Position numbers and translations under genes: made by a program. 64,000 nt of DNA from a virus (lineage: Duplodnaviria; Caudoviricetes): the IMG/VR virus record IMGVR_UViG_3300027672_001612, positions 32,001-96,000 of that record. One strand, written 5' to 3'. Shown here piece after piece: positions 1 to 64,000 of this stretch (positions within the stretch are counted from its first letter, which is position 1; every line of letters begins with the position of its first letter). The notes below the pieces were generated by a model. The model did not search any database. It saw nothing but the letters and a program-made list of their open reading frames with translations, and was not told the origin of the DNA.

Positions 1-678
1 ATTCATGTAAGAGCTACAAGAACAAGTACCGGAAAAACAGAAAAATTTATTATAGACAATATAGCGGATTGGTCAGCAGGCCCTAAAATATTAACTAGTG
101 ATCACTTTGGCGATACGTTCTTAGATTGCACAGGATTTCTTACATACACTGGCAATGATGCAAAAGTGTTTCAAAACACATTACCTACGCCAACAATAGT
201 TAATGATTCAGACGGTGTTCCAACTTCACTTACTATTGCAGTAGTTGGCGGAACAGATATTGTGTTAGATTTAACAGCAAATCCAGATGCCAGAAGCAGT
301 TCACAGATTGCAGGCTTCACTGGAAACATAGGCACAATGGCTGAATTTAAAAATTCATCTGATACAGCATTAGGAGCCGAGGCAGATACATTATCGCCAG
401 AACTTGCTATTGTTATGCCTTTGCCAGTTCCAACAGCCAAACCAGCATGGGATTCCTTTGGACATTCAACATTGTTTAGTTCAGTATTTAATAGACTTCC
501 AGTTAACGGTGTAATGGTTGTTAACCATGTAGAGTTTGCTACAATTAACGATGCTCTTTGGGCCGTACTAGACGCACATTCTACGCAAGGTCACACATAC
601 GAAGCGACTTGGCTAGTGTCAGGTGCTGGTGAAGATACATCAGCAACAGACGTTGCTTGTATTAAACGACTTTCTTAA
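1..678 (+). CDS. Hypothetical protein, 5'-truncated; paralog of 742..1581 with a degenerate methyltransferase-like C-terminus
   Basis: Frame +1 is open from base 1 (TGKTEKFIIDN...), upstream of the track's GTG at 166; aligns by eye with the next ORF (TGKTAKFIIDN, VFQN, LPVxGV, IKR). Confidence 0.75.
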   Translation: MHVRATRTSTGKTEKFIIDNIADWSAGPKILTSDHFGDTFLDCTGFLTYTGNDAKVFQNTLPTPTIVNDSDGVPTSLTIAVVGGTDIVLDLTANPDARSSSQIAGFTGNIGTMAEFKNSSDTALGAEADTLSPELAIVMPLPVPTAKPAWDSFGHSTLFSSVFNRLPVNGVMVVNHVEFATINDALWAVLDAHSTQGHTYEATWLVSGAGEDTSATDVACIKRLS

Positions 679-691
679 AAAACAATAAAAT

Positions 692-724
692 AAAAAGCCA
701 GTTCAAAGTGACTGGCTTTTTTTT
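692..724 (+). terminator. Rho-independent terminator
   Basis: AAAAAGCCAGT-loop-ACTGGC followed by a T-run. Confidence 0.85.
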
Positions 725-730
725 GACTGA

Positions 731-736
731 TAAATA
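731..736 (+). promoter_or_regulatory. T4-like late promoter (TAAATA), 5 nt before the ATG
   Basis: GATAAATA motif directly after a terminator; ATG at 742. Confidence 0.65.
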
Positions 737-741
737 CAACT

Positions 742-1581
742 ATGACTACTAACTTAACCTTACATAATGATGCAAGACATAGCGAAGAAGATATCTACGA
801 ATATGAGTGGGAAGACTTAGCAGACGGTCTAATAACTAATGAACATGGTAGTATAATTAAATTACTATGCGATCAAATGAATAAAAACGATATCGTATTG
901 CTAATAGAGCCTATGAGTGGTACTGGCAAAACAGCTAAGTTTATTATTGACAACGCCGTCGATCCTGAAAATATTCCTAAAATTGTTTCACAAGATGTAT
1001 TTCAAAATACATTTTTATACTGTGGAGAATTTTTTGAAATTGTAGAAGACGATCCTCGAGTGTTTCAAAATTCTATAACACCTGACACCATTGCATACAA
1101 TATGGCAGGCGAAATAGAAGGCGTAACAAAGCATTATGAAAATGCAGATGACTTATACATAGATTTAAGTATCGAACCTGCAGTTAGAACTAAAGATCAA
1201 TTATCCGTAATCACAGACTTTACGCCTAAAAATATGGCAAACATGCTAAACTTTAATGGTGATGCATTGGGAGAAGCACATGAAGTGTTTGAACCTACTT
1301 TAATAGTAATGTTTCCCTTCCCAATTAGTTTAGGCTATCCTTTACATGAAGCTGAAGGCTTAGTTGGTCAATGTTTAGCATCACTCCACGCCTTACCAGT
1401 TGGTGGCGTACTAGTATTAATGGATATTCATTACGAACGTGTTAATTTACAAATGTGGCGAGCAATAGATTGTATGAAAGATCGACATAATCACGAATTT
1501 CAATTGGAGTGGTTACTTGGTTTAGCCGCTGACGGATCAAAGCAAGTATTCAAAGCCGCCGCAATTAAACGCACAGCATAA
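742..1581 (+). CDS. Hypothetical protein, methyltransferase-like C-terminus
   Basis: 279 aa; LPVGGVLVLMD resembles the LxPGGxL..D strand of class I SAM MTases; paralog of the preceding ORF. Confidence 0.6.
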   Translation: MTTNLTLHNDARHSEEDIYEYEWEDLADGLITNEHGSIIKLLCDQMNKNDIVLLIEPMSGTGKTAKFIIDNAVDPENIPKIVSQDVFQNTFLYCGEFFEIVEDDPRVFQNSITPDTIAYNMAGEIEGVTKHYENADDLYIDLSIEPAVRTKDQLSVITDFTPKNMANMLNFNGDALGEAHEVFEPTLIVMFPFPISLGYPLHEAEGLVGQCLASLHALPVGGVLVLMDIHYERVNLQMWRAIDCMKDRHNHEFQLEWLLGLAADGSKQVFKAAAIKRTA

Positions 1582-1591
1582 CTTAGGAAAA

Positions 1592-1597
1592 TAAATA
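1592..1597 (+). promoter_or_regulatory. Late promoter TAAATA, 5 nt before the KAS ATG
   Basis: ATAAATA-ctact-ATG. Confidence 0.6.
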
Positions 1598-1602
1598 CTA
1601 CT

Positions 1603-2814
1603 ATGAAACTAGCTATTACTGGTGTTGGTATAGTCTCGCCTTTAGGCAATACACTCTCCGAAAATATAGATAATTTAAAGGCTAAAAAGGTTCCTATAAC
1701 TGATTATAGACCACAAGGTCATTTCAGTGATTGGATTTTAGAAGTAGAGAAAGCATTCCATTGCAACTACGATGATGTAAATGCGGAACATCTTATTAAA
1801 ACTAAAGACAGACGTTGGATAGATCCAACTGTAGTTAGCAGTATGATAGCAGTAGATGAAGCAGTTACAATGAGTGGTCTAGACTTGCCACATGACACAC
1901 CTGTAGTAGTGGGAACTATTAGAGGAGGTGCTCCAAACTTAGCAAGATATGGTCAAACACTACATCAACACAAACGCAAAGTACACCCTCAAATACTGTT
2001 AAGTAGCTCACTAGAGTACGTTAGCAATCATATAAGCAGTCATTACAAATTACATGGCCCAAGCCTAGCAACTAGCGGAACGTGTGTCAGCGGCTTACAA
2101 GCACTAGACATTGCTAAAAAGTACATGCAAACTGAAGGATACACTAGTTGTATCGTGGGTGGCACAGACTTTATGACCAGTTCGATGAGTACAATATACT
2201 TCCAGTTACTAGGTGCAATTAGCCCAACAGGCAAAAGTGTCCCATGGGACGAAAGTAGAGACGGTTTTGTAATGGGAGAAGGCAGTGTGTATCTAGTAGT
2301 AGAACCATTAGAACTTGCACAAGAGCGTGGAGCAGATATACGTTGGGTAGTTGATGGGTTAGGTATAGCAAATGACGGAGCCCATGCAACCCAGCCAGAT
2401 TTAGAAGGCACTGGAGCCAGAATTGCAATAGATAAAGTATTTAAGCAAGCCGGTACAACAGCAGAAGATTACACAGTTTTAAATGCACATGCCACAAGCA
2501 CACCATTTGGTGATCCTGTAGAGTATAACGTGTTGAAAGATTACTTTCCAGAAGGAAGTCACTTGTACGGTAACAAAGGACAAGTGGGCCATATGATGGG
2601 TGCTAGTGGACTTGCAGAAATAGTGTTAGGTGCAGAGGCAATGATAGATGGATTTGTGCCAGCAAATGCAGGATTAGAAAATCCGTTTACAGATGATGGA
2701 CATTTTGATTTATTAACAGAAGTTAAAGAAAAAACATATACTAGAATGTTTAAAACTAGTTTTGGATTCGGCGGACGTAGTGCGGCGGTGAGTATAACTA
2801 GTGACTCCGAATAG
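1603..2814 (+). CDS. fabF: Beta-ketoacyl-ACP synthase (KAS II/FabF-like)
   Basis: ITGVGIVSPLG start; Cys (SGTCVSG), NAHATSTPFGD, GHMMGASG, RDGFVMGEG, SFGFGG. Confidence 0.85.
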   Translation: MKLAITGVGIVSPLGNTLSENIDNLKAKKVPITDYRPQGHFSDWILEVEKAFHCNYDDVNAEHLIKTKDRRWIDPTVVSSMIAVDEAVTMSGLDLPHDTPVVVGTIRGGAPNLARYGQTLHQHKRKVHPQILLSSSLEYVSNHISSHYKLHGPSLATSGTCVSGLQALDIAKKYMQTEGYTSCIVGGTDFMTSSMSTIYFQLLGAISPTGKSVPWDESRDGFVMGEGSVYLVVEPLELAQERGADIRWVVDGLGIANDGAHATQPDLEGTGARIAIDKVFKQAGTTAEDYTVLNAHATSTPFGDPVEYNVLKDYFPEGSHLYGNKGQVGHMMGASGLAEIVLGAEAMIDGFVPANAGLENPFTDDGHFDLLTEVKEKTYTRMFKTSFGFGGRSAAVSITSDSE

Positions 2815-3967
2815 TTTCGAATACAAGCAAATACAAATAACTACAATTGAAACAATTATTCCGAATGACGACAGTACGTTCAGCCAGTTATATCCATATG
2901 CTAATATAGGCACAAGAAAGTTTCCTAAGTGTTGTATCAGTTTTGAAGATTTTAGACGACTTGATAGTGACCAGATAGAAGACAACCACTTTTTTGAAAT
3001 ATCATACACCGATTGGGTTAACATCGATGATAAAAGTGTATTCAAAGATTATAACCTTATGATTTCCAAAAGCATGGAAGCATTTATACATACTGGGCTC
3101 GATAGTGTCTATCCTGACATTCCCAAGTACTGGTTTGCTGACGATGGTACTTTAGATCAAATTGATCCTAATGCCCCTGACGATAGCAATCGATATATTG
3201 GATTAGACATACCTAAACGCACAGTAGTAGTTACTGATAACATTATGCCTAATGGGCATCCTGTGGAAGGTGTACACTTTATTCCTTCTAATGTATGGCT
3301 TCAAGAGCACGATATTCAAACTCTTCTAGCTGAACAGTTTGATGAAGAAACTATAAGAGAAAATATATTTCATCCTAAAGATAAAAAGTTTATTGCATTA
3401 ATGGGTTACCCTAAACAACACCGTTGGGACTTCTTTAATAAAGTTATCGGTGATAGTGTGTTAGAAAAACAATGCTTAATAGGATCTTATCACCCTAATT
3501 TTAAACGTTCAGTGCGTAACGATACACAACTATCTCCAAGAAGTGACGGACCTAAGTATAGAAACATGGAAGTAGACTGGGTACAGAATTGTCATTTTTG
3601 GATATCAATGGAATCTTGGTATATAGGAGATTTTGATCCTATGAGTCAACTAACAGAAAAAACATACAAGCCCATAGCGGCAGGAATGCCTTTCTTAATA
3701 TCAGGCGGTGGCGCTGAACTTGATCATCTAACTAATCTAGGATTTGAAAACTTTTTAGATGTGTTCGGAGATTATAGAGGAAGTACATTCCAAGAAACTA
3801 ACGACAACATCATAAACATTATCAGTCATCCAGAAAAGTATGACAAGGAAGAACTTGCAACACGATGTATACATAACAATAAAATACTGCAACAATGGAA
3901 TACTGTAGCAGTTTGGGAACATTATTTAGAACAGGTTAATAATGTTTACATTGACAGCAATATATAA
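2801..3967 (+). CDS. Hypothetical protein, possibly glycosyltransferase-like
   Basis: 388 aa; C-terminal ES...LTEKTYKPIAAGMPF resembles GT10-like TEK motifs; GTG start uncertain. Confidence 0.5.
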   Translation: MTPNSFEYKQIQITTIETIIPNDDSTFSQLYPYANIGTRKFPKCCISFEDFRRLDSDQIEDNHFFEISYTDWVNIDDKSVFKDYNLMISKSMEAFIHTGLDSVYPDIPKYWFADDGTLDQIDPNAPDDSNRYIGLDIPKRTVVVTDNIMPNGHPVEGVHFIPSNVWLQEHDIQTLLAEQFDEETIRENIFHPKDKKFIALMGYPKQHRWDFFNKVIGDSVLEKQCLIGSYHPNFKRSVRNDTQLSPRSDGPKYRNMEVDWVQNCHFWISMESWYIGDFDPMSQLTEKTYKPIAAGMPFLISGGGAELDHLTNLGFENFLDVFGDYRGSTFQETNDNIINIISHPEKYDKEELATRCIHNNKILQQWNTVAVWEHYLEQVNNVYIDSNI

Positions 3968-3979
3968 AGGTGCTACAAT
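3951..3979 (+). promoter_or_regulatory. Sigma70-type early promoter (leaderless candidate)
   Basis: TTGACA-17-TACAAT with TG extension; ATG 6 nt after the -10. Confidence 0.75.
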
Positions 3980-3985
3980 ATTATC

Positions 3986-4405
3986 ATGAAAACAAAATTT
4001 AAATCAGCATTTATGGATACAGCAGAAAGATTTGCTGAACTAAGCAGTGCCAAACGTGCCCAAGTAGGGGCAATTATTGTTAAAGACAACAGAATTATCA
4101 GTATAGGCTACAATGGTATGCCTAGTGGTTGGGATAATGTATGCGAAATACCCGGTGAAGATAAAACAAAACCAGAAGTGTTACATGCAGAAGCAAATGC
4201 TATTACTAAGGTAGCACAAAGTTCTGACAGTAGCAAAGGTGCTACAATATTTTGCACACATGAGCCTTGCATAGATTGTGCTAAACTAATATACCAATCA
4301 GGCATTACTAAACTTATATACAAACATAAATATAATGCCGCTAAAGGGTACGGCGGAGACTTCCTAGCAAAAAGCGGAGTGGACGTTGAGCAATTAAAAA
4401 TATGA
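3986..4405 (+). CDS. dCMP deaminase
   Basis: GYNG, HAEANAI and PCIDC Zn motifs. Confidence 0.9.
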   Translation: MKTKFKSAFMDTAERFAELSSAKRAQVGAIIVKDNRIISIGYNGMPSGWDNVCEIPGEDKTKPEVLHAEANAITKVAQSSDSSKGATIFCTHEPCIDCAKLIYQSGITKLIYKHKYNAAKGYGGDFLAKSGVDVEQLKI

Positions 4406-5352
4406 AAGTTATAAAAACAGAAAACGCAGGTATACAAATAGATTGCGACATATCCAAACTAACTGAACAAGAATATAAAGACATCAACGAGTTATATTTA
4501 GATAACTTACTAATTACTTTTATTAATCAGCCATTTGAAACATTGCCGTTTGCTAAACTAATTACTAAGATGGGAACGTTTGCCAATTGGGATCAAATGC
4601 TTTGGGGACAAGACGGAGAGAATCTTAAGAAACATGCTTTTATAGATCCGTTTATATTTGAAACAGATTCTCTTAGAGAAGAGCCAGACAACTTCTATCC
4701 TGTACAACGAGTAACAGGTAAAAAAACTGAGAAAGGATTACCAACTGGTATCTTTGGTAACGGAGAACTAGATTGGCACAGTAACATGAATGGCGAAATG
4801 GATAGAGCTAGAGGTGTCGCACTACAAGGTGCATGGCATTGTGAAGGAACACATACAGCATTTATGGACACAGTTAAAGCATACGATGATATGTCTGATG
4901 AACTTAAAGCAAGATGTGAAGGTGTTATAGGCAACTACGAATACGCTCCAGAGAACTGGGCAAAAGGTGTGCCAACTCCACAGTTACATATGATGAAGGG
5001 CTTTGGACTAACTGACAGCAAATACACAATGCCATTAGTTCATGAAGGCTTTAATGGCAAGAAAGGTTTATACTTTCACTATCACAACAACTGCAAATTT
5101 GAAGATAAAGAATTAAAGCAGATACTTATGGAACATTGTTTCCAATCAAAATACATCTACGAACATGAATGGCATCCTGGAGATATTGTTATATCTGACC
5201 AAGTGCTAACCTTACATAAGCGAGTAGAGTGGGATCCGGAGATTATAGCAAAAAGAGTGCTACACAGGATAACATTCCATTACGACAACATGATTGACGA
5301 TTACTTTAACAAATACACTAAAATTAAAGAAACTAATACGCTAGAATACTAG
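4402..5352 (+). CDS. TauD/TfdA-family Fe(II)/2OG dioxygenase
   Basis: WHSN, GTHTAFMD..AYD, HEWHPGDIVISDQ..TLHKR, RVLHR. Confidence 0.8.
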   Translation: MKVIKTENAGIQIDCDISKLTEQEYKDINELYLDNLLITFINQPFETLPFAKLITKMGTFANWDQMLWGQDGENLKKHAFIDPFIFETDSLREEPDNFYPVQRVTGKKTEKGLPTGIFGNGELDWHSNMNGEMDRARGVALQGAWHCEGTHTAFMDTVKAYDDMSDELKARCEGVIGNYEYAPENWAKGVPTPQLHMMKGFGLTDSKYTMPLVHEGFNGKKGLYFHYHNNCKFEDKELKQILMEHCFQSKYIYEHEWHPGDIVISDQVLTLHKRVEWDPEIIAKRVLHRITFHYDNMIDDYFNKYTKIKETNTLEY

Positions 5353-5359
5353 AAAACGG

Positions 5360-5388
5360 TTGACATTAGTGTGTTAAGGCGGTATAAT
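5360..5388 (+). promoter_or_regulatory. Sigma70-type early promoter (leaderless candidate)
   Basis: TTGACA-17-TATAAT; ATG 6 nt downstream. Confidence 0.8.
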
Positions 5389-5394
5389 ACATAG

Positions 5395-5616
5395 ATGAAT
5401 AAGAAATCCAAGACACAAATGACTAAAGCTGAACTCATAGAGCTATGCTACGAGCTAGAGAAAGAACTAGTTACCAAGCAAAAGACTGTAGATTCATTGC
5501 AAAATGACAGAGTAGCATTAGATACAATTGTTGCTGACACAGACGTCAGTGCAATTATCACCGGCATGAATGCTAGAATTAAAAAATTAGAAGAGAGACT
5601 AGAAAATAATGGATAA
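5395..5616 (+). CDS. Hypothetical coiled-coil protein
   Basis: 73-aa ORF directly after the promoter, coupled to the next gene. Confidence 0.7.
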   Translation: MNKKSKTQMTKAELIELCYELEKELVTKQKTVDSLQNDRVALDTIVADTDVSAIITGMNARIKKLEERLENNG

Positions 5617-5995
5617 TTTAGTATTTGTTTACGGCTCGCTAAAGACAGGCGGAAACATAAGAGGCTTGGACGGAAGACCAGGAGCAGAGATTGTTGGCAG
5701 AGCAACTACAACATATCCTGATTACAACATGCTAGACTTAGGAGCCTTTCCCGGCGTAACAATGAAGGGAGAGTATAAGATCCAAGGCGAAGTATGGAAA
5801 TGCAATGCAGAGGTAATGGAAGATTTAGATGCTATAGAAGGCTATCCAGATTTTTACAACCGTGTTAGAACTGAAACAACACAAGGCAGAGCATGGATGT
5901 ATTACCTAGAAGCAGACGCCTATCAATCAGCAACATACCCAGAAAGCCCTAGTATTGAATTAATAGATGATGTACTACACTGGAAACTATTTTAA
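5609..5995 (+). CDS. Gamma-glutamylcyclotransferase (GGCT/AIG2-like)
   Basis: VFVYGSLK, GEVW, LDAIEGYP. Confidence 0.85.
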   Translation: MDNLVFVYGSLKTGGNIRGLDGRPGAEIVGRATTTYPDYNMLDLGAFPGVTMKGEYKIQGEVWKCNAEVMEDLDAIEGYPDFYNRVRTETTQGRAWMYYLEADAYQSATYPESPSIELIDDVLHWKLF

Positions 5996-6013
5996 ATGTA
6001 CGGAGTAATTGAA

Positions 6014-6328
6014 ATGAAAGACCTATCGCTAGATAGTTTAATTATGCTAACAGAAGGCTGGCATGAAGACAGGAACTTAATTAACGGTGCAACGGATAAG
6101 GATCAAGTATGTAAATTGATTCAGGAAGTTGGCGAACTATCAGATAACGTATGCAAAGGCAAAGATGTTAAAGATGACATTGGCGACTGTATGGTTGTAC
6201 TGATTAATATCGCAAAACGTAACGGAGTAACTATGCAAGAATGCTTACAAGTTGCTTACGAAGATATCAAACATCGTAGAGGTAGAATGGTCGATGGGAT
6301 TTTTGTTAAAGAGGCAGACGAGGTATAA
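6014..6328 (+). CDS. MazG-like nucleotide pyrophosphohydrolase
   Basis: KLIQEVGEL, DDIGD, IKHRRG...GIFVKE; GGAG upstream of ATG 6014. Confidence 0.85.
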   Translation: MKDLSLDSLIMLTEGWHEDRNLINGATDKDQVCKLIQEVGELSDNVCKGKDVKDDIGDCMVVLINIAKRNGVTMQECLQVAYEDIKHRRGRMVDGIFVKEADEV

Positions 6329-6330
6329 TC

Positions 6331-6522
6331 ATGAGAAACATAATTGATGGTTTCTGGAACACTTGGGACAAAACAAGTGAATTACTTTTAGATATTAATG
6401 ACTGGTATAAAGAGAAAGTCGAAGATTGGGCTTGGAAGTATAACTTCAGTACATACAACATGACATGGTTAGGATTTGCTGAAGGAGTACTATTAGTATT
6501 ACTCCTACAGTGGTTATTTTAA
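6331..6522 (+). CDS. Small membrane protein
   Basis: 63 aa; hydrophobic C-terminus; GAGG RBS. Confidence 0.65.
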   Translation: MRNIIDGFWNTWDKTSELLLDINDWYKEKVEDWAWKYNFSTYNMTWLGFAEGVLLVLLLQWLF

Positions 6523-6884
6523 TGGAACTTACTCTATTGTTAGGCTTAATGATTAAGCACACAATAGCAGATTACTTTACCCAATACAATTGGATGATTA
6601 AGGATAAGGCAACTTATGGAGCCTTTGGTGGATTAGCCCACGCAGGTTGGCATGGTATATTAACATTTTGTGTGCTACTGTTGATCACACCATTAGCATT
6701 TTGGGTAATGGCTTTATTAGGATTGTTAGATGCAGTTTTACATTATCATATAGATTATGTTAAAAGTAATGTGTGGGTAAATTACGGCTATACACCAGCA
6801 CATCAGATGTATTGGGTTACACATGGCGTTGATCAATTTGCACACTTTTTAACATATATAGGAATTGTATACTTATGCGTATAG
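6522..6884 (+). CDS. DUF3307-like membrane protein
   Basis: H..ADY..Q, H...H, HY.ID and DQ.AH motifs with TM segments. Confidence 0.75.
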   Translation: MELTLLLGLMIKHTIADYFTQYNWMIKDKATYGAFGGLAHAGWHGILTFCVLLLITPLAFWVMALLGLLDAVLHYHIDYVKSNVWVNYGYTPAHQMYWVTHGVDQFAHFLTYIGIVYLCV

Positions 6885-7927
6885 AACAAGATATTAAATT
6901 AGATTTCAATGACGTTTTACTTAGACCTAAACGTAGTACAATGGGCAGTCGTAAAGAAGTAAATCTAAGACGAGAATTTGTATTTAGGAACAGTAAACAA
7001 CGATTTAACGGCATTCCAATCATTGCTAGTAATATGCATGGCGTTGGCACATTTGCAATGGCAGAGGAACTAATTAAGATTCCTATGTTTACTGCATTAT
7101 GTAAAGACTACCAACCTGCAGAGATTTGGGATTGGTTAGGAAGCCATGTACATAAACCAGACCTATCAGACTTAGTAGCAGTTAGCACAGGTATTACTGA
7201 TATAGATGACGAAAGGATTGAAGCAACCCTTAAACTAGTTCGTAGTATTAGATATGTATGTATCGATGTTGCTAACGGATATAGTGAACGCTTCTTAGAC
7301 TATGTTGCTCGTTTTAGAGACAAGCATCCAGAAATTACAATCATTGCAGGCAATGTAGTAACGCCTGATATAACAGAGGAGTTATTATTACGTGGAGCAG
7401 ATATTGTTAAAGTGGGGATTGGTCCTGGTAGTGTTTGCACTACTCGTGTTAAGACAGGTATTGGGTACCCGCAATTATCCGCCGTTATTGAGTGTGCCGA
7501 TGCCGCTCATGGTCTTGGCGGACACATTATTGCTGATGGCGGGTGTAGTAGTCCTGGAGATGTAGTTAAGGCATTTGCCGGCGGAGCAGACTTTGTTATG
7601 CTAGGTGGTATGATGGCTGGCACGGATCAAGGTGGAGGCGAAGTAGTAGATGGGCATGTAGAATTTTACGGTAATAGCACAACAAAAGCACAGGAGGATT
7701 TCGGTGGAGTACAAAATCATAGAACAAGCGAGGGTCGTATCGTACGTTTGCCTTACAAAGGTGACGTCAATAACCCCATTACAGATATACTTGGAGGCTT
7801 GCGTAGTGGTTGCACTTATGTTGGCGCCGGGGAATTAAAACATCTTAGTAAATGTGCAACATTTGTACAAACTAAGAATGGTGCTACACATAACACAGTG
7901 TACAAGCATTTACAAGTAGGCGAATGA
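6875..7927 (+). CDS. guaC: GMP reductase
   Basis: MRIEQDIKLDFNDVLLRPKRS, CIDVANGYSE, KVGIGPGSVCTTR, ADGG. Confidence 0.95.
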   Translation: MRIEQDIKLDFNDVLLRPKRSTMGSRKEVNLRREFVFRNSKQRFNGIPIIASNMHGVGTFAMAEELIKIPMFTALCKDYQPAEIWDWLGSHVHKPDLSDLVAVSTGITDIDDERIEATLKLVRSIRYVCIDVANGYSERFLDYVARFRDKHPEITIIAGNVVTPDITEELLLRGADIVKVGIGPGSVCTTRVKTGIGYPQLSAVIECADAAHGLGGHIIADGGCSSPGDVVKAFAGGADFVMLGGMMAGTDQGGGEVVDGHVEFYGNSTTKAQEDFGGVQNHRTSEGRIVRLPYKGDVNNPITDILGGLRSGCTYVGAGELKHLSKCATFVQTKNGATHNTVYKHLQVGE

Positions 7928-7954
7928 ATATTTAATAAATAACCAGGAACAAAA

Positions 7955-8164
7955 ATGAATTATAGTATTACAGTACCAATGGAAAAGGGCGATTCGCTTA
8001 AAGCAATTAAATCTAACTCAGCACTAACTGATATGACTTTAATTATTAACGATGGATGGGCAACGTTTATCGGCTCAGCAAATACCCCAGAAGAGTTTGA
8101 AGCTGATTTAATAGACAGTATAGAAGATTTACCAGCACCAGTTACAGCAGTGGAAGTATGGTAG
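7955..8164 (+). CDS. Hypothetical protein
   Basis: 69 aa; TAAATA and AGGA upstream. Confidence 0.65.
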   Translation: MNYSITVPMEKGDSLKAIKSNSALTDMTLIINDGWATFIGSANTPEEFEADLIDSIEDLPAPVTAVEVW

Positions 8165-8165
8165 C

Positions 8166-8387
8166 ATGATTATTCCAGCCTCACACGAAGCAATTCATAT
8201 TATATGGGAATTAGAACATGAGATGCTTAATCCTAGAAACTGTGGTTATACAGGAATGGATATGAAGAAGAGGTTATGGGATATTAAGATGCGAGTTGAC
8301 GAGGCATTACTAAAAGCGCCGCCATACTACGGTGAACCAGAGTATGAAGATATTTACTTGCTGGAAAGGATAAAAGGTAATATATGA
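8166..8387 (+). CDS. Hypothetical protein
   Basis: 73 aa, tightly packed in the operon. Confidence 0.65.
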   Translation: MIIPASHEAIHIIWELEHEMLNPRNCGYTGMDMKKRLWDIKMRVDEALLKAPPYYGEPEYEDIYLLERIKGNI

Positions 8388-9175
8388 AACTAGGTATAAT
8401 TGGTAAAGGATTTGTAGGATCAGCAGTTAGCAACGGCTTTAATGATGACGTTGAACAGATAATTGTGGATCCAGAATTTACTAACAATATAATTTATGAC
8501 CTTGTGGTATTTGATCCTATTATAACGTTTGTGTGCGTTCCTACGCCTGTTTCTGAGGATGGTAGTTGCGATGTAAGTATTGCTAGAAGTGTGTTACAAG
8601 AGCTCAATGAGCTTCAGTACAAGGGTGTAGTAGTTATTAAGAGTACTATTGTGCCTGATTACTTACATGAGTTTAAAAAGGCGTATGGACTAAGGATAGT
8701 ATATAACCCAGAGTTCCTTACAGAAGCGAATGCAAATCAAGACTTTATTAATCCTAAAATGCAAGTGTTAGGTGGCAGATGGAAAGATTGTGAAGTAGTA
8801 GAAAAAGCATACTTAAGAAACAGTAAAGTTAAAGTAGTACCAACGTTTAAAACAGATTTAACCACAGCAAGTTTACTAAAATACACTATCAATAGTTACC
8901 TTGCTACCAAAGTAATGTTTATGAATGACATATACAAACTACACCAAGCAGGCAGTAGTATGGTAAGTTGGGATCAGTTTACAGACATGCTAACCAGAGA
9001 CCCTCGTATGGGAGATAGTCATATGCAAGTGCCTGGCCCAGATGGAGAGTTTGGATTTGGTGGGCATTGTTTCCCTAAAGATACAGAAGCATTATTAAAA
9101 TATGCACACGACAAAAAGATAAAACTTAGTACACTGAAAAACGCAGTGGAACACAATAAGAAAATAAGAGACTAA
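8384..9175 (+). CDS. UDP-glucose/GDP-mannose dehydrogenase family protein (short, no C-terminal domain)
   Basis: GIIGKGFVG, CVPTP, IKST, NPEFL, GFGGHCFPKD. Confidence 0.85.
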   Translation: MKLGIIGKGFVGSAVSNGFNDDVEQIIVDPEFTNNIIYDLVVFDPIITFVCVPTPVSEDGSCDVSIARSVLQELNELQYKGVVVIKSTIVPDYLHEFKKAYGLRIVYNPEFLTEANANQDFINPKMQVLGGRWKDCEVVEKAYLRNSKVKVVPTFKTDLTTASLLKYTINSYLATKVMFMNDIYKLHQAGSSMVSWDQFTDMLTRDPRMGDSHMQVPGPDGEFGFGGHCFPKDTEALLKYAHDKKIKLSTLKNAVEHNKKIRD

Positions 9176-9176
9176 C

Positions 9177-9530
9177 ATGACATCCAGAAGTAAGATACAC
9201 TTATCGATATTAACATTAACCGTAATACTATTACTAGCATTTTTTACCAGCGATGTAAAGGCAACTCCTTATATTGCATACTTCCATGAACTACCATTTG
9301 AAGGCACTACATCAATGCCAGAGACACACAGTTTACGATTAGGCTACATAGCTAACGGCATGTACATAGAAGCAGGTCCTTTAACTGGCGGACATAGTAT
9401 GGAAATGGGCTACAAGAAGACTAAAGGAAACTGGACTTTTAAGACCAAGTACGAAGGCGAAGAAACTAGGTATAATGACATGTTTAAAAGCAAGATTGAA
9501 ACTGAAGTCATTTACAAGTTCGGAAAATAA
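9177..9530 (+). CDS. Exported beta-rich protein, possibly outer membrane
   Basis: N-terminal signal peptide (VKA), alternating beta pattern, ends YKFGK. Confidence 0.5.
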   Translation: MTSRSKIHLSILTLTVILLLAFFTSDVKATPYIAYFHELPFEGTTSMPETHSLRLGYIANGMYIEAGPLTGGHSMEMGYKKTKGNWTFKTKYEGEETRYNDMFKSKIETEVIYKFGK

Positions 9531-9543
9531 GCATACATTTAGA

Positions 9544-9624
9544 TAAATACTACTGTCTATACGCAAGACGAAACTAGATACAATGCGTACTAACTGGGTT
9601 TAGACACCCTAGACGGAGATAAAA
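9544..9624 (+). promoter_or_regulatory. Late promoter plus structured 5' leader of the nitroreductase gene
   Basis: TAAATA 9544-9549; CTGTCTA/TAGACGG, TACGCA/TGCGTA and GGGT/ACCC stems; closing stem overlaps GGAG. Confidence 0.5.
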
Positions 9625-10263
9625 ATGTTTAAAAATATGCTAAAAAAGGCAATTCATAAGAGCCAGCATGTTCAACGTAACTGGGACCTTTCCAGATCCA
9701 TACCTCAAGAAGATATGGACATTATTGCAGAAGCAGTAACTGGAGCACCAAGCAAACAGAACATCAAATTCTTTAAGCCTTATTTCATTACAGACAGAAA
9801 GAAAATAGAAGCCATTCATAGAAACACATTAGGATTTATGATCGAAGATGGCAAACAAGGTGGCAAAGCACTAAAAGGAAACAGGTTAACTACTAACCCG
9901 CAAGTTTTAGCACAATTGTTAATCGTGTTTGTTGAAGATTTTGATAAGAAAGACGCATTATCAAAAACAGATTATAATACTGCTAACGAAAAGTGGACTA
10001 TGGATCACGATAGAGATCAAGCATTAGGTGTAGCCGCTGGTTACGTTAACCTAACTTCAGCTCTACTTGGTTACGGTACTGGTTGTTGCAGTTGTTGTGA
10101 TAAGCAGGCTATTCAAAAGATTCTAGGAATAGATGAAAAACCATTATTATTAATGGGAGTTGGTATTGGCGACGGTGATAAGCCGAGACGTGAACACCAC
10201 CTGAATAGTAGCCTCACGTTTCCAACAAAACGCAAAAACATTGAAGTAGAATACGTTAAGTAG
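9625..10263 (+). CDS. Nitroreductase-family protein
   Basis: QRNWD, APSKQN, LTSALLGYGTG, LLMGVG. Confidence 0.75.
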   Translation: MFKNMLKKAIHKSQHVQRNWDLSRSIPQEDMDIIAEAVTGAPSKQNIKFFKPYFITDRKKIEAIHRNTLGFMIEDGKQGGKALKGNRLTTNPQVLAQLLIVFVEDFDKKDALSKTDYNTANEKWTMDHDRDQALGVAAGYVNLTSALLGYGTGCCSCCDKQAIQKILGIDEKPLLLMGVGIGDGDKPRREHHLNSSLTFPTKRKNIEVEYVK

Positions 10264-10293
10264 ACTTAATTCAAGTATAAGTGTTGAACGCTT

Positions 10294-10327
10294 AAAAAGC
10301 CAGTTTTTAATAGACTGGCTTTTTTTT
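10294..10327 (+). terminator. Rho-independent terminator
   Basis: AAAAAGCCAGT-loop-ACTGGC plus T-run. Confidence 0.85.
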
Positions 10328-10330
10328 GAC

Positions 10331-10358
10331 TTGACTTTCTAGATAATTGTGTTATACT
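10331..10358 (+). promoter_or_regulatory. Sigma70-type promoter for amtB
   Basis: TTGACT-16-TATACT. Confidence 0.65.
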
Positions 10359-10390
10359 ATGTATTCCAAAAACTAAAAAGGAGAGAAGAT

Positions 10391-11563
10391 ATGGAATTAG
10401 CATATTCGTTAAACACGTTTTACTTTCTGTTATCCGGCGTACTAGTTATGTGGATGGCGGCAGGATTTACTATGCTCGAAGCAGGTTCTGTGAGAAGTAA
10501 AAATGTAATAGAGATTTTACTAAAAAACGTAGCACTATATAGTGTTGCATCATTAACATTTTTAATCGTAGGCTATAGCATTATGTATGGTTGGGGAGAT
10601 ATATCTACACATTCTGTGTATGCTGATTTCTTTTTCCAAGTTGTATTTGTAGCCACAGCAATGTCTGTTGTATCAGGTGCAGTAGCAGAGCGTAAAAAAC
10701 TGTGGACATTCTTATTGTTCGCGGCAATCTTCACAGCAATCATTTACCCTATACAGGGTTCGTGGTCGTGGGGTGGAGGCTGGTTAAGTGAAAGAGGATT
10801 CTTTGACTTTGCTGGTGCAGGAATAGTACATATGGCAGGTGCCACTGCGGCATTGGCTGGTGTGTTAATACTAGGTCCTCGTAAAGGTAAGTATGCTAAA
10901 GACGGCACACCTAAACCAATACACGGTTCTAATGCGGCTCAGGTTGCTCTAGGAACACTTATCTTATGGATGGGGTGGTTTGGCTTTAATGGCGGTTCAC
11001 AACTTGCAATCTCTGGAATAGAGAATGCTGATGCAGTTGCAAAGATATTTGTTAATACAAATACTGCGGCGGCGGCTGGACTAATTACTGCAATGGCTGT
11101 ATGTAAACTATGGCTAGGTAAAACTGCCTTAAATGCTTCAATGAATGGTGCCTTAGCTGGCTTAGTAGTTATTACTGCTGATCCACTTACACCTTCACCA
11201 ATAATTGCTGTAATATACGGAGCAATTGGCGGACTAATAGTTCCGTTTGCAATGAGTTATATTGAGAAGAAAGGAATAGACGATCCTGTAGGTGCTATTA
11301 GTGTTCACGGTGTTGCTGGTATAGTAGGACTCATGTTAGTTCCTATACTAAATGTTGATGCAAGTTTCTTAGAACAAGCAATCGGCATTGGTGTAATCGG
11401 TGGATTCGTATTTAGTACTTCGTACCTTGTATGGCTCTTACTTGATAAGACCGTAGGTATTAGGGTAGGCGAGCAAGAAGAAGTCGGTGGTTCGGACATG
11501 TGGGAAGCTGGTGAAAAAGCATATCCATACTTTATGAAAGGACACGGCGAAGAAGAAAAATAG
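10391..11563 (+). CDS. amtB: Ammonium transporter
   Basis: FFQVVF, SGAVAER, DFAGAGIVH, WFGFNGGS, DDPVGAISVHG; AGGAG RBS before ATG 10391. Confidence 0.95.
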   Translation: MELAYSLNTFYFLLSGVLVMWMAAGFTMLEAGSVRSKNVIEILLKNVALYSVASLTFLIVGYSIMYGWGDISTHSVYADFFFQVVFVATAMSVVSGAVAERKKLWTFLLFAAIFTAIIYPIQGSWSWGGGWLSERGFFDFAGAGIVHMAGATAALAGVLILGPRKGKYAKDGTPKPIHGSNAAQVALGTLILWMGWFGFNGGSQLAISGIENADAVAKIFVNTNTAAAAGLITAMAVCKLWLGKTALNASMNGALAGLVVITADPLTPSPIIAVIYGAIGGLIVPFAMSYIEKKGIDDPVGAISVHGVAGIVGLMLVPILNVDASFLEQAIGIGVIGGFVFSTSYLVWLLLDKTVGIRVGEQEEVGGSDMWEAGEKAYPYFMKGHGEEEK

Positions 11564-11578
11564 TTTTAGTATTTTATT

Positions 11579-11608
11579 AAGCCACTTTTAATCGAGTGGC
11601 TTTTTTTT
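11579..11608 (+). terminator. Rho-independent terminator followed by late promoter TATAAATA (11612-11619)
   Basis: AAGCCACT-loop-AGTGGC plus T-run. Confidence 0.85.
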
Positions 11609-11651
11609 GACTATAAATACTACTACACATACACATACACAGGAGAAATAT

Positions 11652-11876
11652 ATGTCAGCAAATAAATCAGGTTTTGAGATTAGAGCGAATCTACTCAATC
11701 AAGCACAAACAATTTTAGAAAATAACTTACAACGAACACAAGATAGAGTTGGATATAATAACTCGCTATCACCATCTCGCAAAGAGCCGTTAGAAGTTAA
11801 AGAAGTTTCACCCCAAGAAGTTATCGAATTAGCACAAAAATTATATGCATTTGTTGAATCAAAAGAGTCTGCATAG
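11652..11876 (+). CDS. Hypothetical phage protein
   Basis: AGGAG RBS; GFEIR...A.KLYAFV pattern. Confidence 0.7.
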   Translation: MSANKSGFEIRANLLNQAQTILENNLQRTQDRVGYNNSLSPSRKEPLEVKEVSPQEVIELAQKLYAFVESKESA

Positions 11877-11878
11877 TA

Positions 11879-12394
11879 ATGTGGGAGAAACTATTTTGGT
11901 GGTTAGCCAAACGTAGAGGTACAGAAACACTAACCAACATATACACAGACAGTGAATATATGCACAGAGTATTCCTAGGACGCCAAATCCATAAGGACGG
12001 AATAGCTGGAGCATATGGTGGTGGAAGAGTCTGTCTAAATTTAATAACAGGTAGCGACTTACCTGTAGAGCATAATCACCCTTGGGGTTACTTTACTCTC
12101 ATACTGTCGGGAGGATACTATGAGGTTAGAGGAGAGGAACGTAAGTGGCGCAGACCTGGATGGTGTGCTATAAGGTCACATAACGATTTCCATAGAGTTG
12201 AAATCCCTGAAGGTAAATTTGCTATAACATTCTTTGTAAAAAGTCGACATGGGAAAATGGGTTCATACTTTATGGACAATGGCAAACCCGTTAAAGATTT
12301 AAAATTCTGGTTACGCAGAGGCATAGCTAGAGAAAAAATTGGAGCAATGATTAAACTTAAGACTCCAGAGGAAATAATAAATGACAACGATTGA
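11879..12394 (+). CDS. Cupin-like hypothetical protein
   Basis: HNHPW...ILSGGYYE...FHRVE. Confidence 0.65.
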   Translation: MWEKLFWWLAKRRGTETLTNIYTDSEYMHRVFLGRQIHKDGIAGAYGGGRVCLNLITGSDLPVEHNHPWGYFTLILSGGYYEVRGEERKWRRPGWCAIRSHNDFHRVEIPEGKFAITFFVKSRHGKMGSYFMDNGKPVKDLKFWLRRGIAREKIGAMIKLKTPEEIINDND

Positions 12395-13325
12395 TAATAT
12401 TCTAGCAATCACACCAGGCGAAGGAGAAATCTCAGATTGGTTTATTGAACGACTAGAGGTTTTAGTAGAGCAAGGACTGTTCCTAGATGCTAACCATGTT
12501 CTAGGCGTTAGAGAATCTATAGTGGATAGTTTAAAAGAATATAGTAACAAACACAATATAAATTCTGTTGTAGTAGGCATGAGCGGAGGCATAGATAGTG
12601 CCTTAACTGCCGCACTATTCAAACAAGCCGGATGGCAAGTACATGGCTTAACTATGCCTATACATCAAATCGAAGATGAAACTAATAGAGCAATAGAGAA
12701 CATCGATGCATTAAGATTAGAACGACACCACATAGACTTATCAGATCAGTTTGATAATATGCAAGAAAAACTAGGTGCATTCGATAGTACATACAGAGGA
12801 CTACAGCGTCAAGGTAATATTAAAGCAAGACTACGAATGATTGCATTGTATAATCTTGCACACGAAGTACAAGGTCTTGTAGCAAGTACAGATAACTTTA
12901 GCGAATTAGCCGCAGGTTTTTGGACACTACATGGTGACGTAGGCGACCTTGCACCTATACAAAGTTTAAGCAAAAGTTGGGAAGTTCCTGCCTTGGCAAT
13001 GGACCTCGGAGTACCCGAAAACACTATACATGCATTGCCTACAGACGGTTTAGGCATAAGTACTAGCGATGCAGACCAATTGGGAATGAACTACTTAGAG
13101 TTTGATGTGTTGTTAACAGACATGCTTAACCTACCAAAAATAGACGATAAGAGCATATACGAATACATAAATACTATAGATGATGAAGATGCCAAAGAAA
13201 AAGCTATGCTTGTTTTTGGTAGAGTTAAGATGACCGCATTTAAACGTGCTAATCCTTTTAATATTTTTCATCCTGTATACAGCGACAGATTCGCTAAACT
13301 AGACAAACTAGATAGGAGTTTATAA
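12381..13325 (+). CDS. nadE: NH3-dependent NAD+ synthetase
   Basis: GMSGGIDSA, NIKARLRM, GFWTLHGD, PTDGL; no glutaminase domain. Confidence 0.9.
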   Translation: MTTIDNILAITPGEGEISDWFIERLEVLVEQGLFLDANHVLGVRESIVDSLKEYSNKHNINSVVVGMSGGIDSALTAALFKQAGWQVHGLTMPIHQIEDETNRAIENIDALRLERHHIDLSDQFDNMQEKLGAFDSTYRGLQRQGNIKARLRMIALYNLAHEVQGLVASTDNFSELAAGFWTLHGDVGDLAPIQSLSKSWEVPALAMDLGVPENTIHALPTDGLGISTSDADQLGMNYLEFDVLLTDMLNLPKIDDKSIYEYINTIDDEDAKEKAMLVFGRVKMTAFKRANPFNIFHPVYSDRFAKLDKLDRSL

Positions 13326-13326
13326 A

Positions 13327-13626
13327 ATGGGAATATTTAAATGGATCGCTTCATTTTTTACATCACCATCACCAGCCGAAGTTGTTACAACTAAATCTGC
13401 TCCTGCACCAGCCCCAAAGGTTGTTAAGGCAGTAGCACCGGTAAAAGCAGTTAAGAAAACTGTTGCACCGAAGAAAGACGTTAGCGTAACTAAGGCAAGT
13501 TTGAGCAAACTTACTAAAGCACAGATAGAAGCTGAAGGTAAGAAGTTCGGACTCGATGTTGACAGAAGAAAAACTAAAGCAGATATTATTACAGAAGTAT
13601 TAGCCGCATCTAAAAAAGCAAAGTAA
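13327..13626 (+). CDS. Basic Lys/Ala/Pro-rich protein, possible nucleic-acid-binding helical C-terminus
   Basis: LSKLTKAQIEA...KTKADII resembles Rho-N/HeH; GGAG RBS. Confidence 0.55.
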   Translation: MGIFKWIASFFTSPSPAEVVTTKSAPAPAPKVVKAVAPVKAVKKTVAPKKDVSVTKASLSKLTKAQIEAEGKKFGLDVDRRKTKADIITEVLAASKKAK

Positions 13627-13656
13627 CATTAGTTAGCTTAACTTAGAAGAGGTTTA

Positions 13657-15543
13657 ATGAAAAAGAAAATTGTTTTAGTTCAACCTAATTTTAAGATAGG
13701 TGGCGGTAGTTTTACCGGTTATTGGTTACCGTACTCTGTAGGTTGTCTTTGGAGTTATGCAAGTCAGCACTCTTGGGTAACAGACGAATTTGAAGTACAA
13801 GACATAATATATAAGAGAGAAGCGCCTGAACAACTAGTTGATAGATTACTAGATTGTACAGTAGCGTTTTTCTCTTGTTATATGTGGAATTGGGAATACA
13901 ACAAATACATAGCCAAAGAACTAAAAAGACGTAACCCAGCGATTGCGATTGTATTCGGTGGACCACAAGTTACAACACGCCCTAAACAGGAAAAATTCTT
14001 CCTAAATCATCCATATGTAGACAGCATTAGCCTTACCGAAGGGGAAGAATCCTTTGTGGCTATACTTGATGCATTAAGGAACGACAATGCTTTACAAGAC
14101 GTCTACGAGGGTCTAAGGCTAGATGATTTAGAGGTACCTAGCCCTTACTTAACTGGCGTATTCGACAAGATTATGGCAGAGTCAGACCCTAACGAACAAT
14201 GGAACGGCACACTAGAAACTAATAGAGGCTGTCCGTTTGCATGTACTTTTTGCGATTGGGGTAGTTTAACGTATGCTAAAATTAAGAAGTTTCCTATGCC
14301 TAAAGTGTTACAAGAGTTAACATGGATGGCAGAGAACAAGATAGACTATGTTACTATTGCTGACGCAAACTTTGGTGTGTTCACAGACAGAGACTTAGAA
14401 GTAACTAACACACTTGTTGACTTACAAAACACATACGGTTATCCAAAAGTTGTAGATGCTACATGGTATAAGAACAGTAGCGATGAAATATTAGAGATTG
14501 TTAAGAAGTTTATTAGCAGTGGATTTAATAGAGGACTAACATTAAGTGTGCAAAGCATGGACATGGATGTTCTAGAAGAGATTAAAAGACGTAACATGGA
14601 AATGTCAGACTTAACTATGATTTTTGACAAGTGTAATAGAGAAGGCATACCAAGTTATACAGAACTTATTTTAGGCTTACCACTAGAAACATTTGAATCT
14701 TGGAAGTCAGGACTATGTGAAGTTATTAAAGCAGGACAACATAATGCTATTGAAAGTTGGTTAGCACAGATGTTAGAAAATGCACACATGAACTTACCAG
14801 AAGAAATTGAGAAGCATGGTATAACTACAGTTGTTGTGGAAAACTATGTTAGTGGATTCGAAGAAGAAGACAACATACCTGAAAAAGTATCATTAGTTAC
14901 CGGCACAAAATATATGCCTAAACCAAAGTTTATTGACAGTTGGTTATATGCATGGGTAGTTAACAACTTCCATAATTATGGTTGGAGTCAAGCACTAGCA
15001 AGAGTTATATATAAATTGAATGGTACTGAGTATGAAGAAACATACGATAAAATGTATCAAGCATGTATAGACGACACTGGCTTAGTTGGTGACCTATTCC
15101 GTACAGCTAAAGAACAACTTACATATTACTTAGAGACAGGTAGAAGTGATGGCGAAGGAAGAGAAAGCTTCAGTGGGCACACATTAATGTGGGAAGCTCA
15201 AAAAGACTTTCACTTGAATAGCAACGCAGTTAAGTCGTTTGTAAAAGAACACATGACTCCAGAGTATTGTAACATGGATCCTGTTATGTACCAATACCTA
15301 TTAGAATTTCAATCCAACTATACAACTGAAGAAAGCACAGACTATCCATTCCAATCAGCACCCGGTTTTAATTTTTATGAATACATAAACAACATAGAGC
15401 CAGAGCTAGTAATGACACTAGAGCCTTACCAATTTAACATAGCAGAAGATGTTAAAGGTGATGAATATTACAATCGACTTTACTTTAGACGTAGACAAGG
15501 TTGGGGCAAAACAATCATTGGCAAAAAACTCACTATAAGTTAA
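13657..15543 (+). CDS. Cobalamin-binding radical SAM enzyme
   Basis: N-terminal B12-binding-like domain (SCYMWN, GGPQ, EGEE); ETNRGCPFACTFCDW CxxxCxxC; DANFG. Confidence 0.9.
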   Translation: MKKKIVLVQPNFKIGGGSFTGYWLPYSVGCLWSYASQHSWVTDEFEVQDIIYKREAPEQLVDRLLDCTVAFFSCYMWNWEYNKYIAKELKRRNPAIAIVFGGPQVTTRPKQEKFFLNHPYVDSISLTEGEESFVAILDALRNDNALQDVYEGLRLDDLEVPSPYLTGVFDKIMAESDPNEQWNGTLETNRGCPFACTFCDWGSLTYAKIKKFPMPKVLQELTWMAENKIDYVTIADANFGVFTDRDLEVTNTLVDLQNTYGYPKVVDATWYKNSSDEILEIVKKFISSGFNRGLTLSVQSMDMDVLEEIKRRNMEMSDLTMIFDKCNREGIPSYTELILGLPLETFESWKSGLCEVIKAGQHNAIESWLAQMLENAHMNLPEEIEKHGITTVVVENYVSGFEEEDNIPEKVSLVTGTKYMPKPKFIDSWLYAWVVNNFHNYGWSQALARVIYKLNGTEYEETYDKMYQACIDDTGLVGDLFRTAKEQLTYYLETGRSDGEGRESFSGHTLMWEAQKDFHLNSNAVKSFVKEHMTPEYCNMDPVMYQYLLEFQSNYTTEESTDYPFQSAPGFNFYEYINNIEPELVMTLEPYQFNIAEDVKGDEYYNRLYFRRRQGWGKTIIGKKLTIS

Positions 15544-15572
15544 CACATCTTTTAATATTGTATAAATACAAC

Positions 15573-15781
15573 GGAAGTTAAGCAATCCCCCTTCCACAAG
15601 AGGACGGTTGATATAGGTGTCGGTTGTTCCGGTGAGTATCCGGTGTAGTTTCGCAATATGACAGACAGCATTACGAGCCTATGAGTACTATAAAAGTTAA
15701 GGAACTTTAACCCCTCAGCATTGTCCGTAAGGAGATGTGAATTTGGGTGCTAATTAAAATATTAGACTCAAGGAGAGTAAA
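15573..15781 (+). ncRNA. Candidate structured RNA or 5' leader (~210 nt) under a late promoter
   Basis: TATAAATA at 15561-15568; nested helices visible by eye (see findings); family not recognised. Confidence 0.5.
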
Positions 15782-15958
15782 ATGACAAGTATTATTTTAA
15801 ATACGAAGTCATTCTTTCAAAATATTGCAAACAGTTGGACCGGATTCAAAGACAATTATTGTCCTGAAGGTCAAACTTGCAATGACATTGCTACTATAGG
15901 TGGACTTATTTTCACTGTATGGTTTATGTACATTGCTATGGAACCAATACTGAGATAG
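15782..15958 (+). CDS. Small 58-aa membrane-anchored protein (not in the ORF track)
   Basis: AAGGAG RBS; MTSIILNTKSFFQNIANSWTGFKDNYCPEGQTCNDIATIGGLIFTVWFMYIAMEPILR; followed by a terminator. Confidence 0.7.
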   Translation: MTSIILNTKSFFQNIANSWTGFKDNYCPEGQTCNDIATIGGLIFTVWFMYIAMEPILR

Positions 15959-16021
15959 AATTAGACTGAATATACTATAACTATAAAACATGAATATCTT
16001 TAGGATATTCTCCCAAGTTTT

Positions 16022-16050
16022 AGGGTTCGCGGTTGCGGACCCTTTTTTTT
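16022..16050 (+). terminator. Rho-independent terminator
   Basis: GGGTTCGC-GGTT-GCGGACCC plus T8. Confidence 0.9.
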
Positions 16051-16062
16051 GGCTAAAATTTG

Positions 16063-16070
16063 TATAAATA
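16063..16070 (+). promoter_or_regulatory. Late promoter TATAAATA for the lipase operon
   Basis: Perfect T4 late consensus directly after a terminator. Confidence 0.7.
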
Positions 16071-16140
16071 CTTACTCTATAAGGACTCGGAGTCTTTTTG
16101 GGAAAACAAACACAGTAGGATGTGTACACAGGAGTAAAGT

Positions 16141-16932
16141 ATGGGATGGTTAGCAAATTGTTCTGAGTCAGAACGTGCCAGCATTTTGGCAAAACTGGCA
16201 GGTAGAGCTTATCTAAATGAAGCGGAATTAAAAGCCACAGAAAAAACATTAAAGATGCAAAGGTCGAAAGCAAAATTTATTAAAGACGGAGACGCAGAAG
16301 CGTGGGTATTTATTACTCGTGACGATGCTATTATTGTAAGTTGTAGAGGAACAGAGCCAACTAAGTTCAGCGATATACTAGCAGACTTAAAAACAATACC
16401 AGTTAGGCACCCTAGGGCCGGAAGAGTGCATCAAGGATTCAAAGAGTATTCAGATTTAGTATTCGACGAAATTGTAACACATGTTAAGAAAATGCGTAAG
16501 AAAGACGAAAACGTATTTGTGGTAGGGCATAGTTTAGGTGGAGCGATGGCAGTACTAGTAGCAGAAGGATTATCTGATGCTGGCGTACCTGTTAAAGAGC
16601 TAAGAACATTTGGTCAGCCTAGAGTAGGAAATAGAGCATTCAGAAGACATTTAGAAGGTTGTGATATAGGACGTTATATACGTTATGTTAATAATAACGA
16701 TATAGTACCTAGTGTTCCACCTTCAGCATTTGGCTTTGTACACGGCGGTAACTTGCATTACATAAACAGTTGGGGTCTTATTAGAGACATGACTGTATGG
16801 CAAAGAATGAAAGATGGTTGGAGAGGATTTTGGGCGGCTTGTAAGCAGTTTAAATTCTTTGATTTTGTAGCAGATCATGGCATGCCTAATTATGTAGAGA
16901 AGTCCGGTAACATTGCTAAGTTGGATAAATAG
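16141..16932 (+). CDS. Lipase, class 3 family
   Basis: CRGTE, VHQGF, GHSLGGA, TFGQPRVG, NDIVP, C-terminal DH. Confidence 0.9.
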   Translation: MGWLANCSESERASILAKLAGRAYLNEAELKATEKTLKMQRSKAKFIKDGDAEAWVFITRDDAIIVSCRGTEPTKFSDILADLKTIPVRHPRAGRVHQGFKEYSDLVFDEIVTHVKKMRKKDENVFVVGHSLGGAMAVLVAEGLSDAGVPVKELRTFGQPRVGNRAFRRHLEGCDIGRYIRYVNNNDIVPSVPPSAFGFVHGGNLHYINSWGLIRDMTVWQRMKDGWRGFWAACKQFKFFDFVADHGMPNYVEKSGNIAKLDK

Positions 16933-16960
16933 TATAGTAATATATTACGGAGATATCAAG

Positions 16961-17125
16961 ATGGTAGAGTATATCAAAAATAGAATTAAAGAAAGAACTA
17001 GTTGGGATGGTGGTGTTATAATCGCTATGTCTCTAGCAATAATCTTGTTCGGTGGTCTTGTTAAAATAGCGGCGTGGGCCGGTTTAGCATATGGCATCTG
17101 GGCAATAGTACAAAAAGAGGATTAA
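16961..17125 (+). CDS. Small membrane protein (holin-like candidate)
   Basis: 54 aa, two hydrophobic segments, charged ends; TAAATA and GGAG upstream. Confidence 0.6.
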   Translation: MVEYIKNRIKERTSWDGGVIIAMSLAIILFGGLVKIAAWAGLAYGIWAIVQKED

Positions 17126-17129
17126 TTAA

Positions 17130-17552
17130 ATGGCAAGTTTTGCACAAGAAAAAGAAATGAAGGCACACTTACTATTAATAGCAGAAGCAGGAACTTATGC
17201 TGGTTACTTCAGTCAAGGAACAAACGCGGACGGAGACGTAAGCACATTTTACCTTACTACTGATAGTGATAAAGCGGCGGCTGACACATTGTTAGATGCC
17301 AAAGTTGCAGAGCTTACAGCTAATGATATAGGTGGAGAAACAGCAGGCGGCGAAGGTCCTAGTGAATTCGACGGTTTCACTCCTATTCATTATGACGATG
17401 ATGTGGCTGGCAGTGATTATAGAACATGGTTTGTTAAAGATGCAGACGGTGAATACTATAAAACAGATAACGGAAACAGCGACAACCTTGCTCAAATTTC
17501 CGATGCTGATGAGATCACAACACTAATTACAGACAGCGGCTATATAGCTTAA
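17130..17552 (+). CDS. Acidic hypothetical protein
   Basis: 140-aa ORF with GAGG RBS. Confidence 0.7.
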   Translation: MASFAQEKEMKAHLLLIAEAGTYAGYFSQGTNADGDVSTFYLTTDSDKAAADTLLDAKVAELTANDIGGETAGGEGPSEFDGFTPIHYDDDVAGSDYRTWFVKDADGEYYKTDNGNSDNLAQISDADEITTLITDSGYIA

Positions 17553-17657
17553 ATTTTTTCGTAATGGGCAAAAGACTCTGCAGGTCCTAGCCCTTTACAC
17601 CCTTCACTACATACCAGTAATACTACACGATTAGCCTAGTCCTAGGTTAAATACATA

Positions 17658-17686
17658 TTGACAACAGACAATAAAGGTAGTACAAT
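17658..17686 (+). promoter_or_regulatory. Sigma70-type promoter (leaderless candidate)
   Basis: TTGACA-17-TACAAT; ATG 6 nt downstream. Confidence 0.75.
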
Positions 17687-17692
17687 AACACC

Positions 17693-18079
17693 ATGCACAA
17701 AGAAGAAGACTTACAGTTTCTAAACGAGTTAGAACCTAGCGAACTTTACGATTATATCGTAGAGCGTGGGGACAACATAGTTGAGTCCAAAGAGGACCTT
17801 ACAGCACTATGCACAAACGAACATAGAGTGTATGGCTGTCAAAGCCTTGTGTGGGTTGCAAGAAACGATAACGACTGGCAATGGGAAAGTAATGCATATT
17901 TTGTGCAAGGCTTAATTAACATTGTTATGACTCATGTAGTTAACATGACAGATGAAGAGATTGCTGAACTAGAGTTAAGCAAATTTGAATTTATTTGTGG
18001 TGAGAAAGTAACATGGGGAAGGGTAAGAGGCATTGAAAGTTTCTTGCAAAAATTAAAAACAATAGTAACGGAGAAATAA
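17693..18079 (+). CDS. sufE: SufE-family Fe-S sulfur-transfer protein
   Basis: RVYGCQSLVW, SNAYFVQG, R..G motifs. Confidence 0.8.
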   Translation: MHKEEDLQFLNELEPSELYDYIVERGDNIVESKEDLTALCTNEHRVYGCQSLVWVARNDNDWQWESNAYFVQGLINIVMTHVVNMTDEEIAELELSKFEFICGEKVTWGRVRGIESFLQKLKTIVTEK

Positions 18080-18667
18080 ATGAATTTTGTACCATATGTA
18101 ATAGAGAAGACATCACAAGGCGAACGTAGTTACGACATCTACAGTAGATTGCTCAAAGAAAGAATAGTATTTTTAAATGGTGAGGTGAACGATGCAGTAT
18201 CAAATAGTATTTGTGCTCAGTTCCTATTCCTAGAAGCAGACGATCCTGACGCTGATATTAATTTTTACATTAACTCTCCTGGTGGAGCAGTAACTAGTGG
18301 CATGGCTATATACGATACTATGCAATACATTAAACCCGCTGTAAGCACTATTGTAATGGGACAAGCGGCTAGTATGGGTTCATTCCTTGCTAATGCTGGC
18401 GCTCCTGGTAAACGTTTTATGTTACCTAATGCTAGGCACATGATACATCAGCCATTAGGCGGTGCAAGTGGACAAGCAAGTGACATTGAAATCCGTGCTA
18501 AAGAGATTGTTCGTATTAAGAAAGAACTTACTGATATATACGTTAAGCATAACAACAAGGGCAAAACTTACGAAATATTTGAGAAAGCTATGGATAGAGA
18601 CAACTTTTTGTCCAGTTCAGAAGCACTCGAAATGGGCCTTGTTGACGAAATTATTGAACAAAGATAG
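18080..18667 (+). CDS. clpP: ATP-dependent Clp protease proteolytic subunit
   Basis: [23 protein letters not shown] (Ser), MIHQP (His), DRDNF (Asp). Confidence 0.97.
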
Positions 18668-18679
18668 ATAAGTAATAGT

Positions 18680-19042
18680 ATGGAATTATTAAAAACATTC
18701 AATCCAGACAACGTTATTACATTTACAGAATCTGCAACAGAACATCTAGTATCACAGGTAAAAGCCAGTGAAGGCGCAATTGGTGTAAGTCTTGGGCTAA
18801 TGCCTAATGGCTGTGCAGGGTTTGAATACAAATGGGATATAGTTACTGAAGTAGAAGACGGTTATAAAGAACACATGATAGGTCCTTACTTGTTTCTGTT
18901 AGATGAGAAAAGTGAAGACTTCCTTGCAGGCAGTGAAGTAGACTTAGTTAATGAAGGATTAAAAGGGAAGACACTAGTAGTTAAGTCTCCAAAAGCATCC
19001 GGAGAGTGTGGGTGCGGGGAGTCGGTAACATTTGATGTCTGA
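18680..19042 (+). CDS. IscA/SufA/HesB-family Fe-S carrier
   Basis: ITFTESA, GCAGFEY, CGCGES. Confidence 0.9.
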   Translation: MELLKTFNPDNVITFTESATEHLVSQVKASEGAIGVSLGLMPNGCAGFEYKWDIVTEVEDGYKEHMIGPYLFLLDEKSEDFLAGSEVDLVNEGLKGKTLVVKSPKASGECGCGESVTFDV

Positions 19043-19913
19043 ACTTAATTTTATTGAATACAATGTCAACAAAGAAGAGTTTAGCCCATCAGATATAGTT
19101 ATAGCACTTCGTGGATTAGGCTTTCAACAAATTAGCGAAGCAAACAATGCCTTAGCAACAATGTGGGCTTGTAATAGTTGTATCATATTATTAAGTTTAA
19201 AAGACGATTTGCCTACAGGGTTAAGTGGATTTGGATTGAACATGCCAAATGCTCCAGACGGTAGTAAGCATTGTGAAACAACCGGCTTAAACTTATGGAA
19301 AGATCCTAACGGCTTAAACGTTTACTCATACCCAGTAGAAGATTTTAGAACAGTATTTGACCAAAAGTTTACTATGCGTGGTACTGCTGGAACAGACGAT
19401 GCTTTGCAATACTTTGCAGGATTTGTTTACAAGTGCAATCAAATAGAAACTAGAAACATTTACATAGATCAATTAAAACTAAAACCAGTTAAATCTACAG
19501 AGAACTATATTACTACAGTTTGCAGTAAGAATAGATTTAATGTGGTATGGGATTTAAACAGTCATGATAACGTAGTAAGTCAACTTACTATTGTTACTGA
19601 AGACATTGCTGATGTAACTGCTAAAATGATTGGCAGAGGCTTTGATAGTAACGGAATTACAACAGAGCGTAAAGAAGAAATACGAAGCAAATACCAAACA
19701 CAAGAGCAGGCAGGATTCCCACCAACACATTTTGTTGAAGCATGGGACTTAAATTTAGGCGGCAAAGAAAAGAGTTTTGTACTCGAGAAAATGTTTGAAA
19801 ATGCATTGCCTAACTTAAATATAGTAATGCAACAAAGAAACAACCATAACGGGTTTAGTGAAGAAACTTTACTATACTATTCAGAACAGGCATTACCAGA
19901 GCTAACAGCATGA
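19035..19913 (+). CDS. 4-hydroxyphenylpyruvate dioxygenase-like (VOC fold) protein, apparently degenerate
   Basis: NFIEY...LGF N-terminus; QLTIVTEDI; QQRNNHNGF C-terminal motif. Confidence 0.55.
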   Translation: MSELNFIEYNVNKEEFSPSDIVIALRGLGFQQISEANNALATMWACNSCIILLSLKDDLPTGLSGFGLNMPNAPDGSKHCETTGLNLWKDPNGLNVYSYPVEDFRTVFDQKFTMRGTAGTDDALQYFAGFVYKCNQIETRNIYIDQLKLKPVKSTENYITTVCSKNRFNVVWDLNSHDNVVSQLTIVTEDIADVTAKMIGRGFDSNGITTERKEEIRSKYQTQEQAGFPPTHFVEAWDLNLGGKEKSFVLEKMFENALPNLNIVMQQRNNHNGFSEETLLYYSEQALPELTA

Positions 19914-20245
19914 ACAGTATAATCGAAAAAGCGTTAAATACCAGCCGGTGTGTAGCAGAGTTTGGCAAAGAGTTTGGCGAAACTAAAGTAGGTGAACGTA
20001 GTGAATTGTTTTTAAAGTTATGGGACAAGTGGGGCAACAATGCAGTTATTTTCCCTAAAAACATATTACAACCAGTTACTATGCCGTACAATAGAGCATC
20101 CTGGCATATGATAAAATCTGAGATGGGTGTTAAAGCATTTGCAGAAAAACATAACATAGCAGAATTTTACGAATATCAAGTTCGAGGCAGTGAAGTTAGA
20201 TTTAAATGTGAAGACACAGCATTGTTATACAGGTTACAATTATGA
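19910..20245 (+). CDS. Hypothetical protein
   Basis: ATGA-coupled ORF. Confidence 0.7.
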   Translation: MNSIIEKALNTSRCVAEFGKEFGETKVGERSELFLKLWDKWGNNAVIFPKNILQPVTMPYNRASWHMIKSEMGVKAFAEKHNIAEFYEYQVRGSEVRFKCEDTALLYRLQL

Positions 20246-20580
20246 ATCCATTAATAGATTACACAACAAAGACTACAGACGAGTTATCAGAACTTAATAA
20301 AAAGTACACTAAACAATTATATAGTCTTAGTGGAGACCACCCTTTATACAATCATGTTTTAAGTCTTAGAGAAGATGTACAATTTGAATACGGCGAACGT
20401 ATGCAAATGGCTATGCATAAAGAAACACTAAAGAAAGAACCAGCACAAGTTATAAATATAGGCGAGATAGAATCAACCACCTATGGTTATCAACCAGATG
20501 ATGACTCATTGTTTATCAAAGCAGTCGCCGACACCTACACAAAGAGAAAACCTAATGAAGACGATACATCTAAAATCTGA
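20242..20580 (+). CDS. Hypothetical protein
   Basis: ATGA-coupled ORF. Confidence 0.7.
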   Translation: MNPLIDYTTKTTDELSELNKKYTKQLYSLSGDHPLYNHVLSLREDVQFEYGERMQMAMHKETLKKEPAQVINIGEIESTTYGYQPDDDSLFIKAVADTYTKRKPNEDDTSKI

Positions 20581-21304
20581 TAAAGATATAAACTTAATAG
20601 CGATAACAGAACAACCAGGCACAGACGAGATAGATGCCTTAGATCATTTTAAGTTTACAATAACATACACTATGTTTGTTTCACAGCACAACGAAGCTAG
20701 TATCGAAGAATTAAGTGTTGCACAAAATATCAGCTATCAAAAAATTAATTACTTCTTAGGAAACTATGTAGACAACAGCATATGGTATGATAAAATAGGG
20801 CAGGATATGATTGATAATCATTTTTCAACTACTAAGAATTTACTATTAGTAACACCTACTATAAATGTTACTTACTTAGGCAATTGCTTGTTTAGAAAGT
20901 TAAATGCACTATGTAAGGAAAATGTATATGTTGATGGCATAAGTGTTAAGGATTGGGGTACTAACCTAACATACTCTTACAGAACAGATGAGCCAGAAGA
21001 AGGCATACACATACTACCAACCAACGACGAATGGATGGGAGAATTTAGTATTTACGATACTCCATGGTGGGATCGTGACAGCATTAGTGCATACGATTAT
21101 GCATGTAGAAGTTCTGAAGACCTAGCAGAAGTTAAAGAAGTACTAAAAGAAGAGGGGCAGATTATGGGTAACGATTTTCAATTAATTGAAGACGAAGTTA
21201 TCAAGCAAATGCGAACAAATGACCCCGCAATGTTTAGTGAGAAGAAAGGCGAAATAATTGAAGTTGACTTTAAATCGAGATCCGCACCTAAAAAGGTTGA
21301 CTAA
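20555..21304 (+). CDS. Hypothetical phage protein
   Basis: Long ORF; start at ATG 20555 minimises overlap. Confidence 0.7.
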   Translation: MKTIHLKSDKDINLIAITEQPGTDEIDALDHFKFTITYTMFVSQHNEASIEELSVAQNISYQKINYFLGNYVDNSIWYDKIGQDMIDNHFSTTKNLLLVTPTINVTYLGNCLFRKLNALCKENVYVDGISVKDWGTNLTYSYRTDEPEEGIHILPTNDEWMGEFSIYDTPWWDRDSISAYDYACRSSEDLAEVKEVLKEEGQIMGNDFQLIEDEVIKQMRTNDPAMFSEKKGEIIEVDFKSRSAPKKVD

Positions 21305-21325
21305 TCCACACAACTACTATATACT
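21297..21325 (+). promoter_or_regulatory. Sigma70-type promoter (leaderless candidate)
   Basis: AAAAGG-TTGACT-17-TATACT; ATG 6 nt downstream. Confidence 0.75.
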
Positions 21326-21331
21326 ACTTAA

Positions 21332-21841
21332 ATGTTAGACAAACATCAAAGATATCTAAGCGATGAGACTACCGGCATGGAAATGCTGTATCACAATGCT
21401 GATATTAACAAAGTAGAGTTCCTGCATACCGATGATATTACTAAGTTTAACAAGTTTGCTGAAGAACTTGGCATAAAGAAACTGGAAATTTTAGGTGATG
21501 ACGACTTCGACAGGATAAATACATACATAATTCCACAACACTATAAAGAGTTAGATGTTGAGAGTTATGTAAGACAGCTAATTCCAAACGGAGTGGACCG
21601 CACTGATAACGCGGAGACCAGTCAAAGAGTTGAAATGGAACTAGCACTATATAAAGAAAGAGGATTACTTCCTATACTACAAGTGTTAATATATATTGTT
21701 GACACATTGCGTAAATTTAATTTAGTATGGGGTGTTGGAAGAGGCAGTAGTGTAGCAAGTTATATACTCTACTTAATTGGGATTCATAAAGTTGATTCTC
21801 TGAAATATAATTTAGATATAAAGGAATTCCTTAAGAGGTAA
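21332..21841 (+). CDS. DNA polymerase III alpha (DnaE)-like fragment
   Basis: RVEMEL...WGVGRGSSVASYILYLIGIHKVDSLKYNL..KEFL matches the DnaE GRGS region. Confidence 0.8.
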   Translation: MLDKHQRYLSDETTGMEMLYHNADINKVEFLHTDDITKFNKFAEELGIKKLEILGDDDFDRINTYIIPQHYKELDVESYVRQLIPNGVDRTDNAETSQRVEMELALYKERGLLPILQVLIYIVDTLRKFNLVWGVGRGSSVASYILYLIGIHKVDSLKYNLDIKEFLKR

Positions 21842-21843
21842 TA

Positions 21844-22272
21844 ATGGTACAACGAAAAACAAACAATGGACAAATAATTGACTTCGATTCTATGATCGGA
21901 CAGGGTGATGAGATTGCTATTGGCAATATGAACGTAAATGCTAGAGGCGATGTGCTAGGCAAAGATGGCGAAGTAGTCACTAAAGCTGAAGACAGAGTAA
22001 GAGCATATTACGAAGATAATCCAATGAGCAGTACGGCATCAGTAAGTCCTAAGGGTGCTATGCCAGATGTAGAACCTCAAGCAAAGTCAGAAATGGACCC
22101 TACACCAAAAACTGCTAAAGCACAGAAAACTGAAGCAGACCAAAGTGTTATGGGACAAACAGCAGAGCCTGTAGAACAAGAAAGAGTTATTGCTAGTTAC
22201 AAAGAAGTAGAACAAGAAAATGGCGATATCGAAATGGTTCCAGTTTACGAAGACGATTGGGAAGACGAATAA
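21844..22272 (+). CDS. Hypothetical phage protein
   Basis: AIGNMNVNARGD motif; acidic tail. Confidence 0.7.
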   Translation: MVQRKTNNGQIIDFDSMIGQGDEIAIGNMNVNARGDVLGKDGEVVTKAEDRVRAYYEDNPMSSTASVSPKGAMPDVEPQAKSEMDPTPKTAKAQKTEADQSVMGQTAEPVEQERVIASYKEVEQENGDIEMVPVYEDDWEDE

Positions 22273-22275
22273 ATA

Positions 22276-22677
22276 ATGCCTAAAATTACAGCATACAAAG
22301 ATAACATTCTATGCATTGACGGAGACTTTGGTAATAAAACTACAGAGTCAGGGATCATTGTAAAATCAACTATTGGATCAGACGAAGGGATTGCACCTCG
22401 TTGGTTTCAAGCATTTGACATAGGTCCAGAGATTGATTGGATTAAACCAGGTCAATGGTTATATGTTTCTTATGGTAGATGGACAGAAGGATTTAGTGTG
22501 CCAGACGATAGATTAGAAGAAGGCGCAAAAATTTGGAAAGTTGATCCTGAAGCATGTATGATGATATCAGATACAAATCCAACATCCGGTGTTCTAAACA
22601 TTGGTAAAGTAGAAACATTCAAGCCAGACCAAATGAGTACTGGCTATGTAGATGCAGAGTCAGGACAATTACAATAA
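22276..22677 (+). CDS. GroES-like co-chaperonin
   Basis: DNIL...KTTESGII mobile-loop pattern, IGP....IKPG. Confidence 0.65.
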   Translation: MPKITAYKDNILCIDGDFGNKTTESGIIVKSTIGSDEGIAPRWFQAFDIGPEIDWIKPGQWLYVSYGRWTEGFSVPDDRLEEGAKIWKVDPEACMMISDTNPTSGVLNIGKVETFKPDQMSTGYVDAESGQLQ

Positions 22678-22678
22678 A

Positions 22679-22849
22679 ATGAAATTCACAGAACACAAAG
22701 AACGCACAGGATTATCCACAGCCGGACTTGCTGGTGTAACAATATTAGCAGGTGTTATTTTTGGTGGCTTAAATCCGTGGTGGCTAATTGCTAGTATATT
22801 ACTATTGTTAATGGGTACGGGTTTAGAATCCGGACAGCGTAAAGATTAA
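22679..22849 (+). CDS. Small membrane protein
   Basis: 56 aa with two hydrophobic segments. Confidence 0.6.
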   Translation: MKFTEHKERTGLSTAGLAGVTILAGVIFGGLNPWWLIASILLLLMGTGLESGQRKD

Positions 22850-23919
22850 CTATACGTTACAGTAACAGTGACTTCACCTTGTGAGGCACTATTAACAGTT
22901 AAGTAAGCAAGTATATTAGTATCAGCTTCAGCAGTGTACACATAGTTAGGTGTACTTTCATATGGTACTGAAACATCTTCTAAATCACTCTCATCAGCAG
23001 TCATTAACCTATCAGCATCTCCACCGTCACCAACAGTAACTATTGGAGTTGTACCATCAAATGCAGTTGTGGCATTTACTGTAACACTAGTAATTTTACT
23101 ACCCTTACTAATATTACCTAATACAACACTGCCAGTACCCATTGAATAGTTAAACGTTGCTGTGTATGTACCAGCATCAGTAGTGGCACTATCGGCTGTT
23201 CCAATTAGTGTAAGATGACTTGCTATACTTGGATCTGCTTGACCGGCTATGTATAATCTATACTCACCGTCACCGCCATCATCAACTTTAACAAAGTCGC
23301 CTGTTTCAATATCACTAGCGGCGTATAAGGCTGTTAGGTTAGCATAGTTTCTATAAACCATACTTGAACCAGTTGAAGTAACACCAGTGTTACCAACGTA
23401 CCTTGCGCCTGAAACATAAATTACGTTACCGCTTGAAGTGCCTATAGCACTAGGAAGGTTATCACCAATAAAGTTTAATATTCCTGATTGGTAATCAAAG
23501 AACCATTCATCACTTGAACCTGATCCAGTTTCAAATAATTGTGTTCCGTTTGTTTGGACATCCGCTGTGCTTGTAGGAGCCGCATATACTTTTAACTGAT
23601 ATGTTGCACCAAACCCAGGTGGTATCCAATTTGTTGTGTTTGTTTTCCAAGTTCTGTTATCACTTGAACTACCATCTTCTACTATCTCTAATGCGTCACT
23701 AACAGCATCAGTATAAACTACTGCTATGCTACTGTTCGCCGCTGGTATAACTGACGTTATACTTGTACTTTGATTCCAAATATCGGAATCTTTAATAATT
23801 AAACTTGATGCTACTGGTTCGTTAGGTGCCTTTTTACTTGCATTGGTATCAGTCTTTGCTTTACCAAATCCTATCTTTTTCCAAAGTAAATCAATTTTTT
23901 GACTGTCTGAAATTGCCAT
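22846..23919 (-). CDS. Putative virion structural protein
   Basis: Ser/Thr/Gly-rich; C-terminal domain shared with 42834..44861. Confidence 0.7.
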   Translation of the reverse strand: MAISDSQKIDLLWKKIGFGKAKTDTNASKKAPNEPVASSLIIKDSDIWNQSTSITSVIPAANSSIAVVYTDAVSDALEIVEDGSSSDNRTWKTNTTNWIPPGFGATYQLKVYAAPTSTADVQTNGTQLFETGSGSSDEWFFDYQSGILNFIGDNLPSAIGTSSGNVIYVSGARYVGNTGVTSTGSSMVYRNYANLTALYAASDIETGDFVKVDDGGDGEYRLYIAGQADPSIASHLTLIGTADSATTDAGTYTATFNYSMGTGSVVLGNISKGSKITSVTVNATTAFDGTTPIVTVGDGGDADRLMTADESDLEDVSVPYESTPNYVYTAEADTNILAYLTVNSASQGEVTVTVTYS

Positions 23920-26537
23920 TATGCTATACTCAACGAAGTTAGGGAGTCACCAGACTCCAGTTTTATACGCACTAGTATGTTATTACCAAAACTGTTCGTA
24001 GCGTTTTGGTCACCTAGCGTTAGAGTGAATGTATCACTGTTGTAAGTTGTATTGTCTATAATTCTGTCTCCAGAAGTAAATGCACAACCATCTGATCCGT
24101 TACCACCTGCTCCTGTGTTTCCACCTGGAGTACCAGCACCACCATAAGTAGTACCAGCTGATAACCAACCGTTTAAATTACTTGCGGCATCAATGCTTGT
24201 TGCCGGAGCCGCTACAAAGAACCCACTGACCTTACCAGTAAGTGTTACAACAAAGTTAGCCATTGTAGTTCTTCTGAATGCAAAAGTAAAGTATTGTGCT
24301 CCACTTCTACCTGCGTTTAAGTCTGGTCCTGCGGGCAAATATGCTGTGCCACTAAGGTCAGTAACAAAATGCTTAATTGTTCCCCACCTATTTACTGCTT
24401 CTAGTGTGCCAGCGATTGTTTGTGTTCCTGTCCATGCACTACCTGTGTAATAGTTAGTACTAGAACTAAATGTTGGATTGTCTGTAGTTGGGAAACCTGT
24501 AATACGTTTTCCATCATCATTAAAGCCTGCACCTAAACTGTCTGCAACTGCAATAGCTTCTTCATTAATTCCTGTATTGCCGTTCCATGCTTGGATGTAT
24601 TTTGCATTAAGTTCTGCATAATTTCCGTTACCGTTAACATTAAACATTCTTGTTTTAAGTTGTTCAATACCAATTCCGCCACCGTTAACATTAATTGTTA
24701 AGTTGCCTAATGAATATGCAGTACCAGCCGTTTTACCAGTGTTTACATCTGGAATACCACCTGTTAAGTATGATGCTCCGCCTTGTATTTGTGCGTATGT
24801 TTTATATTGTGTTCCAATTACTGTGCCAGTAGTACCTTCTTGGTTAGTACCGTTTGTAATTTGTAATGGAGTACTTGATTGAGCGTATGTTTGACCAATC
24901 CAATCGTATGCTGTAAGTCCAGCTAATGTTAGTGTAGCATCGTTAGTGTAGTAAGGAACGCCTGATACATATCTTAATGTGCCGGGAGTTGCTTGAACTA
25001 ACGTAGCGGCAGATGTATTAACAACTGCTAATGATTCAACATCATCTTTTACAAACTCTAGTGTATTGGTTGATCCCAATGTATGCTGTAGTTTGTAAGC
25101 ATGTGATCCTGCTACAATGCCAACTGTACTTTTTGTAATTCTAGCTTTATAACCTTTGTTTAGTCCTGGGCTATATATTGAACTATTAAAACTTGTACTA
25201 GTTCCGTCTTGTCCAAAAAATTGAAAATCGTCTTCTTCAGTAAGTTGTAATGAAGCATTGGTTCCACTGTCATCACTTCCTGTTAGTGTAATAGCTCCGT
25301 CTGCCGAACCATCAACTATTGCAGTTAATGTGCCTGCATCACCGTTGTATGTTAATTCTGATAATGTATTTGAATTAGTAACAGACCCTGCACTTGCGTT
25401 TGTGATTCTTGTTACGCTGTCTCCAGCTGTCAATGTTCCTGATCCAAAGTTATTAGTAAAGCCAGCAGTTAGTCTAGGTGAACTACCTGAACTGCTCTCA
25501 CCAAATGATATTGACTTATTACCTAAGTGTTCTGGAGCCGTTGGTGCTGTTGCGTAAACTTTAATTTGGTCTGAACTTGTATCTCCAACTTCGCCTGGAT
25601 CTGCTGTACTATGTGCAGTCTGCGTTAATGTAATTGTATTTCTGCTTGAACCTGTGTCACTACCGTATGTGTGACTTGCTCTTGCTTGACCAACATCTCC
25701 TGCGGCGCCACTGGCTACTGAATCAGTAGTTCCATCGCCCCAGTTAATTGTGTAAGTACATGTTGCACTAGCTGAGTTGGTTGTTGTGTTATCTAAGTAT
25801 AATGTTTCTCCTGCACTAATCTCTCTATTGTTACCACTTAATGCACTACCGCCAGCACTAGTTGTAAATATGTTAAAGTTTGCATTTGGAGTTGCAGTAT
25901 ATAATGTTATTAAATCTGTTTTAGTTACAGTTGCAAAACTACCTTCGCCTGAACCACTTGTATTTCTTGCTGTGATTACTAGGTCATATGGTGAGTTTGA
26001 ATTATCTGTATAAGTATGACTTGGAGTACTATCTGATGTTGCAGTTGTTGTGTTTCCATCTCCCCAAACTATGTCATACTGGTTAGCATTACCAACTACT
26101 GAGAGTGTTAGTGTTACTGTTAGTGGATCACCACCTGAACTTACACTAGATGTAGCATCTACACTTTTAACGTAAGTATTGTTTCTAATGTTTTCCATTG
26201 TTTCATTCAATCTATCAATGGATTCTGTAACTGATGTGGAACTAGTTAACGTAGTAACTGCGCCTGGACTAGCCAAGTCTCCGTCACCGCCTGTTCCTAA
26301 TGTAATATTATATGCGTTTGTAGTACTAACTGCTAATGCAGTTTCCATCTGTTGTTTACTAACAGCGTCTGTGCCTATTACACCATCTGCTATTCTAACA
26401 TTTGCTAGTGTTGTACCATCGTTCGCCATCACCTGCATTGAGCTTGTTGATGCGTTGGCAACCAGTTTAGGTCCTCTCTTTCCGAATTGTAAGTCTGTGC
26501 TTACACCTTTCTGTCCAAATCTATTTTCGTTAGCCAA
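23919..26537 (-). CDS. PKD-domain virion or fibre protein
   Basis: Two WGDG...HTY PKD repeats; TTG start with GGAG RBS; late promoter at 26586-26591 (-). Confidence 0.8.
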   Translation of the reverse strand: MANENRFGQKGVSTDLQFGKRGPKLVANASTSSMQVMANDGTTLANVRIADGVIGTDAVSKQQMETALAVSTTNAYNITLGTGGDGDLASPGAVTTLTSSTSVTESIDRLNETMENIRNNTYVKSVDATSSVSSGGDPLTVTLTLSVVGNANQYDIVWGDGNTTTATSDSTPSHTYTDNSNSPYDLVITARNTSGSGEGSFATVTKTDLITLYTATPNANFNIFTTSAGGSALSGNNREISAGETLYLDNTTTNSASATCTYTINWGDGTTDSVASGAAGDVGQARASHTYGSDTGSSRNTITLTQTAHSTADPGEVGDTSSDQIKVYATAPTAPEHLGNKSISFGESSSGSSPRLTAGFTNNFGSGTLTAGDSVTRITNASAGSVTNSNTLSELTYNGDAGTLTAIVDGSADGAITLTGSDDSGTNASLQLTEEDDFQFFGQDGTSTSFNSSIYSPGLNKGYKARITKSTVGIVAGSHAYKLQHTLGSTNTLEFVKDDVESLAVVNTSAATLVQATPGTLRYVSGVPYYTNDATLTLAGLTAYDWIGQTYAQSSTPLQITNGTNQEGTTGTVIGTQYKTYAQIQGGASYLTGGIPDVNTGKTAGTAYSLGNLTINVNGGGIGIEQLKTRMFNVNGNGNYAELNAKYIQAWNGNTGINEEAIAVADSLGAGFNDDGKRITGFPTTDNPTFSSSTNYYTGSAWTGTQTIAGTLEAVNRWGTIKHFVTDLSGTAYLPAGPDLNAGRSGAQYFTFAFRRTTMANFVVTLTGKVSGFFVAAPATSIDAASNLNGWLSAGTTYGGAGTPGGNTGAGGNGSDGCAFTSGDRIIDNTTYNSDTFTLTLGDQNATNSFGNNILVRIKLESGDSLTSLSIA

Positions 26538-26595
26538 TTTAAATAACTCCTACAAGTACGATTTCATATGAATGTTCGTTAATGTTATTTATCAC

Positions 26596-26623
26596 TTGAC
26601 ATTCAAAATCTATGTGCTATAAT
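26596..26623 (+). promoter_or_regulatory. Sigma70-type promoter, divergent from a minus-strand late promoter
   Basis: TTGACA-16-TATAAT with TG extension. Confidence 0.75.
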
Positions 26624-26652
26624 AACAATAAATTGTATTAAAGGAGAACTAT

Positions 26653-26886
26653 ATGCATAACGAGTACAAAACAGCAGGCACGTTTACAAAGAGTGCTAGA
26701 ATCATTAGCGACTACGAAAATGATTTGATTTTTGAACAGCCTAGATTAGGTCTAATGAGTCAAGAATTAGTATCATATGAGAATATTGAAAGTGGTGTGA
26801 AAAGAACTACAGTAACTAGAGTGTTTACCGTTTCTGGCGACTACAACGATCATTCTACAATAACTATATTACCTAAGAGTATTTAA
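26653..26886 (+). CDS. Hypothetical protein
   Basis: AAGGAG RBS; 77 aa. Confidence 0.7.
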   Translation: MHNEYKTAGTFTKSARIISDYENDLIFEQPRLGLMSQELVSYENIESGVKRTTVTRVFTVSGDYNDHSTITILPKSI

Positions 26887-26900
26887 GAGGCAAAAAGTAC

Positions 26901-27824
26901 ATGAGAGATTTATGGGTAGAAAAGTATCGACCGGATAACATAGCAGACTATGTGTTCAGAGATGCTAATCAGCAAGGACAAGTTACAGGTTGGATTAAAG
27001 ACGGAGCATTACCACACTTACTATTCAGCGGAGCACCTGGTACTGGAAAAACTACACTTGCAAAAGTGTTGTTGAAGGAACTAGATGTGAATAGTATGGA
27101 CATATTGGAGATAAATGCAAGTAACGAAAACAGCGTAGATACCATTCGAAGCAAGATAACAAACTTTAGTAGCACCATGCCGTTTGGTGATATGAAGTAT
27201 GTATTGCTCGATGAGGCTGATTATATTACCCCTAATGGACAAGCCGCTCTGCGTGGAGTTATGGAAACATACCACACGTCTTGTCGCTTTATCCTAACCT
27301 GTAACTATCCACAACGGATAATTCCGGCACTTCATTCGAGGTGCCAGGGTTTCCACATTAACAAACTAGACATAACAGAGTTCACAGCCAGGATTGCAAC
27401 TATTTGCATTACTGAAGGTGTTGAATGCGATTTAGATACTTTAGACACTTATGTCCAAGCAACATATCCAGATTTGCGTAAAGCTATTAACCTTACACAA
27501 CAAAACGTAGTAGACGGACATTTACAACGTCCACAAGAAGGCGACAGTGGATCAAGCGATTGGATGATTAGTGCTATTGAATTGTTTAAAGCAGGCAATT
27601 ACAAAGAAGCAAGGAACATGATTGTTAGTCAGGCACGACCAGAAGAGTACGAAGACATTTATAGATTCATGTATCGTAACTTAGAACTTTGGGGCGATAC
27701 TGACGGTAAACAAGACCAAGCAATTATTATTATTCGTAATGGTATTGCAAAGTCTATAGCAGTAGCTGACCCAGAAATCAACTTGTCGGCTACTTTAATT
27801 GAATTACAGATAAATAGTATGTGA
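26901..27824 (+). CDS. Clamp loader subunit (T4 gp44/RFC small subunit-like)
   Basis: LWVEKYRP, GAPGTGKTT, INAS, LDEAD, SRC. Confidence 0.93.
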   Translation: MRDLWVEKYRPDNIADYVFRDANQQGQVTGWIKDGALPHLLFSGAPGTGKTTLAKVLLKELDVNSMDILEINASNENSVDTIRSKITNFSSTMPFGDMKYVLLDEADYITPNGQAALRGVMETYHTSCRFILTCNYPQRIIPALHSRCQGFHINKLDITEFTARIATICITEGVECDLDTLDTYVQATYPDLRKAINLTQQNVVDGHLQRPQEGDSGSSDWMISAIELFKAGNYKEARNMIVSQARPEEYEDIYRFMYRNLELWGDTDGKQDQAIIIIRNGIAKSIAVADPEINLSATLIELQINSM

Positions 27825-28069
27825 TGATAAAGAGAATAATACAGTGGTGGAAAAAGTTAATATACGAAGAGTATGAAGTTACCATATGGTTCAAAAACGG
27901 TAATACGTTTAACATCGGACCTGGTAATGATAAAACTCGTAAGAAGTTTAAACTGAAGTCACTTAAAAAAGTCAGCAACACTCATATTAAGGGCAAAGAC
28001 CTTAACTATAACGAGTGGGAGATTAAAACTGTAGAACCTTTTGATTACAATATTGTTAAGATTTATTAA
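27824..28069 (+). CDS. Hypothetical protein
   Basis: Coupled ORF; TAAATA at 27811-27816. Confidence 0.65.
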   Translation: MIKRIIQWWKKLIYEEYEVTIWFKNGNTFNIGPGNDKTRKKFKLKSLKKVSNTHIKGKDLNYNEWEIKTVEPFDYNIVKIY

Positions 28070-28071
28070 CA

Positions 28072-28668
28072 ATGCTTCTACTCAAAGAACACGAGCTCGA
28101 CAAAAGTCTGAGTGAAGACCATTTTAGCGTACTATTTAATTATGCACAGCATTCCACTACACAGATTCTATTAAACGAATTCATGCAAACAAAGTTTGCA
28201 ACAATCAATGGAGTAAGAAAGCACACGGAAGTGCCTATTCATTTACATGATGTGTTCGATTTACACCCAAGTGGCATGTTACATAAAGCTGGACTAGAAA
28301 TGCAAACTACGGACTTGAGTGATATACATTATCATAGCACAACTCCGTTAGAAGTTGACCAACCAAAAATAGTAGCAGACGGCCCATACGATTTAGTGTA
28401 TGTAAATTTACCATACAAGTTACCACAAAGTCCTAATAGTGTAGACCTAGTTGTCGGAGAGACAATTAAGTTATGGTGGTCAGCAATGGAAGTCGGTGCA
28501 GTAATGATTGTCCCAGATTACAACAAACTTGTTATAAGACGTCAAGTAGATTTATTTTTGCGGACTAGAATGTATAGCAAACATGAAAAATACTTTGATA
28601 CTAATTGGGACCAACCAGATTTAGGCGAAGACCATTTTATGATAGCCATACAGAAAAATGAGATTTAA
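28072..28668 (+). CDS. Hypothetical protein, degenerate methyltransferase-like
   Basis: YDLVYV...MEVGAVMIVPDY. Confidence 0.5.
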   Translation: MLLLKEHELDKSLSEDHFSVLFNYAQHSTTQILLNEFMQTKFATINGVRKHTEVPIHLHDVFDLHPSGMLHKAGLEMQTTDLSDIHYHSTTPLEVDQPKIVADGPYDLVYVNLPYKLPQSPNSVDLVVGETIKLWWSAMEVGAVMIVPDYNKLVIRRQVDLFLRTRMYSKHEKYFDTNWDQPDLGEDHFMIAIQKNEI

Positions 28669-29686
28669 AGAACAAGCAGTAGACATTATTATTGAAGAGC
28701 ATAGTTTTGGCCCATGGCTAAAAGAACTAAAGCCTGAACTTCATATGCAGAAAGTAATGGTTATTGCAAGTAGTAGTATCAATATTGATTTAGTTAAGCA
28801 AGAACTTGCAAAGTGTAGGTTTGAGAACGTAGCATATTTAATAGATAGTTTTGTAGATCCTACTACACAAAGTATTCAACACGCAAACACCATGTTCAAT
28901 CAATCACAATGCGATACTATTATTGCTATAGGCGGAGGCAGTGTAATTGATTTAGCAAAAGGTATAATGTACGAACAAATAGGAAACCATGTTATTTTTA
29001 TAGCATGTCCTACAACGTATGCTGGTACAGAACTTACTAAAGGCTTTATGGTTGTTAGAGATGACTTAACCAAAAAAAGTGTATATGATATAGCAGTACA
29101 GCCAGATGTTATTCTAATTGATCCTATATTGGCACATACTTTACCACACAAAGTTAGTGAAGTAGTAGCACTCGACGCCTTAACGCATTGCTTAGAAGGA
29201 GCGACAAGCAGTCTAGCGAACCCTGTAGCTGATGGTAGTGCATTGTATGGAATACAACTAGCATTGCAACACTTACCCGGAACCATAGACGCTGACTGGC
29301 GTAAAGATATGGCTATAGTTGGGCTACTGGGCAGTAAAGCAATGGACTGTGGCTTAGGGCATATTCATACTATAACGTATGCTATTGCTAATAACACAAA
29401 CTTATCACACGGAGAGCTTAATTGCTTATTTGCTCCGTTTGTTATTGCTAAGACTATTGAGAAAGGCATAGACGAGGGCAAGGATGTTTATAAATTTGTG
29501 GACTTGGATAAAGTGTTAGCAGTTTATAAACATTACATTATAGAATGGGATCTAATAAAACGTTACACTAAAGACCATGAGCCTCGATTTATTGACCAAG
29601 CAGTTAGAGACAGCGGATACATTAGTCACCCTGTTACATTCAGACCACAAGACTTCCAAGATATATTCGACAGCATAATCGGATAG
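28658..29686 (+). CDS. Iron-containing alcohol dehydrogenase family protein
   Basis: IAIGGGSVID, PTTYAGTE, DALTHCLE, H...HG. Confidence 0.88.
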   Translation: MRFKEQAVDIIIEEHSFGPWLKELKPELHMQKVMVIASSSINIDLVKQELAKCRFENVAYLIDSFVDPTTQSIQHANTMFNQSQCDTIIAIGGGSVIDLAKGIMYEQIGNHVIFIACPTTYAGTELTKGFMVVRDDLTKKSVYDIAVQPDVILIDPILAHTLPHKVSEVVALDALTHCLEGATSSLANPVADGSALYGIQLALQHLPGTIDADWRKDMAIVGLLGSKAMDCGLGHIHTITYAIANNTNLSHGELNCLFAPFVIAKTIEKGIDEGKDVYKFVDLDKVLAVYKHYIIEWDLIKRYTKDHEPRFIDQAVRDSGYISHPVTFRPQDFQDIFDSIIG

Positions 29687-29707
29687 CCAACTAGAAAGGA
29701 AACATAG

Positions 29708-30520
29708 ATGAGAGTTTTAATATTTGGGTTACCGGGGAGTGGTAAAACATACATAGCAGAACGATTAGCCAAATGCTTTGGCGATAAAGTAGCCTGGTTC
29801 AACGCAGATAAAGTAAGAGAAGAAGCAGACGATTGGGACTTTTCGGACGAAGGTAGACATAGACAAAATCGACGAATGATTGATTTATGTAGTAATGCTG
29901 AACTAGAAGGTAAAGTTGCTATAGCAGACTTTGTAGCACCGTTTGGAAATGCTAGGAATAGATTCCAGGCAGACTACGAAATATTTGTAGACACTATTGA
30001 CGAAGGTAGATTTGAAGATACTAACAATGTTTTTGAAAGACCTACTCCAAGAAACATTACTAACTGGATTTCCTATATTGTAACCGAACAACGTGGCGAG
30101 ACTGATGTTAACATTATTGCTTATGAAATTGGACAAAGATTTATTTGGAACAATCAAGCACCCACAACTCAGATGCTAGGAAGATTTCAACCATGGCATC
30201 CAGGACACCAAGCACTATTTGATAGAGCAATGGCAAAACATGAACAAGTAGTATTGATGGTTAGGGATATGCCAACCGACGAATCTAATCCTTATCCAGC
30301 ACACGAAGTTGTAGAAAACTTACAACAAAATTTATGCAAATATGCTGGCAAAGTTAAAATTGAAGTTGTACCAAATATTTTAAATATTACATATGGTAGA
30401 GCAGTAGGATACAAGATTGAACAAGAAGTGTTCGACGATGCTACACACGATATTAGTGCTACTAAAATTCGTAAGAACAGCACCATCTGGGAATACAAGC
30501 CAAAAAGAAAGGAGACCTAA
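29708..30520 (+). CDS. APS-kinase (CysC)-like P-loop kinase fused to an HxGH nucleotidyltransferase-like domain
   Basis: GLPGSGKT, NAD.VR, FS.EGR; C-terminal GRFQPWHPGH and ISATKIR. Confidence 0.8.
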   Translation: MRVLIFGLPGSGKTYIAERLAKCFGDKVAWFNADKVREEADDWDFSDEGRHRQNRRMIDLCSNAELEGKVAIADFVAPFGNARNRFQADYEIFVDTIDEGRFEDTNNVFERPTPRNITNWISYIVTEQRGETDVNIIAYEIGQRFIWNNQAPTTQMLGRFQPWHPGHQALFDRAMAKHEQVVLMVRDMPTDESNPYPAHEVVENLQQNLCKYAGKVKIEVVPNILNITYGRAVGYKIEQEVFDDATHDISATKIRKNSTIWEYKPKRKET

Positions 30521-30531
30521 GTCTCCCTTCT
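30505..30531. terminator. Hairpin between convergent genes
   Basis: AGAAAGGAGAC-CTAA-GTCTCCCTTCT. Confidence 0.55.
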
Positions 30532-30557
30532 CGGTTTACATTTGTAAAAGCAATCCG

Positions 30558-30788
30558 TTACTTTTTAAACAAATGGTATAACACAAAAGCACCTACGAGA
30601 CCTAGCAATCCTTCCGCTGATAGTCCTTTCAGTATACCCATAACATTATCTACTACACTTATCTCGGGCCAGAATGGAATTCCCACTCCGCCGAATAATA
30701 CTTCTAGTATAATGCCTAGTGCTAAAACAGATAAACCTGTCTGTGTCAAACTGTGAGCCCAATCACCCACCTTTTTAATTATATCCAT
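30558..30788 (-). CDS. Small membrane protein
   Basis: Two hydrophobic helices; GGGAG RBS before ATG 30788; TAAATA upstream on the minus strand. Confidence 0.7.
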   Translation of the reverse strand: MDIIKKVGDWAHSLTQTGLSVLALGIILEVLFGGVGIPFWPEISVVDNVMGILKGLSAEGLLGLVGAFVLYHLFKK

Positions 30789-30911
30789 ATAATATTCTCC
30801 CAATGGCTATTATATAAGCCACTAATATTTACGCCAGTAAGATAAGGATTAACTACTGCTTTAAGTTAAATAAGTACTTTAACCCACAAAGCACTAGGAT
30901 AACTACAAAAA

Positions 30912-31469
30912 ATGTTAATAGATGAAACAGAAATCCCGGATCCAGAGAATATCGCCCTTGAAGGGTACGATGAAGCTGTTTTGAAAATATTGCATCATTT
31001 TGCTTATGACCGAGAAAATATTGCATGTGTGGAATTCGGGAGAGGCAACGGAAAATTAATTGCATGGTTCGACAGACATTGTCTAGAAACCGGTGGTAAA
31101 ACTGTTGCATTAGAAGATTGGAATCAGACTATATTTCAGGCTGATAAACAACTATATGATGATGTAGATGTGCTAGAGTGGAACGCATTTGGCGGCAATA
31201 TTCTAGAAAAACAGTTTGATTTTATATACTGTTCTCTACCTAATCAAATTCCTGGACTCAGTAATGAGATGTTCCAAGACAGACTTAACGAAGCATTTGT
31301 GAAGTTAAAAAATATGCTGAGTGAAGGTGGCATATTAGTTACTACAGACTACAATGTAATAACTATTAAAAAAGCAGTGGCACATATAGACATGCCAAGG
31401 TGGCCATACATAAACACATCCACATTAGAAGATCCAGAATACTATTTGTGTGTAATGCATAATGGATAA
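30912..31469 (+). CDS. Class I SAM-dependent methyltransferase-like protein
   Basis: VEFGRGNG motif I, FDFIY, LSEGGILVTTDY. Confidence 0.65.
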   Translation: MLIDETEIPDPENIALEGYDEAVLKILHHFAYDRENIACVEFGRGNGKLIAWFDRHCLETGGKTVALEDWNQTIFQADKQLYDDVDVLEWNAFGGNILEKQFDFIYCSLPNQIPGLSNEMFQDRLNEAFVKLKNMLSEGGILVTTDYNVITIKKAVAHIDMPRWPYINTSTLEDPEYYLCVMHNG

Positions 31470-31674
31470 CTTGGTAAGTGATTTATTAAGAGAGCCTGAG
31501 TTTAAGCCTAGTGGGTTTGTTTATAAACATATTGCTGGAGGAAATCCAGATCCTATAAGAGCAGTACAAAGTGCAGTAGACCGAATGAGGGAACTTCACG
31601 ATATAGAAGATCATCAATTCGGCCCACTGTGTGAAAAATTACTAGTTGAGCTTAATAGGCTTTGTAAATCTTAA
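31462..31674 (+). CDS. Hypothetical protein
   Basis: 70-aa coupled ORF. Confidence 0.6.
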   Translation: MDNLVSDLLREPEFKPSGFVYKHIAGGNPDPIRAVQSAVDRMRELHDIEDHQFGPLCEKLLVELNRLCKS

Positions 31675-32398
31675 GAACTTCTGCCACGGCAGGATGTCTC
31701 TCAATTTGTGTATGGTCAAATTCTACTAAACTAATTCTTTCAGACTTAATATCTTTAATCCTTTCTAAAAAGTCTTTCAATCCATTGTCAGCATAACCTC
31801 TATCATATTGATTAAGGTCACCGGTAACAATTAGTTTACTGTTATCACCGATCCTGGTCAATAGCATTTTCATTTGTTCTTGTGTAGCATTTTGCATCTC
31901 GTCTGCAAGTATAATGGCATCTTTAAACGTTCGTCCTCTCATGTATGCCAACGGTGCTACTTCTATTTTATTGTTCTCTACCAAGTACTCCATCTCCTTA
32001 GGATGATAGAACTGGTCAAAAATATCAAAGATTGGTCTGGTCCAAGGAGCCATCTTCTCTACTAATGTGCCTGGGAGAAAGCCGTGCTGTTCATCTACTG
32101 AAACTGCCGGTCTCGTTATTACAATTTTATCAACCCTACCCGCCCTGAACTCTCGTATAGCATATAATGTACTAATGAGGGTTTTACCTGTGCCGGCTGG
32201 GCCAGTTGTGAATACTATGTTGTTGTCAGGATTTGTTAACGACTCTAGAAGGTCATCCTGTTTGAAGTTTCTGGGAACTATGTTTACCTGTGTTGATCGT
32301 GATATGGTCTCTACCTGACCACCTTTAATTATTTTCAAATTATGACTCTCCCTGATTTGTGTTTTGAATTCTCGTTCTTTACGTTTCTTTCTAGACAT
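31652..32398 (-). CDS. phoH: PhoH-family ATPase
   Basis: GPAGTGKT, TRPAV, GFLPG, YMRGRT, DEMQN, GDLNQ.D, RHP. Confidence 0.95.
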   Translation of the reverse strand: MSRKKRKEREFKTQIRESHNLKIIKGGQVETISRSTQVNIVPRNFKQDDLLESLTNPDNNIVFTTGPAGTGKTLISTLYAIREFRAGRVDKIVITRPAVSVDEQHGFLPGTLVEKMAPWTRPIFDIFDQFYHPKEMEYLVENNKIEVAPLAYMRGRTFKDAIILADEMQNATQEQMKMLLTRIGDNSKLIVTGDLNQYDRGYADNGLKDFLERIKDIKSERISLVEFDHTQIERHPAVAEVLKIYKAY

Positions 32399-32599
32399 GT
32401 TATACTCCTAGTTAGCCCAGATGGATAGGCGCTTATGGCTGTGAAATTGCCATAGATTTTCCTATATGCCTGGGGGTCTGAGACTGCTATGTGTTTGGTT
32501 GTTTTTAACATACTCATAATTTACTTATCATGGTGTTCAACAAGAATAACTAATTAGTTAATGATATGATAAATACATTTATACTAGGAAAGAGGCATT

Positions 32600-33169
32600 A
32601 TGCAAACATTAAAAATTATAAACGACAACATTCGCAAGATATCCGATACAAATACGTTATTAGATATGCTTTTAGAGTTTGAAGGCGTATTAGATACATT
32701 TGATATCTATGCTTATAAAAACTGGCAGTTGGGTGAAGTTGTTAATGGACCTAAATTAGGTAGATACTTTATTGAAGTACACTTAATGTGGAAGACAGAA
32801 GAAATGCCTGATCCAGAAGCTTTACTTAGACTTAAAAAGAATGACTGTGAAGTTAAGATGTATAAAGACAAATTAACTAAGAGTAAGAAAATAACAAGCG
32901 TTGAAGACACTGAGGTGGTAACAAGAGGTAACGTGCCTAGGCGTGTTGCTAAGAAAGAAACTCACGATATATGGATAGTAGAAATTAAAATGCCACGTAG
33001 ATTCGTAGACGAGTTTAGCACAGAACAAATTGAAGCGGCAGAAGATGCCTATGTAGATATGGAAGCGATTCAAAGTGGAACGGATCAGAACTTGGAAGAG
33101 CCTACTAACATAGTAGATCCAATGGCTGAACCGGCACCTATGGGTCCTGAGGCAGGAGTTGGTCTATAA
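32600..33169 (+). CDS. Hypothetical phage protein
   Basis: 189 aa; GATAAATA and GAGG upstream. Confidence 0.75.
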   Translation: MQTLKIINDNIRKISDTNTLLDMLLEFEGVLDTFDIYAYKNWQLGEVVNGPKLGRYFIEVHLMWKTEEMPDPEALLRLKKNDCEVKMYKDKLTKSKKITSVEDTEVVTRGNVPRRVAKKETHDIWIVEIKMPRRFVDEFSTEQIEAAEDAYVDMEAIQSGTDQNLEEPTNIVDPMAEPAPMGPEAGVGL

Positions 33170-33921
33170 TGAGTTTACAACCAAAAGATTTAAAAGGCGT
33201 AGTAACTAACGAAATCAGCATTGACGAGTTTGAACCTAAGACAGGTGAGAAAGAGAATGTTGCAGTATTTGGTTTTTATGTAACTGAAAAGCAAGTAGGC
33301 GAAGACCTAGCAAACTTTTTAGAGAAAAGTTCATTTGAATTCAGAGACGTTGAAGTAACTCCTAATCCTAATCCAGATAACATGTACATGGTATTCGTTG
33401 AAGTAGATAGAGACCCTGGCATGATTGGCATGTTAAGAGAAGTTGCAAAAGATATATTAAATATTTCAGGAGAGATGGATTGGAAGGGTAAGCCACTACT
33501 AAGTGATAGCTCTTTTGATTTAGCTGATCCACAACTTGAAGGTATTGTAAAAACTACACCTGAAGAGTACGTCACTAAAGACGAGCATGAGGCTAATATG
33601 AAACAAGAAAAAGAAACTAGCATAAAAGACTTTGTGTTAGATAATACAATTGCTACAGCAGTTGAACTAACTGATAGTATTATTACTATTAGAGATGGAA
33701 AGCGAAACAAATTACAGTTTGAAGTTGTTTCATTTGGCGAAGGCAAGCCTACTTTAGAAGAAGCAGGACTTAGCGACTTAGCTATTGATTACGATTTCGA
33801 TAGACACCTTATTAAAACAATGGAAAGCATGAGAGGTAAACTAAATGTTTTACCTATTAATAGAAACGTAGTATTGCACAATCCACACACAGATCAAGTA
33901 CTAGTGGTCAAACCATGTTAA
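33169..33921 (+). CDS. Hypothetical phage protein
   Basis: 250-aa coupled ORF. Confidence 0.75.
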   Translation: MSLQPKDLKGVVTNEISIDEFEPKTGEKENVAVFGFYVTEKQVGEDLANFLEKSSFEFRDVEVTPNPNPDNMYMVFVEVDRDPGMIGMLREVAKDILNISGEMDWKGKPLLSDSSFDLADPQLEGIVKTTPEEYVTKDEHEANMKQEKETSIKDFVLDNTIATAVELTDSIITIRDGKRNKLQFEVVSFGEGKPTLEEAGLSDLAIDYDFDRHLIKTMESMRGKLNVLPINRNVVLHNPHTDQVLVVKPC

Positions 33922-34328
33922 GTTTTCTAAAAGCATTACCGTTTATGGCAATAGTATTACTAATGGCTTACGGAGCACACACATTTATAGTAGGTGGATT
34001 AAACAAACAAGTAGACAAACTTCAACAACAAGTTGAAATGTATGTTGCACAGAACGTAGCATTGCAAACAGCGGCTGATATGAACGAAAGCACTATTAGA
34101 AGTTTAGAAGAAGGTGCCGCGAGACAGATAGAACAAATTGGCAATTTACAAGACCAATTCAACTTAGCAACAGCACAAAAGAACGAGGCATTAAGAATAT
34201 TTAATGACCATGACATAACCAAACTTGCAAAGAACAAGCCAGGCTTGATGCAACCAAGAGCAAACAAAGCCACAAAATCGGAGTTTCAAGCACTAGAAGA
34301 GTTAAGTACTGATACAAATGAAAAATAA
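33915..34328 (+). CDS. Putative inner-membrane spanin (Rz-like)
   Basis: N-terminal TM followed by coiled coil; overlaps a lipoprotein gene. Confidence 0.65.
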   Translation: MLSFLKALPFMAIVLLMAYGAHTFIVGGLNKQVDKLQQQVEMYVAQNVALQTAADMNESTIRSLEEGAARQIEQIGNLQDQFNLATAQKNEALRIFNDHDITKLAKNKPGLMQPRANKATKSEFQALEELSTDTNEK

Positions 34329-35022
34329 CACATCACTTACAGCATTGTTACTTGCAACAACCTTATTTTTAGGTGCATGTGCAAGTACACAACAATATCA
34401 ACCTTTACCTCCAGTTAAAGTTATTACTGAAACTGTTGAAGTAGAAATTTATGCACCACCCCTTCCACCCCAAATAGATTTACAAGACGTTGAATGGAAA
34501 GTTATTTCCAACTATCCTTGTAGACCAGCAACTGGGCAAGATGAGAAGACTGGCTTATACACATACGATAGATTCGAACGTGAAGAGTATGTTAACGAAG
34601 CAGGTGAGACTAAAACAAGATTAAAACGTGATGCAGAAAACAAACGTATTGAGCTACCAGTTATAAAAGGTCAAGAAGTGTGTGGTAACTTAGACGAACA
34701 AATTTACGAAGTTGAGAAACTACTAGACGGAGAGTTTGTAGTATTTGCATTAACTCCGAGTGGTTACCAAGCAATGGCAACTAACTTACAAGAGATTAGA
34801 AGATACGTTGCACAACAAAAAGACATTATATATTACTATAGAGAGGCAACCGCCCCTAAAGGTAAAGATGGATGGTTAGAAGAAAATAAAGAACGTCAAC
34901 AAAACGACTTGGATGCCGCGGCGGCAGACAATGAACAACCAGCTGGCCCGGCACCTAGTGTAGAAGAAACTAAAAGTGCATTCAGTTTAAAATCACTTTT
35001 ACCTGGCTTTGGTAACGACTAA
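34318..35022 (+). CDS. Lipoprotein, putative outer-membrane spanin (Rz1-like)
   Basis: Lipobox LGAC, Pro-rich linker, C-terminal helix ...IIYYYRE. Confidence 0.65.
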   Translation: MKNNTSLTALLLATTLFLGACASTQQYQPLPPVKVITETVEVEIYAPPLPPQIDLQDVEWKVISNYPCRPATGQDEKTGLYTYDRFEREEYVNEAGETKTRLKRDAENKRIELPVIKGQEVCGNLDEQIYEVEKLLDGEFVVFALTPSGYQAMATNLQEIRRYVAQQKDIIYYYREATAPKGKDGWLEENKERQQNDLDAAAADNEQPAGPAPSVEETKSAFSLKSLLPGFGND

Positions 35023-35033
35023 GAGAGACACAC

Positions 35034-35264
35034 ATGACAACATTTGAAAGATTACAGAAAGTGATCAATACAGAACTTAGTATTGATGTAGACAAAATCA
35101 AAGAAGATTCGCATTTATTTGACGATTTAAACTTTGATAGCCTAGATGCTATTGAAATGATTCTAGCTCTAGAAGGCGAGTTCGATATCGAAATACCAGA
35201 CGATGACGTTGACGATCTTAGAACAGTTCAGCAACTAATCACATTCATAAACGAAAATTCCTAA
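35034..35264 (+). CDS. acpP: Acyl carrier protein
   Basis: 76 aa, acidic; DLNFDSLDAIE...LEGEFDIEIPD. Confidence 0.92.
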   Translation: MTTFERLQKVINTELSIDVDKIKEDSHLFDDLNFDSLDAIEMILALEGEFDIEIPDDDVDDLRTVQQLITFINENS

Positions 35265-35280
35265 AACCCTTATTATTAAC

Positions 35281-35310
35281 TTGACTTAGGCGGTTCTTTT
35301 AGTGTATAAT
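35281..35310 (+). promoter_or_regulatory. Sigma70-type promoter (leaderless candidate)
   Basis: TTGACT-18-TATAAT; ATG 6 nt downstream. Confidence 0.7.
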
Positions 35311-35316
35311 ACCACT

Positions 35317-36108
35317 ATGGACTATTATGAAACTCTTGGCGTTAATCATACGACCCAACCAGATGAGATAAAGAAAGCCTACAAGAAATTGGCTAGTAAA
35401 CATCATCCGGATAAAGGTGGTGACGAAGCTGAGTTTAAAAAGATCCAAGCCGCATACGAAGTATTAAGCGACCCACAAAAGAAACAACAGTACGACAACC
35501 CAGATCCATTCGGTGGACAAAATCCTTTCCAAGGGCAAGGTAATCCATTCGGTGATATATTTGGCGATATCTTTGGTAATAGAGGACAACAGCGACAAGT
35601 CCGTAACCCAGATGGTGTGTGCGATATACACATTGATTTGCAAGAAGCATACTCTGGTGCTGAAAAACTAATAGACGTAGGCTATGCAAAGTATAAACTA
35701 ACTATACCAGCCGGCACACAGCACGGCAGTAAGTTTAAGATGCAAGGAAAAGGCCCACACCAGAATAAACAATTACCTGCAGGTGATTTAATATGCAGGA
35801 CATTTGTTCACATGCCAGGCGATTGGCAGAGAGTAGACGACTCATTGATTGTGAGAGTAGAAGTAGATTTCTTCGAAGCCATGATTGGTACAGAAGTTAG
35901 GTTCCCTCATCTAGATGGAGCAACATTAAGTGTTAAAATTCCAGCTAAAACTAGTCCGGGATCGAGACTAAGACTTAGCGGTAAGGGTATGCCAAACCCA
36001 CAAAATGGCAGGAAAGGAGATATGTATGTAAATGTTCATGTCGTTTCACCAATCATTAACGATGAACAATTACGAAAAATAAAAGAATTTTACGACCAGG
36101 AGATGTAA
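35317..36108 (+). CDS. DnaJ-family (class B/CbpA-like) co-chaperone
   Basis: [11 protein letters not shown] motif, G/F region, C-terminal domains, no Zn finger. Confidence 0.92.
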
Positions 36109-36116
36109 ATAGTAGT

Positions 36117-38300
36117 ATGAGTCAATTAGATAATATTATAACATGTGCAGTAAATTACGCATCAGAACGTAACCACGAATATGTAACGTTAGAACACCTA
36201 ATGCTATGTTGCCTGGAAGACGAGGATGTTCTACAAGTACTCGATGAAATTGATGACCAACTCGACATGGAGTTAGCAAAAACAGATTTAGTTAATTACC
36301 TTGCCGATGATGCCATTAATGGATTGAAGGGTGAAATTGTATATGACGGGAAGCCTAAGAAAACAGAAGGCGTGGAACGTGTAATGCAAAGAGCATTTGC
36401 TCAAGTAATTTTTAGTTCTAGAGATCAAGTTAGTAGTATAGATTTGTTTGTTAGTATCCTTTCAGAAAACGATACACATGCCAAATATATTTGTGAGCTC
36501 AATGGTATTGATAGACTAAGTGTTGTACAAGTACTTACTGCTATGAATGGCAATGCTGGACTTAAAGAAGCAGAGGAGTTCCTTATTAACTTAAATGCCA
36601 AAGCGGCTGAGATGGAGATTGATCCATTGATTGGCAGGGCTGAGGAAGTAAGTGACGTTGTACATATTTTAGCAAGACGTAAAAAGAACAACCCATTACT
36701 AATTGGAGAGCCTGGTGTTGGTAAGACTGCTATTGCGGAAGGACTAGCATTAAAGATTGTTGAAGGGCAAGTACCTAATGCACTCAAAGACAAAGTTGTT
36801 TACAGTTTAGACATTGGTAGTTTACTTGCTGGCACAAAATATAGAGGAGACTTTGAGGAACGTATTAAAGTTGTCCTAGATAGTTTAGAAGCAGATAAGA
36901 ATGTTATTTTGTTTATTGATGAGATACATATGATTATGGGAGCCGGTAGTGCTGGCAGTAGTAACGTAGACGTTGCTAACTTGTTAAAGCCACTACTAGG
37001 TAGAGGTAAACTATTAACAATGGGTGCTACAACTAACGATGAATACAGCACACATTTTGAAAAGGATAAAGCACTATTGCGTAGGTTCCAACGTGTGGAC
37101 ATCGAGCCCACAGACGTTCCTACGACTATTGAAATTATGAAAGGGTTAAAGCCTTTCTTTGAAGAGTTTCACGGTGTTACTTATACTGATGAGTTAGTTG
37201 CAAAAAGTGTAGACTTAGCAGACCGTTATATTAAAAACAAATTCTTCCCAGACAAAGCAGTAGATGTAATTGATGCCGCCGGAGCCACAGTTAAACTTCG
37301 TGGAGAAGAGGTTGTTAATACACCAGACATTGTACATGTTATTAGTAAAATGAGTAAGATCGGTGCAGACGTTATTGACGTTGATAGTACAGAAGGTTAC
37401 AAGAGCTTAGACAAACGTATTAAAACTAAAGTGTTTGGACAAGACGAAGCAGTAGACCAAATTGTTGAAGCCATACTTGTTGCTAAAGCAGGACTTAGAG
37501 AAGAAGGACAGCCAATTGGATCGTTCTTACTTGTAGGTCCAACTGGTACAGGTAAAACTGAAACAGCAAAACAACTAGCGGCACAACTAGAAGCAAAACT
37601 AATACGTTTTGATATGAGTGAGTATCAAGAACGTCATAGTGTAAGTAAGTTGATTGGTGCTCCTCCGGGATACGTTGGACATGCTGAAGGAAAGATGGGA
37701 CAAGGACAACTACTCACATCAGTAGAAGAGAATCCTAATTGTGTACTACTATTAGATGAGGTTGAGAAAGCCGCACCTGAAGTACTACAACTATTACTAC
37801 AAGTTATGGACGATGGTAGACTAACAGGAGCAACTGGTAAGACTACAGACTTCAGTAATGTTATTATGCTAATGACTAGTAACTTAGGAGCCGCGGATGG
37901 CGAGACTAATAAAATTGGTTTCGGTGACCAAGTTAAAAAAGATACTGACACTAAAGCAATTAAGGCATTCTTTGCCCCAGAGTTTAGAAACAGATTGGAT
38001 GCAGTTATCAAGTTTAACAAACTAGGCAAGCCTGTTATTGAAAAGATTGTAGGCAGACTACAAGATGAGATTAACTTACAACTCAAGGATAAGAATATTG
38101 AAGTTGTACTTGATGCCAAGGCTATTAAATACTTTATGGATAATGGTTACAGTCCGGACATGGGTGCCAGACCGTTGAAGAGATTATTTGAAAAGGATCT
38201 CAAAAAGCCATTAAGTAAAAAAATATTATTTGAAGAATTAAAAGATGTCGTTTTAAATGTAACTGTTAAAGGTGAAGAAATTGACATCCAGCCTGCTTAA
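36117..38300 (+). CDS. clpA: ATP-dependent Clp protease ATP-binding subunit ClpA
   Basis: [10 protein letters not shown]-domain; two AAA modules ([16 protein letters not shown]); IGF loop; no M-domain. Confidence 0.92.
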
Positions 38301-38982
38301 TATAGAACAGTTATCACGTGAGGAATACTCTCCTATACTCATAGGCTCTGATAGAATATACTATAAGAAGTATCCTTACAAAGTCAGCCTCATAGATACA
38401 AACGTTTCATACGATGTTACCAGAGCATTAGAAATGTTAGACTGGTGGGAAATAACTGGTAAGGAAAACGTAAAGTTTGTAAGTAATCTTACTAGGCATT
38501 TTTATTTTAGAGAGAAGAAGGTTTTAGATTTCTTTGTTGATTTCTTTGCAGACCAAATAAAAGATATCAAAGGACCAGTATCACAAGAACATATCGGGTT
38601 CTTACAACAAGTTAATCAGAACATGATCGACAACCAGAACCATTATCACTTCCATGGCAACGTTGAACTTATTATTAGAAACAACCTATGGCATAAAGAA
38701 TTCGATACTAAAGTAGAAGTTAGCGGAATGAAGCACCCTCCAGGACGACAATGGACTCACAACAATGGATACGGACGACCTAGCTTACCTCATGAACGAC
38801 ATGAGTTACAACAAGCAATTAAACAGAGTTGTAAAGGGATTGTAGATAAGTATAGAGACAGCCGCTGGAATTATTTTTATTGCAGTAGCAACCACATAGA
38901 CGACATAAAGATGTTTGTAAAGCTCAAACACCCTCAAGCGAGGCTTCATATCTCTAAAGCATTAGTAGAGAAAAACTTGTAA
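38272..38982 (+). CDS. Hypothetical protein
   Basis: 236-aa ORF; start uncertain. Confidence 0.65.
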   Translation: MKKLTSSLLNIEQLSREEYSPILIGSDRIYYKKYPYKVSLIDTNVSYDVTRALEMLDWWEITGKENVKFVSNLTRHFYFREKKVLDFFVDFFADQIKDIKGPVSQEHIGFLQQVNQNMIDNQNHYHFHGNVELIIRNNLWHKEFDTKVEVSGMKHPPGRQWTHNNGYGRPSLPHERHELQQAIKQSCKGIVDKYRDSRWNYFYCSSNHIDDIKMFVKLKHPQARLHISKALVEKNL

Positions 38983-38998
38983 TTGGATAAATAGTTGT

Positions 38999-39412
38999 AT
39001 GGCAATTAATAGAAAATCAGTTTTAGTACAAAGTGCAACAGCATCTACAATGAACGTGACTACTGCTAAAGTAGAAGGCGACAGTTACTATGGTTACAGC
39101 GATGGATTACACACATTTGCTGTGAAGTATAATGCATTTAAAGGTAGAGTGTATGTGCAAGCCACATTATCATTAACGCCTACAGAAGCAGACTGGTTTA
39201 GTGTACAAGTACCAGGCGGTGTAAGTGTAGCGAATGGCGGTTACAAGCAATTCCCACAAACCGGATCAGCTGGATATACTGCTTCAGAAGGGTATAATAT
39301 AATTGGTAACTTTGCTTGGCTTAGACTAAAGTTTGATAGATCCTATATAGGCGATGGAACTACATACTCCATGGATTATGGTCAAATCGATAGTGTCAGG
39401 TTATCAGCTTAA
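38999..39412 (+). CDS. Hypothetical late protein, probably virion-associated
   Basis: TAAATA 5 nt upstream; beta-rich. Confidence 0.65.
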   Translation: MAINRKSVLVQSATASTMNVTTAKVEGDSYYGYSDGLHTFAVKYNAFKGRVYVQATLSLTPTEADWFSVQVPGGVSVANGGYKQFPQTGSAGYTASEGYNIIGNFAWLRLKFDRSYIGDGTTYSMDYGQIDSVRLSA

Positions 39413-39490
39413 ACAAGCAGTTCAGCCTTAAATCAAAAAAAACGACTAAAGTGATAAATACTGCTATACATGAAAGCAGGATAATTTAGT

Positions 39491-42400
39491 ATGGCAATAG
39501 GATCAAATGACGGCGTAGAATTTAATTTATCTAACATTCAGGATAATCAAGTACTTGTCTATGATGCGGCACAAGGTGTTTTCGTTAACGAAACGGCGGC
39601 TGTATCGGCAAATGCAAGTATAACTGGACAAGGAAGAAATTTAGGTGCTACCGGAGTCGGCACATTCAAACAAAACGATAGTAACTATTTAGAGTTCTAT
39701 AAGCTAGATGCTGGGCCAAACGTAACTTTATCATTAAATAACAATGTTATTACAATTGATAGTAAAGTTGGAACTAGTTCAACTACACTTAGCTCAGGAT
39801 CAGCAACAAGCATAGTAGTATATGATGCGGCTGGTACTACAGTAACAGGTACATCAGCACTAACATTTGATGGTACTACATTAACTCATACTGGTGCATC
39901 TCAAAATGTTACCACAGCAAACGGTTTAGTTACAGCAAACGGTTTAGTTACAACTAACTTAACAATTGGCACTCAGGTGTTCCCAACAACAGACGGCGGT
40001 GCTAACCAAGTACTTGCAACTGATGGATCTGGAGCATTAGCGTGGACTAACCAAACGTCAACAGCAGGTTTATTAGCAAGTGCTACATTCAATGCTCACG
40101 TGGCGTCAGCAATAACTTCAACGTCAAATCATCAGCCTGCATTAGATGTTACTTACAGTTTAGGTAACTCCACAAACAGATATTCACAAGTGTTCTCACA
40201 ATACTTTAGAGGACAAGCAGACGTTTCTGCAAATGCATTAAACTTAGGATCAGTACCTGCGGCAAATTATAGATTAGCGGCAGACAGTTATACTATTGCT
40301 CAAGTAGATTCAGCAATAGGCAATGTTTCAGTTCCAAGTATTGCAAACTTATTAAGTAACATAACAGTTACTAACAACGCAGTATCGTATGTACATGAAA
40401 GCGGTAAGGTTGATCTTAGATCATCAGATAGTAGTATTACAATTGCCCCAGACACAGCAGGCAAATATGTAGACTTAAAATTTAACGATGTTAAATACCA
40501 ATTTACAAGATTTAGTGCAGATGGTGATGCAAGTAACTATATTATACCTGAAACAACAACTGACATATTAAACATTGCAGGTGGTACAGGTATTACTGTT
40601 GCGGCAAATCCAGGCACAGATACAATTACAATTACTGCAACAGGTGGAGCTGGTAACCTTACAGGACTAAGCGATGTTAGTACTGCAGGCGTAACATCTG
40701 GACAAGTATTAAAATATAATGGTTCCAGTTGGGCTCCGGCGAATGACGCAGGTGCCGGTGCAGGTATTTCATTAACAGATTTAAGTGTTACTAGTGCAAG
40801 TGCTAGTGGCAATGGTAGTTTAAGTTACAACAACGGCACAGGTGTGTTTACACATACACCAGCAGATGTTAGTGCTGTTACACAAAGTTTAGCTTGGAAC
40901 AGTGGTACAAGTACATTAAGTATTAGTTCAGGTAACTCAATTGATTTGAGTACATTAGTAAACACTGATACACAAGATTTAAGTATTAGCGGTAACGTAA
41001 TTAGTTTAGTTAGTGGTGGCACAGTAGATATTACTAGTGCTATTGCAAGTGGTGGTGGAACAACTACTGTTGCAGGACTAACTGATACAGCAATAAGCGG
41101 TCCAACATCCGGACAAGTATTAAAGTGGAACGGCACCAAGTGGGCCAATGCGGCAGATACTGATACTGATACACAAGATTTAACCCTAAGTGGTAATGTA
41201 ATTACATTAACCGATGGCGGCACAGTTGACTTAACGAGTGCTATAGCAACAGGCGGTGGTAACTATAACAACTCTAATGTTGCAACATACTTATCAGGTG
41301 CAGGGTTTGCCACACAGTCAACTATAGTAGCGGCAATAACTGATAGTGCTCCAGGCACATTAGATACACTAAATGAATTGGCGTCGGCACTAGGTGACGA
41401 TGCAAACTTTAGTACAACAATAACAAATTCAATAGCCACTAAGGCGGCTATTAGTTCGCTATCCACAGTAGGAACAAGCGGACTATTTGCAGATTTAACA
41501 AGTAGACCAAGTATAGCAGTAAGTGGAAGCAACTTAACATACGATGGTACTACACTAGATTTAAGTGGCTTAGGAGCCACAGGTGCTACAGGACCAGCTG
41601 GAAGTACAGGAGCCGCAGGCTCAAACGGAACAAACGGAACAGACGGAACAGACGGCAAATTTATATCAAGTGCCGCTGTAGCAGGTTCTACATTAACACT
41701 TACTCATAGTGATTCAAGTACTACAGTAGTTAGTGGTAGTGTTACAGGTGCTACTGGAGCCGTTGGAAACGGAATTACAACTGTTGCTCTAAGTGGCGAC
41801 AACTTAGTATTAACTTACTCAAATGCTTCTGTACAAGATATGGGAAGTGTTAGAGGTGCTACTGGAGCCGCTGGAGCGGCAGGTGCCGCAGGTTCAGACG
41901 GAGCCGCAGGCGCAGTAGACCAAACATTAAGTGCTTCAGGTAATGTTATTACTATTAGTGGTAACAACGACACAGTAGATTTAACTACTATGTTGGCACC
42001 ATATACAAAAACAGATACTGATGCACAGACATTATCATTAAGCGGAACAAACTTATCAATTACTGGTGGTAACACTATAGACGTAAGTAGCCTAGGCGGT
42101 AGTAGTTATACTAACGCATCAGTTGATACGCACCTTAACCAAGCTGGACCAACAACTGGACATGTTCTTTCTTGGAATGGATCAGACTATGCCTGGGTAG
42201 CAAACAGTGGCGGTGGCAGTTATGGAGACTCCGATGTTGATTCTCACATACAAGGAACTGGTTCGCAGATCTCATACGCTTCAGGCGTAATTGGTTTAAC
42301 CGATACAGCCGTTACAGCAGGTATTTACGGAAGCTCAACAAACAGTCCACGTATTACAGTTGACCAACAAGGTAGAATAACAAGTGTAACTGAACAAGCA

Positions 42401-42832
42401 ATCTCCGGAGGCGGAGGCGGCAGTGGTACAAGTTACGAATACTTTAAAATATATTATACATCAGCAGGAGCCATTGATACAACTCAAGGCACTGGCGGTA
42501 TTAGTGATAAGAGTAGTAAGATGGGAACAGTTACAGTATCTAATGCGGCAAGTAATGCCTGTGAATTAACATTACATTTTAACAATAACTATAACAGACC
42601 TCCATTAGGAATTACTGCTTATGGTTATTCCCAATCAACAAGTGAATATAACATAAAAAGCATGATACAAAACTTAGTTAACACCACATTAAAAATGGAT
42701 GGCTCCGGCACTCCACATGGATCATTAGGATCAAACTTAATTACAATGAGTTTGACACGTTCTGAAACAGGCTCGAGCAGTGGCTTTGGACAATCCAGTC
42801 ATGCTTGGATTTACTTTACGATGGGAAGTTAA
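39491..42832 (+). CDS. Tail fibre-like protein with collagen-like segments
   Basis: 1113 aa; repeated GQVL.(W/Y)NG..W and DTQ.L..SGN.I units, APGTLDTLNELA motif, G-X-Y runs. Confidence 0.85.
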   Translation: MAIGSNDGVEFNLSNIQDNQVLVYDAAQGVFVNETAAVSANASITGQGRNLGATGVGTFKQNDSNYLEFYKLDAGPNVTLSLNNNVITIDSKVGTSSTTLSSGSATSIVVYDAAGTTVTGTSALTFDGTTLTHTGASQNVTTANGLVTANGLVTTNLTIGTQVFPTTDGGANQVLATDGSGALAWTNQTSTAGLLASATFNAHVASAITSTSNHQPALDVTYSLGNSTNRYSQVFSQYFRGQADVSANALNLGSVPAANYRLAADSYTIAQVDSAIGNVSVPSIANLLSNITVTNNAVSYVHESGKVDLRSSDSSITIAPDTAGKYVDLKFNDVKYQFTRFSADGDASNYIIPETTTDILNIAGGTGITVAANPGTDTITITATGGAGNLTGLSDVSTAGVTSGQVLKYNGSSWAPANDAGAGAGISLTDLSVTSASASGNGSLSYNNGTGVFTHTPADVSAVTQSLAWNSGTSTLSISSGNSIDLSTLVNTDTQDLSISGNVISLVSGGTVDITSAIASGGGTTTVAGLTDTAISGPTSGQVLKWNGTKWANAADTDTDTQDLTLSGNVITLTDGGTVDLTSAIATGGGNYNNSNVATYLSGAGFATQSTIVAAITDSAPGTLDTLNELASALGDDANFSTTITNSIATKAAISSLSTVGTSGLFADLTSRPSIAVSGSNLTYDGTTLDLSGLGATGATGPAGSTGAAGSNGTNGTDGTDGKFISSAAVAGSTLTLTHSDSSTTVVSGSVTGATGAVGNGITTVALSGDNLVLTYSNASVQDMGSVRGATGAAGAAGAAGSDGAAGAVDQTLSASGNVITISGNNDTVDLTTMLAPYTKTDTDAQTLSLSGTNLSITGGNTIDVSSLGGSSYTNASVDTHLNQAGPTTGHVLSWNGSDYAWVANSGGGSYGDSDVDSHIQGTGSQISYASGVIGLTDTAVTAGIYGSSTNSPRITVDQQGRITSVTEQAISGGGGGSGTSYEYFKIYYTSAGAIDTTQGTGGISDKSSKMGTVTVSNAASNACELTLHFNNNYNRPPLGITAYGYSQSTSEYNIKSMIQNLVNTTLKMDGSGTPHGSLGSNLITMSLTRSETGSSSGFGQSSHAWIYFTMGS
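39914..39949 (+). repeat. Perfect in-frame 18-bp tandem duplication
   Basis: ACAGCAAACGGTTTAGTT x2 (TANGLV x2). Confidence 0.9.
41624..41656 (+). repeat. 9-bp tandem repeats in a collagen-like segment
   Basis: (A/G)ACGGAACA about 3.6 copies. Confidence 0.8.
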
Positions 42833-42833
42833 G

Positions 42834-44861
42834 ATGGCAGACGTAATTAACAAAAATTCAACTTCAACACTAGATATATACAAACCAGCAAAAGTACTAC
42901 AACTAAGTGTTACTAGTGCAACTGGTGAAAAGTATTGGCCCCATGATGATGGCGCAGGCGATCCGTGGTGGAGTTCAAGTGCAAGTCCTAAGTTTTATCA
43001 ATATGTATTGGTAATGACTGTTACAGAATATGCACATGGTTCACATAAGACTAGAGCACACAAAAAATATAATGGACTTGACGTAGCAGTTGGCGATTGG
43101 ATTGCTGGCTCACAAGACGGCAAGTGTATGCAGATTATCAGTGTAAGTGCCAAGACAGCAACTACCGTTACTTGCATTGTAGAAGATGTATTGAGATACA
43201 ATACATTTAGAAGTTCGGCTGGTAGTCCGATTTTTTCCGTACCAGGTACAGCATTACTATTTACGCTTAATGAAAACGGTAAGCCTATTATTGACCCGTT
43301 GCCTGCCAGTGTTGTTAGTACAGACTTTTATCCAAACGTAACTAGTAGGTTTGAATACTTTAATCCTGCTGAAAACTTTAGATTGGAAAAGACTGCTCAT
43401 GGGTTCTCTAGAGGCGATGTAATTGTTGTCACTGAAGCTGGAGCCTATGCTAAGGCAAATGCGGTTACTATGTCAAGAACGATTGGTGTAGTCAGTGTTG
43501 TTGGACCTGGCCCGAATCAATTTGCAGTAATGCCACAAAATAGAATTATAGATTTCAATCCTGCATTGCCAGGAACAGTTGGTAACTACATATATGCAGA
43601 CACCGACGGAGACTTAACTACAACCGATACTGGTAAAGTTATATTCTTAAAACTTAAAAACTCTGTTGCATCAACAGTTACTAGCACAAATGCATCACCC
43701 ACTGCTACAGTAGGAGATAAAATTGAGATCAACGGAGCCAACGTAACCTTTACTGGTACAACAGTTGCATCTGTTGTATCTAACATCAACTCGACGGCTA
43801 ACACTTATGTAATAGCTAGTACCCAGGCAGAGCCTACAACAGTAACTAGTGATACTAGTACATATAATTACGGATTACTAGGTGGATACATTCCTTTTGC
43901 AGGTACAATTAGCACAGGAAGTGGCGACCAAACTATAACTCAAAGCACAGCAGTACATGGTGCTGGAGTATACGGAGCCGGTATTGCAAGTGCTACTGAT
44001 ATTAAAAACACAATTTCCGCATTAGGCATTGCAAACTTATCTGTTACAGTATTAGGTACTGGACAATTAAAATTAAGCGAAGCCAATGGTAATGCTGTTA
44101 CTATTACTAACACCACTGCAGATGCTAATGGAAATCCATTTGCTGGAGCAAGTAGTGTTACTGGTTTACCTTTAACTACTAGTGCTACAACAGGAAGTTT
44201 TATGCTCTTATCTAGAGCAGACGGTGGACCAATTGATATAGAAAATACTGTGGGAACTCCTGCAGAAGACTTAGCCATTTATAGTACACACAATGGACAA
44301 TATCCATTAGGACTATACATTGAGCATGGTGTTAGAAGTGGTGGTATTACTATCGTTGCTAACGTGGCGGCTCGCAACTCATTAACACCACAAGGTGGCG
44401 ACATGGCTTATGTTACTGATGCTGGTGATGGCGAATGGGGTCTGTTTATATATGATGGCAGTGCATGGACAGAAGTTGGTAACCAGGATAGTGCGGCAAC
44501 TGATGCCCAAACTATTAGTTTCAACTATACTGCACCTGGCGGAGGCTTTGGCGGAGTTGAAACTGTAAACTTAGCAAACATATCTCCTGGTGCTAGAATT
44601 GTAGATGTTAGTGTTGAAGTTAATACTGCATTAAGTAATTATACTGGCGCTACTGAACCTACAGTTGATGTTGGTACAGCAAGTGACTTAGATCAGTTTA
44701 TGACTGGTGATGAGAGTGACTTATCATTAGCTGGTACATATACTGCTAATCCAAACTATTTATACCCTTCAACACAGACAGTTGACCTTAGTCTTAAGGC
44801 TAGAATATCCCATAGAACAAGTACTGCAGGCGACTTTGTAGTAACTGTAACTTACGTCTAA
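42834..44861 (+). CDS. Virion structural protein
   Basis: Thr/Gly/Ser-rich; C-terminal domain homologous to 22846..23919. Confidence 0.75.
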   Translation: MADVINKNSTSTLDIYKPAKVLQLSVTSATGEKYWPHDDGAGDPWWSSSASPKFYQYVLVMTVTEYAHGSHKTRAHKKYNGLDVAVGDWIAGSQDGKCMQIISVSAKTATTVTCIVEDVLRYNTFRSSAGSPIFSVPGTALLFTLNENGKPIIDPLPASVVSTDFYPNVTSRFEYFNPAENFRLEKTAHGFSRGDVIVVTEAGAYAKANAVTMSRTIGVVSVVGPGPNQFAVMPQNRIIDFNPALPGTVGNYIYADTDGDLTTTDTGKVIFLKLKNSVASTVTSTNASPTATVGDKIEINGANVTFTGTTVASVVSNINSTANTYVIASTQAEPTTVTSDTSTYNYGLLGGYIPFAGTISTGSGDQTITQSTAVHGAGVYGAGIASATDIKNTISALGIANLSVTVLGTGQLKLSEANGNAVTITNTTADANGNPFAGASSVTGLPLTTSATTGSFMLLSRADGGPIDIENTVGTPAEDLAIYSTHNGQYPLGLYIEHGVRSGGITIVANVAARNSLTPQGGDMAYVTDAGDGEWGLFIYDGSAWTEVGNQDSAATDAQTISFNYTAPGGGFGGVETVNLANISPGARIVDVSVEVNTALSNYTGATEPTVDVGTASDLDQFMTGDESDLSLAGTYTANPNYLYPSTQTVDLSLKARISHRTSTAGDFVVTVTYV

Positions 44862-45000
44862 TAATCCTTCCAGTAACTCACTAAAAACTTATTTGAACGA
44901 TAAATACAACTAGTATTGTAATCAGAACTATTATGATTACGGTGCGATCTATAGATAAAAAATGATTTATTAAACAAGTCATCCTTAAGGAGTAACACAA

Positions 45001-48000
45001 ATGGCGAACATTAAAAACTTTGGTATCAAAGGTGTAGCCGCAGATATTCAATTTGGTAAGGGCGGAGGGTTCATGGTATATGACAAATCCAATAACAAAT
45101 TCCAAGTTAAAGATTCTGGTAGTAGTTTAGAAGATATTGAATTTGCAACCGTACTGGCGGGTACGTGGGCAGGAACGGCAATATCAGTTGCTAAAGGCGG
45201 AACAGGATTAACAACTGTTGCAACTGGCAAAATTCTTTACACTACAGGCACCGACACATTTGGTCAAACAGATATATCAGCAACAGGTATTTCACTATTA
45301 GGTAGTGCAGATGCGGCGGCTGGTAGAACAGCATTGGGATTAGGCAACGTAGCAACCCAGGCAAACACAGCAGTAGACATCGACGGTGGTGCTATTGACG
45401 GAACAGTAATCGGCGCAAACGCGGCGGCGGCAGGTAGTTTCAGTACTATCAATGCATCAGGAAATATTACTGGCGCATTAGTTGGCAACGCATCAACAGC
45501 CACAACATTAGCAACAGCAAGAACAATTGGTGGAGTATCATTTAATGGTTCTGCGGCAATCAACTTGCCAGGCGTTAACGCAGTTGGTTCTCAGAATACA
45601 ACAGGATCAGCGGCATCGTTAACAACTGGAAGAACAGTATCCGCAACTGGCGATATTGCATGGACATCAGCGGCGTTTGATGGTACTGGTGCAGTAACAG
45701 GCGCGGCAACTTTAGCAACAGTTAACAGTGACGTAGGAACAGCAGGTAGTACTACTTCTATTCCAGTTATCACAGTTAATGCTAAGGGATTAGTAACAGC
45801 AGTATCAACGGCTTCAATCGCAACATCATTTAATATTGCGGCTGACACTGGAACTGCTAACGCATTAGACGGTGGAGAAACACTTTCTATATTAGGTACA
45901 ACAAACGAAATCGACACAATAGTTACAGCAAATCAAATCCAAGTTGGATTGGTTGCTAACCCAACTATTGGCGGTAACTTAACTGTTTCTGGAAACTTAA
46001 CTGTTTCTGGTACTAGAACAGACGTTAACGTAACAAACATGGCTGTAGAAGATTCACTAGTTGCTTATGCTACTGGTAACTCTTCAGACGCAGTTGATAT
46101 TGGTTTCTTTGGTAAGTTCAACGACGGATCAAATGATTTAGCAACTGGTTTATTCAGAGATGCGAACGATGGTAAATACCACTTGTTCACTAGCTCACAG
46201 GAAACTATCTCAGGTAACGTAGTAGACAAAGCGGCAACAGGTTATGCTGTAGCTTCTTTGAAAGCAAATACAGAAGGAACACATACTGGTGCAGTAATTG
46301 GTAACGTAACTGGTGATACATCAGGAAGTGCTGGAACTGTAACAAGTATTGCAAGTCACGTAATTGATTCAGATTCTATGGCAGGTGCTTCGGCAACTAA
46401 CGTAGCTTCAGCAGAATCAACTAAAGCATACGTCGACGCTACAGTAGGTGCTATTAGTACAGTACTAAGTGTTGGCGCAGACAGTGGTTCAGATGACGGA
46501 GTTACAGTTGGAACAGACACATTAAACTTTAATGGTACAGCAAATGAAATTGAAACAACAGTTAGCGACAACGCTATTACTGTTGGATTAGTTAACTCAC
46601 CAACAGTAAGTGGTACAATGACAGCGGCAACATTCGCTGGTAACTTAACTGGTGACGTAACTGGTACAGCTTCATTGGCAACATTAGCCGCTGATGCAAC
46701 AACATTAGCAACCGCAAGAGCAATAGGTGGAGTATCGTTTGACGGTTCTGCAGATATTAACTTGCCAGGTGTTAATGCCGCAGGTAACCAAGCAACAAGT
46801 GGTCAAGCAGGAACAGTAGCAACTATTGCCGCTTTCGTACTTGACGAAGATAACTTTGCAACGAACAGTGCAACTTTAGTACCTTCACAACAATCTGTTA
46901 AAGCATATACTGATGCGGCTATAGCCACAGCAGTTTCGGCTTCAGACTTAGACTTCACAGCAGACAGCGGTGGTGCTTTAAGTATAGACTTAGATAGTGA
47001 AACATTAACTATTGCAGGTGGTACAGGTCTTTCAACTGCTGGTGCTGGTAACGGCGTAACAGTTAGTTTAGACGCTACGGCAGTAACCGCAGGATCATAT
47101 GGTAGTACAACTGCTATTCCTGTTATTACAGTAGATGCACAAGGTAGATTGACATCGGCTTCAACAGCCGCTATTAGTACTGCTTGGACACTTACAGGTG
47201 ATACTGGAACTCAAACTGTTAACGGTGGAGACACAGTTGACATAGCAGGTGGAACTAATATTACTACAGTAGCTAGTGCAACTGACACATTGACAGTTAA
47301 TCTAGATTCTAACGTAACTGGTTTAACATCTTTGGGTGCAACAACAGTAACAGGTACAACAGTAACAGATGGCACGTTTAGTGTTAATAGTGGTGCTATA
47401 ACAGGCGCAACTAGTATTGGTGCAGTTGACTTAGTATTATCCGGTAACTTAACTGTTAACGGTACTACAACAAGTGTTTCATCAACTAACACTACAATCT
47501 CAGATACATTGATTGAATTACAATCAGGACTAGCTGGCGGAAACAGTAGTGATATTGGTATTGTACTAGAACGTGGTAGTACTGGTGATAACGGCTTTAT
47601 GGGTTGGGACGAGAGCGAAGACAAATTTGCTTTTGCAACAACTACAGCAACAGGTACAGCCACTGGCGACTTAACACTTGCAGATGCAGGTATTAAAGTT
47701 AGTGACGTATTAGCTTCTGGAACTGTTACATTCGCAAGTTTAAGCGATGGAGCAATTACAATAGCATCCTTCCAAACTACACTTACAGATAGTGACACTA
47801 TTGTTCCTACCTCAGGTGCTGTTAAGGATTATGTTGATTCACAAGTAGCCGCAGTAGATGATACTGTCTTAAGAGCTTCCTTTACAGCTAACTCTTCAGC
47901 AAGTTCATTCAACATTGGCGTTATGCCTAACACATCTGGTAGAACTTATACTGGATCAAAACTTACTCTTAAAGTTGCTACTGGTTTTACTGGTAACGGC

Positions 48001-48219
48001 GTTGATGGTATTGTTGTTAACGACGGAAGTAATGACTTAATGGCAGTGGTTCAAAATGATCCAACTGTTACTGGTCTTTATGTTGTTGATTTAGGCGCAG
48101 AAACTATAGCCGGCGGAGCAACTATTAGTTGTTCATTCAAGCAGTCAGACGGAACAACAGCTTCCGTACCAACTGCTGGTGCGGTAACGGCGACTGTTGA
48201 ATATCAGTTCTTTACATAA
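45001..48219 (+). CDS. Long tail fibre-like protein
   Basis: 1072 aa with internal repeats (TLATAR.IGGVSF.GSA.INLPGVN x2; GSTT.IPVITV x2; GNLTV.G); late promoter at 44901. Confidence 0.85.
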   Translation: MANIKNFGIKGVAADIQFGKGGGFMVYDKSNNKFQVKDSGSSLEDIEFATVLAGTWAGTAISVAKGGTGLTTVATGKILYTTGTDTFGQTDISATGISLLGSADAAAGRTALGLGNVATQANTAVDIDGGAIDGTVIGANAAAAGSFSTINASGNITGALVGNASTATTLATARTIGGVSFNGSAAINLPGVNAVGSQNTTGSAASLTTGRTVSATGDIAWTSAAFDGTGAVTGAATLATVNSDVGTAGSTTSIPVITVNAKGLVTAVSTASIATSFNIAADTGTANALDGGETLSILGTTNEIDTIVTANQIQVGLVANPTIGGNLTVSGNLTVSGTRTDVNVTNMAVEDSLVAYATGNSSDAVDIGFFGKFNDGSNDLATGLFRDANDGKYHLFTSSQETISGNVVDKAATGYAVASLKANTEGTHTGAVIGNVTGDTSGSAGTVTSIASHVIDSDSMAGASATNVASAESTKAYVDATVGAISTVLSVGADSGSDDGVTVGTDTLNFNGTANEIETTVSDNAITVGLVNSPTVSGTMTAATFAGNLTGDVTGTASLATLAADATTLATARAIGGVSFDGSADINLPGVNAAGNQATSGQAGTVATIAAFVLDEDNFATNSATLVPSQQSVKAYTDAAIATAVSASDLDFTADSGGALSIDLDSETLTIAGGTGLSTAGAGNGVTVSLDATAVTAGSYGSTTAIPVITVDAQGRLTSASTAAISTAWTLTGDTGTQTVNGGDTVDIAGGTNITTVASATDTLTVNLDSNVTGLTSLGATTVTGTTVTDGTFSVNSGAITGATSIGAVDLVLSGNLTVNGTTTSVSSTNTTISDTLIELQSGLAGGNSSDIGIVLERGSTGDNGFMGWDESEDKFAFATTTATGTATGDLTLADAGIKVSDVLASGTVTFASLSDGAITIASFQTTLTDSDTIVPTSGAVKDYVDSQVAAVDDTVLRASFTANSSASSFNIGVMPNTSGRTYTGSKLTLKVATGFTGNGVDGIVVNDGSNDLMAVVQNDPTVTGLYVVDLGAETIAGGATISCSFKQSDGTTASVPTAGAVTATVEYQFFT

Positions 48220-48241
48220 GAAGTAGATAGAGAAACAAATT

Positions 48242-48269
48242 AAAAGCACACTTAGGTGTGCTTTTTTTT
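48242..48269 (+). terminator. Rho-independent terminator
   Basis: AAAAGCACAC-TTAG-GTGTGC plus T8. Confidence 0.9.
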
Positions 48270-48278
48270 GGATAAAAC

Positions 48279-48307
48279 TTGACATCAAGCAGAAATAGTC
48301 GTATACT
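48279..48307 (+). promoter_or_regulatory. Sigma70-type promoter (leaderless candidate)
   Basis: TTGACA-17-TATACT; ATG 6 nt downstream. Confidence 0.75.
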
Positions 48308-48313
48308 ATACGC

Positions 48314-48616
48314 ATGACTAAAGACAAAGACGGCGACGGTAACGAGCCAATAGACAACGTAGTAAAGTTTCCTTCAAAACCAAAGAAGGCGGACAACGAC
48401 ACTCATTACGAAATTACTATTGAGAGTTTTAGCCCTGAAGAGTTACACACCAGAATGTCAGATATCGACGATTCATACGAAGCATGTTTTCACTATGCGA
48501 AAGCAATTGAATACACCATGCATAATTTCACCACAGACCTAGACCTAAACCAGCTTCAGGCCCTAGAAATCAAGTTAAAAGAGATATTTTTGGAGTTTGC
48601 TCCAGAAAAAGGTTGA
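48314..48616 (+). CDS. Hypothetical protein
   Basis: 100 aa with DNVVKFP motif. Confidence 0.7.
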   Translation: MTKDKDGDGNEPIDNVVKFPSKPKKADNDTHYEITIESFSPEELHTRMSDIDDSYEACFHYAKAIEYTMHNFTTDLDLNQLQALEIKLKEIFLEFAPEKG

Positions 48617-48641
48617 CATTGGTACCGGATTTTAGTATAAT
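48613..48641 (+). promoter_or_regulatory. Sigma70-type early promoter
   Basis: AAAAGG-TTGACA-17-TATAAT. Confidence 0.85.
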
Positions 48642-48688
48642 ATATGCATAGGTTGAGAAAACAAACATACATTTCGTAGGAGTAATAT

Positions 48689-49783
48689 ATGGAAACATTA
48701 ACAGTAAGACCCAGTCAGACAAAGAACATTGTAAACAGAGCCTTTTTGGCGAAGAGACCAATATTCATGTGGGGTGCACCAGGAATTGGTAAATCTGAAC
48801 TAATAGAGGGTATTGTAAAGGACATGCCCGGTAACAATTTAATGATTGATATGCGTCTAGCATTAATGGAGCCAACTGACCTTAGAGGTTATCCGTTCCG
48901 TAATGCAGAAACAAATCAAATGGAGTGGGCGCCACCGGCAGACCTTCCTAGCATGGAGCAGTCAGAACTGTACGACACGATTGTATTGTTCTTAGATGAG
49001 TTGAACTCAGCTCCTCCAAGTGTACAAGCGGCGGCATACCAGTTAGTCCTTAATGGTCGAATTGGTCAGTACGTTATGCCAAGCAATGTAAGAATTGTAG
49101 CGGCTGGTAACAGAGAGACTGATAGAGGTGTTACTTATAGAATGCCTAGTCCGTTAGCAAACAGATTCCGTCATATTAACATGGACATTAACTTCGAAGA
49201 TTGGAGTGTTTGGGCTGTTAATAATAAGATACACCAAGATGTTGTTGGGTACTTAACATACAGTAAAGCAGATTTATTTGACTTTGATCCTAAGACATCA
49301 AGTCAGTCATTTGCTACACCACGTAGTTGGTCTTTCGTAAGCGAAATACTAGAAACTGAAGGGTTTGAGTTTGCTCCTGACTTTGAGCAGAAGGCAGAAA
49401 TTGCTGGAGCAGTTGGAGAAGGCATGGCTATTAAGTTTTGTGAACATAGAAAGGTTGCTTCAAAGCTACCTAACCCAGAAGATGTATTAACTGGTAAAGT
49501 TAAGACCCTTAAGGTAAAAGAGAAGTCAGCTCAGTACTCATTCGCAATTGGATTATGCTACGAACTAGCCGCTCTTAATAAAGCGGACGACGAAGCGGCA
49601 TTTGACAAAGGTGTTGATTACTTCTTTGACTTTATAATGGAGAACTTTGAACCTGAGTTGGTTATCTTTAGTGCTAAGAGTGTTCTTAGTGACCACGACA
49701 TAGATATTAAGCCTAGAAAACTCCAAGGCAAGAAGGAGTTTAAGGAACGGTACTGGAAGTACTTGTTCCCCGCTACGGTATAG
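48689..49783 (+). CDS. MoxR-like AAA+ ATPase
   Basis: GAPGIGKS, LFLDELN, AAGNR, PLANRF, TPRSW. Confidence 0.88.
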   Translation: METLTVRPSQTKNIVNRAFLAKRPIFMWGAPGIGKSELIEGIVKDMPGNNLMIDMRLALMEPTDLRGYPFRNAETNQMEWAPPADLPSMEQSELYDTIVLFLDELNSAPPSVQAAAYQLVLNGRIGQYVMPSNVRIVAAGNRETDRGVTYRMPSPLANRFRHINMDINFEDWSVWAVNNKIHQDVVGYLTYSKADLFDFDPKTSSQSFATPRSWSFVSEILETEGFEFAPDFEQKAEIAGAVGEGMAIKFCEHRKVASKLPNPEDVLTGKVKTLKVKEKSAQYSFAIGLCYELAALNKADDEAAFDKGVDYFFDFIMENFEPELVIFSAKSVLSDHDIDIKPRKLQGKKEFKERYWKYLFPATV

Positions 49784-49786
49784 GAC

Positions 49787-49900
49787 AAAAAAAACTGTTG
49801 CTGTATCCTACAACGGTACTTGGTTATACTCGTACCGTACGTTACTCCTACAACCTAACAGCAAAAAGTTTTACCCTGCTCACAAGGCGGGGTTTTTTTT
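49787..49900. ncRNA. Candidate small structured RNA with duplicated TCCTACAAC, ending in an intrinsic terminator (49873-49900)
   Basis: Nested stems; 9-nt repeat at 49806 and 49846; ACCCTGCT/GGCGGGGT plus T8. Confidence 0.45.
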
Positions 49901-49910
49901 GATTAAAAGG

Positions 49911-49939
49911 TTGACTATGGGGTACTTTGGTAGTATAAT
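49911..49939 (+). promoter_or_regulatory. Sigma70-type early promoter
   Basis: AAAAGG-TTGACT-17-TATAAT. Confidence 0.85.
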
Positions 49940-49974
49940 AGTTGTATATTAAGTAGAAATTGTAGGAGGTTTTT

Positions 49975-51312
49975 ATGTCATTTAAAACAGATACATTAGC
50001 AGTGAAAGGACCAAAGATAACAGGAACACCAAGCGATACAGCTCACAAGGCTATTGCTACTATTCCTGAATCCAAGCTCACAGATAAAGAAGTTGAAGAT
50101 AGACTTATATCAACTCGTATTAACATGTTACTACAATGTCCGTTCTACGGAAACTTAGCATGTCGTTTAGAATTTAAAGACGCTAGTGAATGGTGTCCAA
50201 CTGCCGCAACAGACGGCAAGTACTTCTACTACAATAAAGATTTTATATCAGCACTAACTATTCCAAACTTAGTTTTCCTTTGGGGACACGAAGTAGAGCA
50301 TTGTGTTTACGATCACTTTGGTAGACGAGGTGACCGTAATCCAATGCTTTGGAACATTGCTAATGACTATGTAGTAAACATGGATTTAGTAGAAGGTAAC
50401 ATTGGTGAGAGAATTACACTAGTTGAGATACTGTTTGATTACAAGTATCGTAACTGGATGAGTGAAGAAGTATATGCTGACTTGTTCAAGCAAATGGAAG
50501 AAGACGGCAAAGATTTTGAAGATGGAACTACACTTGATGTTCACTTAGATATGGAAGATGGTGAAGACGAAGGTAGTGGTCCAGGTATGGAAGGTAACGT
50601 TAATGACGGAACCAAAGGTCCAGTAAGATATACAGAAGACGAAAAACGTAGTATTAAAGAAGCATTTAAGAATGCTACGGTACAGGCGGCACGTTCGGCT
50701 GGCGCTGGTAACTTACCTAGTGGCATTAAACGTCTTGTAGATGATCTAATTAATCCACAACTTAGTTGGAAAGAGTTACTACCACAGCAAATCCAAAGTG
50801 TAATGAGAAGTGACTATAGTTACAATCAGTGTTCACGTAAAGGAATGGACAGTGGCATTTGGTTGCCAGGCATGGACAGAGAAGAGACTATAGATATCGC
50901 AGTTGGTATTGACACATCAGGATCAATGAGCGATGAGATGCTTAGAGATATCCTTAGCGAAACAAAAGGTGTTATGGATCAATACAGCGACTTCCGTATA
51001 CACTTGTTCTGCTTTGATACTGAAGTACATAATCCACAAGTGTTCACTGAGCATAACATGGAAGAGTTTATGGAGTACGAGCCAGGCGGCGGCGGCGGTA
51101 CTGACTTTGATTGTTGTTTCGATTGGTTCAAAGAAGAAGGCATAGTGCCTAAGAAGTTCGTAATGTTTACAGATGGTTACCCTTGGAACAGTTGGGGCGA
51201 TGAGAACTACTGTGATACATTGTTTATTGTGCATGGCGGAGGCTATGGCGGGCAGACACCTGTTGCACCTTTCGGCATAACTGTACCTTACAATAGAGAT
51301 GAAGTAGCATGA
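49975..51312 (+). CDS. Metallopeptidase-like plus vWA domain protein (DUF2201-like), partner of the MoxR ATPase
   Basis: TAATDG, HEVEH zincin motif, DTSGSM MIDAS, GGGGTDF, FTDG. Confidence 0.85.
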   Translation: MSFKTDTLAVKGPKITGTPSDTAHKAIATIPESKLTDKEVEDRLISTRINMLLQCPFYGNLACRLEFKDASEWCPTAATDGKYFYYNKDFISALTIPNLVFLWGHEVEHCVYDHFGRRGDRNPMLWNIANDYVVNMDLVEGNIGERITLVEILFDYKYRNWMSEEVYADLFKQMEEDGKDFEDGTTLDVHLDMEDGEDEGSGPGMEGNVNDGTKGPVRYTEDEKRSIKEAFKNATVQAARSAGAGNLPSGIKRLVDDLINPQLSWKELLPQQIQSVMRSDYSYNQCSRKGMDSGIWLPGMDREETIDIAVGIDTSGSMSDEMLRDILSETKGVMDQYSDFRIHLFCFDTEVHNPQVFTEHNMEEFMEYEPGGGGGTDFDCCFDWFKEEGIVPKKFVMFTDGYPWNSWGDENYCDTLFIVHGGGYGGQTPVAPFGITVPYNRDEVA

Positions 51313-51611
51313 CATCAGTATATAAGTTTACAAAGTTCCATAGGCTAACTCAAGACGAGTTTGTATTATTGAGAGGCACAGAGTTGGCAGAGAAGATGTT
51401 AACTAATAAATGGTTTACTGACTGCAAAGAAGTATTAGATTTATTAGATGCCCACGCCACCGGGACATGGTGTGCTGTACCTTATCAAGATGGTTACCTA
51501 TTATACCTATCAAGTGTCGGAGACATCATACTAGCCAAGCAGTATGTGGAACCAGGATCAGACCCTGCTCCAACAATACAAGGTATAAATATTGGGTATG
51601 AGCATTCCTAA
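51309..51611 (+). CDS. Hypothetical protein
   Basis: ATGA-coupled ORF. Confidence 0.65.
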   Translation: MTSVYKFTKFHRLTQDEFVLLRGTELAEKMLTNKWFTDCKEVLDLLDAHATGTWCAVPYQDGYLLYLSSVGDIILAKQYVEPGSDPAPTIQGINIGYEHS

Positions 51612-52665
51612 ACCAATATGGTCCTGCAACGAGTGGGACACCTTAAAAGAAATTATAATCGGAACGGCAATAGATGCCAACATACCTGATAATGATTTGA
51701 GCCACCATGCTACTAACTATGCTAACTTAACTCCAGAAGAGTATGCACAACTGCCCAAGGGACGATACCCTGAGCATGTATACGAAGAGGCAGAAGAGGA
51801 CTTAGATGCATTAGTTACTGTACTAGAACAAGCAGACGTTAAGGTTCACAGACCTGATACAAGCGTCATAGACTTCGCTAGTACTGTGAGCAATGGCTTA
51901 TGGGAATCAACACAATACGAAGCATACTGTCCACGCGATAGTGTAACTGTTATAGGTGATACTATAATAGAAGGTGCTATGAGTTTACGAGCAAGGTACC
52001 ATGAGACATTCTTGTTCAACAAACTATTCAAAGAGAAGAGTATGCAAGGTGCTAGATGGCTTCCAATGCCTAAGCCCATGCTACAAGATGACTTGTATAA
52101 GTTACAGCCAGGCAGAGACCCAAGTGTAAATAACAACGAGCCTATCTTAGATCCTGCTAACTTGATTAGATGTGGGTACGACATACTGTATTTGATATCT
52201 AATACAGGTAACGAGCAAGGTGCTAAATGGCTACAGAACACACTCGGAGACGCATTTAAAGTTCATATGATGCACGATCTTTATAGCTGGGCTCATGTAG
52301 ACAGTACTATTATGCCGTTACGTCCTGGGCTTGTAGTGTTAAATGCTAGTAGAGTAGACAAGGATAAAGTCCCTGAGCTATTCAAAACATGGGATAAGAT
52401 CTGGTACACAGAAGAGATGTGTGTTGGACAGCCATGCTTAGAAGACTATGCTCCAGCAAGTGAATGGATAGGTATGAACACATTAAGCATTGATCCTAAC
52501 ACGGTTATCGTACCAAGCGAAGAAACGCACTTAATGAGTGCAATGGAGAAGCATGGGATAACTCCAGTTCCAGTACAGATGCGCCATATGAGGACATTAG
52601 CTGGTGGACCGCATTGTGTAAGCACTGATTTAGTGCGAGAAGGCACCCTAGAATCGTATAAATAA
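51598..52665 (+). CDS. Amidinotransferase (glycine/inosamine-phosphate amidinotransferase family)
   Basis: NEWDTLKEIIIG, CPRD, DPAN, HVDST, GGPHC. Confidence 0.9.
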   Translation: MSIPKPIWSCNEWDTLKEIIIGTAIDANIPDNDLSHHATNYANLTPEEYAQLPKGRYPEHVYEEAEEDLDALVTVLEQADVKVHRPDTSVIDFASTVSNGLWESTQYEAYCPRDSVTVIGDTIIEGAMSLRARYHETFLFNKLFKEKSMQGARWLPMPKPMLQDDLYKLQPGRDPSVNNNEPILDPANLIRCGYDILYLISNTGNEQGAKWLQNTLGDAFKVHMMHDLYSWAHVDSTIMPLRPGLVVLNASRVDKDKVPELFKTWDKIWYTEEMCVGQPCLEDYAPASEWIGMNTLSIDPNTVIVPSEETHLMSAMEKHGITPVPVQMRHMRTLAGGPHCVSTDLVREGTLESYK

Positions 52666-52668
52666 CAC

Positions 52669-52697
52669 TTGACATCCACCATGGAATTTGCTATAAT
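52669..52697 (+). promoter_or_regulatory. Sigma70-type early promoter
   Basis: TTGACA-17-TATAAT with TG extension. Confidence 0.85.
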
Positions 52698-52733
52698 AGT
52701 TATATAAAGTAAGAGGTTAAGGGGATATATACA

Positions 52734-53459
52734 GTGGGATTTTTAGTCGTAGGAGACATACATAACGAGATCGAGCAGATGACAGCAGTCGTCGATTTTG
52801 CTACGAGTAAGGACTTGGACTTGATATTTGTTGGCGATTTAGTTGACTATGGTTCTAACCCAGCTGAAGTTATCAAACTTGCTAACTCATTACCCAACGC
52901 ACAATTCATAGAAGGCAATCACGATAACAAAATACATAGGTACACTAAAGGTAACGATGTAGTTATTGGTGAGAACCAGCAAGGTACGGTTGATGCATTA
53001 GAAGACCCTGAAGTATTAACTGCCTGGACTGAATTGTATAACAAAATGACTTCTTTCGTTTCAATTGGAGACACTTTCATTACTCACGCAGGATTTAGTG
53101 GAGAGTTTTGGGAAGGTGTTGATAACAAGAAAGTTAGGAAGACATTTATGTTCGGTGAGATAGATAAGAACTTGCCATTCATAGAAAGATTCGGACAACT
53201 ATACCCACACAGAAGCTACGGCTGGACTGGATCAATACCTAAAGGCAAAACTGTTATAGTCGGACACGATAGAAGTCCATTTCAGGAAGAGCCTGCGTTT
53301 GATTCAAACATAAACAAAGTTGTAGTTAGTGAAAACGAGCAAGGTGGTACTGTGATATTTACAGACACAGGTGCTGGTAAGGGTGGATTTGTTAGTGGAG
53401 TTGTCATAGACGATAGCGGAGTTGTACAAGACTTCGTATCATTTGAAGATGAAGCTTGA
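52734..53459 (+). CDS. Calcineurin-like metallophosphoesterase
   Basis: GDIH, GDLVDYG, GNHD, THAG, GH, DTG. Confidence 0.88.
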   Translation: MGFLVVGDIHNEIEQMTAVVDFATSKDLDLIFVGDLVDYGSNPAEVIKLANSLPNAQFIEGNHDNKIHRYTKGNDVVIGENQQGTVDALEDPEVLTAWTELYNKMTSFVSIGDTFITHAGFSGEFWEGVDNKKVRKTFMFGEIDKNLPFIERFGQLYPHRSYGWTGSIPKGKTVIVGHDRSPFQEEPAFDSNINKVVVSENEQGGTVIFTDTGAGKGGFVSGVVIDDSGVVQDFVSFEDEA

Positions 53460-53658
53460 CCTACATGGCGTCCGTCATGCCGAAGCAGACCTTACGGTCG
53501 AAAACTTTATACTAGTAAATCAAACCAACGTACCATTAACAATAGTTTGTGGTAACAGTAACATAATGATAGACATTGTGAACAAAGTTATAGAGAGAAT
53601 TGGGTGCGAACATACTGTAATGGACCGCTATGGTATCATTGTGGTAAGAAAGGTATAA
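53449..53658 (+). CDS. Small Smr-domain-like protein
   Basis: KLDLHG...A; IVCGNS. Confidence 0.6.
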   Translation: MKLDLHGVRHAEADLTVENFILVNQTNVPLTIVCGNSNIMIDIVNKVIERIGCEHTVMDRYGIIVVRKV

Positions 53659-53748
53659 AAACTAACCAATTAATCGTAATTAAATACTCACTTATCTATA
53701 AATATTGCTGTACAAACATTATTACATACACAAATAGGAGCAGTAAAA

Positions 53749-54063
53749 ATGGCAAAAGCAGAAAGTAAGGTAGCTGAAGAAGTAGTTGAGCAAACAGCAA
53801 CAGCTAACCCAGAAGTAAACGCAGGCGATGAAGCAGTAGTGGAAAGTATTTCACTAGTTGACTTAAACAGCTTGGCACAAATTATTGACCTCGCATCTAC
53901 AAGAGGTGCATTCAGAGGCGGAGAATTAGAACCAGTCGGCGCATTGTTTAATAAATTAACAAAATTCTTAGGATCAGTTAAAGATGCTCAAGATGCCGCA
54001 CAACAGGAAACAGCAGACGGAACTGGCGCAGAAGCACCAGCAGAAGCACCTGCAGGAGAATAA
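53749..54063 (+). CDS. Hypothetical phage protein
   Basis: IIDLASTRGAF motif; late promoter 53697-53704; AGGAG RBS. Confidence 0.75.
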   Translation: MAKAESKVAEEVVEQTATANPEVNAGDEAVVESISLVDLNSLAQIIDLASTRGAFRGGELEPVGALFNKLTKFLGSVKDAQDAAQQETADGTGAEAPAEAPAGE

Positions 54064-54064
54064 C

Positions 54065-54682
54065 ATGGCAACAATGATGAAACACGTCGGAGTATACGGC
54101 GAGAAACCTTGCGTAGTAGTATTTAGAGCACTACCGGAAGAAACAGAATCAGCACTTATTTGTATAAGTGATGGTCTAGAAGGATCACTACATGATGACG
54201 TTATGTCTGTTGTAGATAGTCCTGAAGGTCAGAACTCAAATGAAATCAGTGAAGTATTCTTTAGACGTAGATTAAGCGATGGCGAGAACATGCTTGAAGC
54301 ACTACATGGTAGAAAGAAATTGTTAAAAGTACCAGTCAATATGGTAAAGTTAACTCCACTACCTAACCAACAAGTTGAACTTGCTGAAATTAATAAGCAG
54401 TTAAGTAATATTACAGCAGGTAGTAACCCAGCGTTAAAAACAGAAGCGGCTATGAACCCAATTGCGGAATCGCAAGTGGCTAATGTAAATGCACCTGTTG
54501 AAGCAGACAATAGTCCTGAAGGGATTGCAAAAGGTTTAATTGCACAGTCAGAACTTATTGAAGCAGACGCGAATGCAATGTTGAGTGATGCTCAAGCCAA
54601 ATTGGCACAGGCATACGAAATGGCACCAGAACTGAAGCCTAAAAGAGGCCCAGGTCGTCCGCCAAAAACTGATACAGTATAG
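54065..54682 (+). CDS. Hypothetical protein with a C-terminal AT-hook-like motif
   Basis: AGGAG before ATG 54065; KRGPGRPPK. Confidence 0.7.
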   Translation: MATMMKHVGVYGEKPCVVVFRALPEETESALICISDGLEGSLHDDVMSVVDSPEGQNSNEISEVFFRRRLSDGENMLEALHGRKKLLKVPVNMVKLTPLPNQQVELAEINKQLSNITAGSNPALKTEAAMNPIAESQVANVNAPVEADNSPEGIAKGLIAQSELIEADANAMLSDAQAKLAQAYEMAPELKPKRGPGRPPKTDTV

Positions 54683-54723
54683 TACCAGTTCTAAAACATA
54701 ACTGTAGGGTTAAAGGAGAAAGC

Positions 54724-55050
54724 GTGTCAGCTCACGACATTAAGATATTATTGGTTGCGAAGCATAGTAAGAACAAGAAATTTGAGTCGTTACTCAAGGA
54801 AGTCTTTCCTACGGAGATACCTGTTGAAATGATTGATCAGGTAGTTTTAGAATTTATCGATGGAACACAGGCAAAGCTGGATCATACGGAACTCAAAGAT
54901 CCATTACCGACTGCCCCTAACAAAACTTGGGCGACGATGATCCAGGCTTTTACTAATGTTAAACAGATTACTATTGTAGTCGATGTTAACAACGTAGAAC
55001 AACTGACTAAAAAGAAAGTAGATGATGTACTAGGAAAACACTTTGACTAA
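54724..55050 (+). CDS. Hypothetical protein
   Basis: AAGGAG plus GTG start. Confidence 0.7.
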   Translation: MSAHDIKILLVAKHSKNKKFESLLKEVFPTEIPVEMIDQVVLEFIDGTQAKLDHTELKDPLPTAPNKTWATMIQAFTNVKQITIVVDVNNVEQLTKKKVDDVLGKHFD

Positions 55051-55741
55051 GATAGCAATCACAGGACATACTAGCGGAATAGGACAGGCAGTCCATGACA
55101 TGTCTGACCTTACGTTAGATGGTGTTAATGATGTTAGAGGTTACTCTAAGAGTAACGGCTGGAACATTGCTACCAATGACGGTGATGATATCATAGCAGA
55201 GTTAATTAAGTTTGATCCTGATGTGTTTATAAACAATGCATACTATCCTGGTGTACAAACTAAAATACTGACCACACTATTCGAAGAGTGGAAAGGCAAA
55301 CCAAAAACAATTATTAATATAGGTTCTATTGCAGGGTACCAACCCAATGTAAATGTAGAGCCACAATGGAGTACTTACGGAGACGATAAGTTTGAACAAG
55401 CTCAGTTCATTATCGTTAACAGTTTCAGAGATGGAATTGAACACCAAATACGAATGTTCAACATCAGCTTTAGTTTCGTTAACTCTCCCTTACTGACCAG
55501 ATCAGTAGGCATGGGACTTAATCCAGACCGTATGATAGACACAATGGATGCCGCTGAAATGATCATGGATTGCATGGAAGACAACGGTAAAGGCTATGAT
55601 ATAGTAGAGCAAGTAGTCCAATGTAAAGTAATAACAAGCGAAGAATTAGTACAAAACTTCATGACCGGTAGCAGAAACATGGCAAAACATGTAATCCGAA
55701 GCGACCGAGCTATTAAAAAAGCACTCAAATCAAGCACTTAG
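55043..55741 (+). CDS. Short-chain dehydrogenase/reductase-like protein
   Basis: ITGHTSGIG, INNA, NIGS, YGDDK (YxxxK). Confidence 0.8.
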   Translation: MTKIAITGHTSGIGQAVHDMSDLTLDGVNDVRGYSKSNGWNIATNDGDDIIAELIKFDPDVFINNAYYPGVQTKILTTLFEEWKGKPKTIINIGSIAGYQPNVNVEPQWSTYGDDKFEQAQFIIVNSFRDGIEHQIRMFNISFSFVNSPLLTRSVGMGLNPDRMIDTMDAAEMIMDCMEDNGKGYDIVEQVVQCKVITSEELVQNFMTGSRNMAKHVIRSDRAIKKALKSST

Positions 55742-55777
55742 CACCCTAAAATATACCAAAAAAACTGGTAAAAAAGG

Positions 55778-55806
55778 TTGACTCTGCCCCCGAAACCTAG
55801 TATAAT
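55778..55806 (+). promoter_or_regulatory. Sigma70-type early promoter
   Basis: AAAAGG-TTGACT-17-TATAAT; downstream identical to the 49911 promoter. Confidence 0.85.
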
Positions 55807-55837
55807 AGTTGTATATTAAGCAATAAGGGAAAGCAAT

Positions 55838-56308
55838 ATGTACAACATTTACCAAATCAAACTAAGCGAAGAAGTATACAACTTTGTTAACGGTCCAGAA
55901 GGCGGACACACAAAGACTTCTGAAAAGTACCCAGAGTACAATGCTCATATGGAAGTAATGCATAAAGGTTCAGAAGGATTTACTACTGATATGTTTGAGC
56001 ATTACACTAAGGTATGTGAAGTTGCTAACTTTGAAGGTCCAGTTAATAGCGAATTAGAAGAAGTATTCAAAATCCTAAATGGTTACTACTACAACGAAGA
56101 CACTGACACAGACGAAACGTTTGATGCTTTTGTTAGTGGTTTTACTATGAAGACAGTTACTCGTAAGAGCGGTGAGGTTGTAACTTTTAGAGACATGCAT
56201 TCACTATCAGTAGGCGACATTGTTGAAGACACTTCAACTGGTGAGTTCAACATTGTAGATGGTATGGGCTTTGCACAAATTCAAACTAAATCATTAGAGG
56301 TAGCATAA
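55838..56308 (+). CDS. YodL-like hypothetical protein
   Basis: YNIYQI...HSLSVGDIV...VDGMGF. Confidence 0.6.
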   Translation: MYNIYQIKLSEEVYNFVNGPEGGHTKTSEKYPEYNAHMEVMHKGSEGFTTDMFEHYTKVCEVANFEGPVNSELEEVFKILNGYYYNEDTDTDETFDAFVSGFTMKTVTRKSGEVVTFRDMHSLSVGDIVEDTSTGEFNIVDGMGFAQIQTKSLEVA

Positions 56309-56631
56309 TGTTAACTACAGAAATTCATAACGAAGCGGTAGCGAATGCTCAATTGGCAACTCAGCAGTACATTTTAATTCACGGAGAACATCCTATGAAT
56401 TGTGGATTTGCTTGGGTTGATGCAAGAGTTAAAGGCAATACTAAAATTGGTAAGAGTTTTATTGCTCAAGGCTTTGATAAAAGTTACAACGGTGGTTACA
56501 GTCTTTGGAACCCATCGGGTAATTACACTCAGGACATGAGTGCTAAGGAGTGTGGTGTCAATGCGTATGTGGCTACTGTTATAAAGTATCTTCCAGATAC
56601 TCCAATTTATTCAGGATCGAGGTTAGACTAA
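56308..56631 (+). CDS. Hypothetical phage protein
   Basis: CGFAWV...SRLD pattern. Confidence 0.7.
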   Translation: MLTTEIHNEAVANAQLATQQYILIHGEHPMNCGFAWVDARVKGNTKIGKSFIAQGFDKSYNGGYSLWNPSGNYTQDMSAKECGVNAYVATVIKYLPDTPIYSGSRLD

Positions 56632-56834
56632 TGGTTATTTTTGTAGGTGATTACATTAGATTGCACGGAGCAAATGATTATTATCGTGTGGTAAAGGTAG
56701 TTGATAATTATTCTGTGAAGTTGGATAACGGATTTACCGTTGAAGCCAGCGACAAGTATATAGCAACTGTTCAAAGCGAATTAGAATTTTTAGAAGAGGG
56801 TGGAATTATTCCAGAGGTAGTAGATGGGAACTAA
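56631..56834 (+). CDS. Small hypothetical protein (SH3/KOW-like)
   Basis: TAATG coupling; VGDYIR..RVVKV. Confidence 0.6.
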   Translation: MVIFVGDYIRLHGANDYYRVVKVVDNYSVKLDNGFTVEASDKYIATVQSELEFLEEGGIIPEVVDGN

Positions 56835-57450
56835 GTATATTATAACAGACATCGATGGCGTTGTCTTAGATTGGGAAGAAGGCTTCAGCATTTGGATGGA
56901 GCATCATGGACACGAGAAAGTAGAAGGAGCTCAGTTCATTTACAGCATCGGAGACAGGTACGGCATGAGCAGAAATGCTGGACATAAACTTATTAAGCAA
57001 TTTAATGAGAGTGCCGCAATAGGCTTTTTGCCTCCATTAAGAGATGCCCAATGGTATATTAATTTACTCCATGAGAAACATCGTTACAAGTTTATTGCTT
57101 TAACAAGCCTGAGCCTAGATCCTTATGCGAAATACCTAAGGGAAAGAAACCTCAAGAAGTTAATGGGCGATGCATTTGAAAGAGTTATTTGTTTAGACAC
57201 TGGTGCTGATAAAGATGATGCATTGACAGAGTTGGCAGGATATGCCAAGTACAAAGACTGCTATTGGATTGAAGACAAGCCACTGAATGCAGATGCTGGT
57301 ACTAAAGTAGGCTTTAAATCTATTTTAATGGAACATGGTCATAACATGGATAGCGAAGTATTGAATGCTATCGTTGTTAAAAATTGGGAACATATTTACA
57401 ATATCCTAATTAACGAGACTCAAAACAAACCTATTCAATATATTAGATAA
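56824..57450 (+). CDS. HAD-superfamily hydrolase, 5'(3')-deoxyribonucleotidase-like
   Basis: DIDGVVLD, LTS, K, WIEDK..N. Confidence 0.8.
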   Translation: MGTKYIITDIDGVVLDWEEGFSIWMEHHGHEKVEGAQFIYSIGDRYGMSRNAGHKLIKQFNESAAIGFLPPLRDAQWYINLLHEKHRYKFIALTSLSLDPYAKYLRERNLKKLMGDAFERVICLDTGADKDDALTELAGYAKYKDCYWIEDKPLNADAGTKVGFKSILMEHGHNMDSEVLNAIVVKNWEHIYNILINETQNKPIQYIR

Positions 57451-57460
57451 GGAAACTACT

Positions 57461-58168
57461 ATGCGATTATACACAGGAAAAGAAGTTATTGCTCATGCCG
57501 TTGCTGTTGACAGATACCAAGGGTATAAGTACATCAAATCGCATGAAGCAACAGGCTCTATAAAACCCAACTTCAGCCTATTAATCCATTCGTTAAAGGA
57601 CCCTAAGACTTCAGTAGTTGGTTCCGTTACGGACCAGGACTATGTTACAGCAGACTTAATCGTTGAATACTTCGAAGGATTAGTGTTTAAGGCTATGCAA
57701 CGTGAACTGAGTGAGTATGAGAAGAAGATTACTGATCTTATTAAAGCAGTTGACATCAATCTACGAGGTAGAGATGATAGGCTTCCTATTGTTGGATCGT
57801 TACCTAACGTGTATAGAAACAATACCAAGCATGATGTTTGGGCAGAGGAAGAACAAAGTTTGCGTAAGACATCTGAATATGAAGGTGAGATAAAGACCAG
57901 GTCAGAGTTCAGTGGTGTTGTTAAAATGTCACGTTTTATGAATCGAACTAATAGTTTATTGGTTGCAGTACTCACAGACAAAGGTAACATAGTTAAGTTC
58001 TTTTATGACTTATACAGACGTTCACCTGAATTTGAGCCAAGGACTGCACTAGCAGAAGGCAACACTATAAACTTCGTAGGACATGTTAAAGGACATGACG
58101 TGTCTAAGTACTCTAAATGCAAAGAGACATTTATTAATAGAGTTAATGTTCATACAGATGATAAATAG
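57461..58168 (+). CDS. Hypothetical protein, possible C-terminal OB fold
   Basis: 235 aa; GHVKGH...ETFINRV. Confidence 0.65.
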   Translation: MRLYTGKEVIAHAVAVDRYQGYKYIKSHEATGSIKPNFSLLIHSLKDPKTSVVGSVTDQDYVTADLIVEYFEGLVFKAMQRELSEYEKKITDLIKAVDINLRGRDDRLPIVGSLPNVYRNNTKHDVWAEEEQSLRKTSEYEGEIKTRSEFSGVVKMSRFMNRTNSLLVAVLTDKGNIVKFFYDLYRRSPEFEPRTALAEGNTINFVGHVKGHDVSKYSKCKETFINRVNVHTDDK

Positions 58169-58238
58169 TATTATAACTTAGAACTAGAAACTTTAGGGTT
58201 TCTAGACTGTTAACAATAACAGATCGGAGTATAATATA

Positions 58239-59414
58239 ATGGCAGTCTTTATGAATGCCAAAGGTACTACTAATACAAATTACCAAATAGGTAAGCGTGG
58301 TGGTAAAATCTTTGGTGGAGTAGCAACACCAGTTGCAAATGAAGTTAGTACAGGCGATATTTGGCTAGATAAGTCAAACGAACTTACTAAGATAGCAACC
58401 AAAACTGGTGGTTCAGTTACATGGAACGAAATCCTTACTACAGATGTTGGTGACTTAACGGTCTCCGGTAATCTAACAGTTGAAGGTACGACTACTACTA
58501 TAGATTCTACTACGATAAATGTACAAGAGAGTTTAGTATTTGAAGGCAGTTCAGCTGACGACTATGAAACTACTCTAACAGCAACAAACCCAACAGCAGA
58601 CAGAACTATTACTATGCCAAATGCAAGTGGTACATTACTACTTGGTGGTGCAGTAGCAGTTGATGACTTTGGCGCGGCGGCATACGTTACTCAAGGTGAA
58701 ACTTGGAACAGTGACGACAGCGAATTTGCTACAACAGGTCGAATAGATCAAATGATTACTACTGAAATTGCTAATGCAAGTATTATGCATAGCAGTGGAG
58801 TTGAATCATTTGCTGGTCAAAAGACATTTACAACTGGTATCACAGTAACTGATGCAACTGTAACTGGACTTAAGAGTTCAAGTGTTACAGAAGAAACTAA
58901 CTTGTATTACACTGACGCTAGAGTAGACACTAGAGTTGGTAACCTTAGCACAGATAGTTTACCAGAAGGATCAGGTAAGTTATACTATACTAATCCAAGA
59001 GCAAGAGCGGCAATTAGTGTAACTGATAACTCAACTGCTGGTAACGAACTTTCATACAATAGTTCAACTGGTATTCTTGTTTGGCAAGGCTCTGCTTCAA
59101 GTACTACTAACGTAGACAAAGTTACAGCATTATCATTTGGAGCATTAACAGACTACGGACTGATAAGTGGTAGCACAACACTCACTAGCGATTGGGGTAA
59201 TGTTGCAACAGCAAACGTTACATTTAGTGACTCAGGCTATCTACAAGTCAGCAGTGGCTTACCACAACTACCTAACTATGTAGTATCAAGTTTACCTAGC
59301 TCAGTAAGTGCAGGAGACCTTGCATTGTGTACTGACGAAACGGGTGGAGCTTCTGTTGTATTTAATGATGGAACTAATTGGCGTAGAATGTCTGACAGAG
59401 CTATTGCTAGTTAA
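58239..59414 (+). CDS. Virion or tail fibre-related protein
   Basis: GNLTVEGTTTT, TADRTITMPNASGT, NLYYTDAR repeats, FNDGTNWRR end; late promoter at 58162. Confidence 0.8.
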   Translation: MAVFMNAKGTTNTNYQIGKRGGKIFGGVATPVANEVSTGDIWLDKSNELTKIATKTGGSVTWNEILTTDVGDLTVSGNLTVEGTTTTIDSTTINVQESLVFEGSSADDYETTLTATNPTADRTITMPNASGTLLLGGAVAVDDFGAAAYVTQGETWNSDDSEFATTGRIDQMITTEIANASIMHSSGVESFAGQKTFTTGITVTDATVTGLKSSSVTEETNLYYTDARVDTRVGNLSTDSLPEGSGKLYYTNPRARAAISVTDNSTAGNELSYNSSTGILVWQGSASSTTNVDKVTALSFGALTDYGLISGSTTLTSDWGNVATANVTFSDSGYLQVSSGLPQLPNYVVSSLPSSVSAGDLALCTDETGGASVVFNDGTNWRRMSDRAIAS

Positions 59415-59432
59415 AACTCGTATTAACGGTAG

Positions 59433-60128
59433 TTAATACTCGCACTTCCAACGAATCATAACACTTTCCCTTACATCACCTGGAGCGATATTAGTCGGAG
59501 CCTGATGCCATGAGCCTTGTGCGTTGGTTGTTATAAACATTGTGTTAGGCATGAAAGGTACAGTAACTTCGTGTTTCCAATTATGTTCTTTGTCTTTATG
59601 TGCCATGTGGGGTTGAGTCATGCCTTCATCTTGCATAGCATCTGTATGAATATCATCGCCTATGTAAGTAAACAGTTTAGTACCATAACGTCTTTGACTG
59701 TCATCTTTAGGCAGGTAGATCATAGCACTGATAGTATAGTATGTAGGATCGAAGAACTGATCTGTATGTATATCGTTTATTAATAACTTGTCTGTATCTT
59801 TCCAAAACGTGACACAAGGCACTGGAGCTTCTGATACTTCGTCGCCAAACTTCTTAGCAATAGCAAAAAATAGTTTTTCCATTAACTTGTTGAATTGTCT
59901 TACGTCTGATGTAGAAATATCTAATGCAGTTAATACATATTCATCTCTGCAACCGTAAACATCATGTTCATGCACTATATTAACAGAATCTGCATACTCT
60001 AGAAACGTGCGATAGTTTTGGTTGATAGGTTCGGCAACAAACATATGGGGCCAGGGTGCTGTAAGTAGTTCGGACTGTTCTACTTTATATATTGTATTAT
60101 TTAGATTCTGAATAAAATCCGTATACAT
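59433..60128 (-). CDS. 2OG-Fe(II) oxygenase
   Basis: HTD...YLP...GT...PF.PN...SWH...R. Confidence 0.75.
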   Translation of the reverse strand: MYTDFIQNLNNTIYKVEQSELLTAPWPHMFVAEPINQNYRTFLEYADSVNIVHEHDVYGCRDEYVLTALDISTSDVRQFNKLMEKLFFAIAKKFGDEVSEAPVPCVTFWKDTDKLLINDIHTDQFFDPTYYTISAMIYLPKDDSQRRYGTKLFTYIGDDIHTDAMQDEGMTQPHMAHKDKEHNWKHEVTVPFMPNTMFITTNAQGSWHQAPTNIAPGDVRESVMIRWKCEY

Positions 60129-60891
60129 GCTTCCTCCTGATGTCTTTATTAATTATAGGACTGCTATGCCATGCTTTTGCAGATCTAGGTATAAAGTATG
60201 CTGTACCATTAGTGAATGGTAGTTGGTCTATGAGTGTGCAGTTCTCTCTTATTAAACTTGTAGTTAAGTCAGTTTCAAATACGTTTGGTTGCCAAAACTG
60301 TGTACCAAACTCTGTTACTCGATCCTCTCCTGGCAAGTACATGCCAAACGTAATACCAAACTCATCGCTATCAACATGTACATCATTAACTGTGAATTGA
60401 TTAGTATCTTGCCACAGCCAAACATTGCAATCATGCTCTTGATGTATTGCAAACTTATCTGCTATAGCCATTCTAATGTACTCATGATTGAATACTAAGT
60501 CATGTAGCTCCTGGAATGCAGGATTGCAGTCTATGTTTGCTTGTAGTCTTCCTTTAACTTCTGGCGGTAAAAACTCTGTGGGCCAGTTAGCATTAAGACT
60601 TTCTAATAGTGCTGGAGCAATAAAGTTTTCTATAACTATCTTGCTTTGAGATATTTTAGATTTAGCTATTGCATTTAGCGAATGTATTGTGTAAGGATGA
60701 AATTGTATCTCTCCTATGCTTTGAACACTACCACCTTCAAGTAAGATAGGTAGCCTAGGGTACCAAGGTTCAGCATCCATAGGTAAATGTGTGCAACTAT
60801 TCATTAGTCCACATTCTATACATTTTATTCTGGGATAGTCTGGATCGTACTCCGCAGGGTGAAACGGAATTCCGTGCTTGTCTTTAGCCAA
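60097..60891 (-). CDS. 2OG-Fe(II) oxygenase with a Cys/His-rich N-terminal extension
   Basis: HVD...YLP...GT...AWH...R; TTG start uncertain. Confidence 0.7.
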   Translation of the reverse strand: MAKDKHGIPFHPAEYDPDYPRIKCIECGLMNSCTHLPMDAEPWYPRLPILLEGGSVQSIGEIQFHPYTIHSLNAIAKSKISQSKIVIENFIAPALLESLNANWPTEFLPPEVKGRLQANIDCNPAFQELHDLVFNHEYIRMAIADKFAIHQEHDCNVWLWQDTNQFTVNDVHVDSDEFGITFGMYLPGEDRVTEFGTQFWQPNVFETDLTTSLIRENCTLIDQLPFTNGTAYFIPRSAKAWHSSPIINKDIRRKHVYGFYSESK

Positions 60892-60893
60892 TG

Positions 60894-61205
60894 TTAAATC
60901 TCTATGCTGGCTTCGAAGCTAAAGGTGATGTCTTCAAACTCTTCAAATAAGATAGTACTAATCTCATCACCTTCTGTAGGGAGGATCATTTCATCTAATA
61001 CTATTTCGTATATGAATAACTCTCCTTCCTTGTCTTCGTCTGTGTATGATATAACTTCAATGCCTACTTGTTCTTTCTCTTGGTCATACGCAGTTAATAA
61101 TTTGGTGGCAACAACACTCTGCACGATATCAAAGTATTCGATAACGTCTTCGTCGGATAACTCTTCTCGAGTAATCATTCTTGTAAAGTGTTTTATAAAT
61201 GCCAT
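60894..61205 (-). CDS. Acidic hypothetical protein
   Basis: 103 aa; TAAATA 6 nt upstream. Confidence 0.7.
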   Translation of the reverse strand: MAFIKHFTRMITREELSDEDVIEYFDIVQSVVATKLLTAYDQEKEQVGIEVISYTDEDKEGELFIYEIVLDEMILPTEGDEISTILFEEFEDITFSFEASIEI

Positions 61206-61210
61206 TATGA

Positions 61211-61642
61211 TTATTTACCTTTGCTAAACGCCTGAGCACCAAAGAATGCGGCAACAATACCGGCAACTGCAACAAAGTATGTTGGTGCCATTGATCCTAG
61301 TGTTGACTGTGCTTCACTTAGTCCTGCCAAGCTGGCAAAAACTACTGCGAATGGGTATAGTAACATGCCAAATAATGAGAACCAAGCCATCTTACGTTGA
61401 GCATCTCTCATTGCATCTGCATCTTCTAATTCTTTTCTCTTGAATTCTAAGTGCATATCCATTTCACCTTTAGAGATATGTCCATCTCCGTTAGTGTCTA
61501 TATCTTCCATTCCTTCGACTGTTTTAAATCCACGATTATCAACTGTCGGACCATCACCAGCTGGAGCATCGCCTGCCGCTTTTGCCTTCAATGCATCATA
61601 CTCTTTACGGGTCATGCTTACTTCTGCTTTATCTTCTGCCAT
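61211..61642 (-). CDS. EF-hand-containing membrane protein
   Basis: DTNGDGHISKGE loop; two C-terminal TM helices; AGGAG RBS; late promoter at 61693-61698 (-). Confidence 0.75.
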   Translation of the reverse strand: MAEDKAEVSMTRKEYDALKAKAAGDAPAGDGPTVDNRGFKTVEGMEDIDTNGDGHISKGEMDMHLEFKRKELEDADAMRDAQRKMAWFSLFGMLLYPFAVVFASLAGLSEAQSTLGSMAPTYFVAVAGIVAAFFGAQAFSKGK

Positions 61643-61713
61643 TTTCGTTTCTCCTACAAAACTTCTGTTTACTGTATGTATTCTACTATTAGTATTTATC
61701 TAAAAGATAGTTC

Positions 61714-61741
61714 TTGACATAACCAGCTTTTAGTGTATAAT
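61714..61741 (+). promoter_or_regulatory. Sigma70-type promoter for the replication genes
   Basis: TTGACA-16-TATAAT. Confidence 0.75.
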
Positions 61742-61799
61742 AAGAGCATAAGTAATAAATATTACTACATTCAACACACACAGTAACAAAGAGGTAGAA

Positions 61800-62063
61800 A
61801 TGGCATTTAACAAAACATTCAACGCAGAAGAACAAGCAAGACTAAAGAAACTTATCCAAGAGGGCGATCAAGTCCTATACGAAGTAGACGCACTGAGCGA
61901 AGGGTTACGAGAAACTGTAAAAGCAATTGCAGAAGAAATGGACCTTAAAGCTGGAGTACTTATGAAAGCAGTTAAAGTTGCTCATAAGGCTAAGTTTACA
62001 GATGAAAGAGATAAGTTCGATGAACTCGAAACAATCCTGGAAACTGTCGGCAAAACACTTTAA
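61800..62063 (+). CDS. T4 DsbA-like dsDNA-binding protein
   Basis: 87-aa helical protein, LKKLIQEG...K...EE..LK...L.K; adjacent to the polymerase. Confidence 0.6.
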   Translation: MAFNKTFNAEEQARLKKLIQEGDQVLYEVDALSEGLRETVKAIAEEMDLKAGVLMKAVKVAHKAKFTDERDKFDELETILETVGKTL

Positions 62064-62082
62064 TTTCTAGGATAGAACAAAT

Positions 62083-64000
62083 ATGAGTTACGTCGATGCA
62101 TTCCACGACACAGCCAAAGATAAAATTTATGTAGCCGAACGAGTGAACGGCGAACGTAAGATTATCACACATCAGCCTGAGTACAACTTTTATTTTAGTG
62201 ATCCTAAAGGCAAGAAGCGTAGTATTCATGATGAGCCAGTCACAGAGATTAGATGCAAAAGTCTCAAAGAGTTCAGGAAGAACATTGCTATTAATAGAGC
62301 AACTGGTAAGTTATATGAGACTGATGTTAAGCCTGTTAACAAAACACTAGAGAAGAACTATCTCAATATTGATCCACCTAAACTACATACATGTTTCTTT
62401 GACATCGAGGTAGACTTTGATCCTGTTAACGGATTTAGTACGCCTGAAGATGCCCTCATGCCTATCACAGCAATTGGCTTTTATATGGACTGGATGGATA
62501 CTATGGTATGTCTTGCAGTTCCACCGAAGACATTGACATGGGAACAGGCAGAGAACATTGCTAGTGCATACAAAGAAGTAATACTATTTAAAGACGAAGC
62601 AGAGATGCTTAGAACATTCCTACATTTGATTGATGATGCAGACATATTGTCCGGTTGGAACAGCGAGGGTTATGATATCCCTTACACTATTAATAGGATC
62701 GTTAAGATACTAGGACGTAGTGCTACTAGGCAGATGTGTTTGTTTAATCAGTTACCCAAGGAGAGAATGTATGAGAACTTTGGTACAGAGAGACAGAGCT
62801 ATGACCTAATTGGTCGTGTACACTTGGACTACTTACAACTATATCGTAAGTACAACTATGAGGAACGACACAGTTATAGGCTAGATGCTATCGGAGAGAT
62901 TGAACTAGGTGAGAAGAAAGTTGTCTATGATGGATCGCTTGACAGACTATACAATCATGACTTTGGTAGATTCTTAGAGTATAACATACAAGACGTTATG
63001 CTTATTGCTCGTATGGATAAGAAACTACAGTTCATTGACTTAGCTAATACTATTGCACATGACAACACCGTGCTACTGTATACTACAATGGGTGCTGTGG
63101 CAACTACTGAACAAGCAATTATTAATGAAGCACACAGACGTGACATGGTAGTGCCAGATAGAAAGCGAGGTGGTAGTAAGAAAGGATCAGCGGCGGCTGG
63201 TGCCTTTGTGGCAACACCTAAGAAAGGCTTTCACGAATGGATTGGCAGTATGGATATTAACAGTCTGTACCCAAGTGTATTCCGTGCATTGAATATGGCT
63301 AACGAAACTATCGTTGGACAGTTGCGTCCTGACTTTACTGATGAAGAAGTTGAAGCAAAGATTAGATTAGAGAAGAGTTCATTTGCAGATGCTTGGCTAG
63401 GTAAGTTCGGATCAAACGAATACGAACTAGTTATGGAGCAAGACAATGCTCGTACAATGACATTGGATATGGAAGACGGCACAACTGCAGAAGTAACAGG
63501 CAGTGATGTGTACAACTTAATATTCAACAGTGGTCAACCTTGGAGCATTAGTGCTAACGGAACTATATTTAAAACAGACGTACTAGGCATTGTACCAGGC
63601 TTACTAGAGCGTTGGTATACTGAACGTCAAGTATTACAAGCAAAGAAGAAAGAAGCAACTACAGAGGCGGAGAAGGCATTCTATGACAAGCGACAGTTAG
63701 TTAAGAAGATTAACTTGAACAGTTTGTATGGTGCGATCCTAAACCCAGGCTGTAGATTCTTTGATAAACGTATTGGTCAGAGTACTACTTTGACCGGAAG
63801 GCGTATCACACGCCACATGGGAGCAAAAGTGAATGAGTTGCTCACAGGAAGTTACGATCATACAGGCGACACAATCATTTATGGAGACACTGACTCAGTG
63901 TACTTCACGGCAACGCCTGCCTTACCTGATGATATGCATTTAGATATGGATAGTGCTGTCAGCTTGTATGATCGTATCAGTGACCAGGTTAGTGATACCT
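62083..64000 (+). CDS. Family B DNA polymerase (gp43-like), 3'-truncated; not in the ORF track
   Basis: Exonuclease motifs FDIE, GWNSEGYDIPY, YNIQD; polymerase motifs DINSLYPS, KINLNSLYG, YGDTDS. Confidence 0.95.
   Translation, partial: MSYVDAFHDTAKDKIYVAERVNGERKIITHQPEYNFYFSDPKGKKRSIHDEPVTEIRCKSLKEFRKNIAINRATGKLYETDVKPVNKTLEKNYLNIDPPKLHTCFFDIEVDFDPVNGFSTPEDALMPITAIGFYMDWMDTMVCLAVPPKTLTWEQAENIASAYKEVILFKDEAEMLRTFLHLIDDADILSGWNSEGYDIPYTINRIVKILGRSATRQMCLFNQLPKERMYENFGTERQSYDLIGRVHLDYLQLYRKYNYEERHSYRLDAIGEIELGEKKVVYDGSLDRLYNHDFGRFLEYNIQDVMLIARMDKKLQFIDLANTIAHDNTVLLYTTMGAVATTEQAIINEAHRRDMVVPDRKRGGSKKGSAAAGAFVATPKKGFHEWIGSMDINSLYPSVFRALNMANETIVGQLRPDFTDEEVEAKIRLEKSSFADAWLGKFGSNEYELVMEQDNARTMTLDMEDGTTAEVTGSDVYNLIFNSGQPWSISANGTIFKTDVLGIVPGLLERWYTERQVLQAKKKEATTEAEKAFYDKRQLVKKINLNSLYGAILNPGCRFFDKRIGQSTTLTGRRITRHMGAKVNELLTGSYDHTGDTIIYGDTDSVYFTATPALPDDMHLDMDSAVSLYDRISDQVSDT

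Follow-up and report, generated by a model that had tools for sequence, protein, structure and literature searches.

A putative structured 5′-leader RNA family of marine phages preceding a small-peptide gene

The locus lies in the window (the whole stretch of 64,000 nucleotides of viral DNA analyzed here), directly downstream of a B12-binding radical SAM gene, and the unit it holds is present as a single copy in the 109,775-nt genome record. It is composed of a promoter box (15561-15568), a leader of ∼205 nt, the Shine-Dalgarno (SD) sequence AAGGAG, a 58-codon open reading frame (ORF) at 15782-15958, and a terminator at 16022-16050, and all of these parts were found where a first-pass annotation of the sequence had put them. 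The features, all on the plus strand, are as follows.

15536-15556, plus strand: upstream DNA element (family consensus AAAACTTAAC-N5-7-TTAAT), which in the window overlaps the stop codon of the radical SAM gene
15561-15568, plus strand: promoter box TATAAATA (family consensus GATAAATA)
15573-15595, plus strand: P1 hairpin GGAAG/CTTCC (arms 15573-15577 and 15591-15595) closing a 13-nt loop, at the probable transcript start
15581-15589, plus strand: 5′ partner of the pseudoknot in the P1 loop, AGCA (15581-15584) and CCC (15587-15589)
15596-15599, plus strand: J1/2 linker, ACAA(G) here and CACAAC in the family consensus, identified by conservation
15600-15609, plus strand: P2 5′ strand GAGG-ac-GGTT, pairing with 15709-15716 (RNAalifold, structure-blind alignment)
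15613-15682, plus strand: variable P3 domain (P3, P3a, P3b, and P3c), a single hairpin instead in short subtypes
15629-15643, plus strand: P3b, CCGG-TGAGTAT-CCGG, inside the P3 domain
15693-15708, plus strand: P4 hairpin AAAGTT-AAGG-AACTTT, with an invariant stem
15709-15716, plus strand: P2 3′ strand AACC-CCTC, directly after P4 (RNAalifold and covariation)
15719-15737, plus strand: P5, C-ATT-g-TCC GTAA GGA-GAT-G, a 7-bp hairpin with a bulged G and a GNRA loop
15744-15770, plus strand: P6 hairpin TGGGT-g-CTAAT / ATTAG-ACTCA with a bulged G (fold and covariation)
15745-15751, plus strand: 3′ partner of the pseudoknot, GGGTGCT, whose bases also belong to the P6 5′ arm (covariation)
15770-15775, plus strand: SD AAGGAG, abutting P6
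15782-15958, plus strand: 58-amino-acid ORF with an amphipathic N-terminal helix, the motif FKDNYCPEGQTC, and a C-terminal hydrophobic helix (..WFMYIAMEPILR)
15992-16016, plus strand: 3′ UTR hairpin GAATATC-TTTAG-GATATTC, then TCCCAAG, read from the sequence
16022-16050, plus strand: intrinsic terminator with a 9-bp GC-rich stem (16022-16043) and a T run

The P1 core lies 5 to 6 nt 3′ of the promoter box in 89 of the 94 homologues, in line with the earlier placement of its first helix, GGAAG/CTTCC, at the predicted start. This spacing suggests that transcription starts at P1, and the fixed spacing together with the SD and ATG directly downstream (the ATG stands 6 nt beyond AAGGAG) points to a 5′-untranslated position of the leader. 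The promoter box, an element of T4-type late transcription units, would further hint at late expression. The full box TATAAATA is not enriched (8 found, 8.0 expected); the shorter ATAAATA is strand biased in the window, with 23 occurrences on the plus strand and 4 on the minus strand. A conserved TTAAC stands ∼17 nt upstream of the family promoter box, and the element AAAACTTAAC-N5-7-TTAAT is kept in 91 distinct upstream regions, whichever gene is upstream; the TTAAC..TTAAT arrangement was not found at the other ATAAATA boxes of the window and is specific to this unit. At the other end, the terminator stem comprises 9 pairs, including 6 GC pairs, and runs into TTTTTTT, and equivalent terminators are located 3′ of the ORF in the homologues. 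The 3′ UTR sequence TTCTCCCA is common to the window and one homologous locus (L013). The first-pass annotation had called ∼210 noncoding nucleotides unusual for this genome; the gap here, at 238 nt, does not stand out, the window holding ∼10 gaps of at least 240 nt between ORFs of at least 90 amino acids.

Scans by pattern and by protein brought together ∼100 distinct homologues of the leader from marine contigs of viral and metagenomic origin, 94 of them from pattern scans, and the family is abundant in ocean metagenomes (at least 119 stretches). In all of these ∼100 cases, a member of one and the same ORF family comes directly after the leader. The search by peptide, which used a narrow alignment since a broad alignment of 24 peptides had no sufficiently conserved stretch, found 26 loci, of which 18 carry the leader according to the covariance model; the peptide family also occurs without the leader in other phages. 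Leader length across the family ranges from ∼145 to 235 nt. Two hits of the P6 pattern (L012 and L014) were left out, as they have another context or lie inside coding sequence. The carriers are phages with a common syntenic block, in which the neighbors are genes for enzymes, Fe-S proteins, ClpP, or lipase. In related IMG/VR contigs, the radical SAM gene is likewise followed by this leader and ORF, with an inverted arrangement in L008; among the 80 loci that have an ORF upstream, 43 have a B12-binding radical SAM gene directly before the unit, and 2 further loci have it on the other side. No leader was found in a pattern scan of 185,579 cellular genomes, the two pattern hits there being chance matches inside coding sequence that the covariance model rejects. 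Among 50,697 deposited phage records, neither the window leader nor a divergent leader had a blastn match, the peptide had no tblastn match, and no cultured carrier of the unit was present; the radical SAM protein returned 1 distant gut-phage match by tblastn.

The leader is a structured, strongly covarying RNA. From a structure-blind MAFFT alignment, RNAalifold recovers P2, P3, P3b, P3c, P4, and P5 with 18 compensated pairs. The structure-blind alignment has 94% of cells paired, against 30 to 51% in slid controls, and 24 compensatory pairs; its compensatory cells number 212 versus 62 ± 7.5 after shuffling (0/500, with phylogeny ignored). In the model-fitted alignment of the 94 leaders, 95% of cells are paired and 45 of the 54 pairs are compensated. 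Covariation and conservation, whose lack among homologues the first-pass annotation had named as an argument against its own reading, are therefore both strong. That annotation had given the same role to a fold no more stable than dinucleotide shuffles, and this is what the single-sequence fold of the whole leader shows (z = 0.10), although fold stability is a weak criterion beside covariation.

Six of the eight helices listed in the first-pass annotation recur in the family structure. P1 (−4.4 kcal/mol when folded alone) has 99.6% of cells paired in alignment A3, and 3 of its 5 pairs are compensated, with GC replaced by CG, UA, or AU. The J1/2 linker that follows is at least 80% conserved across the 94 leaders, though it is outside every search pattern. 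P2 is a long-range helix around the variable P3 domain and the sequence-invariant P4 stem, with 98% of cells paired; its two outer pairs exchange CG/GC/AU/UA and AU/GC, and in short subtypes the entire helix sequence is replaced while complementarity is kept. It takes up GGACGGTT, which pairs with AACC-CCTC instead of forming the long-range GGACGGT/ATTGTCC helix proposed earlier; the latter shows no compensatory change, and 230 of 500 shuffles reach its score. Within the P3 domain, the proposed ATAGGT/GCCTAT corresponds to P3 (arms ATAGG..TCG / CGA..CCTAT), with 6 to 7 compensatory pairs, and GTTGTT/GACAGC to P3a as GTTGT/ACAGC, which is weak in the window sequence. P3c has compensatory change in 4 of 4 pairs. 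The helix proposed at P3b stands: 100% of its cells pair, and each of its 4 pairs has changed on both sides. Its loop, described earlier as T-loop-like, resembles a T-loop only in having 7 nt; the consensus U-R-N-G-U-A-U has U at position 5, where the reverse-Hoogsteen pair of the U54-A58 type requires A, and A at position 6.

The earlier GTTAA/TTAAC helix was in the wrong register, the conserved hairpin in the family being P4, AAAGTT-WAGG-AACTTT. P4 lacks covariation because its stem sequence is invariant, an invariance that in pattern-derived loci is partly built in by the search pattern. The stem is also identical in loci found by peptide (L214, L216, and L226-L228), and the loops of peptide-found loci vary (AAGG, TAGG, GAGG, AGGG, and TTCAAA). 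The proposed TCC-GTAA-GGA hairpin is part of the longer P5, which has 97 to 99% of cells paired and 4 to 6 compensatory pairs and is flanked by AG on the 5′ side and by TGAA (15738-15741); in the peptide-found L227, its closing C-G pair is replaced by U-A. Most homologues were collected with patterns that impose P4, AGC, GNRA, and TGAA, and the invariance of these elements is accordingly in part ascertainment; the GNRA loop, AGC, and TGAA are independently present in L001, L002, L008, L013, and L214-L228. A similar bulged G is seen in three of the helices.

Immediately upstream of the start codon, one strand has two partners. The P1 loop (15581-15589) can pair with 15745-15751 in a pseudoknot duplex of −8.1 kcal/mol, and the same segment is used by P6, a hairpin of similar strength (−8.6 kcal/mol, z −4.8) that corresponds to the TTGGGT-CTAAT/ATTAG-ACTCAA helix noted earlier beside the ribosome-binding site. 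Both pairings covary. Cognate pseudoknot pairs average −7.39 compared with −5.81 ± 0.21 for permuted pairs (65 unique combinations, 0/5000, phylogeny ignored), and over 24 target types the values are −6.44 and −4.39 (0/20000, phylogeny again ignored); examples of the diverged partners are GCAC-aa-CGC / GCG-a-GUGC, CUCUC / GAGAG, CAUUGGUC / GACUAGUG, and ACUAGAUC / GAU-u-CUAGU. For the P6 outer stem, compensatory change is found in 12 to 17 sequences per pair of the 94-leader alignment. A GUGCUAA segment and the CUAAU/AUUAG stretches are conserved beyond the needs of pairing. P6 can be extended to 15743-15771, reaching the AA of the SD, and the GGAG core of the SD is 0 to 2 nt 3′ of the last P6 pair in 90 of the 94 leaders. 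Two mutually exclusive covarying pairings beside the SD point to a probable translational switch. In a few leaders (L057, L097, and L101) P6 is absent and the pseudoknot is kept, so competition with P6 would not be the whole mechanism. The SD is in no conserved helix of the leader family, which makes the ON/OFF direction given below a guess.

The ORF encodes a conserved peptide family of 43 to 67 amino acids. Nucleotide diversity at the three codon positions is 0.44/0.38/0.62 over 87 distinct coding sequences, the third position being the most variable. The product is a small predicted membrane peptide with one hydrophobic helix, and AlphaFold models it as two helices (pLDDT 68). No Pfam, PHROG, or NCBIfam family matched the peptide, and a homologue search together with the ESM Atlas returned "hypothetical" entries only.

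A comparison with Rfam, which the first-pass annotation had proposed, gave no match to any Rfam 15 family at the gathering threshold in the 64-kb window or in 7 homologous loci. At E values up to 10, the region 15400-16200 gave three subthreshold hits at chance level: suhB over the terminator, a snoRNA, and Alpha_RBS on the wrong strand. A tRNA and tmRNA search found none, and a full-text literature search, covering structured RNAs of marine phages as well as the sequence of the motif, turned up no account of it. Like riboswitches, the leader is a conserved, structured domain with covariation support in a probable 5′ UTR position. The earlier suggestion of an unrecognized riboswitch-like leader or noncoding RNA thus holds up, given the lack of an Rfam match, the ∼100 loci, the covariation, and the alternative of pseudoknot or helix beside the SD. 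Two other readings of the leader were discarded. A minimal AUG-UGA frame inside P5 has no conserved AUG and no usable SD spacing, and a role of the P1 3′ strand as an anti-SD is at odds with the P1 variants GCAAG, UGACG, and AGACG, which occur without matching SD changes.

We regard it as likely that the RNA is a cis-acting structured leader. That it constitutes a new family of marine-phage 5′-leader RNAs acting in cis on translation initiation of the small peptide is the interpretation we somewhat favor from the comparative sequence evidence, and switching of translation between pseudoknot and P6 appears, by a similar slight preference, to be the way it would work. In the proposed fold, P1 is followed by the CACAAC linker, P2 encloses P3 and P4, and the GNRA hairpin P5 precedes the segment that pairs with the P1 loop. 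When the sensor core (the junction of the P1-pseudoknot, P2, P4, and P5) is folded or occupied, the pseudoknot would win, leaving the P6 3′ arm and the SD single stranded so that ribosomes could load, which is the favored ON state; otherwise, P6 would form and clamp the 5′ edge of the SD. A multihelix junction with conserved unpaired bases makes a small molecule or ion the most likely trigger, and a small-molecule ligand is a possible candidate that we hold to be somewhat short of probable. More tentatively, and with less confidence, the leader may represent a phage-confined riboswitch class with an aptamer of ∼200 nt, gating a Cys-x-x-Gly-x-x-Cys membrane peptide through pseudoknot-versus-hairpin competition at the SD and sensing a metabolite or metal tied to the block of B12-radical SAM, Fe-S (SufE and IscA), and ClpP genes. 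If true, it would be the first such class, and the peptide could time a late membrane-directed step of infection.

Several features would also fit a ligand-independent element of folding pathway or stability like that of hok-type type I toxin mRNAs, in which alternative pairings order cotranscriptional folding, the mRNA is shielded by a 5′ hairpin, and processing, not a metabolite, delays or licenses translation of a peptide that could damage membranes. In favor of it are the product, which is 43 to 67 amino acids long with a single hydrophobic helix, the separate promoter box and terminator of the unit, the position of P1 at the inferred 5′ end, and the two covarying partners of one segment; covariations coupled in this way are the signature classically reported for hok mRNAs. 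We nevertheless consider this explanation unlikely, as no conserved antisense promoter, antisense element, or antitoxin RNA was found in the alignments (the sole antisense promoter-like site, 15820-15791, is weak and in nonconserved N-terminal codons), no 5′-3′ end pairing of the mRNA was found, and a junction with conserved unpaired bases and a GNRA loop is more than a folding timer needs. The balance of pseudoknot and P6 could instead be shifted by a phage or host RNA-binding protein on a translational operator, modeled on the T4 gp32, RegA, and gp43 operators or on ribosomal-protein leaders. The P4 stem that stays invariant even in loci found independently of the RNA, the conservation of GUGCUAA and CUAAU/AUUAG beyond pairing, the recurring bulged G, and the restriction of the family to phages sharing a syntenic block speak for such an operator, which we judge quite unlikely in view of a leader size and junction complexity above those of typical operators, an encoded peptide that is an improbable autoregulator, and the absence of a consistently linked RNA-binding protein candidate among the neighboring genes.

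The frequent position of the unit right after a B12-binding radical SAM gene, together with a divergent B12-radical SAM gene preceding it in L018, L022, and L023, would fit a divergent cobalamin or SAM riboswitch tied to the neighboring B12-dependent radical SAM methyltransferase, and the first-pass annotation had seen a loose resemblance to the cobalamin riboswitch and had itself noted that the GGGAA core is missing. No cobalamin (RF00174, RF01482, and RF01689) or SAM model matched at E values up to 10, no cobalamin, AdoCbl-variant, or SAM model matched the homologues at gathering scores, and the leader has no B12-box-like sequence. Moreover, the RNA follows the radical SAM gene and would act on another gene, and roughly half of the units have no radical SAM gene as a neighbor, which renders this relationship highly improbable. 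Nearly as improbable is a stand-alone RNA, either a trans-acting noncoding RNA or a self-cleaving ribozyme that neighbors the small ORF by chance: its complex, tertiary-looking architecture with a pseudoknot and the existence of the peptide gene without the RNA are set against ∼100 leaders that all have the SD 0 to 2 nt after P6 and then the same ORF family, the lack of a terminator between RNA and ORF, and the absence of any ribozyme family match in the Rfam searches.

A pseudoknot close to the ribosome-binding site is likewise a feature of the downstream-peptide and glnA (glutamine) riboswitch motifs. These marine motifs (RF01704 and RF01739) occur in the 5′ UTR of ORFs of 17 to 100 amino acids (PMC2864571, Weinberg et al. 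2010), and the phage leader is like them in its marine origin and in preceding a short ORF of unknown family with a coding-type substitution pattern. It differs in that neither model matches at E values up to 10, in being 3 to 4 times larger with another helix layout (P1 to P6) and a different peptide family, and in its occurrence in viral or metagenome DNA only, with none in the cyanobacterial or other cellular genomes searched. The orphan riboswitch candidates manA and wcaG (RF01745 and RF01761), found in marine metagenomes and T4-like cyanophages (PMC2864571), are likewise structured, covarying 5′ UTR motifs on marine phages. Their models do not match, however, and they precede metabolic or photosynthesis genes, whereas the new leader precedes one small membrane-peptide family and has a putative two-partner switch at the SD.

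The hok-family mRNAs combine a small hydrophobic peptide with a long structured leader and mutually exclusive pairings that govern translation, and the phage unit shares the small size and hydrophobicity of the peptide, the long structured leader, and the coupled covariations. Unlike hok, no antisense partner or 5′-3′ end pairing was found for it, its multihelix junction is compact, with conserved bases and a GNRA loop, and its gene belongs to a metabolic block and not to a plasmid or chromosomal addiction module. The preQ1-II and SAM-II riboswitches are H-type pseudoknots acting on the SD; their pseudoknots, and that of the T4 gene 32 leader, include the SD or adjoin it within 50 to 100 nt. 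The phage leader resembles all three in its hairpin-loop/downstream-strand pseudoknot near the SD, theirs being used for translational control, but its strands, separated by ∼165 nt, enclose a large junction domain, and its SD is beside a competing hairpin and not inside the pseudoknot. The T4 gene 32 leader pseudoknot is mentioned in PMC10690425, the catalog of which is described as 8,495 unnamed candidate structured RNAs from IMG/VR with models averaging 67 nt. No such motif is named in the paper, and with IMG/VR as the shared source, a fragment of the motif may be among those models.

Phage-carried structured regulatory RNAs are few, and those of marine phages (manA and wcaG) are still orphans. 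The leader family described here is large, intricately folded, and previously uncataloged, and its single strand with two coevolving partners beside the ribosome-binding site is an unusually clear computational signature of a switch. As such, the family is a candidate new riboswitch class or, alternatively, a candidate new translational switch under protein or folding control, and the covariance model R1 can be used for annotating viromes. The finding also points to an uncharacterized small membrane peptide that many marine phages seemingly regulate tightly.

The unit at 15561-16050 of the window runs from a promoter box to a terminator and follows a radical SAM gene, the nearest NCBIfam model to whose product, below the cut-off, is a KedN5-type methylcobalamin-dependent C-methyltransferase. 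The ~205 nt between the promoter box and the Shine-Dalgarno (SD) sequence contain no + strand ORF of 30 aa or more and correspond to a leader RNA with helices P1 to P6.

Features of the unit and its leader RNA, in window coordinates
13657-15543, gene for a B12-binding radical SAM protein of 628 aa (Pfam PF02310 and PF04055)
15536-15556, DNA element AAAACTTAAC-N5-7-(G)TTAAT, common to 91 distinct loci
15561-15568, + strand, promoter box TATAAATA, read from the sequence
15573-15577 / 15591-15595, + strand, helix P1
3' of P1, linker with family consensus CACAAC
15600-15609 / 15709-15716, + strand, long-range helix P2 (GAGG-ac-GGTT with AACC-CCTC), enclosing P3 and P4
15613-15682, + strand, P3 domain, variable, with a single hairpin instead in short subtypes
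15693-15708, + strand, hairpin P4 (AAAGTT-AAGG-AACTTT)
between the P4/P2 3' strand and P5, two unpaired bases, AG
15719-15737, + strand, hairpin P5, 7 bp with a GNRA loop and one bulged G, UGAA following
15744-15770, + strand, hairpin P6 with a bulged G, SD following
15770-15775, + strand, SD AAGGAG
15782-15958, + strand, 58-codon ORF with ATG start
16022-16050, + strand, terminator, a 9-bp GC-rich stem and T run

On the window sequence alone, the helices listed in the first-pass annotation are indistinguishable from chance, so homologues had to decide them. The whole-leader fold has no extra stability over dinucleotide shuffles (-47.1 versus -47.5 ± 4.2 kcal/mol, z = 0.10), an outcome which that annotation had named as counting against its proposal of a riboswitch-like leader or noncoding RNA. 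Loci fetched via the radical SAM protein (L001 and L002/L003) have the whole unit of leader, small ORF, and terminator immediately after that gene; at L008 the unit lies on the opposite strand. Scans with P6 and P4 motifs found the leader in further viral contigs, and a combined P4 and P5 pattern returned at least 119 stretches of metagenome contigs from Tara and other marine samples. Removal of duplicates left at least 94 distinct leaders of 144 to 237 nt, the 94 used in later counts. The same pattern gave two matches among 185,579 bacterial and archaeal species (one genome each), neither a true leader; both were rejected as lying inside coding sequence and failing the covariance model. Leader and peptide were both absent from 50,697 deposited phage records searched with blastn and tblastn. 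As far as the collections searched show, the leader is confined to uncultured marine phages.

Covariation among these homologues bears out the proposal of a structured RNA. In a structure-blind MAFFT alignment of 38 long-type leaders, RNAalifold independently predicted P2, P3, P3b, P3c, P4, and P5, with 18 of 34 pairs kept through two-sided changes. For the full structure of 55 pairs, 94.0% of cells were paired versus 83.7% after shuffling, and compensatory change affected 24 pairs and 212 cells versus 61.9 ± 7.5 in shuffles, none of 500 reaching 212; sliding the 3' partners by 1 to 3 columns lowered the paired share to 30 to 51%. A covariance model derived from the MAFFT alignment recovered all 94 leaders (64 to 218 bits); it matches once in the window (15567-15784, 203.7 bits) and once in the entire 109,775-nt record. 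The alignment of the 94 leaders fitted to this model has 95% of cells paired, 45 of 54 pairs compensated, and 813 compensatory cells versus 207 shuffled, figures biased towards the structure, which leaves the MAFFT alignment as the cleaner test.

Six helices of the first-pass annotation (P1, P3, P3a, P3b, P5, and P6) hold in this fold. P1 is probably the 5'-terminal element of the transcript, since its core starts 5 to 6 nt past the promoter box in 89 of the 94 leaders. The pairing GTTAA/TTAAC is out of register with P4 and incompatible with P2, and the loop described as T-loop-like has a U where a T-loop needs A. The long-range helix GGACGGT/ATTGTCC also fails, being 77% paired with zero compensatory change, no better than shuffles, and both of its strands sit in the covarying helices P2 and P5. 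Since it would bring the conserved AC bulge of P2 together with the bulged G of P5, it may represent a tertiary contact or a fold adopted as a minor alternative. These conserved bulges (15602-15605 and 15723) are complementary, C-G in 34 of 38 leaders and A-U in 28 of 38, and may meet in a tertiary bulge-bulge contact; their bases do not covary, being invariant. Loci found through the peptide give an unbiased view of elements imposed by the search patterns; in these the P4 stem is again identical, its loop varies (AAGG, UAGG, GAGG, AGGG, or UUCAAA), and the closing C-G of P5 is U-A at L227.

Comparison of subtypes revealed a pseudoknot in which the P1 loop can pair with the 7 to 9 nt after UGAA and a spacer, bases which also form the 5' arm of P6; loop and target change jointly.

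P1 loops and their targets across subtypes
AGCA-au-CCC with GGG-UGCU (the window, -8.1 kcal/mol)
GCAC-aa-CGC with GCG-a-GUGC
CAUUGGUC with GACUAGUG
CUCUC with GAGAG
CAUCC with GGAUG
GCACUUC with GAAGU-u-GC
ACUAGAUC with GAU-u-CUAGU

In permutations made without phylogeny, the 65 unique loop/target combinations gave -7.39 kcal/mol for cognate pairs versus -5.81 ± 0.21 when permuted (0 of 5,000), and the 24 target types gave -6.44 on the diagonal versus -4.39 off it (0 of 20,000). The signal arises where clearly distinct types differ from one another. The P6 outer stem, which uses the same 5'-arm bases, also covaries (12 to 17 doubly changed sequences per pair). Because both pairings covary on shared bases, the alignments argue for one strand with two mutually exclusive partners, the P1 loop and the P6 3' arm, both selected. 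The P6 hairpin alone (-8.6 kcal/mol) lies near the pseudoknot duplex in energy, in 90 of 94 leaders the GGAG core of the SD begins 0 to 2 nt past the final pair of P6, and P6 reaches into both A's of AAGGAG in the minimum-energy fold. A few leaders (L057, L097, and L101) keep the pseudoknot and have no P6, which suggests a core fold that includes the pseudoknot, with P6 as an accessory element. The P6 loop of L176:3019-3258 holds an insertion of ~33 nt and hence tolerates large insertions.

Every collected leader precedes one peptide family of 43 to 67 aa, and none of the collected leaders was linked to a different gene. The peptides have a variable amphipathic N terminus, an FK(E/D)KYCPDGQTC(N/E)D motif whose Cys pair is missing in a few members, and a hydrophobic helix ending in (W)FMYxAM(E/K/Q)PI. 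Nucleotide diversity across 87 distinct coding sequences is highest at codon position three (0.62 versus 0.44 and 0.38), so the ORF is predicted to be translated. No family in Pfam, PHROG, or NCBIfam matched the peptide, homologue and Atlas searches returned only hypothetical viral proteins, and AlphaFold (24-sequence alignment) predicted two helices meeting at the CPxG turn with a pLDDT of 68. When loci were searched by peptide with no RNA pattern, the covariance model found the leader in 18 of 26; in the other 8 the gene comes right after an Hsp20 or family-A DNA polymerase gene, with a short SD region. These leaderless loci indicate that the leader is a regulatory add-on to the peptide gene rather than part of it. 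Leaderless loci encoding CPDGQTC membrane peptides occur in other marine phages (L229:1444-1611, L230, L236; L231, L233:1480-1653, L234, L235, and L237).

The unit has its own promoter box and terminator, as the first-pass annotation held, while its label "late" is an analogy with the T4 late box alone. The TATAAATA octamer is not enriched in the window (8 found versus 8.0 expected from shuffles). ATAAATA boxes, usually ATAAATAC and intergenic, number 23 on the + strand versus 4 on the - strand, a bias that fits a phage-specific promoter; within 15200-16400, a second one lies beyond the terminator, ahead of a class-3 lipase gene. The AAAACTTAAC element ends ~5 nt ahead of the unit's (G/T)ATAAATA box, is kept regardless of the upstream gene, and is missing at the window's other ATAAATA boxes; possible roles are those of a -35-like element, an operator, or a boundary of the mobile unit. 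Directly ahead of the terminator (15992-16016), the 3' UTR holds a hairpin, GAATATC-TTTAG-GATATTC, and then an anti-SD-like TTCTCCCA shared with L013; a weak suhB/mmgR match (24.3 bits versus a gathering score of 41) spans this stretch and the terminator.

The upstream ORF is a same-strand B12-radical SAM gene in 43 of the 80 loci having one, and this gene lies on the opposite side of the unit in 2 further loci; elsewhere the upstream position is taken by a NadE-like PP-loop ATPase gene or by a B12-radical SAM gene of a second type. The downstream gene encodes a class-3 lipase in 40 of 81 loci, SufE in 13, and ClpP in 6. The window carries the full order of NadE-like, radical SAM, unit, lipase, SufE, ClpP, and IscA. 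This block (NadE-like PP-loop ATPase, KedN5-like B12-radical SAM methyltransferase, leader and peptide, class-3 lipase, SufE, ClpP, and IscA; 12381-19042) recurs, with some of its genes missing, in many uncultured marine phages (L018, L036, L057, and L099). The unit is part of this conserved block yet a predicted separate transcription unit, delimited by its promoter box and terminator. The IMG/VR virus record holding the window (109,775 nt, of which the window is bases 32001-96000) is estimated to be 30% complete, so the phage is probably a jumbo phage; related contigs measure 119 to 340 kb.

Sequence comparison establishes a conserved RNA of several covarying helices and a long-range pseudoknot, in which one strand has two exclusive partners, the SD has a fixed place at the foot of P6, and linkage to one small ORF is strict. 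We infer that the RNA would act as the 5' leader of the small ORF, with translation set by the partition between pseudoknot and P6 states. During transcription the P1 loop would emerge long before its partner, and the partner before the P6 3' arm, so a folded or occupied core could capture the strand first. Capture would leave the P6 3' arm and the SD single-stranded, the presumed ON state; otherwise the local hairpin P6 would form against the SD. This ON/OFF direction is a guess, since the SD always stays at least partly exposed.

A small molecule or ion is our first, tentative choice of trigger, favored by the conserved unpaired junction bases (CACAAC, AG, and UGAA), the GNRA loop, and the conserved bulges. 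An RNA-binding protein would instead account for the sequence-invariant P4 stem and GUGCUAA, and a ligand-free folding pathway, by analogy with hok-type toxin mRNAs, is a competing account to be taken seriously. A cobalamin or SAM riboswitch, the former suggested by a resemblance noted in the first pass, is not supported: with Rfam at E values up to 10, the unit region gave only chance-level matches, the best a sub-threshold suhB/mmgR match that is essentially the terminator. At gathering scores no Rfam 15 model matched in the window, in keeping with the earlier description of the RNA as unrecognized. The closest analogues in kind of this putative switch are the marine Downstream-peptide and glnA motifs and, among those carried by phages, manA and wcaG (PMC2864571); none of their models matches the leader, which is unlike them in size, layout, and the genes it accompanies. 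Full-text literature searches found no description of it, and a 2023 catalogue from IMG/VR with 8,495 unnamed candidate structures (PMC10690425) may contain fragments. The leader thus appears to represent a new family of structured cis-regulatory leaders, a riboswitch candidate that stands out for its unusual architecture and unusually explicit switch signature.

Follow-up and report, generated by a model that had tools for sequence, protein, structure and literature searches.

What is the function of the structured sequence that separates a moxR-like gene from the gene of its vWA partner in an uncultured marine phage? The window, meaning the whole 64,000-nucleotide stretch of DNA analysed here, comprises bases 32001-96000 of a 109,775-bp IMG/VR record, for which CheckV estimates a completeness of ~30%; this implies that the record is a fragment of a jumbo phage genome. 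The first-pass annotation of this DNA described an outer stem, an inner hairpin, a pair of repeats, a terminator and complements of ribosome-binding sites (RBSs) between the two genes, each of which is found in place. It offered two interpretations, an antisense RNA acting on mRNAs led by a Shine-Dalgarno (SD) sequence and a minus-strand sponge for the protein CsrA. The reading favoured here, with a probability of roughly 0.6, is that the sequence would act as a 3'UTR anti-RBS riboregulator limiting the synthesis of MoxR and, often, of vWA.

The genes and promoters around the element are as follows.

48613..48641 (+), moxR promoter, TTGACA-17-TATAAT, sigma-70-type, 12/12 consensus
48689..49783 (+), moxR-like AAA+ ATPase gene, 364 aa (Pfam AAA_5; PHROG phrog_1297 ATPase, E = 1.5e-91)
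49911..49939 (+), vWA promoter, separate from that of moxR, 11/12 consensus
49975..51312 (+), vWA partner gene, 445 aa (Pfam DUF2201_N, E = 7.5e-38; DUF2201, E = 9e-14)

As moxR has its own promoter at 48613-41, which is also kept upstream of the gene in relatives, it is a monocistronic unit, made up of the promoter, an A-rich leader of ~40 nt for which no structure is predicted, the coding region and a 3'UTR of 117 nt. The domains of the vWA partner are a metallopeptidase-like N-terminal domain (DUF2201_N) and a VWA-like domain (DUF2201), and its gene neighbours that of a MoxR-class AAA+ ATPase. This is the arrangement of the MoxR-vWA chaperone pair known from group 2.2 jumbo phages, for which a role in virion assembly has been proposed (PMC7824862). 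Directly upstream of the moxR unit lies a gene for a 1072-aa tail-fibre-like protein (window 45001-48219, +), a neighbour that fits such a role. PHROG phrog_1314 also matches the vWA partner at 49975-51312 (E = 1e-107) under the label 'HNH endonuclease', which looks wrong because of the metallopeptidase-like and VWA-like domains that Pfam assigns. The closest cultured phage is Pseudomonas phage PA5oct, at 49.6% MoxR identity; the moxR relatives were drawn from TARA and other marine metagenomes, and all carriers of the element are metagenomic and uncultured.

The element lies within the moxR 3'UTR, between the stop codon, which ends at 49783, and the terminator at 49873-49900, and its parts can be listed in order.

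49791..49804 (+), closing stem, 5' arm AAAACU.UUGCUGU, identified from the fold and from covarying stems in relatives
49806..49814 (+), first UCCUACAAC repeat, unpaired in the fold; the CCUAC motif is kept here in relatives
49813..49838 (+), inner hairpin ACGGUAC (49813-19) / GUACCGU (49832-38), a lineage-specific insertion with a degenerate second anti-RBS copy
49841..49857 (+), anti-RBS core GUUACUCCUAC and tail AACCUA, unpaired and including the second repeat; UACUCC is invariant and the core is a complement of the moxR RBS
49858..49872 (+), closing stem, 3' arm ACAGCAA..AGUUUU, identified from the fold and covariation
49873..49900 (+), intrinsic terminator of the moxR unit, with an 8-bp GC-rich stem at 49873-49893 containing 5 G-C pairs, then T8

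Taken as a whole, the hairpin at 49791-49872 (+) begins 8 nt past the moxR stop codon, has a loop of 53 nt on an interrupted stem of 13 bp, and abuts the terminator, in which a GC-rich hairpin is followed by a U-run on the transcribed strand. This layout is compatible with a stable RNA derived from the 3' end. The plus-strand fold has a z of -3.5, with 0/200 shuffles as good, against -2.1 for the minus strand, and the element is single-copy in the 109.8-kb record. The repeat TCCTACAAC is found at 49806 and 49846 and has 3 copies in the whole window where 0.69 are expected, a number reached by 5/100 shuffles. Both of the repeats that had been annotated as twin anti-SD motifs are real, but the full CUCC core occurs only in the second, the first having UCCU. 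The inner hairpin is likewise present in the window but cannot be taken as a general feature, being a variable insertion seen only in the window's near relatives and missing from most clades. In three of these relatives (L247, L249 and L251) its loop contains a second intact GUUACUCC, which in the window is degenerate (GGUUAUACUC); the intact copies make the inner hairpin look like a tandem duplication of the anti-RBS motif. Elsewhere in the window, at 6480-6512 (+), a GGAGUA...UACUCC hairpin with the UACUCCUAC word (6493-6508) lies within a small hydrophobic ORF (6332-6523); this look-alike resembles coding sequence and is unrelated to the moxR element.

A protein-guided search for moxR was used to gather relatives, and the element follows this gene in ~80 distinct sequences from marine and viral metagenomes, with MoxR identities of 54-99%. 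It is carried by every IMG/VR relative with a MoxR identity of at least 54% (44 loci, L130-L173, plus the L190 group), and directly 3' of moxR by all marine-metagenome loci with 3' flank sequence. Among more distant moxR relatives it is missing, including PA5oct, which has a plain terminator behind its ATPase gene. When the 19-mer of the clade-B loop was scanned for exact matches, 34 were found, and all 32 with upstream sequence sit 30-60 nt after moxR, with vWA directly next to them, ~1 kb further on or absent from the fetched stretch. That the element tracks moxR with or without an adjoining vWA implies that it is part of the moxR 3' end and no part of the vWA leader. This refines the first-pass annotation, which placed the element between the two genes.

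The architecture shared by the carriers is an 8-15 bp closing stem around a loop of 24-30 nt, with a GC-rich hairpin behind it. The stem sequences are almost wholly different across clades (5' arms include CUGUUGCUGU, CCUUGUGC, ACUAGAGA, CACUGGGC, GGAUUGAGC and UUGCUCG) and the pairing is kept. When 22 distinct sequences of clades B and C are aligned with the model, 9/9 stem pairs have changed on both sides and 92.9% of cells pair, while 0/500 shuffles reach the observed score and slid controls are at most 52% paired. These counts are limited to clades B and C because MAFFT misaligned the 3' arms in mixed-clade and clade-A sets; the stems of clades A and D were checked by constrained folding, and the model R1, with its clade-B seed, found clades B and C and missed the window's clade A even with filters off. 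Retention after moxR in close and mid-distance relatives, with compensatory stem changes, places the element far beyond chance, the loci being related by shared ancestry and not phylogenetically independent. Across 32 representative hairpins, G·U accounts for 22/358 stem pairs. Since an RNA read from the minus strand would have A·C mismatches in their place, and since the terminator is on the plus strand, the RNA must be that of the plus strand; covariation, G·U pairs and terminator all agree with the earlier placing of a structured plus-strand RNA in the moxR 3'UTR.

Some local variation accompanies this conserved layout. In L143, L149, L150, L153, L160 and L172, the GC-rich hairpin lies ~60-100 nt past the moxR stop and is followed by UCACCUU or similar, without a U-run; termination at these loci may be non-canonical, or the hairpin may be otherwise used. 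A clade-B subgroup (L140:3605-3620, L147:3605-3625, L151, L156, L311 and L323) has an SD-like AGGGAG(UAA) at or just after the moxR stop, which complements the loop sequence CUCCCU over 6-9 nt. Such post-stop matches, of at least 6 nt, are found in 27% of unique sequences versus 11% of shuffles, and the AGGGAG could form a self-sequestering pseudoknot or serve as a sensor of terminating ribosomes.

No Rfam 15 family was matched at its gathering score in the window, and none of relevance at E <= 1 in the window or its relatives; the best overlapping matches were terminator-driven (Trp_leader, 21 bits versus a threshold of 41; anti-hemB, 17 versus 49.5). The clade-B loci produced zero Rfam 15 family matches, and ARAGORN found no tRNA or tmRNA. 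A DNA search of cultured phages returned weak matches only, inside the moxR coding region, and a 14-mer scan of viral contigs chance matches only. The RNA represents a family absent from the Rfam 15 catalogue, although the class of mechanism discussed below is already known from a few bacterial mRNAs.

The clue to a function lies in the loop, the consensus of which was compiled for each clade.

Clade A loop, AUCCUACA-CGUUACUCCUACAA(CCUA)
Clade B loop, CCUACCUAUGUUACUCCCUACCUA
Clade C loop, CCUACUACUCCUCCUACCUA
Clade D loop, GUUACUCCUACACCUAC

UACUCC is invariant in 31/31 aligned hairpins, and the loop reads as an extended anti-SD sequence between CCUAC repeats, with the pattern GUUACUCC..UAC..ACCUA. 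A likeness between the loop and the complement of the 16S rRNA h44/h45 region was deemed coincidental. For GUUACUCC the predicted partner in the moxR leader is GGAGUAAC, and the sites in the window to which the loop is complementary are these.

48649..48655 (+), 5'-proximal moxR leader motif UAGGUUG, complement of the loop tail CAACCUA (49851-57)
48676..48686 (+), moxR SD region GUAGGAGUAAU, proposed loop target, 10 nt exact plus one G·U to 49841-51
49960..49968 (+), vWA RBS UUGUAGGAG, likely secondary target, 9 nt complement to CUCCUACAA

The moxR RBS GTAGGAGTAA (48676-85) is the exact complement of TTACTCCTAC (49842-51), and the reported complementarity of the unpaired loop to the moxR and vWA RBSs recurs in relatives. 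In 31/31 representative loci, drawn from all clades, 7-11 contiguous nucleotides of Watson-Crick complementarity link the loop to the moxR RBS GGAGUAAY, compared with a median loop match of 4-6 nt at other SD-bearing start sites. When SD-bearing candidate start sites are ranked by duplex energy, the moxR initiation region comes first in 24/31 loci, and in the record of the window itself it is 3rd of 166. The comparison was confined to such sites because annotation-free duplex scans of the whole record and whole loci are noisy, with some coding-region sites scoring at least as well as the moxR initiation region. Of the record's 162 genes, moxR is the one whose initiation region and own 3'UTR share the longest complement (10 nt), a length reached by only 0.23% of non-self gene pairs. 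The RNAcofold ddG of -8 to -12 kcal/mol is only indicative, because the closing stem must open for an intermolecular duplex and cofolding cannot model pairing by a loop inside a closed stem.

The match extends beyond the SD core. Of 56 unique combinations, 46-52 pair loop positions -1 to -4 with the four RBS nucleotides that come after GGAG (U-A-A-Y, +1 to +4), and GGAGUAA makes up only ~5% of candidate RBSs in the record. Carriers of the element nearly always have (GU)AGGAGUAA(Y), or a GGUAGG variant, as their moxR RBS, and the moxR RBSs of element-less relatives are unrelated (for example ACGAGG, AAGAGG and AAAGGAAC). A few changes in sequence leave the pairing intact: complementarity is preserved in L171 (RBS GGAGUAGUA versus loop UACUACUCC), in L256-258 the RBS GGAGUAACGAU has no 5' GUA but gains ACGAU, giving an 11-nt match to the loop AUCGUUACUCC, and an A-to-G change in L253 retains a U·G wobble. 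True covariation between loop and RBS is sparse, consisting of one clear double change along with register shifts and wobbles, so that the support is mostly conserved complementarity, which is partly generic to any SD/anti-SD pair.

A second segment of the leader can also be aligned with the loop. The promoter-proximal UAGGUU, GUAGGUU or UAGGUA of relatives matches a loop tail of CAACCUA, AACCUAC or UACCUA lying just 3' of UACUCC, and this complement is at least 6 nt long in 25/59 unique combinations versus 2.7% of shuffles. The order of the leader segments fits a single antiparallel, bipartite duplex with the loop.

The mechanism we infer from these matches, as regards pairing in vivo, repression of translation and action in cis or in trans, is as follows. 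The hairpin loop GUUACUCC-UAC-AACCUA would pair with the moxR initiation region through a main helix, GGAGUAAY/GUUACUCC, predicted to reach 10-11 bp in many phages, often joined by a second short helix between the 5'-proximal leader UAGGUU and AACCUA. Masking of the SD would hinder binding of the 30S subunit and reduce translation of MoxR, amounting to negative autoregulation. The pairing might be intramolecular, between 3'UTR and 5'UTR once transcription is complete, or might be made by a stable fragment consisting of the hairpin and terminator. In many phages the loop may also pair with the vWA RBS, a contact in trans that would tie the output of one chaperone subunit to that of the other.

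For vWA, an effect would have to be exerted in trans, because its promoter lies behind the moxR terminator. The vWA RBS belongs to the word family of the moxR RBS (UUGUAGGAG, GGUAGGAG and UAGGAGUAAC, for example). Among targets other than moxR, the vWA initiation region comes first in 13/27 loci and second in six more, through a match with the loop that is shorter and less constant than that of moxR. The fuller scheme of a dual-target riboregulator, which would bind the moxR leader in bipartite fashion in cis or trans and the vWA mRNA in trans, and would set the stoichiometry of the two-subunit virion-assembly chaperone in a large clade of uncultured marine jumbo phages, is put forward tentatively, at less than even odds. 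Other sites in the window also resemble targets. Besides the vWA RBS (49960-68), the RBSs of two genes on the minus strand, 23919-26537 and 61211-61642, contain TTGTAGGAG. The RBS AAGGAGUAAC of the tail-fibre-like gene 45001-48219 has a 9-nt complement with the loop and may be an extra target. An esterase/lipase-like gene at 16141-16932 (+) has the initiation region GUAGGAU-N9-GGAGUAA-N4-AUG, with the best full-loop duplex energy in the window's record (-24.3 kcal/mol).

The loop, at ~24 nt, is conserved beyond the needs of pairing to one RBS, which hints at extra targets or a protein partner. The latter is the basis of an unlikely alternative, that the hairpin is a protein-binding, processing or 3'-stability element, in which an RNA-binding protein of phage or host reads the CCUAC/UACUCC loop and the RBS match is incidental. 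Such a role would suit a loop that is near-invariant in sequence while its two to three CCUAC repeats are arranged differently between clades, the position beside a terminator, where stabilising hairpins are common, and the sparseness of true covariation with the RBS. It leaves unexplained why one type of moxR RBS accompanies the element and gives way to others in relatives that lack it, why register-shifted matches of 10-11 nt are found, and why a second leader segment is present in the correct antiparallel order.

Extra targets, taken to their limit, give the antisense RNA of the first-pass annotation: a global trans-acting anti-SD sRNA, stable and derived from the 3' end, that would repress many SD-led mRNAs of phage or host and be escaped by leaderless phage mRNAs. 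The generic CUCC or CUCCUCC anti-SD core in the loop, the conservation of more loop positions than one target requires and the 9-nt matches at the RBSs of 23919-26537 (-), 61211-61642 (-) and 45001-48219 in the window's phage could all be accommodated by such a function. So could the promoters of the window, of which 6/14 with consensus sequence place an ATG 6-7 nt past the -10 box; these TTGAC-N17-TAnnnT promoters lie at 3951, 5360, 17658, 21297, 35281 and 48279 (+), and an ATG so near the -10 box implies that a sizeable share of early-type transcripts look leaderless. Nevertheless, it is only the moxR RBS, and to a lesser degree the vWA RBS, that keeps its complementarity across clades, the other SD-bearing sites falling short of such matches, and the complement extends to the non-SD flank UAAY, which is moxR-specific. 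A global role is accordingly quite improbable; the anti-RBS character of the RNA stands, with moxR's own initiation region, not SD-led mRNAs generally, as the conserved primary target.

The sign of the effect could also be the reverse, with the same 5'-3' pairing making the moxR mRNA more stable, perhaps by keeping an endonuclease off the leader or SD. The complementarity evidence for protection is identical to that for repression, the A-rich, predicted unstructured leader would be suited to it, and there is a precedent in hbs of B. subtilis, in which an interaction between 5' and 3' UTRs shields the mRNA from RNase Y (PMC5737220). Against this, the duplex covers the SD core and can reach the AUG in the window's lineage, and should therefore compete with the 30S subunit, which makes a positive role doubtful and an improbable substitute for repression.

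Selection at the level of DNA, for an operator or protein-binding repeat sharing the GTAGGAG word with promoter-proximal leaders, is very improbable: the word does occur in the moxR and vWA leaders and, inverted, in the element, where the window's repeats are 40 bp apart, but the spacing of the repeats varies from 5 to 40 nt, and what selection seems to have acted on, judging by compensatory stem changes and strand-specific G·U pairs, is the fold of an RNA.

CsrB, RsmY and RsmZ are sponges that bind CsrA, and the suggestion that a minus-strand RNA with GGA motifs in its loops plays a similar part here is hardly credible, as the window's minus strand does read GUAGGA and GUAGGAG and end in U8, but has the weaker fold, loses the 22 G·U stem pairs to mismatches, is without the A8/T8 run in relatives such as L132, L134 and L142, has no promoter that could be found and no match to the Csr/Rsm covariance models of Rfam, and would yield transcripts stopping before the element is reached, the conserved terminator being on the plus strand. 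The likeness to these sponges is superficial, since the AGGA words are restricted to the minus strand and the loop of the transcribed strand has no GGA. A minus-strand start-stop mini-ORF (AGGAG-N5-AUG-UAG), seen in L132-type sequences, was dropped as it is not conserved.

The anti-RBS riboregulator favoured here has its closest known counterpart in the icaR mRNA of Staphylococcus aureus, in which an anti-SD motif in the 3'UTR pairs with the mRNA's own SD region and blocks translation (PMC3868564). In both cases an unpaired 3'UTR motif is complementary to the SD of the same mRNA. The two share no sequence or structural homology: icaR uses UCCCCUG within a long 3'UTR, whereas the moxR motif lies in the 24-30 nt loop of a conserved hairpin next to the terminator, is borne by marine phages and has a bipartite complementarity that extends to a second gene, vWA. 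OppZ and CarZ of Vibrio cholerae, sRNAs derived from 3'UTRs that are autoregulatory via the RBS of their own unit (PMC7398697), resemble a putative RNA from the moxR 3' end in sharing the unit's terminator and having a seed complementary to the RBS of its own operon, with negative feedback as the predicted outcome. They are released by RNase E, depend on Hfq and use a linear seed, whereas that of the moxR element is in a hairpin loop. Mechanism is thus what links icaR, OppZ and CarZ to the moxR element, which is homologous to them in neither sequence nor architecture.

Repeated pyrimidine-rich anti-SD motifs in unpaired loops are also a property of the C-rich-loop sRNAs of Firmicutes (RsaE/RoxS and the RNAIII hairpins), which bind the SD regions of several mRNAs (PMC6158497). 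Those are independent bacterial genes with CCCC/UCCC motifs, in contrast to an element within a 3'UTR whose best target is its own mRNA. The putative contact with vWA is reminiscent of Listeria, in which a factor and its chaperone are coupled from mRNA to mRNA (PMC8722363), as the moxR 3'UTR would pair with the separately transcribed leader of a functionally linked gene, judging by complementarity; the two cases are unlike in sequence and in the direction of the effect.

The element makes a good case for study, with strong comparative support from the covarying stems and invariant loop of ~80 distinct sequences. The partner predicted for it, the RBS of its own gene, is explicit and easily tested, and it could be moved into laboratory reporters even though its carriers are uncultured. 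It would also be a new motif for catalogues of RNA families. To our knowledge, regulation by bacterial 3'UTRs is limited to a handful of cases and post-transcriptional control in phages is largely unexplored; if the riboregulator reading is true, we know of no earlier description of a conserved autoregulatory 3'UTR in a lytic phage. For the phages themselves, the element points to tight control over the dosage of the MoxR-vWA pair.
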